A DNA stretch of 25,949 nt, taken from IMG/VR virus record IMGVR_UViG_3300037634_002155, positions 1-25,949 of that record; one strand, 5' to 3'. The position numbers were made by a program, and so were the translations under genes. The notes beneath the pieces were generated by a model. The model was not told the origin of the DNA. It did no database searches and saw nothing but the letters and a program-made list of their open reading frames with translations. Positions 1-25,949 of this stretch are shown here, piece after piece; within the stretch, counting starts at the first letter, position 1, and each line of letters begins with the position of its first letter. Origin of the DNA: a virus (Duplodnaviria > Caudoviricetes).

Positions 1-41
1 AACCGGCAAGGCGCTCTGTTTGGTTTGTGTGGTCTATCTGC

Positions 42-938
42 TTAATGCACTCCGATCAATACGGGTGTTTGTTTAGTGTCACTGCGACCACAAAAGTGTC
101 CAGACTTTGTGCAAGTTCCACATTTACCAGGACATACAAAAGCTTTTTTTATTCCGGCATCAATACCGGCAGTACGTACGGCGCTCTTATATTCCGGCGT
201 ATTGTATTTACCTTTTAGCTTTTTATCGATTTCTACGGCGATAAAATCGCCACGAACAATAGGCAATTGCGAAACTTGAGCTCGTAAATGTTCGGCGCTT
301 GCGCCATTGCTTAGGTTAAGCAAATAGTTATCGGGCCAGCCGATTTTTGGCGCTCGTTTTGTAGCATAGTCCAACAATAACTGCCAGGATTTAGAATAAC
401 CGTAAACGCGTAAATCAGGCCTGGAGCGCAACAACACAAACCAATACGTTACAGTCAACAAACTATCAAAATCGCCATCCACATATAACCGGCAGTCAAT
501 ACCCGCGGGTAGTTCCATAGTTTTTTTTGTGATAAGTTTGCGACCAATAGCCGATTTAATTAATAACGTATTTTGCACCTGGCGAAATAGCGCCGTCGGA
601 TAGCGCCAAGACTTAACCGTATAACAATATCCAGCGCCAGCCACATTATCCACAAACCAACAAGCTCCAGCGCCAGGACAAGTTACACCGGGTAGTGTGC
701 TAAAACTGGCAAAAGGTAACTTATTGTTTCCGTCAAGATTCCAAACCGAAAACGGCGTATTATCCGGCATTCCTTGGTCAATCCATTGTGCCAGTTTATT
801 GGCGTAATATTTCCAGGTTCCGCGAGTATTTGCGCCATCAATTTGGCGTAACAATTCTATCACTTTCGCGCTCTTACCAGCGCCGGCGGCTTGCGCTATT
901 TCCAGCGCTTGTTTTTTTGTCATAACAAACTTAGCCAT
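42..938 (-). CDS. Gp88-like phage protein (Cys-rich, radical-SAM-like Fe-S candidate)
   Basis: GNNKLP..FS.LPGVTCPGAGAC...CY, RLYVDGDF, YGYSKSW, NLS and C-terminal CPGKCGTC...HFC match my recollection of the GP88 family pattern. Confidence 0.75.
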   Translation of the reverse strand: MAKFVMTKKQALEIAQAAGAGKSAKVIELLRQIDGANTRGTWKYYANKLAQWIDQGMPDNTPFSVWNLDGNNKLPFASFSTLPGVTCPGAGACWFVDNVAGAGYCYTVKSWRYPTALFRQVQNTLLIKSAIGRKLITKKTMELPAGIDCRLYVDGDFDSLLTVTYWFVLLRSRPDLRVYGYSKSWQLLLDYATKRAPKIGWPDNYLLNLSNGASAEHLRAQVSQLPIVRGDFIAVEIDKKLKGKYNTPEYKSAVRTAGIDAGIKKAFVCPGKCGTCTKSGHFCGRSDTKQTPVLIGVH

Positions 939-1083
939 TATTTGACTGCTTTTTTAGGGCTAGTATTTCTTCACCTAAGTAATACGTATAGCTTTGCAAA
1001 TTCTCTATTCTTTCACTTTGTATTCTGGCATATACATACAAACCACAACAAACGAACATTAAAATAATTATTAGCAATTCCAT
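931..1083 (-). CDS. Small membrane-anchored protein (50 aa)
   Basis: ATG at 1083 directly after the upstream stop (1085); N-terminal hydrophobic helix MELLIIILMFVCCGLYVY; stop overlaps the Gp88 start. Confidence 0.65.
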   Translation of the reverse strand: MELLIIILMFVCCGLYVYARIQSERIENLQSYTYYLGEEILALKKQSNNG

Positions 1084-1084
1084 G

Positions 1085-1270
1085 TTATTTGTACTCCGGA
1101 ATAATGGTGAAACCACTACCGACGGTTTGTATCTGTGGTTTACGGTTTGCCAATTCGTAAAGGTGCGCAAACTCATCAAGAAAAAACTGTTCTATTGTTT
1201 GTGTTTTTGGTTTGCGCTGGGCTGTTGGCGCTTGTCGCCTGTCGTCAAACTGAAACTGTGACTGTTGCAT
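1085..1270 (-). CDS. Hypothetical protein, first gene of the leftward early operon
   Basis: GAGG RBS upstream of ATG; lies just downstream of the 1336-1308 promoter. Confidence 0.7.
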   Translation of the reverse strand: MQQSQFQFDDRRQAPTAQRKPKTQTIEQFFLDEFAHLYELANRKPQIQTVGSGFTIIPEYK

Positions 1271-1307
1271 AGTGTCCTCATTTGGTTAAAGTAATATGAT
1301 ACAGAGA

Positions 1308-1336
1308 AACTTAACCTGTTGTTAATTTCTTGTCAA
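1308..1336 (-). promoter_or_regulatory. Leftward sigma70 promoter with overlapping TTAAC-N5-GTTAA operator
   Basis: Minus strand TTGACA-17 nt-TAAGTT; palindrome TTAACCTGTTGTTAA at 1311-1325. Confidence 0.75.
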
Positions 1337-1418
1337 GCTTATAATGTATATATATCTGTTTTTGTTTAGCGATAACTTGCCGGCGTTTGTCCAGGTTAAC
1401 CGGCGCAACATATAAAAC

Positions 1419-1466
1419 CGGTTTATCTGGTTTGGTTTTTTCTCTGGTTTGTTTCTGGTTTGTTTG
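1419..1466. repeat. TCTGGTTTG / GGTTT short-repeat array
   Basis: TCTGGTTTG at 1426, 1443 and 1454 plus further GGTTT/GTTTG units. Confidence 0.7.
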
Positions 1467-1530
1467 TAAATAAATACAAGATAATACGATATCAATCAAT
1501 CCTGATTAAACCGGCAAACCAATTGAAAAC

Positions 1531-1618
1531 TGATTGAGATTGATTGAGATTGATTGAATCCGATTAGATTAGATTGGAATCGATTGCGATTGGATTAGAT
1601 TGAGATTAGATTAGATTG
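1531..1618. repeat. GATT short-repeat array with ~10 bp phasing
   Basis: 15 GATT copies in about 88 bp; in-phase copies at 1532, 1542, 1552, 1562, 1572, 1582, 1593, 1604, 1614. Confidence 0.9.
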
Positions 1619-1621
1619 CAC

Positions 1622-1650
1622 TTGACAATAGATTAACCTGACGTTAACTT
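1622..1650 (+). promoter_or_regulatory. Rightward sigma70 promoter with overlapping TTAAC-N5-GTTAA operator
   Basis: TTGACA-17 nt-TAACTT; palindrome TTAACCTGACGTTAA at 1633-1647, in the same register as in the leftward promoter. Confidence 0.75.
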
Positions 1651-1690
1651 GATTGTCAATCATATTACCTAACTAATCGAAAGGATTACG

Positions 1691-2026
1691 ATGGATACCC
1701 AACCCACACAGATGCAGATTACGATTGCAAATCATTTCAAATTTGATTGCATGTTGTTAGAGAATTTCGACGATGAACGCCCCAGCCAATACGATTCCGG
1801 ATCGGGGGCGTGTCAAAAATGGGTATGTGCAGAGGTTACCGATTTCCGTTCCGGGCGCGGTGCATGGCATATCGTCGAAATCAAATCGCCTGTTCCAGAA
1901 TGGGCGTTGGAAACGGCGAGGTTTTCCATTGATTATGATTCGTGGTATGTAAAGCTGGTCACGTCAAGGTTGGAATCGGCGTTGGAATGTGCTATGGATC
2001 TAGAAGAAAATATCGTAGCAGAATAA
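1691..2026 (+). CDS. Hypothetical acidic early protein
   Basis: AAAGGA RBS; first ORF after the promoter; about 20 D/E vs 9 K/R. Confidence 0.75.
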   Translation: MDTQPTQMQITIANHFKFDCMLLENFDDERPSQYDSGSGACQKWVCAEVTDFRSGRGAWHIVEIKSPVPEWALETARFSIDYDSWYVKLVTSRLESALECAMDLEENIVAE

Positions 2027-2087
2027 TTTAGAGAATCCCACATTTTTCATTATAATTTTAACAGGTTAAACAAACGGAGGAATCACA

Positions 2088-2546
2088 ATGGTATCAATGA
2101 ATGAGCATAACGAGATACAAAAACCAGAAGACGTGCAGTATAGCAGTCGCAACACTAATATCAAATACGAAGACGATCATTTTAATGACGGCATAGGTGA
2201 AGACGATCCGCCTACCGATACCAATCTACAAGTCAAGACGTTTTACTACTCAGCACGAGCATTAGAGCGCATTGAGTTACGGTTGTCCAGTATGGGCAAA
2301 TTGCACGATCTCGTTAAACGTGTTGAAGATCACTACAACGAGTATACAGAGAGTGGCGAACAGATAAACCACGAACGATATGATTACACCTCTACCCTCA
2401 CGCTTGAAGTCGAAGATGCGAAACAACTGGTCGAAGATTTACAAAAGGCTATCATTGTAGCCGAAACAGCTACAGCAGAGTATCGCGCCTACCAATCCGC
2501 TAAGTGGGCGGCTGAACGTGCAAAAAACGAGGCCGACAATGGCTAA
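2088..2546 (+). CDS. Hypothetical early protein (acidic N-terminus, helical C-terminus)
   Basis: GGAGG RBS; overlaps the next start. Confidence 0.8.
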   Translation: MVSMNEHNEIQKPEDVQYSSRNTNIKYEDDHFNDGIGEDDPPTDTNLQVKTFYYSARALERIELRLSSMGKLHDLVKRVEDHYNEYTESGEQINHERYDYTSTLTLEVEDAKQLVEDLQKAIIVAETATAEYRAYQSAKWAAERAKNEADNG

Positions 2547-3159
2547 AACAATCACAATATCAATGCCCGATAACGAATACGCTCATCCATTGTACGTGCC
2601 AAACGTCAAACGTGCATTCATTCAATACGATCCAGAGTTACAGGCACTCCACGCTGACTACACCGAAAACGATAGTGTGTTGGCAGAAGTAAGAGAAGGT
2701 GAGGTTTTTCAGTGGCCGATTGAAGTTAATAGGACACGCGAACAGATACAAGATGGCTTAGATACGATTAAAAACGCATTGGAATCCAATCAGGTTACAC
2801 CAGAGCAAATCACAGAAATTGCCAATGGTTCCACACTGCAAAAAGCGTCTACTGATATAGGCAGAGTGTTCGATTATTACGATAGTCTGGATTATAACGG
2901 CGGTGTGGCGCAAGCATACGATTGGGTAAATGTTGAGGCGTGGCTTGGCTCACAAACAACAGAAGAATTTTGCGAGGGGTTGAATGACGATCCATCAGAT
3001 CAATTACGTGAGTGGTTTGGTGATGGCGACCTCAAGCAAGAAGACGACGAAGGCAATCGGCATGTTCATCACGATACGGAGACTACCACGATAATTGGCC
3101 TATTGGATTACTGGCGCGACCGTGTAGACGAGTATCGTGCGGAAAAGGCGACGGTGTAG
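2539..3159 (+). CDS. Hypothetical strongly acidic protein
   Basis: ATG 2539 with GAGG RBS; about 43 D/E vs 16 K/R in 206 aa. Confidence 0.8.
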   Translation: MAKTITISMPDNEYAHPLYVPNVKRAFIQYDPELQALHADYTENDSVLAEVREGEVFQWPIEVNRTREQIQDGLDTIKNALESNQVTPEQITEIANGSTLQKASTDIGRVFDYYDSLDYNGGVAQAYDWVNVEAWLGSQTTEEFCEGLNDDPSDQLREWFGDGDLKQEDDEGNRHVHHDTETTTIIGLLDYWRDRVDEYRAEKATV

Positions 3160-3161
3160 CC

Positions 3162-3332
3162 ATGACTAAACAAGAAATACTGGAATGGCTAGAACGATTG
3201 GCTCAGTTTCGCACCGAATCGATTACCAACGAAACAGAGCGCGAACGCATGGCGGCCAACGAAGAGTTTAATACCGGGTTTGGTTGGCTGATACGCGATC
3301 TCAAAACGGATCTGGAAAGTGAGGCAAACTGA
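3162..3332 (+). CDS. Small hypothetical protein (56 aa, MTKQEILEWLERLAQF...), absent from the ORF track
   Basis: Fills the gap exactly: ATG 2 nt after the previous stop; TGATG overlap with the recombinase start. Confidence 0.75.
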   Translation: MTKQEILEWLERLAQFRTESITNETERERMAANEEFNTGFGWLIRDLKTDLESEAN

Positions 3333-4252
3333 TGACTGTATTATCATTGCCCCATCCGTCAGCAGATTTGCTTGGCCCGTTCCTGGAGTCACAAACCACA
3401 ACCCATACACGTATAGCTTACAGCGCCGATCTACGGGCGTTTTTTGGCACGGAGTTGATTACGATTGACCAGGTAACTTCGATTGGTTTTGAGGATGTTG
3501 AGCAATACCGGAACGAGCTCGTCGCGGAAGGCAAAAAGCCTACGACGGTGAACCGGTATCTCACCAGCCTGTTTGCGTTTTTCAAAAGGTGCGTAGCATT
3601 GGGTTTGATTGCACGTAACCCGGCAGACAGTGCATTGGTTAAACGATTGCGGATGGCCGATACCTCAGTAGGCAAAGCGATTGCACCCGAACACATTGCC
3701 GAAATGATTAGCCTTGCAAGCAAGCACGACAACCGTTTGATTGCATTGCGCGACGTAGCATTGCTCAAGGTTCTATTGTATGCCGGCCTACGGCGCAACG
3801 AGGCTTGCCATATGCAATGGTCTGACCTGATTGTTGAAGGCGGTCATACAATTGTTATACTGCGTGACACTAAGGCTCAAACCGATCAGCATGTAAAGCT
3901 GGCCCCTATCGTAGTTGAGGCACTCACCGCGTTGTCGGACGCATTAAACGGCCAGTTTGATTATGTGTTTGTCTCGCTGCATCACAAGAGCAGATACGGC
4001 AATCAGATCAGCAGTAAGGCCGTGCGCGATGTAGTGGTGCGATACGGCGAGATGATTGGCCTAAAGATCACCACACACCAGTTACGCCATACATGCGCTA
4101 CGTTGGCCATGGAAGGTGGAGCGAAACCCCAGCAGGTTCAATCTCATCTCAGGCACAAGGATATCAAAACGACCATGCGCTATTACACTGAACGCGATGC
4201 CCTATCGGACAACGCAACCGATTACATATCGATTGGAGTGGGCAATGAGTGA
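3332..4252 (+). CDS. Tyrosine recombinase, XerC/XerD/Cre type (no arm-binding domain)
   Basis: N-terminal core-binding domain (T..AY..DL..F; TVNRYL..L..FF) and full catalytic set GLRRNE, TK, HQLRH, LRHKD, TMRY. Confidence 0.93.
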   Translation: MTVLSLPHPSADLLGPFLESQTTTHTRIAYSADLRAFFGTELITIDQVTSIGFEDVEQYRNELVAEGKKPTTVNRYLTSLFAFFKRCVALGLIARNPADSALVKRLRMADTSVGKAIAPEHIAEMISLASKHDNRLIALRDVALLKVLLYAGLRRNEACHMQWSDLIVEGGHTIVILRDTKAQTDQHVKLAPIVVEALTALSDALNGQFDYVFVSLHHKSRYGNQISSKAVRDVVVRYGEMIGLKITTHQLRHTCATLAMEGGAKPQQVQSHLRHKDIKTTMRYYTERDALSDNATDYISIGVGNE

Positions 4253-4460
4253 GCAAACGCCCGGAGAGCGCATTAAAGAGGTGCGTGAGAGTTTAGGTTT
4301 GAGTCAGCGCACGTTTGCCGGTATGATTGGAGTCACGGCTATCGCGCAAAACCGGTGGGAACGCAACAAGGCAGAGCCATCTGAAACCATCGTACGGTTT
4401 GTCGAATTGATTGCAACATTGAAACCTGGAGCAGATTGGCTTAAATTGTATACGTCGTAA
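4245..4460 (+). CDS. XRE/Cro-family helix-turn-helix regulator (71 aa)
   Basis: IKEVRESLGLSQRTFAGMIGVTAIAQNRWERNKAEP; GGAG RBS; overlaps the recombinase stop. Confidence 0.9.
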   Translation: MSEQTPGERIKEVRESLGLSQRTFAGMIGVTAIAQNRWERNKAEPSETIVRFVELIATLKPGADWLKLYTS

Positions 4461-4486
4461 CCTTTTGGTTTACGGTAATATGATAG

Positions 4487-4526
4487 CAGTCGCTGATCGG
4501 GTCGTCCGGTTGGCGGCTGTTTTTTT
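4487..4526 (+). terminator. Rho-independent terminator of the rightward early operon
   Basis: 14-bp stem CAGTCGCTGATCGG/CCGGTTGGCGGCTG with 4 G-U pairs, followed by T7. Confidence 0.85.
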
Positions 4527-4538
4527 GTATATCACGTA

Positions 4539-4572
4539 ATGACATTGTATATGTTATGCTATACATTTGCCA
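4539..4572. other. loxP-like 13-8-13 site (candidate tyrosine recombinase target)
   Basis: ATGACATTGTATA-TGTTATGC-TATACATTTGCCA vs loxP ATAACTTCGTATA-ATGTATGC-TATACGAAGTTAT: 20/34 identical, 8-bp spacer, TGTATA/TATACA inner arms. Confidence 0.45.
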
Positions 4573-4610
4573 ACTGGCAATTCTTTTATAGTAACTTTTT
4601 TTCAAGTAAC

Positions 4611-4767
4611 AGACGGCTACACCCATCAGTATTTGATTGCCCCTACCCCTCAAAATTTCATGTGGTGAAAGATAAAAAGCAACTATATTGCTATTTTTGC
4701 AGTAATATAGGTGCATACCACGCAAAAATCTTTCATAAAAACCCTAAAAATTAGACGGCTACACCCA
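4611..4767 (+). repeat. 15-bp direct repeat AGACGGCTACACCCA bounding a structured AT-rich segment
   Basis: Exact copies at 4611-4625 and 4753-4767; partial copy ACGGCTACAC at 5650-5659. Confidence 0.8.
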
Positions 4768-4832
4768 CCCGAAATAAATTTGCATTAGAATATGTGCAGT
4801 GTATATTACACCACCCCCACAAGGAGATGGCT

Positions 4833-5516
4833 ATGACAGAGATTGCAAGTAGAGTAGCAGAGAACATTCAAATATTGTTGGATCGACTCTCCATGTCACA
4901 GACGACGCTGGCGGAAACCAGTGGCCTGAACCGCTCGACAATCCAAGAAATAATCAGCCACCGCACAACGCCTAACATTCAAACGCTCGACCAGATTGCG
5001 AGAGCGTTGGAGGTTGAGCCGGCGACGCTGATGAAATCTGGATTGGAAAAAGTAAAACTCACCGGCATCAAAAAAATTGATACAGCGATTGCCGAAATAA
5101 ACAATAATTTGTATAAGGGGCCATCGGCCAAAAAAACTATCGGTAAATATTTTGCGCCCGACTACTGCCTAAAATATGCAGACCGGCCAGTAGGAGACCC
5201 CCTGCGAGTTGGGCCTGGTCTGGACGAGGAACTCAAGGTAAACCACACGATAATCGAAAGCCAGCAGCCGATGGCGATCATTCGCACTGCGTGGGTCACG
5301 GGCAAACAAGTGCATACACTTTTGGAAGTTCGCCGCAATGCCAACTCACTGGATGACACTATAGCGGCGGCGCTACGTGCCGATGCCCATTTCCAAATCG
5401 CACAACTGATAGATACGTGGATGCTGGCTCATTCCGTAGACCACGTTGCAAATGAAGCTGCGCCAATAAAAATAGAGAGGAGACTGCTCAAATATTTAAA
5501 CAACAAATTCGAATAG
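4833..5516 (+). CDS. XRE-family transcriptional regulator (repressor candidate) with NTF2/SnoaL-like C-terminal domain
   Basis: N-terminal HTH (MSQTTLAETSGLNRSTIQEIIS..TTPNIQTLDQIARALEV); AAGGAG RBS before ATG 4833; no S24 peptidase motifs. The C-terminal fold call is tentative. Confidence 0.85.
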   Translation: MTEIASRVAENIQILLDRLSMSQTTLAETSGLNRSTIQEIISHRTTPNIQTLDQIARALEVEPATLMKSGLEKVKLTGIKKIDTAIAEINNNLYKGPSAKKTIGKYFAPDYCLKYADRPVGDPLRVGPGLDEELKVNHTIIESQQPMAIIRTAWVTGKQVHTLLEVRRNANSLDDTIAAALRADAHFQIAQLIDTWMLAHSVDHVANEAAPIKIERRLLKYLNNKFE

Positions 5517-5518
5517 CA

Positions 5519-5600
5519 TAAAAAAGAGGCCCACGCGGTGCTGATACACCGTGTAGGCCGGTAACAATCCACCCATCTCGCAAAAGAAAGTAGGAATGTT
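5519..5600 (-). ncRNA. Putative ~80 nt small RNA
   Basis: Starts downstream of a near-consensus promoter (5635-5607) and ends in hairpin 5528-5559 plus U6; no RBS-led ORF inside. Confidence 0.55.
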
Positions 5601-5606
5601 GTGAAT

Positions 5607-5635
5607 ATATTACTGAACAATCGTGCAATAGTCAA
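5607..5635 (-). promoter_or_regulatory. Leftward sigma70 promoter
   Basis: Minus strand TTGACT-17 nt-TAATAT. Confidence 0.7.
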
Positions 5636-5731
5636 GTGGCTAAAGTTGCACGGCTACACACTCGCCCTCACCCTCACATCGCTTTACGTTGTCGCGTTTC
5701 TGATTGTGCCTTTTGTTTGCGAGGTGCTGAA

Positions 5732-6226
5732 ATGACAGAGATTCGCACCTTTCCACCTAAAATTATTTTTGATTCCAAAGTTGTCGAGATCACCAAAGGC
5801 AAAGATAATCGCGGTGACCCGACCACGATTTTGCCGGACGGCACGGCGCACGACCTCATTCTCAATTACGACACGCCGCTTGAAAAGGATGGCAAATACG
5901 GGCCGTATTACATCTACAGCGTAGACCATTCCGGCATCACCCACACCATGTTCGCAAACCCCCGTCAACATGAGGCGATACAGAATGCCGGTGGACATCG
6001 AGGCTCAACGATCCATATCCAGTGTGACCGCGAGGAATTCACGGGTAGAGACGGCACACAAAAATGGGCGCCGGTCTGGACGGTTACCTGCACGGCTGCG
6101 CCCAATACCGCAGATACATTTTTAGCCTCTGAGGATGCCAAAGCGTCGGCTGAGAAAGCGGCTGAGGCGCTCTATGGCGAGCAACCAAAAGAAGAACAAG
6201 CTGATCTGTTGGGGGGTGATCTGTGA
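5732..6226 (+). CDS. Hypothetical protein, possible ssDNA-binding (beta-rich with acidic tail)
   Basis: GAGGTG RBS before ATG 5732; aromatic beta-strand motifs (GKYGPYYIYSV); acidic C-terminus. Function is inferred. Confidence 0.7.
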   Translation: MTEIRTFPPKIIFDSKVVEITKGKDNRGDPTTILPDGTAHDLILNYDTPLEKDGKYGPYYIYSVDHSGITHTMFANPRQHEAIQNAGGHRGSTIHIQCDREEFTGRDGTQKWAPVWTVTCTAAPNTADTFLASEDAKASAEKAAEALYGEQPKEEQADLLGGDL

Positions 6227-6690
6227 GTTTGCCCGAAGTTGGTTTTCGCCCTGACACACCCACCGCTTTAACAATTATCGACTGCGCCATTTGGCCGTAT
6301 ACGGTACAAGCCGGAACTACCCAAGCCAAGTTCAAGACGGACGCCCATTCTGCAATCCTAAAAGAGCTACAGCCGATGTCGATTGGTCAAGGCGATACCA
6401 TACAAGTAACGGCCAGCAAAGGCAGCGACGGTAGTGTAAAGTTTGCGGTTGAAATGATTGCACGACATCGACCGGAACCCAATACCGAAGAACATGCCGA
6501 ATGGAAATTTGAAGGCATTGTGATGATGATGCGCCGTTGTATTGCCTCTGCGATTACTAACTGCAAGGCGAACAACTTGGAGCCTACATCGGAACTGGTA
6601 GGCCCGATGGCTACGGCAATGTTCATCCAGAGTTGCAAAGCGTTCGACGTGAATTACCTAATCGGTGATCCGGATGATTTGCCGTTCTAA
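6223..6690 (+). CDS. Hypothetical protein ending in an SSB-type DDLPF tail
   Basis: GTGA overlap with the previous stop; C-terminus ...GDPDDLPF. Confidence 0.75.
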   Translation: MSLPEVGFRPDTPTALTIIDCAIWPYTVQAGTTQAKFKTDAHSAILKELQPMSIGQGDTIQVTASKGSDGSVKFAVEMIARHRPEPNTEEHAEWKFEGIVMMMRRCIASAITNCKANNLEPTSELVGPMATAMFIQSCKAFDVNYLIGDPDDLPF

Positions 6691-7057
6691 ACTGATCGTG
6701 CGTGGAGCCATGCCCAATCTCAATACGGTGATAGCTGCGACTAAAAAGCATTGGTCGCACTACTCCAGAGAGAAAAAGAAATGGACTCAGATGGTGCGTG
6801 TGGAGGCGTTGGCCCAGAAGCTCACGCCAATCACGCAACCGGTATGGGTCAGGTCAGAATATTACTCAAAAAACAGACGTGCTGATCCGGACGGAATACG
6901 CATAGCAGCAAAGTATATCCTCGATGGATTGGTTGAGGCAAACGTGCTACCCGATGACTCGCAAAAATGGATCATCGGTTTTGTGGATCGGTTTGACGTG
7001 GATAAAAACGACCCACGTATCGAGGTCGAACTGATGCCGGAGCCGGATGGTATATGA
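6674..7057 (+). CDS. rusA: RusA-like Holliday junction resolvase
   Basis: PNLN, RRADPDG...KYILDGLVEANVLPDDSQKWI, PRIEVEL: RusA catalytic Asp/Lys pattern. Start is 6674 or 6665. Confidence 0.85.
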   Translation: MICRSKLIVRGAMPNLNTVIAATKKHWSHYSREKKKWTQMVRVEALAQKLTPITQPVWVRSEYYSKNRRADPDGIRIAAKYILDGLVEANVLPDDSQKWIIGFVDRFDVDKNDPRIEVELMPEPDGI

Positions 7058-7296
7058 GCAAACAACTGCTGGTCGAAAAAACAGATGGCCATCTACACAA
7101 CATTCACGCAGATCAGATCGTGGATGTGGTGCCGTCTGCGGAACCCGACCGGCAACCGTGCGCCATCATTATGCGTTACGGTGATCCGGTTTTGTTATCA
7201 GAAGAAACAAATGTGATACAAATCATTGAATGGTGGATAGAAAACTTAGAAACGTCACGTAAGCGCATGGGGGCCGGAGATACCGGCTGCGCTTAA
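7054..7296 (+). CDS. Hypothetical protein
   Basis: ATGA overlap with rusA; protein-like composition. Confidence 0.75.
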   Translation: MSKQLLVEKTDGHLHNIHADQIVDVVPSAEPDRQPCAIIMRYGDPVLLSEETNVIQIIEWWIENLETSRKRMGAGDTGCA

Positions 7297-7304
7297 GTGA
7301 CTTG

Positions 7305-7357
7305 GGGGTGGGCCGTTCTCCTCTGCGGCTTGCCCCGTCTAATAAAAAATTGGAGAA
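7305..7357 (+). promoter_or_regulatory. GC-rich hairpin whose loop is complementary to the downstream RBS
   Basis: Stem 7305-7315/7326-7336; loop TTCTCC (7316-7321) vs GGAGAA (7352-7357); no U tract. Confidence 0.45.
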
Positions 7358-7360
7358 AGA

Positions 7361-8098
7361 ATGGAAGAGTACACCGCAACAACACTAGAACGAGCCAGAC
7401 ACGTCCTTAAAAGGTTTCCACTTTCGGACGGTGCAAAAATGGCAGTAGGTAAAGATCTGGAATACGGATATACATGGGCCGCGCTACCCGAAAATAAACG
7501 TGCGCTGGTGGCTACTATGCCACCGCTCAAACCAGGCGTGTTCACCGTTTTTACTACAGAAGGTCACACCTTAAATCTCACCGGCAACGCCCTAACCCAG
7601 ATGATAACGAATGCCAGAACAAGACACAGAAACACGAAGGCCCGTATTGAGTCTTATAGATCACGCGAGGATAACCCTACACGATTTACTGGAACAGAAG
7701 GAACTGACTACACCTCCAGCGCGAAACGTCAGCAACGAGACTACGAGGCTGGCATTAGAAATACTTTCCGAATTGCTGGATGGGGCGACATGGAATTCAC
7801 CTTTGCTGATGAAAGCAATAACCGAATTGATAGAACAAGAGGTGAAGTGGTTGCAGCGACAGAGCATTCATCACCAATGGCGCGAAGAGAACAAACCGAT
7901 AGCGGCACGACGCTACGAGACACCCGGCCCGGCACCGCTGAAATTGTCACACGCGGTAAATCAGCGGCTTACGGAAGTGGGCCTCCGCTACAACCACGAC
8001 AAGAAAACGTGGTGTGGGTGGCAGACGGACGAGATGGTGATAACCGCAAACGAATTGTTGTCCGTGCAAGGCAAAATGATTTAACAGGTGAATTATGA
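7361..8098 (+). CDS. Hypothetical protein (outer gene of an overlapping pair)
   Basis: GGAG RBS; stop forms an ATGA overlap with the next gene. Confidence 0.65.
   Translation: MEEYTATTLERARHVLKRFPLSDGAKMAVGKDLEYGYTWAALPENKRALVATMPPLKPGVFTVFTTEGHTLNLTGNALTQMITNARTRHRNTKARIESYRSREDNPTRFTGTEGTDYTSSAKRQQRDYEAGIRNTFRIAGWGDMEFTFADESNNRIDRTRGEVVAATEHSSPMARREQTDSGTTLRDTRPGTAEIVTRGKSAAYGSGPPLQPRQENVVWVADGRDGDNRKRIVVRARQNDLTGEL
7611..8084 (+). CDS. Hypothetical protein nested in the +1 frame of 7361-8098
   Basis: 157 codons with amphipathic helices and a GLRYNHDKKTWCGW aromatic hairpin motif; reads more protein-like than the overlapping frame; weak RBS. Confidence 0.6.
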   Translation: MPEQDTETRRPVLSLIDHARITLHDLLEQKELTTPPARNVSNETTRLALEILSELLDGATWNSPLLMKAITELIEQEVKWLQRQSIHHQWREENKPIAARRYETPGPAPLKLSHAVNQRLTEVGLRYNHDKKTWCGWQTDEMVITANELLSVQGKMI

Positions 8099-8520
8099 AA
8101 CCACGCAAATTCGGATGGGCAGATAAAGCTGCTCCATATAAAAGCTGGCGCTATCAGTGGAACGTGTCTGGTGTGCATGATGTGGATCAAATAGAATGGC
8201 GTGGTGACTACCCTGTTGCCTTACTGGAGTTGACCACTAATCCAACGATCAATCAGGCGGTGAAAGACCGTGTAGCGCACCGTCTCTGGTTCCAATTTTC
8301 CGGTAAAAAGCTACGCCATGTAGCAAAGGCAGTAGGCGTTCCGTTTTACATCGTATTAATGGATTTAAACGTGGAGAACATAACAGTATGTCACCAAACA
8401 AGTCCGGACGCAAGCTGGGTCGATATGTCAAGAGATGTCTACCGGCACTGGCTCTCATCATTGGAGCCATTGCGATCTACCGAAGATACAAACGCAAGCA
8501 AGACTACGAACAGCCCATAG
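8095..8520 (+). CDS. Putative PD-(D/E)xK-fold nuclease-like protein
   Basis: HDVDQIEW...PVALLELT...LRHVAKAVGVPFYIV pattern; AGGTG RBS. Confidence 0.6.
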   Translation: MKPRKFGWADKAAPYKSWRYQWNVSGVHDVDQIEWRGDYPVALLELTTNPTINQAVKDRVAHRLWFQFSGKKLRHVAKAVGVPFYIVLMDLNVENITVCHQTSPDASWVDMSRDVYRHWLSSLEPLRSTEDTNASKTTNSP

Positions 8521-8529
8521 GATTGTAAA

Positions 8530-8694
8530 ATGAGCAAAGATTTGACTGATGAGCAGATGGCAAAACTAAAAAACAACCCACCCAAAACGATCCAAGTCTT
8601 TGATCGTGAAACGGGTAACGATTTTCTGGTAAAGGAAATCACCGTCCACGATTGGGGTTTGGAAGTCGACATCGAAGTCTACAGGATGGATTAA
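8530..8694 (+). CDS. Small hypothetical protein (54 aa, MSKDLTDEQMAKLKNNPP...), absent from the ORF track
   Basis: AGGA RBS; fills the gap in a co-directional operon. Confidence 0.7.
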   Translation: MSKDLTDEQMAKLKNNPPKTIQVFDRETGNDFLVKEITVHDWGLEVDIEVYRMD

Positions 8695-8727
8695 ACAATA
8701 AACTCGTAAAAGAATCAGGATCATACT

Positions 8728-8967
8728 ATGCCGGATGAAATAGAAATCGAATATGAACTAACCATTCCAGTTGTAATCACTGCCGACATTTTGGGCGAAA
8801 ACCGTGATGCTCGTTTTGACGAGCCGGGTGAGTGCCAGTATTCCGGCGACATCAAAATAACATGGAATCAGGACGACATCACAAACAAAATTGACAAAGA
8901 CGAAATTGAAAGTTTGCGGAAAGCAATTGATGATGAAATTAATTACAGAGGGGCAACCAATGGATAA
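8728..8967 (+). CDS. Small very acidic hypothetical protein
   Basis: AGGA RBS; about 21 D/E vs 8 K/R in 79 aa. Confidence 0.75.
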   Translation: MPDEIEIEYELTIPVVITADILGENRDARFDEPGECQYSGDIKITWNQDDITNKIDKDEIESLRKAIDDEINYRGATNG

Positions 8968-9223
8968 CAGGAAATACAGAGATGTGGACATGTCGCCCGT
9001 CACGCCGGCACAACAACGAGTGCTGGATGTAATACGGCGACACTTGGAGGAACATAATCGCACACCAACCATCCGGCAGATATGTGAAGAGCTTGGACTC
9101 AAGTCTACGTTCAGCGTGTTCACGCAAATCACTCGACTACAGCGTAAGGGCCATTTGGCTGAAGGGCCAAGAGTTGCACTCAGTGACCGGTATCGAACGG
9201 TCGTATTGGAGAAGAGCGAATGA
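8960..9223 (+). CDS. LexA-type winged-helix DNA-binding protein lacking the peptidase domain
   Basis: TPAQQRVLDVIRRHLEEHNRTPTIRQICEELGLKSTFSVFTQITRLQRKGHL matches the LexA N-domain; GAGG RBS before ATG 8960. Confidence 0.88.
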   Translation: MDNRKYRDVDMSPVTPAQQRVLDVIRRHLEEHNRTPTIRQICEELGLKSTFSVFTQITRLQRKGHLAEGPRVALSDRYRTVVLEKSE

Positions 9224-9438
9224 GCAAAATGGAACCGTTACTACTCACCCCTGATGAAGCTGCTGAAGTTTTGCGTATAAGCAAATCTTATCTCTACGAT
9301 CTTAAATCAAGAGGCGATATTTCTTTTATAAAAATTGGAACAAATTTACGTTTTAGGCGTAGCGATTTAGAAAAATTTATTGAAAAAAAGGCGAAACATA
9401 CGGAGCGTATTTTAAAGCAACAGGAGTTCGTTGTGTAA
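9220..9438 (+). CDS. xis: Excisionase (MerR-like HTH_17)
   Basis: LLTPDEAAEVLRISKSYLYDL...GDISFIKIGTNLRFRRSDLEKFI; adjacent to attP. Confidence 0.88.
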   Translation: MSKMEPLLLTPDEAAEVLRISKSYLYDLKSRGDISFIKIGTNLRFRRSDLEKFIEKKAKHTERILKQQEFVV

Positions 9439-9479
9439 ACACTTTCGATCATAATTCGATCAGTAGCGCATTTCATACC

Positions 9480-9519
9480 AAAACAACCACCTACGAATTG
9501 ACGTAAGTGGTTGTTTTTT
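9480..9519. terminator. Bidirectional terminator (ends xis operon; would follow the reconstituted tRNA)
   Basis: AAAACAACCAC-c-TACG...CGTA-a-GTGGTTGTTTT inverted repeat with A/T runs on both sides. Confidence 0.8.
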
Positions 9520-9520
9520 A

Positions 9521-9567
9521 TGGTGAGCCCGGCGCGAATCGAACGCGCGACCAATTGATTAAAAGTC
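9521..9567 (-). tRNA. 3' half of tRNA-Lys(UUU) = att core, not a complete tRNA
   Basis: GACTTTTAATCAATTGGTCGCGCGTTCGATTCGCGCCGGGCTCACCA: anticodon loop, T arm and CCA present; D arm and 5' anticodon stem do not pair. Confidence 0.9.
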
Positions 9568-9753
9568 CGTACAACACTCAATTACAAGCCATGTAAAAAC
9601 AATACATTATAAATCATATCATTGTGTGCCAACGGTTTACATAAATCATGTCATTACTCTCGCTTACTCTCGCTTACTCGTTTTTGGACTTGACTTCGAT
9701 CATAATTCGATCAATATTTGTGTATGCTTTAAACCCACACAGGAGCTTTAACA

Positions 9754-11001
9754 ATGGCTAAACCCAAAGTTTATCACGTTGGACAAATCACCGTTAAACA
9801 AAGACCTAAATCTTCGCCGTATTATTACGCATGGTGGTTTGATGAAAATCAAAAGGAACATTTACGATCAACAAGAACCACCAATTTAAAAAAAGCATTA
9901 CAACGGGCTAAAGAAATAGATGATGCTATAAACGGTGGCACAATAGAAAAGGTCGAAGAGGTAAAAAAAAACAGAGGCGTGACCTTTGCCCAAGTGACCC
10001 AAGAATACTTCAACGGCGAAACGCAAAACACGAAGAAGTTGCGTAAGCGTCGCCTTAAGGCCGTGACCGAAAAGTCTGCTGCTACGGTAAAAGGTGAGCA
10101 ATCATTTGCGAGAACCATTTGCGCTCATTTTGGCGACCAGCCTGTAGCATCCATCACGGCACTGGACATCACGAAATGGCTGACCAAGATGTCGAAAAAA
10201 GGCGTGAGAAAGTTAGACGGTGGATGGACACCCAGCACCCGTAATCGCCATAAATCATTTTTCAGTTGTGTGCTACACTTGGCCGAAGAGAAAAACTACA
10301 TCGCACGGTGGCCGATGGATGAGGTAGACCATGTAGACGAATTGGTCGATGAAAAGGATTTGCCCACACAAACAAAGTTTGACCAGTTATTGGGTTATTT
10401 GCCCCCCTACGTTTCGCTGATAATGAGCCTAATGCGGTATACCGGAATGAGGGCCGGTGAGCTACATAGCCTTGTTTGGCGAGATATAGATTGGACGGAT
10501 AATGTTATCGTAATCCGACCAAGCAAAGAGAAAGCGTCAAGGGGTCGTAAGATACCAATGAATGACTACGTAAGGCCCACACTGGATAGCTTACGCGGTG
10601 GCAATTCGTGGGTAAAGGAAAATAGCGGTCACAAGGTGCCTACCATCTTTTGGCCGTCTGACGAAAACCTGGACGATTTAATCATACCCCCTATCAATAT
10701 ATATAACACACTCAAACGTGCGGTCCACCAACTTCTAGAAGATACTAAGCATTTAAAAGGCGAGGATCGGTGGACAATTAAAAAGGTCAATCGGCACATG
10801 ATGCGACATTTGTTTGCTACCGATGGATCAGACAGGGGTATGCGTGATTCTGTCTTGATGGATATAGGTGGATGGAACTCTATCACGATGTTACGTCGCT
10901 ATCGCCAAGAATCAGCCAAGCGCAATCAGGAAGAGATGCAACTTTTGAATGGCATCGCCGGTAAACCAAAACCAAAACTAAAAGCGGTCAAATCAGCCTA
11001 A
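9754..11001 (+). CDS. int: Phage integrase (tyrosine recombinase with N-terminal arm-binding domain)
   Basis: YYYAWWFDEN...STRTTNLKKA arm domain; TGMRAGE, HMMRH, GGW, LRRY catalytic motifs; AGGAG RBS; next to attP. Confidence 0.95.
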   Translation: MAKPKVYHVGQITVKQRPKSSPYYYAWWFDENQKEHLRSTRTTNLKKALQRAKEIDDAINGGTIEKVEEVKKNRGVTFAQVTQEYFNGETQNTKKLRKRRLKAVTEKSAATVKGEQSFARTICAHFGDQPVASITALDITKWLTKMSKKGVRKLDGGWTPSTRNRHKSFFSCVLHLAEEKNYIARWPMDEVDHVDELVDEKDLPTQTKFDQLLGYLPPYVSLIMSLMRYTGMRAGELHSLVWRDIDWTDNVIVIRPSKEKASRGRKIPMNDYVRPTLDSLRGGNSWVKENSGHKVPTIFWPSDENLDDLIIPPINIYNTLKRAVHQLLEDTKHLKGEDRWTIKKVNRHMMRHLFATDGSDRGMRDSVLMDIGGWNSITMLRRYRQESAKRNQEEMQLLNGIAGKPKPKLKAVKSA

Positions 11002-11004
11002 CAC

Positions 11005-11069
11005 AAAAGCCGCACCGGGCGTGGCAACACCCACACGGATTGCCACAGTTTGTAAAAGCCCGGCACGGC
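11005..11069 (-). terminator. Long bulged hairpin/terminator between int and the late operon
   Basis: Minus strand GCCGTGCCGGGC...GCCCGGTGCGGC (G-U pairs work only on minus) with inner GTGGCAA/TTGCCAC stem, then TTTT. Confidence 0.65.
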
Positions 11070-11075
11070 CATTTG

Positions 11076-11246
11076 TTACTTGGCGTGGGCATCTACATAG
11101 GCTTGCCCCAGCACATATGCGGCGGCTACGAGTGCAATGGGCCATGTCACCTCTACAGCACCGGTCCCGGCGGCTGCACCGATTGCAGCGGTTACACCGA
11201 GTTTTCGGCTACCTAATTTTTCCTTTAAATCATTCAGAATTTTCAT
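11076..11246 (-). CDS. Holin-like small membrane protein (56 aa)
   Basis: KLGSRKL + hydrophobic helix ... AYVLGQAYVD, a pattern typical of small phage holins; last gene of the late operon. Confidence 0.65.
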   Translation of the reverse strand: MKILNDLKEKLGSRKLGVTAAIGAAAGTGAVEVTWPIALVAAAYVLGQAYVDAHAK

Positions 11247-11430
11247 CGTTATCGCTTTCTGCACTGGCATCTGCCTGTAGGCTCTCCAGTGCCGTTATTG
11301 CGCCTGATTGACGCTGTATCAGGGCATTGAGTTCTGTTGCTTTGGATTGCGCCTCCTGGAGCATCTTTAAGGCCTCCTGGCGGTTCGTTGTTAACTCGTC
11401 GATTTTGTCTGCAACACTTGATTCGGTCAT
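11230..11430 (-). CDS. Small coiled-coil protein
   Basis: AGGAG RBS; heptad pattern ending ...QSGAITALESL. Confidence 0.75.
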   Translation of the reverse strand: MTESSVADKIDELTTNRQEALKMLQEAQSKATELNALIQRQSGAITALESLQADASAESDNDENSE

Positions 11431-11456
11431 CTCACTCTCCTGTGGGTTTTGTTGGT

Positions 11457-11567
11457 TTATCGACCTCGTTTTTTGCTTTTTGACTTGCCCTTTTTACGCG
11501 CCTTTTTAGCGGCCTTCTTGCCGGCTGTTGTATAAGCGTAATGTTTACCGTCTACGACAGGTGACAT
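11457..11567 (-). CDS. Very small basic protein (36 aa, MSPVVDGKHYAYTTAGKKAAKKARKKGKSKSKKRGR), absent from the ORF track
   Basis: AAGGAG RBS; ATG 2 nt after the upstream stop; K/R-rich. Confidence 0.75.
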   Translation of the reverse strand: MSPVVDGKHYAYTTAGKKAAKKARKKGKSKSKKRGR

Positions 11568-11569
11568 AG

Positions 11570-11956
11570 CTAATCTCCTTTTTTAACGGCGAGTAAATCG
11601 AGTTGTCGTTCGATTCGTAATGCGCCTAATTCATTGTTGGCCACACTCAATAACGTGCCGGATTTTACGCCTCCGTCTTTGTCCGTTTCGTAGACGTAGA
11701 ATGTGGTCGATGTGAGCGATGTCTTGCTGATCCGTGCCGGTCTACGCTCACCGCCTACCTGTATCCAACATGTCTGATTCTCATCGTATTTTGATCCAAA
11801 GAACACCGCGCATCCGGCCAGTATGTTCTCTACAGAGTTTTTCAAAAACAGCAATGCAAACCCAACCACAAACAACCAGCTATACTGCTCTACCAATAGT
11901 CCAATGCCAGAATTTTCAGAAAATCTTTGTAACGCTTCGGCGGCTTCTGTTTCCAT
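11570..11956 (-). CDS. Membrane protein with MscS-like TM and beta domain
   Basis: Hydrophobic helix then KNSVENILAG..VF..KYDENQ....ISKTSLTSTTF....LLSVANNEL, resembling MscS TM3 plus the middle beta domain. Confidence 0.6.
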   Translation of the reverse strand: METEAAEALQRFSENSGIGLLVEQYSWLFVVGFALLFLKNSVENILAGCAVFFGSKYDENQTCWIQVGGERRPARISKTSLTSTTFYVYETDKDGGVKSGTLLSVANNELGALRIERQLDLLAVKKGD

Positions 11957-12045
11957 TTTTTATCTAAGCGATGTTTAGGGCTGCGCTTATCCATTAATTT
12001 CCTACGGTTCAGCAATTTTTCCATCCAACTCCAAAAGCGGTTCAT
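11890..12045 (-). CDS. Possible small basic protein (51 aa, MNRFWSWMEKLLNRRK...)
   Basis: TGATG coupling to the upstream stop, but overlaps the next gene by 67 nt. Confidence 0.3.
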   Translation of the reverse strand: MNRFWSWMEKLLNRRKLMDKRSPKHRLDKKWKQKPPKRYKDFLKILALDYW

Positions 12046-12482
12046 CAGCTTTTATTGGTTGCCTTGTAGACTTCGGCAAACATGACCGTCATAAGCCACA
12101 CGATCAAACCGTATACCGCCTCATGGTTCCAGAACTCCATCCATTTTTTGTCGGCTCCGTTACGTGCAAATGGAAATCCGATTGTATGCCAGAGTTGATA
12201 TAAGATGGTCACACACACAGCAGCACCACCCGACCAGGCAGCAGCTTTCTTCGATTCATCAGCCGCTTTTTGTTTACGGCTCATTGTAACGATAGACCGC
12301 TTGGCATGTTTCAATTCACCCTTCAACCCATCACGGTCATGCTTGTATTCTTTAGCAATGATGTTTTCATTGCTCACCTGTTGACGCAGATGTTCAATTT
12401 CTTTAACCGCCTCGACGTAAATTCGCCTTTGCCGCTCCGCAGAGGGTATCTGCTCTGGTGGTGGATATTTTGCCGGACTCAT
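12045..12482 (-). CDS. Coiled-coil plus two-TM membrane protein (lysis-associated candidate)
   Basis: Charged helical N-terminus; two hydrophobic segments near the C-terminus; follows the tail genes. Confidence 0.7.
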   Translation of the reverse strand: MSPAKYPPPEQIPSAERQRRIYVEAVKEIEHLRQQVSNENIIAKEYKHDRDGLKGELKHAKRSIVTMSRKQKAADESKKAAAWSGGAAVCVTILYQLWHTIGFPFARNGADKKWMEFWNHEAVYGLIVWLMTVMFAEVYKATNKS

Positions 12483-12484
12483 CT

Positions 12485-12805
12485 TTAGCTGTCTATTGTA
12501 GGCCGTGTGTCTGGAAATCCAGCGTCAGCGTCATTGGGCCATTGACGCAATTTGATCCTATACGACATTATCGCAGCATGCTCAGGATGGTCTGTCACTG
12601 TTACAAATTTATCGGTTCGATTGAGTTCAGCGTCTCGCCACAAACGAGCCTCAAATCTGGCTGTCTCCGCTTTTATCTCTTCTGATTCTTGCGGTACAGG
12701 TATTAATTCATAACTACCTCCACCTGCGACTATTCGTGCCATTTCCTCTGTTGCGACAATATTACCTGTTGTGCCATCCTCATAAGTTATTTTGTAGTCT
12801 GCCAT
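12485..12805 (-). CDS. Tail fibre assembly chaperone
   Basis: ARLWRDAELNRTD...YRIKLRQWP...FPDTRP motif; ATG 12805 follows the fibre gene stop. Confidence 0.85.
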   Translation of the reverse strand: MADYKITYEDGTTGNIVATEEMARIVAGGGSYELIPVPQESEEIKAETARFEARLWRDAELNRTDKFVTVTDHPEHAAIMSYRIKLRQWPNDADAGFPDTRPTIDS

Positions 12806-12810
12806 ATTTA

Positions 12811-13863
12811 TTACCCCATTGAAGTTGGAAAAATTAAAACAACCCCTGACGCACCTTTTGCAGGTAAGCACCAACCTGAACTGTCCGTTGTACGTTGCGC
12901 TCCACTACCTGCGCCCATAGACACACGCGATCCGTAAGCCTTCTCAAAAGAATCTGCTACAACTGTGCCTTTGCCCCCTTCAAATGGGCCAGTGGGTTGT
13001 CCTACGTATTTATCATATGTGCCTCGACAATCAAAACGAGAATTTGCGCCACCATTCATAATCTGACCTGCTGTGTATTTGTTTGTTGTGTTTGCATACG
13101 CACTCCCCCCTGCATATGAATCACCAGGCCCCCCTGCATATGTACCAAACTGTTGCTCGTCATAGGAAAACAGTTCTGGAAACGGAGACAGCGTAACAGG
13201 TATGTCTTGACTCTGACCACTGCCCTGCTGATCCATCGACCCTTTTGGCGTAGAATACAATCCAACTTCTTGATACTGATTTAACGCGCCACCCCAACTA
13301 AACTCAACAACACTCGATGTGGACGCACCTGTTATACCTGCTTGACCATTGGAACCGTTCATCCATAGGCCTGTGGCACCACCTCCACTGGCTTGGCGTG
13401 TAGAGGCACAAGCACCCCCACTTCCACCTGTATAATTAGCGATATTGCCACCACTCGCTGAACCACCTGCACCCCCTGCACAACCTGCACTTGAAGCCTT
13501 AGCCCCTGCGCCACCACCATTGCCTGTCATAAATGTTGATCCACCTACGGCAATAGTGGTATTACCCCCTGCGGTACCCGTTTCTGCAGCTGCAGAAGAT
13601 GTGATTGATGTTGAACCCCCTGCACCGATTGTTATAGTGTAAGCGGTTGACGCAAGAAATACGTATTTACTAACGGCTGTTCCACCAGCCCCTCCACCTG
13701 ATGCTGACGAATCGAAATTCTGGTTTGAACACGCTCCTGATCCACCTGCTCCAATACAGTAAACTATTGCTTCAATGTTGCACGATGGGGTCCATGTATC
13801 AGTTGCAGAAAACATGATGTTGGGCAACCCTGTGTCGCCACCTTTTTGTCCTAAAACTGCCAT
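12811..13863 (-). CDS. Glycine-rich tail fibre / receptor-binding protein
   Basis: TWTP...IGAGGSG...GGGAGG...YTITIGAGG...G.SGVVLI glycine-rich domain; AAGGAG RBS. Confidence 0.82.
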   Translation of the reverse strand: MAVLGQKGGDTGLPNIMFSATDTWTPSCNIEAIVYCIGAGGSGACSNQNFDSSASGGGAGGTAVSKYVFLASTAYTITIGAGGSTSITSSAAAETGTAGGNTTIAVGGSTFMTGNGGGAGAKASSAGCAGGAGGSASGGNIANYTGGSGGACASTRQASGGGATGLWMNGSNGQAGITGASTSSVVEFSWGGALNQYQEVGLYSTPKGSMDQQGSGQSQDIPVTLSPFPELFSYDEQQFGTYAGGPGDSYAGGSAYANTTNKYTAGQIMNGGANSRFDCRGTYDKYVGQPTGPFEGGKGTVVADSFEKAYGSRVSMGAGSGAQRTTDSSGWCLPAKGASGVVLIFPTSMG

Positions 13864-13876
13864 TTAAAATCTCCTT

Positions 13877-16021
13877 TTATAAACTCATCCAAGAGTCAAT
13901 AGTTCCATCCACAAAAACGAGTTGCACCGCGTTGCCTTTGGGCAGTGTTCCATCAGCGGCCACCTCGTCAATTTCTTCACTGTTACGCGCTATAGTTACA
14001 AGCGCAGCTCCAACATTTTTAATCGTCACTGTGTTACCTGCGGATGGGCTACTTGGCAACGTAACCGTGAATGGAGTCGATGCGTGGTTACATATCAACT
14101 GGTCACCACTGCTTGCCGCATAGGTGGTCGTTTTAACCGCCCAATCACTATATGATCCACCCCCAACCTCAGTGCCGTTAACGCTAAAAACCTTACTCGC
14201 TGCAAGGTCTATACCGCCATCATCAATCGTAGCGATTTCAGCTTCGTCAATATAAAATGACACCTTACCGTGATCGCCCGTACCGCTTGCGGTTTTTGTA
14301 GTAAATCTGAGTTCTTCAAGCGTCTTATTCGACCCACCATTTAAGGCTTCTATAAACAATGCCTCTGTAGCCGATGTGCCGATAGATAGTGATGTATCTG
14401 CGTTATTATTATCATCGTATACAGTGACATCACCAGCCGTCACTACAAGCGATGCTGTACCTGCACTTAGCGTAAGGTTGTTGTTGCCACTCGTATCAAT
14501 AGAGGTAGCACCGTCAAACGACAATGTAGTAGCATCGGACGCTATGGTTCCGGCATCCAAACTCAGCGTAGCACTACCGGCATCTATCGTTATTGCGTTG
14601 TTGCCGGAACTGTCTATTGTAGCGGCACCATTGAAACTCAGCGTATCACCGCCTATATCTACGTTGCCCTCAAAATCAAGTGACCAGGATGCGGTTGTAG
14701 CATGTGGGGTAATGGTTAGACCTGTGACAAATGTTCCGGCACTTGCTATATCGTTACCGAAGGTCAGTATTCCACCATTAGCTGCATTAATTTTCCAATC
14801 GTCACCAGCATCAGCACTGGCATCAGCAGACAACACAATCGCTACAGGTGCATCATCTACACTGGCCTGTATCAGTAGGGCATCAGCACCAGCCTCATCG
14901 TATTCTATTTTAATGTCATCATTAGAACCGAAAATGATCTCTTTTGAATCGGCCATCGTGATCGAGTTTGCACCGCTGACGTTGATGCTATCGTCTACGA
15001 TCAAACCACTGTTTTGGCCTGTTTTGCCACCAGTGCCATCAAAACGAACTAAAGCGTTGTCGGTAGATGAACCAGGCCCACTAAAGTCACCAGAGGATAT
15101 AGCACTGCCAGCTATGGTATATGCCTTACCGGACGCAAGATCAATTCCACCATCATCAATGGTTGCAATCTCAACCTCGTCTATGTACCAAGTGACTTTA
15201 CCGTGATCGCCAGTTCCAGAGGCCGTCTTGGTTGTAAACCGCAACTCTTCTAAAGTCTTATTTGAGCCACCGTTAAGAGCCTGTACAAACAGAGCTTCCG
15301 TAGCACTCGTTCCTATGGCTAAACTGGTATCCGCATTGTTGTTATCATCATAGATGGTTACGTCACCAGCAGTAACGCCCAACGTAGCTGTTCCGGCAGA
15401 AAGGGTAAGATTGTTATTACCACTGGTGTCAATGGTAGCCGCACCGTTAAAGCTCAATGTATCGCCACCTATATCGACATCACCTTCAAAATCTAATGAC
15501 CATGATGCAGTGGTGGCGTGGGGTGTCAACGTCAAACCCGTTACGTACGTGCCAGCAGACGCTATATCGTTTCCAAATGTAAGCGCACCGCCATCGGCTA
15601 CCCCGACCTTCCATTCATCACCAGCGTCATCGCCTTGATCCGCTTTTAACACTATGGCTAAAGCGGCACCTTCTACCGCAGCAGCAATCTCCAACGCATC
15701 GTTAGTCGTTTCATCGTATTGGATGGTTACGTCATCGTTTGTGCCTAAAGAGAGAGCCTTATTGTCTGCTAATTTTAACGTGCCGGATAACGATAGGTTG
15801 TTGATCTGGTTACTTGCAGACGTATCGTCGAGGTCACGGCTTGAATCCACAACCAACGCTTTTGAGGCCGTGATCTGCCCGGCGCTAACCCCTAGATTCG
15901 TAGCGTCAAGGCCTCCATTGATCGCTGACGATGTAAGAAGGTTATCGAACTCGTTATTGAGTTGCGCAGCGGTTAAAACCGCACCGCTTGAAAATGTATG
16001 TACCCTTGATACAGAACCCAT
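13877..16021 (-). CDS. Tail fibre protein with large internal duplication
   Basis: N-terminal adaptor (TFSSGAVLTAAQLNNEFDNL); duplicated ~225 aa module; C-terminal TVTLPSSPSAGNTVTIKN fibre domain. Confidence 0.85.
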   Translation of the reverse strand: MGSVSRVHTFSSGAVLTAAQLNNEFDNLLTSSAINGGLDATNLGVSAGQITASKALVVDSSRDLDDTSASNQINNLSLSGTLKLADNKALSLGTNDDVTIQYDETTNDALEIAAAVEGAALAIVLKADQGDDAGDEWKVGVADGGALTFGNDIASAGTYVTGLTLTPHATTASWSLDFEGDVDIGGDTLSFNGAATIDTSGNNNLTLSAGTATLGVTAGDVTIYDDNNNADTSLAIGTSATEALFVQALNGGSNKTLEELRFTTKTASGTGDHGKVTWYIDEVEIATIDDGGIDLASGKAYTIAGSAISSGDFSGPGSSTDNALVRFDGTGGKTGQNSGLIVDDSINVSGANSITMADSKEIIFGSNDDIKIEYDEAGADALLIQASVDDAPVAIVLSADASADAGDDWKINAANGGILTFGNDIASAGTFVTGLTITPHATTASWSLDFEGNVDIGGDTLSFNGAATIDSSGNNAITIDAGSATLSLDAGTIASDATTLSFDGATSIDTSGNNNLTLSAGTASLVVTAGDVTVYDDNNNADTSLSIGTSATEALFIEALNGGSNKTLEELRFTTKTASGTGDHGKVSFYIDEAEIATIDDGGIDLAASKVFSVNGTEVGGGSYSDWAVKTTTYAASSGDQLICNHASTPFTVTLPSSPSAGNTVTIKNVGAALVTIARNSEEIDEVAADGTLPKGNAVQLVFVDGTIDSWMSL

Positions 16022-16054
16022 TATATCCTCAAACTGTTAAATTGGTTGTTCATA

Positions 16055-19054
16055 TCAAAATGCCTTTATGCGATTTAATCTTTCCTGACTTGCATCTCCT
16101 TGAAAACGCCTAACCCGGTCTTTCGCATCTCTTTCCATTTGCGTTATTCTTTCGTTTTCTTCCAATCTTTTCAGAGCAGCAGATTCACTGTCATCCAATG
16201 GGCGATTCTGACCAACATTCCTCAAATCAACTAAAAGATTATTTTTCCGATACTTGTTATCTGTTTCGCTTTCAAGCTGTCTACGCATGTGTTCCATTGC
16301 ACCCTCTGTAGACTCAACAAAACGGCCACCAAGTACAAGATCTTTTAATGCTTGGCGCTTTCCTTTAGGCAACTGACGTAACTCTTCATTTACCGAAAAG
16401 TAGTCGTCAAAATATTGCTCTACTTGGGCTAAATCTACTTTGTCACGACTTACTCCAAGATCTCTTGCAACAATAGTCTTCATACGTTCGTATTCTTCCG
16501 GAACAGCTTTTTTGTAGTAGGCCACAATGTCTTTACTGCCCTCTTTCCAATACTGCCAGTTATCTTGCCAAAACTTTTGCCCCTCTGGACTAAATGCGCG
16601 TATAAGAATTTGTGAACCGTATTTAGGTGAAAACATTGTGAGCGCAGGTAAGAATTCTACAGCCGCAATACCCATTGCCAACGGGTGCGCTAAACCGCCA
16701 CCAACTTCTCTTGCCATACCACCGATTTGACCTTTGGGTGACAAACCACCGGCAAGATTTGCCCTTAAACTATAACCAATCAGTTCAGCTAATAAGGTTG
16801 GATTATCAGTAAGTTCTGCTAAATCTTTAAATGTTTCTAACGGAAACCCGGAAGGATCATCAAACATAGTTGAAAGAGTTCTTAATATTACTTTATCATC
16901 AACTGCTTGTTTGCTGAACTCCTGATACACCTTGTTGCCATCCGAATCAAAAACCGTGTCAAACTCATCGGTTACCTCTACAAACCTTTTACTTTCCGGA
17001 TCGACCAACCTTAAATCCTCTTTTAAGCGATCCATAAAAGTTACAAAGTCAAAATGCTGTCTCATTGCCGCACTGTATTGAGCCGGATTAACCCCAACAA
17101 ACTCGCCAAACAACTGCACATCAAAATCTTTTAATACTGAACTGGGTATATACCGCCATTCGTTAACATTTTCATTTAACCATTTTTCAACGCCTTCTTC
17201 TCGCAGTTTTGCAAGTTTGGCGTTCATTAATTCCGGATTATCGGCTACTTCGCCAATGTAATCTCTTGTAACCTGATAGATTTGATCTAAGACCTTTAAC
17301 GCATTCTGGTTTGGCGGCTGTTTGCCATATCTTGCATCACCAACCATTTGCTTGAAATCATCAAGCTGCTTGAGCGTTATGTTTGCATCAGCCTCGTCAA
17401 AGGTTTGGAAAATAGAATCCAGCACTTGTCGTATTTGTGTTTGACCGGTTTCTCCGAAAAAAGGACTGAAGTCATAAGTAATATTACCCAGCGCATCTTG
17501 TTGAGTTGGTATTATACGCTGTAGTTTTGCTTTAAAATCACGTATCGGAACAGCGACTATCTCCATGCGTAGCGGTTCACGTAAGTTATTCTGTATTTCT
17601 TTTTGACGGGCAGTATATGTTTTAACCGCATTATTGAGTTTTGTCATCAACCTTCTACCCACAACCGCATTACCAGAAATTTTACGGCCAGCTACCGTCA
17701 CATCTTCTTGACGTATAGCATCAAGCATAACCTGAGAACCGCGACGATCCAGTTCATCCAGCACGGTTGGGTCCATTGCTACCTCAAACATTTCATGCAC
17801 CATCCGGTCACCTACATTCCACGTAAAACCGAATATATTTTCCAGTAAACCTCGACCAAAACCTGGCGGATTAATTTCCTGACCAAATGTTTCTCGCGCC
17901 TGTTCTTGAGTCTTTTCTTTGCCTTTGTTGTAAAACTCACGTATCAGCATAGAAGGCGATTTCTTTTTGTCTTTTATTGTTTGTCGCCATGTGCGGAGCT
18001 TCTCAGCCATTGGTGAGTTTTCGACAATGTTATTAAAAACTTCAAACGATGCCTTACCAAAATCTAATGCCGGATCAAACACTGCTTTTTTAGCTTTCTT
18101 TGCACCATACTTACTTGCTTTCCAACCCCAATTCAAACCTTGTTTTGTAACTGCACCTGGCACTCTCATTAAGACATTAGCCGGATCATAACGATCTATG
18201 GTAGCTCCTACACTTCCGGAGTAATCTGAAACCTGATCCAAAATGTTGCCTATTCTTGCCCTTGTGGAACCAGGAAAGTTTATTTTTACATCACCGCCAA
18301 AGCCCGGAAATTTACCCGGCCCAACAACACCCTCTGAACCACCCAAATTTGGATCAGGCTGATTTCCTTCACGGAATGGCCTACGACCTACAACATTACC
18401 CTCCGCATCAAACACATCTTCCATTGTCTCTTTAGGTTTTCTGCTGAAAAAACCTTTACCGGGTGGCTTGGGTGCCTTTGATATACCTTTAGGTGAAATA
18501 GCGGCTTTAGTCAGACGAGCCAACAAACCGGGCGTTTTTGCAGCAGTGGATGCACCAAACGCTACGTTGCTGGCCGCATCTAACGGACGCTCCATGATAG
18601 AGCGTGGCGACAACGACTCCGAAAGCCCTTCTTTCATTTGTTCGTAGACCAACCGGTTAGTAGGGTTTATTGGTTTATCTGTAACCATAGACTCTGCCAT
18701 ACCTAATCCGGCTCGACCTAAAGTTGTCGCACTTTCTATTGGGTTAAGTGCAGCAGTAGCCATATCGCCCGCCATATGATATGCGCTATACGGTAGATTA
18801 CCCACCGTCTTTAATACGCTGACACCCGGTCTTTCAGTCCAATCGCCTTCGACGTATGGAAAATGTGGCGTATCGGCTGATCGAAACTCACGTATTTGTA
18901 TTGGACGAGTGCCGTCTATCCGTGATTCGTAAAAATCAAAACCTACTCTTTCAGAAGGCGTATTTAGCAGGTTTAAATTGCCTCTGTTTCTTGATTTTAC
19001 ATAATCGCCAGCTTCAACAAGCGTCTTAAAACTGCCTGGTTCTTGTTCAGCCAT
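16055..19054 (-). CDS. Large internal virion / DNA ejection protein (putative)
   Basis: 999 aa, helical; sits between the nozzle and fibre genes as in podoviruses; AAGGA RBS. Confidence 0.65.
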   Translation of the reverse strand: MAEQEPGSFKTLVEAGDYVKSRNRGNLNLLNTPSERVGFDFYESRIDGTRPIQIREFRSADTPHFPYVEGDWTERPGVSVLKTVGNLPYSAYHMAGDMATAALNPIESATTLGRAGLGMAESMVTDKPINPTNRLVYEQMKEGLSESLSPRSIMERPLDAASNVAFGASTAAKTPGLLARLTKAAISPKGISKAPKPPGKGFFSRKPKETMEDVFDAEGNVVGRRPFREGNQPDPNLGGSEGVVGPGKFPGFGGDVKINFPGSTRARIGNILDQVSDYSGSVGATIDRYDPANVLMRVPGAVTKQGLNWGWKASKYGAKKAKKAVFDPALDFGKASFEVFNNIVENSPMAEKLRTWRQTIKDKKKSPSMLIREFYNKGKEKTQEQARETFGQEINPPGFGRGLLENIFGFTWNVGDRMVHEMFEVAMDPTVLDELDRRGSQVMLDAIRQEDVTVAGRKISGNAVVGRRLMTKLNNAVKTYTARQKEIQNNLREPLRMEIVAVPIRDFKAKLQRIIPTQQDALGNITYDFSPFFGETGQTQIRQVLDSIFQTFDEADANITLKQLDDFKQMVGDARYGKQPPNQNALKVLDQIYQVTRDYIGEVADNPELMNAKLAKLREEGVEKWLNENVNEWRYIPSSVLKDFDVQLFGEFVGVNPAQYSAAMRQHFDFVTFMDRLKEDLRLVDPESKRFVEVTDEFDTVFDSDGNKVYQEFSKQAVDDKVILRTLSTMFDDPSGFPLETFKDLAELTDNPTLLAELIGYSLRANLAGGLSPKGQIGGMAREVGGGLAHPLAMGIAAVEFLPALTMFSPKYGSQILIRAFSPEGQKFWQDNWQYWKEGSKDIVAYYKKAVPEEYERMKTIVARDLGVSRDKVDLAQVEQYFDDYFSVNEELRQLPKGKRQALKDLVLGGRFVESTEGAMEHMRRQLESETDNKYRKNNLLVDLRNVGQNRPLDDSESAALKRLEENERITQMERDAKDRVRRFQGDASQERLNRIKAF

Positions 19055-19072
19055 TATTTATCCATCCTTACT

Positions 19073-21736
19073 TTACTTACCATAATTTTTACCAAACTCT
19101 TCAGCACTCTGATTGTCTTTTTTATCTTTACTGCCGGTTGTGTTGCTCGTAGTTCGCGTTGGACGCGCCAGCCTTCTACTGAAATAGTTTTCAATATTTG
19201 TAAGTTCTCGCGTTGGTAGATTCTGACTTCTGTTTATTTCTAAGAAATCTGATAGTTGTGCATTCATGGTTTCAAGAGATTTATCGTAATACTCATCTGC
19301 TACCTGTTCCATGTTCTTGATAACGTCACTTGATAAGACAAAACCAGTACCCAAGCCACGTTGAATCCAGGCTTGTATTTGATTTCTTATACCTTGAGCG
19401 AACGCTTGCATTTGGAGATCGCCCTCACGCACCGTTGCCGGGTCAAACATTTGTTGATACATGTTGAATACAGCGTTTGCACTGGCAGACGAAGGATTGG
19501 TAGACCATGTTTGCATTGCAGCCTTCAATCCACCGTAAACCGATGCTAAACCACGCTCTGGACTGAAGAAATGTTTGTTATCTTTGACAAACTTGTCTGT
19601 TCGTTCCTGAAAACGCAGGTACTCATCATTATCGTATTCGGTCAATTCTTTTGCGTGTTTCTCTGCTTCCATTGTAAGACGTTCATGCGCGTGTTCGATT
19701 TGCAAGGCGGCAATTTCTCTACCTTGCCCTGTCGTTAACAGCCTATCTTCTCCAAGCCTTTCGGCAAGGTCAATTCGACGTTTCTCCAGTTCAGCCCGTC
19801 TATTCTCTATCTCTTTATCAAATTTTTCTTTTTCTCTATTAAATTCTAACTGTCGTTCTTTATAATCTCTTTCAAATTCATCCATAAGAATAGTTTGACC
19901 AAACTGATCGTATTGCAATGCCATCCGGTTTTTCAAATTCTCCATTTGTGCTACAGTGTACTTATTTTTAAAAGCGTCACGCGCCAACCTTCTGGCATCT
20001 GCTTTTATTTTTCTTTCCAGGTCAGCTTGCTTTCTTTCTGCATCAGTTTCTTTAACATCTTGTATACCTTTTTGCTTTAAAGCCTCTAAACCGGTTTCAC
20101 CGGCTACAGAAAGTCCTTGCCCGATACGACCTAATAGTCCAATGTCCGGAGTTTCGCTTTGTACTTGTGGCCGTGTCTTGCCACCGGTTAACGCACTGAT
20201 AAGGTTAGCTCGACCCGTAGCCTCTCTAACTCTTCTGTCTTCCTTGCGTTGTCCTCGACCTTGACCAATAGCGGCTAACAGACTACCAATCGACTTAGTT
20301 CCGGCGAGTGCCATTTCGGGGTTATCTTTTATTGCTTTACCAATACGAGCCAGCATAGAGGTGCTTTCTGGCGCTGACTCTTCTTCAACACTTACTGTTG
20401 GTTTTGCAGATGGGGTTGGTGCAGAAACAGATGGTTCCGTATCAGCAAAAATACCTTCATACTCAGAATCCAAACCCAATGCCGTTGGCGATACTTCAGG
20501 TTCTTCTCTTGGTGGCAAATTGATTTCGGCTGGTTGCGGTCGTAGCTGAGGTTGACCATCTGCAAATTTAACATCATCTGTTTCCCACATTGACAGCTTT
20601 GGTCGCCTATCTGGCTTTGCATCAACAAGACTTGTTGTTTCATCAACAGGATCTGTTATCTCATTATTTGTATTTTGTTGTCGTAATTTCCGATCTTGAG
20701 ATATACGTTCGGTCATTTTTGTGGGTGGAATCTGATCCATACTGTTTCTTACTGAGGCTGGTATGCTAACATTAGGATCATCACGATAGGAATCTTCTGT
20801 AAGACGCTTAGGAATAGGATCTGTTTGGCCATACTTAAGATCAAAATAACTTTTAGGTGATTTACCCCAAGCATCCAATGCTTTGTTATTGTATATTTTG
20901 CGTTCTTCTGGAGTCATCTTAGCCAACTCTTCAGAAGAGAGAAAGGTAAACTGATCGTCTGTTGGAGTTTCCTCAGCCACCTGTTGTGCAATACCAGGCT
21001 GTGATCCTTGTTCCAAAATACGCGCCGTTAATTGGTCGTCAGTTTGGCCCGTAATCGTATCTTTTAAATCTCCTCCGGCTCCAGCAGCGCGTAATCTGTC
21101 TTGGCGGTATTGTATGCGTTCTGCTTGAGTCATCTTAGCCAACTCTTCAGCAGGTATAAATTTAGGCATTTGCATATCGGGCGTTTTTTCGTCCAACGCT
21201 ACCGAACCTTGTCTTGGGCCTACAAACTCAGGCTCAATCATTCTTTGTAAAAGTTCATCATCAGCTTGAGGGGCAACACCCTGACCGTTTTGCATTGCTT
21301 CGACTCTGGTAGCATCAGGATCAGCAGTTGCCCTTCGGTTTGTTGGAATATTAACCTCACCCCTATTAAACTCAGAACTTGTATCAACAGGAGAATCTGA
21401 ACTAATAAGTTTTTTTAATAGCTCATCTGCATACAGTTTGAAATCTTCTATTTTTTTACGGGTTTCCGGATGTAATTCAAAAGGTGAAAAATTTGTTCCT
21501 GACGTATCAGTGCCTGTAGGAGAAACAAAATCTTTTATAGGGTTAATTACACTATCTAATTTCTTTTGAAGACCAGGAGAAAGATCAAAAGGGCCGAGCT
21601 TTGGATCTTCTGAAACAAACCCTTTTTGCTCTCTTAATGCCTTGATGGATTCCTCTCTTTTACGCGCTTCAAACTCTTCGTCCGTTTCGCCCGGCATTCT
21701 TGTAATTGGTGGCATACTGCCTAATAATTCACTCAT
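19073..21736 (-). CDS. Internal virion / ejection protein (putative)
   Basis: 887 aa; disordered N-half, coiled coil, and MFDPATVREGD motif resembling the DPxSVVRE motif I recall from such proteins. Confidence 0.65.
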   Translation of the reverse strand: MSELLGSMPPITRMPGETDEEFEARKREESIKALREQKGFVSEDPKLGPFDLSPGLQKKLDSVINPIKDFVSPTGTDTSGTNFSPFELHPETRKKIEDFKLYADELLKKLISSDSPVDTSSEFNRGEVNIPTNRRATADPDATRVEAMQNGQGVAPQADDELLQRMIEPEFVGPRQGSVALDEKTPDMQMPKFIPAEELAKMTQAERIQYRQDRLRAAGAGGDLKDTITGQTDDQLTARILEQGSQPGIAQQVAEETPTDDQFTFLSSEELAKMTPEERKIYNNKALDAWGKSPKSYFDLKYGQTDPIPKRLTEDSYRDDPNVSIPASVRNSMDQIPPTKMTERISQDRKLRQQNTNNEITDPVDETTSLVDAKPDRRPKLSMWETDDVKFADGQPQLRPQPAEINLPPREEPEVSPTALGLDSEYEGIFADTEPSVSAPTPSAKPTVSVEEESAPESTSMLARIGKAIKDNPEMALAGTKSIGSLLAAIGQGRGQRKEDRRVREATGRANLISALTGGKTRPQVQSETPDIGLLGRIGQGLSVAGETGLEALKQKGIQDVKETDAERKQADLERKIKADARRLARDAFKNKYTVAQMENLKNRMALQYDQFGQTILMDEFERDYKERQLEFNREKEKFDKEIENRRAELEKRRIDLAERLGEDRLLTTGQGREIAALQIEHAHERLTMEAEKHAKELTEYDNDEYLRFQERTDKFVKDNKHFFSPERGLASVYGGLKAAMQTWSTNPSSASANAVFNMYQQMFDPATVREGDLQMQAFAQGIRNQIQAWIQRGLGTGFVLSSDVIKNMEQVADEYYDKSLETMNAQLSDFLEINRSQNLPTRELTNIENYFSRRLARPTRTTSNTTGSKDKKDNQSAEEFGKNYGK

Positions 21737-22023
21737 ACTGAACCTAACGGTTTTATGCCGAATTTGGATTCAGCTATTTGTTCAAGCAGTTTGCGCGTCA
21801 TTGGATCGCTTGCTAATGTTTGCCCAATGCCCGGTTGCGATGCCTGTTGTGGTGTTGTAGGCTGGGCTTGCGGATTAAAAGCCTGTATCAGCTTATCTTG
21901 CTTTGCCTGTTCTTCCATGCGTTGCTGATCGCGTTTAGCTTGACGGTTGCCCAATATTCCTTGCGCTATACTCATTCCAGCCGGTATCGCATACGGTGCT
22001 GCTGCTGCTAAAAAACCTGGCAT
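21733..22023 (-). CDS. Small ejection protein (putative)
   Basis: AAGGAG RBS; A/G-rich hydrophobic N-terminus followed by a Q-rich helix. Confidence 0.65.
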   Translation of the reverse strand: MPGFLAAAAPYAIPAGMSIAQGILGNRQAKRDQQRMEEQAKQDKLIQAFNPQAQPTTPQQASQPGIGQTLASDPMTRKLLEQIAESKFGIKPLGSV

Positions 22024-22033
22024 GTTATTCTCC

Positions 22034-24814
22034 TTATCCTAATTTGTTTCGGGCTTCCATCAGCCGTCTTCTTTCTTGAGGCTGCAACGGCAACCCTTGC
22101 TCTTCCTTACGCAATAAGTCTTGTATGTATGGAGAATTATTTGGATCAGATATTTCTCTCATTCTTTCAACAAACTTTTGTCGGTCAGCAGCATATTTTT
22201 GTCGACCTTTTTCTGGCATTTCATCAAAAAATTCAATTTGTTTTTGCAATTCTTCAAATTCATCTTTGTTTTCTGGCGATAATGGAAATTCAGGTAACTC
22301 AGGTCTTTCTCCGACTCCTAAACGATCTTTAAACGCTTGTCTATTTTCTTCTGAAAACAAATCACCTTCTCCAAGTCGATCAGTAAGACTTTCTAGTAAT
22401 GGATCAAGTCGCTCATCGTCTATGTCAGCACCAGCCAATATTGCACCTACGGTATCCATATCAGCTTGCCTTCCGGCTAACGTCTGCTGGTCGTCTAACA
22501 TTCCGGTCAAGCCAGCCTCACGTAACGATTTTTCAAGGGTGTCTTCGCCCTCAAATTGACCCGTCATACCAGCGCGTGTGGCATCACGTCCTAATGCGGC
22601 TGTATCCAGTTCGCTACCTAATGCTTTGGCTTGCTGAGTCTCTGTTGTTCCACGCTGATCTCCATAGTCAAACCTTCCTGTCTGACCAGCTTCAGCTACC
22701 CTACGCTGTAGGTCTTGCGTGTCTAATCCGCTACGTGTGGTTTCACCTGTTAGTGTTTGTCGGCCATCAACCTCACCAAACAACTGTGACTCTAACTGTT
22801 GGTCTGCTCGACCTTCCTGACCTTCTATTGCTCCACGCTGAGTAGTAGACCTACGTATATCTTCTGCACCCGTACGTTCCTGTAGTCCTGTTTGACGTTC
22901 GCCTAATCCTAACTGGCCTCGCTGTATATCAGATTGTAGTGTCTGCCTACCATCTACTTCGCCAAAGATGTCTGCTTCCTGGCGTTGAGCTTGTAAGGTT
23001 TGTCCATCACCGAATTGTCCTGTTAGTCCGGCATCTGCTCGTTCCTGACCCCTGCGTAACGCATCGAGTTCAGCGTCTTGTCTTCTCGAGGCCATTGTTT
23101 CATCGCGTTCAAATATTCCGGTCTGACCGGCTCTGGCAATATCGCGGTTCAATGCTTGCGTTAAGGTGTCTTGTTGTGATCTGTCTTCCTGTAGCCCCAT
23201 TCCACGTTGACCCAAATCAAATCCTTGTGCATCACGTAAGTCCTGTTGTCTGCGTTGTGCCGCTTGAGCTTCCAATGCTAATCGGTTACGCTCATCGCCT
23301 TCACCCATGCGCGTTAAAGCAGCCGCTGTATCACCACCACCTCGCAACACTCCATAGCGACCTAACTGCTCAACCATTGCTTTACGTTGCTCGTTCTGGC
23401 GTAGTTGCTGATCGGCTAACTGAGAGGCCAAAATAGGATCATCAGCACCACCGACTCTGCTCATGTATTGTTGCCGTAGTGCATCCTCTAACGTGCCAGG
23501 CATCGGTTCAGCTTCGGGCGTTACCACATTTTGTGCAGCAGCCATATCAGCACCGGCCCCTGCAATGTCAGTAGGTATAGTTGGTGCTTGAGCTTCTGCC
23601 ATTGATGGTTGTTGCGTTTGTACAGGCGCACCACCAAAAGCATCTTCGTACTGCTTATTTATGTCATCGCGCTGATCCGTTACGCCCATGCCTTCTTCAT
23701 ACATCTGGTTTATTTGATCTCGCTGACTTACTGCCGGAGCCATGCCTTCAGTGTATTGCCTGTTTATGTCATCGCGTAATGCAGTGGTAAGGTCATCGCC
23801 CTGCACTGTTCCAGCCATGTTTTGCTGAACTTGTGGCGTACCTTGAACGCTACCTGCCATGTTTTGTTGTACTTGCGGTATGCCTTGAACAGCACCTGGC
23901 ATATTCTGTTGAACTTGCGGAGTGCCTTGAACTGATCCAGGTAGGTTTTGTTGAACCTGTGGCGCACCCTGCACTGTGCCAGCCATATTTTGTTGAACTT
24001 GTGGTGTGCCTTGTACACTACCGGGTAAATTTTGCTGAACTGGAACCGCAGGGGCTTGGGCATCAGCCATACTTGGTTGAGCTACCGGCTGTTGCGTTTG
24101 ACCCATTAATGCAAGACGACGTTGTATTTCAGCGCGGTCTGCTGGCGATCTATTTGGATCTGCAAGCGCTTGATTTAATTCTAATGTTTGCTGTGAAAAA
24201 TCAAACGACCCAGCAGGGGCTTCCTGACCTCCAAACATTTCCAGTTGTCTGCGTATTTCGTCTTTATTTTGATGCAAAGGATTTTGTAATGCTCTTTGTA
24301 AATTTTGTATCTGCGCTTGTTTTTCAGCTTCAGGCATCTGAGCAATCGCCATACTCATATTTGTTGGTTGTGGCTGTTGTGCTTGAGCCATTGACTGCTG
24401 TGCCATTGGTTGTTGTTGAGCTTGTGCCATCGTTGGTTGCGGTGCAGATGGAGCTTGCGCTTGAGCCATCGATGGAGCAGGGGGTGGTGGTGGAGGCGGT
24501 GGTGGGGGTGGCGTATTCGCACCCTGACCAGCTTGTGGATTTATATTTTGCTGAAAAACATCTGAACCAGTTGGCCGTCCAGTTCCTATAGCACGATCAC
24601 CATCTTGGTTGTTTGCACCTAATCCACCTCCAGTAGCACCTCCGGCTATGGCAGTAACTAATGGATCTTGGCCTTGTGCTTGTGCCATTGACGGCTGACC
24701 ATACGTCTGTGGCTGTTGGACACCAGCACCTTGCGCTTGGGCCATAGATGGCTGTTTCTTTTTCTTTTTATTTTGCGCGGCCATTGCCCCTGCGTATGAT
24801 TCTTGATATGCCAT
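22034..24814 (-). CDS. Q/P/G-rich repetitive virion (ejection) protein
   Basis: 926 aa, no Cys or Trp; SMAQAQ motifs, poly-Pro, 14-aa tandem repeats, AGxTGxF..xTL repeats. Confidence 0.7.
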   Translation of the reverse strand: MAYQESYAGAMAAQNKKKKKQPSMAQAQGAGVQQPQTYGQPSMAQAQGQDPLVTAIAGGATGGGLGANNQDGDRAIGTGRPTGSDVFQQNINPQAGQGANTPPPPPPPPPPPAPSMAQAQAPSAPQPTMAQAQQQPMAQQSMAQAQQPQPTNMSMAIAQMPEAEKQAQIQNLQRALQNPLHQNKDEIRRQLEMFGGQEAPAGSFDFSQQTLELNQALADPNRSPADRAEIQRRLALMGQTQQPVAQPSMADAQAPAVPVQQNLPGSVQGTPQVQQNMAGTVQGAPQVQQNLPGSVQGTPQVQQNMPGAVQGIPQVQQNMAGSVQGTPQVQQNMAGTVQGDDLTTALRDDINRQYTEGMAPAVSQRDQINQMYEEGMGVTDQRDDINKQYEDAFGGAPVQTQQPSMAEAQAPTIPTDIAGAGADMAAAQNVVTPEAEPMPGTLEDALRQQYMSRVGGADDPILASQLADQQLRQNEQRKAMVEQLGRYGVLRGGGDTAAALTRMGEGDERNRLALEAQAAQRRQQDLRDAQGFDLGQRGMGLQEDRSQQDTLTQALNRDIARAGQTGIFERDETMASRRQDAELDALRRGQERADAGLTGQFGDGQTLQAQRQEADIFGEVDGRQTLQSDIQRGQLGLGERQTGLQERTGAEDIRRSTTQRGAIEGQEGRADQQLESQLFGEVDGRQTLTGETTRSGLDTQDLQRRVAEAGQTGRFDYGDQRGTTETQQAKALGSELDTAALGRDATRAGMTGQFEGEDTLEKSLREAGLTGMLDDQQTLAGRQADMDTVGAILAGADIDDERLDPLLESLTDRLGEGDLFSEENRQAFKDRLGVGERPELPEFPLSPENKDEFEELQKQIEFFDEMPEKGRQKYAADRQKFVERMREISDPNNSPYIQDLLRKEEQGLPLQPQERRRLMEARNKLG
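23799..24040 (-). repeat. About six 42-bp in-frame tandem repeats (VQQN[LM][PA]GxVQGxPQ)
   Basis: Visible in the translation and in the DNA (TTTTGYTGAAC about every 42 bp). Confidence 0.9.
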
Positions 24815-24815
24815 A

Positions 24816-25949
24816 TTATTCTATGCCTGTTTTGCGTTGGCGTACGTTGCCGATAGGCTTGTACTGCAATGACGTACGCCGAATGGTGAATGTTTCATCT
24901 GTGTTGTAATTGGAAATACGTAGGCGAGTTCTTGCATCGTAACCAAATAGGTCACTGTCGCTTGTTAGGCCCGATACGTTAGACTCCAATGTTGAAGTAT
25001 TTAAAACAAACGTGCTGTTTAGTAACGCACCCGTCTGGCCCATCTGAACCGTTTGGAAGTTGCTGACAATACCTGCACTGATCTGAGCTATATCAAGGTC
25101 ATGCGCCCCTTCGTTATCGTAGAGCAATCGGTTATACAACCAGCGACACTCTATCGCATCACCAAACGGTGCAATAGCAGCCGTTTCAAAGCTACCCCGT
25201 ATGGCCGACCCATCGTCGTTTGTGCCGGAGTCATGCTTCATAATATGTCCGGCAAAATCTCCGGCCTGTGGTAAGTCATCTATCAACGCTGCACTGTCAC
25301 GCGAGAACCCGTTATACGGCCCAAACCACGCATTTAATCTTGCAGAGTAAATCACCACACTGTTCATCGTTGTTTGCGATGCACCATAGGGCAAAAAGAA
25401 CCAGACCTGTTCTTGGGCCGGATAATAGAGCGAAAATGAATACGGCAAACGAGACACGTTTAGGTTTGACCAGTATCTGTCATCGAGTGCCAAAGAAATC
25501 TTCTCTACAGAAGAACCGCCTGACCATTGGTAGATGCCGTCATTGCGAACAAATAATTGACGCTCACCAGGAACCGTCACAATGCTTTTACCGGCAACCG
25601 TTCCACGTTGTGTGCGTTGCTGTTGCTGAAAAGGAATCGTTGAGTTACCGGTGGGCGTAAGAGTATGTATGCCCTGCTCTGTGTGGATGGACAATACATT
25701 TTGAAAAGGGCGTAACCCGGTGATGTCAAAACCTAATGAGTAAAACCCTAACGAATCCCACGTTTCAATATCACCCGGATCGCTTCTCCATATCCGATCA
25801 GCGGCTCCATTGATATTGCCTACCCATGCACGATTTTCCCAAAAGGTTACCCATTTAGGCGTGGTGAACCGCGAGTCATCGTCGAGCGTTGCTGCGTTGG
25901 CTGATCCACCCGTCCATTTGATGCCGTCTGTGTCCTGACCGTTTACCGC
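24816..25949 (-). CDS. Tail nozzle / head-stabilisation protein (P22 gp10 / tail tubular B-like), 5'-truncated by the window
   Basis: Frame is open to the window edge (AVNGQDTDGIKWTGG...RIWRSDPGD...ITGLRPF); beta-propeller-like repeats; precedes the ejection genes. Confidence 0.75.
   Translation of the reverse strand, partial: AVNGQDTDGIKWTGGSANAATLDDDSRFTTPKWVTFWENRAWVGNINGAADRIWRSDPGDIETWDSLGFYSLGFDITGLRPFQNVLSIHTEQGIHTLTPTGNSTIPFQQQQRTQRGTVAGKSIVTVPGERQLFVRNDGIYQWSGGSSVEKISLALDDRYWSNLNVSRLPYSFSLYYPAQEQVWFFLPYGASQTTMNSVVIYSARLNAWFGPYNGFSRDSAALIDDLPQAGDFAGHIMKHDSGTNDDGSAIRGSFETAAIAPFGDAIECRWLYNRLLYDNEGAHDLDIAQISAGIVSNFQTVQMGQTGALLNSTFVLNTSTLESNVSGLTSDSDLFGYDARTRLRISNYNTDETFTIRRTSLQYKPIGNVRQRKTGIE

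What the first reader, a model, noticed from the sequence alone, without database searches (positions are those of the whole stretch)
1281..4526. A motif in both early mRNA leaders reappears antisense at the 3' end of the recombinase operon
Seen: ATCATATTAC lies between promoter and RBS in both divergent transcripts (1300-1291 on minus, 1659-1668 on plus). A third copy, GTAATATGAT (4475-4484), sits between the last stop codon and the terminator, so it is transcribed as the complement. The match extends: TTTGGTTAAAGTAATATGATA (1281) vs TTTGGTTTACGGTAATATGATA (4464), reaching the edge of the GAGG RBS of the 1270 gene. Inference, two models. (a) RNA: the operon's 3' UTR, or an sRNA processed from it, pairs with both leaders, giving a transcription-length timer that shuts off or processes early mRNAs. 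(b) DNA: these are sites for the adjacent recombinase; 1291/1659 are inverted (flipping the twin-promoter segment) and 1291/4475 are direct (excising a ~3.2 kb self-deleting cassette). I do not recognise either arrangement as described.
Basis: partly seen in the sequence, partly recalled or inferred. Interest (0 to 1): 0.82.

Follow-up and report, generated by a model that had tools for sequence, protein, structure and literature searches.

The report
Swappable antisense RNA for early leaders
An uncultured marine phage carries a short promoter-to-terminator unit whose RNA mirrors the very start of both of its divergent early messages, and relatives carry at least eight different versions that each match their own messages best, so it is most likely a lock-and-key RNA switch that turns early genes down, although no transcript has been seen.

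Summary
The three 10-mers are real. The third copy is the seed of a stand-alone RNA of about 73 nt (4453-4526): own promoter inside the HTH gene, 5' hairpin, open seed, long terminator hairpin. Predicted pairing runs from the mRNA's +1 base to the AUG of gene 1691 (29 bp) and to the RBS edge of gene 1270; these leaders rank 1 and 2 of 84. Promoter plus terminator recur in 39 of 42 loci. The seed falls into 8 unrelated types, and 38 of 41 leaders bind their own type best. Types switch between phages with 94-95% identical recombinases. Recombination sites are not supported (no arms, no junctions, fixed orientation). A transcription-length timer is unnecessary, because the RNA has its own promoter. 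Best reading: a trans-acting antisense repressor of both early operons, like P1/P7 c4 but not in that family, beside a probable HTH operator lock. No RNA data exist here; expression and effect are inferred. Earlier scan notes describe similar integrase-linked antisense RNAs on other DNA.

The parts
1308..1336 (-). Leftward early promoter P_L (TTGACA-17-TAAGTT)
   Evidence: sequence; inverted twin of P_R (I1); a counterpart in relatives
1311..1325 (.). Palindrome TTAAC-N5-GTTAA over the P_L spacer and -10; probable operator of the 4245 HTH (inferred)
   Evidence: the palindrome changes with the HTH recognition helix in L074, L075, L056 and L057
1268..1301 (-). 5' leader of gene 1270. Seed target 1300-1291 starts at the predicted +1; RBS GAGG 1279-1276
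   Evidence: net binding -14.8 kcal/mol for +1..+60; rank 2 of 84 ATG leaders
1085..1270 (-). First leftward gene, 61 aa, no family found
42..938 (-). Gp88-family gene (PF17338), downstream in the leftward operon
1490..1620 (+). Strand-polar GATT(G/A) repeats between the promoters; function unexplained; used as an orientation marker
1622..1650 (+). Rightward early promoter P_R (TTGACA-17-TAACTT) with palindrome TTAAC-N5-GTTAA at 1633-1647
1658..1693 (+). 5' leader of gene 1691. Seed target 1659-1669 at the predicted +1/+2; RBS AAGGA 1681-1685; ATG 1691
   Evidence: best duplex in the window, -37.3 vs next -27.8; 29 bp in the co-fold; net -22.0, rank 1 of 84
1691..2026 (+). First rightward gene, 111 aa, no family found
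3332..4252 (+). Xer-like tyrosine recombinase; catalytic motifs appear intact; nearest named cellular homologues are Ca. Latescibacterota (44-46%) and one Gemmatimonadetes
4245..4460 (+). 71-aa Cro/XRE-type HTH gene, last of the rightward operon; its 3' end holds the sRNA promoter
4419..4447 (+). sRNA promoter (TTGAAA-17-TAAATT)
   Evidence: counterpart in 39 of 42 loci; the -35 falls in codon position 1, 2 or 3 of the HTH frame depending on clade
4453..4475 (+). sRNA 5' hairpin; holds the anti-RBS/anti-AUG stretch and opens on binding (predicted)
4474..4485 (+).
   Evidence: (mean unpaired probability 0.72)
4485..4526 (+). 15-16 bp G.U-rich terminator hairpin and U-tract; constant part shared by alleles with different seeds
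   Evidence: (loose ends at 4481/4482)

Best explanation
The unit 4453-4526 is a trans-acting antisense small RNA made from its own promoter. Its open seed pairs with the first 11-12 bases of both divergent early mRNAs, flush against its terminator hairpin. Pairing then spreads and opens the 5' hairpin, covering the ribosome-binding site (fully for gene 1691, to its edge for gene 1270). Translation of the first gene of each early operon is blocked, with probable polar loss of the genes behind it. Together with the adjacent HTH protein, which probably binds palindromes in both promoters, this shuts the strong early module after its first burst and keeps it off in a prophage. Seed and leaders change together, so each allele should silence only its own type (heteroimmunity-like groups). 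SHOWN (computed): layout, conservation of promoter and fold, position of targets, seed-leader covariation. INFERRED: transcription, start sites, pairing in vivo, repression, polarity, HTH binding, timing and any immunity role.
For: Promoter plus terminator in 39 of 42 loci examined, window included, with duplicates among them and 27 distinct RNAs. A 5' hairpin and a terminator are predicted in all 27; the seed is mostly open in many, but mean unpaired probability ranges 0.33-0.89. All 24 distinct terminators fold better on the + strand, and 97 of 367 pairs are G.U. Swap tests over 8 seed types: own type best for 35 of 41 leaders by shuffle z-score and 38 of 41 by net binding energy, medians -14.1 own vs -3.8 other. 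The two divergent first genes are the top two ATG leaders in the window and in 5 of the 8 relatives ranked (L055, L056, L064, L067, L075). Seed copies also sit before internal genes that have an RBS-ATG but no promoter match (L060 7078, L061 8923, L064 5616, L054 6469, L092 4365; L074 1608), which ties the target to translation starts. Seed types differ between phages with 94-95% identical recombinases, and other seeds join the same terminator in the same samples (table 7).
Against: No transcript evidence was available. The G.U excess (28 vs 9 A.C) is weak once composition is allowed for (p 0.04-0.07). With the seed removed, the 5' part picks its own leader in only 15 of 41 cases, mostly the type A rightward and type G leaders, and not the window's leftward leader, so RBS coverage is not general. 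The 41 leaders represent 8 types, not 41 independent events. I chose the promoters from a regex list after seeing the top duplex hits, and those of L054 and L092 are uncertain. The window's leftward leader is bound slightly better by type B. The target genes have no known function, so the purpose (shut-off versus immunity) is a guess.
Confidence: 0.8

Rival explanations
1. The RNA acts on transcription, not translation: it captures the nascent 5' end (or abortive transcripts, or the non-template strand at the start site) and causes early termination or decay, possibly with a protein that reads the constant hairpin.
For: Targets start 6-8 nt after the -10 hexamer in nearly every locus. Seeds are near-perfect Watson-Crick matches, and the target end abuts the terminator stem. 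RBS pairing is allele-specific in only some types. P4 CI RNA is a precedent for termination by pairing (PMC4825925, passage).
Against: Internal leaders without a promoter match carry the seed at the same distance from an ATG. The 5' part covers the RBS and AUG with 18 bp in the window's rightward leader. No RNA-guided protein family was found in the module. The +1 register may simply reflect leaders as long as the guide.
Confidence: 0.1
2. One reading: only the 3' end of the 2.9-kb rightward transcript (or a piece cut from it) pairs with the leaders, so shut-off follows completion of the operon.
For: The same terminator ends the rightward operon, and the HTH gene overlaps the RNA's promoter.
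Against: A promoter-like site is kept 61-81 nt before the stem in 39 of 42 loci and in three different reading frames of the HTH gene. The 5' hairpin starts about 6-8 nt after its -10.
Confidence: 0.06
3. The three copies are DNA sites: recombinase crossover sites (inversion or excision) or operators of a protein.
Against: No inverted arms. Orientation fixed in 16 of 16 loci. No joints at the sites in runs X3, X5, X9 and X20; the 9 joints listed lie elsewhere, although contigs drop rare variants. Motifs are unrelated between near-identical recombinases. The match continues with bulges and G.U-type changes.
Confidence: 0.03
4. Chance, or a relic inverted duplication of a leader without function.
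For: The motif was chosen after the fact and is AT-rich.
Against: The same register with matching leaders is kept in 8 unrelated seed types.
Confidence: 0.01

Closest known systems
c4 antisense RNA of phages P1/P7 (immI; Rfam C4)
   Same: A short (77 nt) phage RNA acting in trans that pairs around a ribosome-binding site of the phage's own mRNA and blocks translation; c4 is essential for P1/P7 heteroimmunity (PMC12197685, passages).
   Different: No Rfam match. c4 lies in one operon with icd and ant and controls an antirepressor (PMC8198154, passages). Here the RNA has its own promoter 2.8-3.2 kb from its targets, uses a linker seed rather than loops, hits the +1 end of two divergent operons, and exists in at least 8 unrelated seed types.
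CI RNA of satellite phage P4
   Same: RNA-based control of the phage's own early transcript by pairing near its 5' end (PMC4825925, passage).
   Different: CI is processed from the transcript it controls, pairs with the flanking seqA and seqC, and causes termination. Here a separate promoter is conserved and the targets are two other leaders.
Aca autorepressors of acr-aca operons
   Same: A small HTH gene at the end of a strongly promoted operon of small variable genes, with inverted repeats in the promoter and predicted control of a neighbouring operon (PMC13551039, abstract and section 22).
   Different: No Aca or Acr family match was reported. In Aca2/Aca1 the protein binds a 5' UTR RNA motif; here the leader is matched by a separate antisense RNA.
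P22 Sar and lambda OOP RNAs
   Same: 68-77 nt phage antisense RNAs from their own promoters that lower synthesis of an early regulator (PMC12197685, passages).
   Different: OOP is listed there as cis-acting, and from my own knowledge Sar also overlaps its target. This RNA is remote, imperfectly complementary and has two or more targets.

Membership tests
C4 / CI antisense RNA (Rfam) | Match to an Rfam covariance model | tested here: not met
   0 matches at E<=5 for window 900-6000; 0 at gathering threshold in 9 related loci
C4 / CI antisense RNA (Rfam) | Encoded in the same operon as its target (c4-icd-ant; seqA-cI-seqC) | tested here: inconclusive
   It lies at the 3' end of the rightward operon it targets, but 2.8 kb from the target, with its own conserved promoter; the second target is in another operon. 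No icd or ant family match
C4 / CI antisense RNA (Rfam) | Allele-specific complementarity to the phage's own leaders (basis of heteroimmunity) | tested here: met
   38 of 41 leaders bind their own type best among 8; 35 of 41 by z-score
C4 / CI antisense RNA (Rfam) | Confers immunity or represses in vivo | not testable with these tools
   no cultured host
Trans-acting sRNA (general) | Own promoter, single-stranded seed, intrinsic terminator | tested here: met
   (sequence level only; seed openness varies by type)
Trans-acting sRNA (general) | Transcript detected | not testable with these tools
   only DNA contig runs were offered
Tyrosine-recombinase crossover sites | Two inverted 11-13 bp binding arms around a 6-8 bp overlap (definition from my own knowledge) | tested here: not met
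   best arm match 6, 6 and 5 of 11; background median 6
Tyrosine-recombinase crossover sites | Inverted or deleted forms found | tested here: not met
   16 of 16 loci in one orientation; no joint at the sites in 4 contig sets, which can miss rare forms
Aca-type autorepressor (HTH 4245-4460) | HTH gene in an operon whose promoter carries an inverted repeat | tested here: met
   TTAAC-N5-GTTAA in both promoters; three helix/palindrome classes among W/L050, L075, L074/L056/L057; unclear in the other types
Aca-type autorepressor (HTH 4245-4460) | Linked to anti-CRISPR or anti-defence genes | tested here: inconclusive
   early genes have no family; no dedicated Acr library was searched
Type I toxin-antitoxin | One conserved small toxic (usually membrane) protein as target | tested here: not met
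   the first genes differ between loci (48-241 aa among the top-ranked leaders, different sequences); toxicity itself was not tested
RNA-guided repressors (TldR-like) | TnpB/Cas-derived protein beside the guide (recalled; search listing only) | tested here: not met
   no such family among the module's proteins

The most novel reading that the evidence does not exclude
The RNA is a natural reprogrammable guide: a constant G.U-rich 15-bp hairpin serves as a handle for a phage or host protein, and a swappable seed reads the first bases of transcripts (or the opened start site), silencing promoters of matching type. Seed-leader pairs would then define exclusion groups among co-occurring marine phages through an undescribed RNA-guided mechanism.
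Probability: 0.1. Interest if true: 0.9.

Novelty: new variant of a known kind. Interest (0 to 1): 0.68.

Why it matters
It is a clean natural swap experiment: at least eight unrelated seed-leader pairs on one scaffold, switching between otherwise near-identical phages that co-occur in seawater. If it represses as predicted, it extends c4-type RNA heteroimmunity from a few coliphages to an uncultured marine phage group, probably of Latescibacterota or related hosts (a weak inference from the recombinase). It also shows a two-lock design (HTH operator plus toehold-like RNA) on one pair of early promoters. The promoters are consensus sigma-70 type and the parts are short, so every allele pair can be tested in E. 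coli reporters, and the set could serve as orthogonal RNA regulators.

Tried and rejected
Recombinase-site model: rejected. Rfam: no match. Expression: no RNA holder listed, which is no evidence either way. Host: two scans of genome contigs found no relative; annotated phages gave only hits under 60% identity, the best 12 rows at 28-30%. Wider spread: a homology-free detector found no seed-leader unit with its own promoter in 34 more distant loci (26 Gp88 loci, 8 distant recombinase loci); two 9-nt matches in L110 looked like chance. A scan with the type H terminator gave 62 loci, of which 6 had the layout, all from contigs already held. Leaders for the ninth seed type (L076-L078) were not on any contig held, so it is untested. 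L065 has a further leader motif, but its RNA is off the contig. Target-gene function: Pfam, PHROGs, NCBIfam and the protein atlas gave nothing usable. The energies were wrong (index error in my script; its structures are valid) and were recomputed. A dif-like stretch after the terminator (about 4537-4560) is not kept as a palindrome in relatives, so it was dropped. Literature: nine searches listed no paper on this element; the library lacks most subscription papers and no supplements were read.
Full report
Setting. The window is a whole IMG/VR virus record of 25,949 bases, linear, estimated 72% complete. Runs that hold the stretch are marine or seawater metagenomes. It has structural genes on the right, a RusA-like gene, a LexA-type gene and a second, 415-aa integrase at 9754-11001, so a temperate life style is plausible (inference). 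The left end is a divergent module: leftward small ORFs and a Gp88-family gene; rightward small ORFs, a Xer-like recombinase (3332-4252) and a 71-aa HTH gene (4245-4460). The nearest named cellular homologues of the recombinase are from Ca. Latescibacterota at 44-46%, a weak host hint; no prophage was found in genomes.

Observation. The twin promoters are the longest inverted repeat between 900 and 5700.

What the third copy is. A promoter-like TTGAAA-17-TAAATT lies at 4419-4447, inside the HTH gene. It would give an RNA of about 73 nt that folds into a 5' hairpin, an open linker holding the motif, and a long terminator (z -5.6 for 4455-4530). Scanned against both strands of the window, its 5' part pairs best with the leader of gene 1691 (-37.3 kcal/mol, next -27.8); the leader of gene 1270 ranks ninth by raw energy. 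With folding costs counted, these two leaders rank first and second of 84 ATG leaders. In the co-fold the rightward leader forms 29 bp from +2 to the AUG. The leftward leader forms 12 seed pairs plus 7 more up to the RBS edge. In both, the seed helix runs straight into the terminator stem (structures).

Relatives. Searches returned 57 loci. I used the window and 41 of them, those with a related recombinase and DNA downstream; left out were some duplicates, contigs that end too early, and distant recombinases (up to 32% identity, or short matches). A terminator was found in 41 of these 42, and a TTG(A/C)NN-16/17-TAnnnT site 61-81 nt before it in 39 (L055 and L062 lack the regex match, L097 the terminator). 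The -35 falls in codon position 1, 2 or 3 of the HTH frame depending on clade, so it is not a by-product of the protein. The 27 distinct RNAs share the two-hairpin plan with unrelated sequences. All 24 distinct terminators fold better on the + strand, with 26% G.U pairs. The 28-47 nt before the stem fall into at least nine unrelated types. L076-L078 have the window's terminator and a 95% identical recombinase but another seed; L055 and L056 (94%) also differ. Contigs from independent runs show other seeds joined to the terminator at 4481/4482.

Covariation. Divergent promoters flank a GATT(G/A)-rich segment in the relatives. I took 46 nt after each -10, which gave 41 leaders from 21 loci in 8 seed types. 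In most loci both leaders begin, 6-8 nt after the -10, with the complement of the local seed: ATCATATTAC (A), ATCACACT (B), ATCTATTAA (C), ATAACCTTTCAC (D), ATCCACTAACC (E), AG(C/T)TGTTAACCTA (F), CA(C/T)CATTCA and variants (G), ACCATTTA (H). Own type is best for 35 of 41 leaders by shuffle z-score (where the own column used the locus's own RNA) and for 38 of 41 by net binding energy with one representative RNA per type; chance is about 1 in 8. The misses are W_L, L082_L and L066_L. The unit of evidence is the 8 types, and my promoter choice was not blind.

RNA or DNA level. For RNA: seed copies before internal RBS-ATG starts without a promoter match (the same regex also missed several true promoters, so I read the upstream sequences by eye), RBS/AUG coverage in types A and G, and a G.U excess of 28 to 9. 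Against a strong reading: that excess is only p 0.04-0.07 against composition, and the 5' part alone is allele-specific in 15 of 41 leaders (significant for own type in 18 of 41, for other types in 33 of 287). Recombination is not supported.

Second layer. Both promoters carry TTAAC-N5-GTTAA centred on position 19. The HTH recognition helix and this palindrome change together among loci: VTAIAQNRWE with TTAAC-type sites (window; L050 via L107), VAYTIQNRWE with TTACA-N5-TGTAA (L075), and VTPIIQ/VTPAIVNRWE with ATACT-N-AGTAT-like sites (L074, L056, L057). The first three loci share one RNA type, so operator and seed specificities vary separately. This rests on three classes and is an inference.

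Mechanism. Most likely (0.8): strong early promoters fire on entry; the RNA accumulates from its own promoter, docks by its seed on the free 5' ends, unzips over the RBS and stops translation of the lead genes, while the HTH closes the promoters. In a prophage the pair would also silence an incoming phage of the same type. Action at the level of transcription (0.1) and a read-through timer (0.06) remain open.

Comparison. It works like P1/P7 c4 (PMC12197685 and PMC8198154, passages) and, less closely, P4 CI RNA (PMC4825925, passage); the HTH layer resembles Aca regulation (PMC13551039, abstract and section 22). It is not a member of an Rfam family. Nine literature searches listed nothing on this element; supplements were not read. 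Earlier notes of this scan report similar promoter-seed-terminator units against early leaders in other phages; I did not check them, and they do not count as support. What is particular here is the +1-flush seed on two divergent transcripts and the fast exchange of specificity types.

Verdict. A real feature and a new variant of a known kind; interest 0.68.

Noticed in passing
window 1490-1620 and the P_L-P_R interval of relatives: Strand-polar GATT(G/A) repeats just upstream of P_R: more copies on + than on - in 16 of 16 loci, 14 vs 1 in the window. Unexplained; possibly a protein-loading site or origin element.
   Followed up: partly
window 1630-1659 (-): A reverse promoter-like TTGACA-18-TAATCT overlaps P_R and points left into the GATTG repeats; kept in L073, L075, L079 and L107.
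   Followed up: no
window 2027-2071: Internal promoter-like site (TATAAT at 2051-2056) followed by TTAAC-AG-GTTAA, resembling the P_L/P_R palindrome, before gene 2088; joints show genes being gained and lost at start codons around it.
   Followed up: no
window 4605-4770 and 5642-5659: Three copies of (A/C)CGGCTACAC upstream and downstream of the 4833 HTH gene (D8 and D11); possibly that protein's operators. The stretch differs in relatives.
   Followed up: no
window 9220-11001: A second integrase, preceded by a 72-aa excisionase-like ORF (read in L001; label from my own knowledge) and a 10-of-11 palindrome at 9484-9512; no tRNA gene in the window.
   Followed up: no
L051 9556, L082 9361: In type G the RNA also matches the leader of the next operon downstream of its terminator and several later genes, so this type may have a wider set of targets.
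   Followed up: partly
L061 8923: The HTH gene's own leader carries the seed match, which would make the RNA repress the repressor.
   Followed up: partly
L003, L004, L006, L007, rightward operon: ORFs that look like DNA methyltransferases (by eye, not scanned) sit in the controlled operon, often with a long overlapping ORF in another frame.
   Followed up: no
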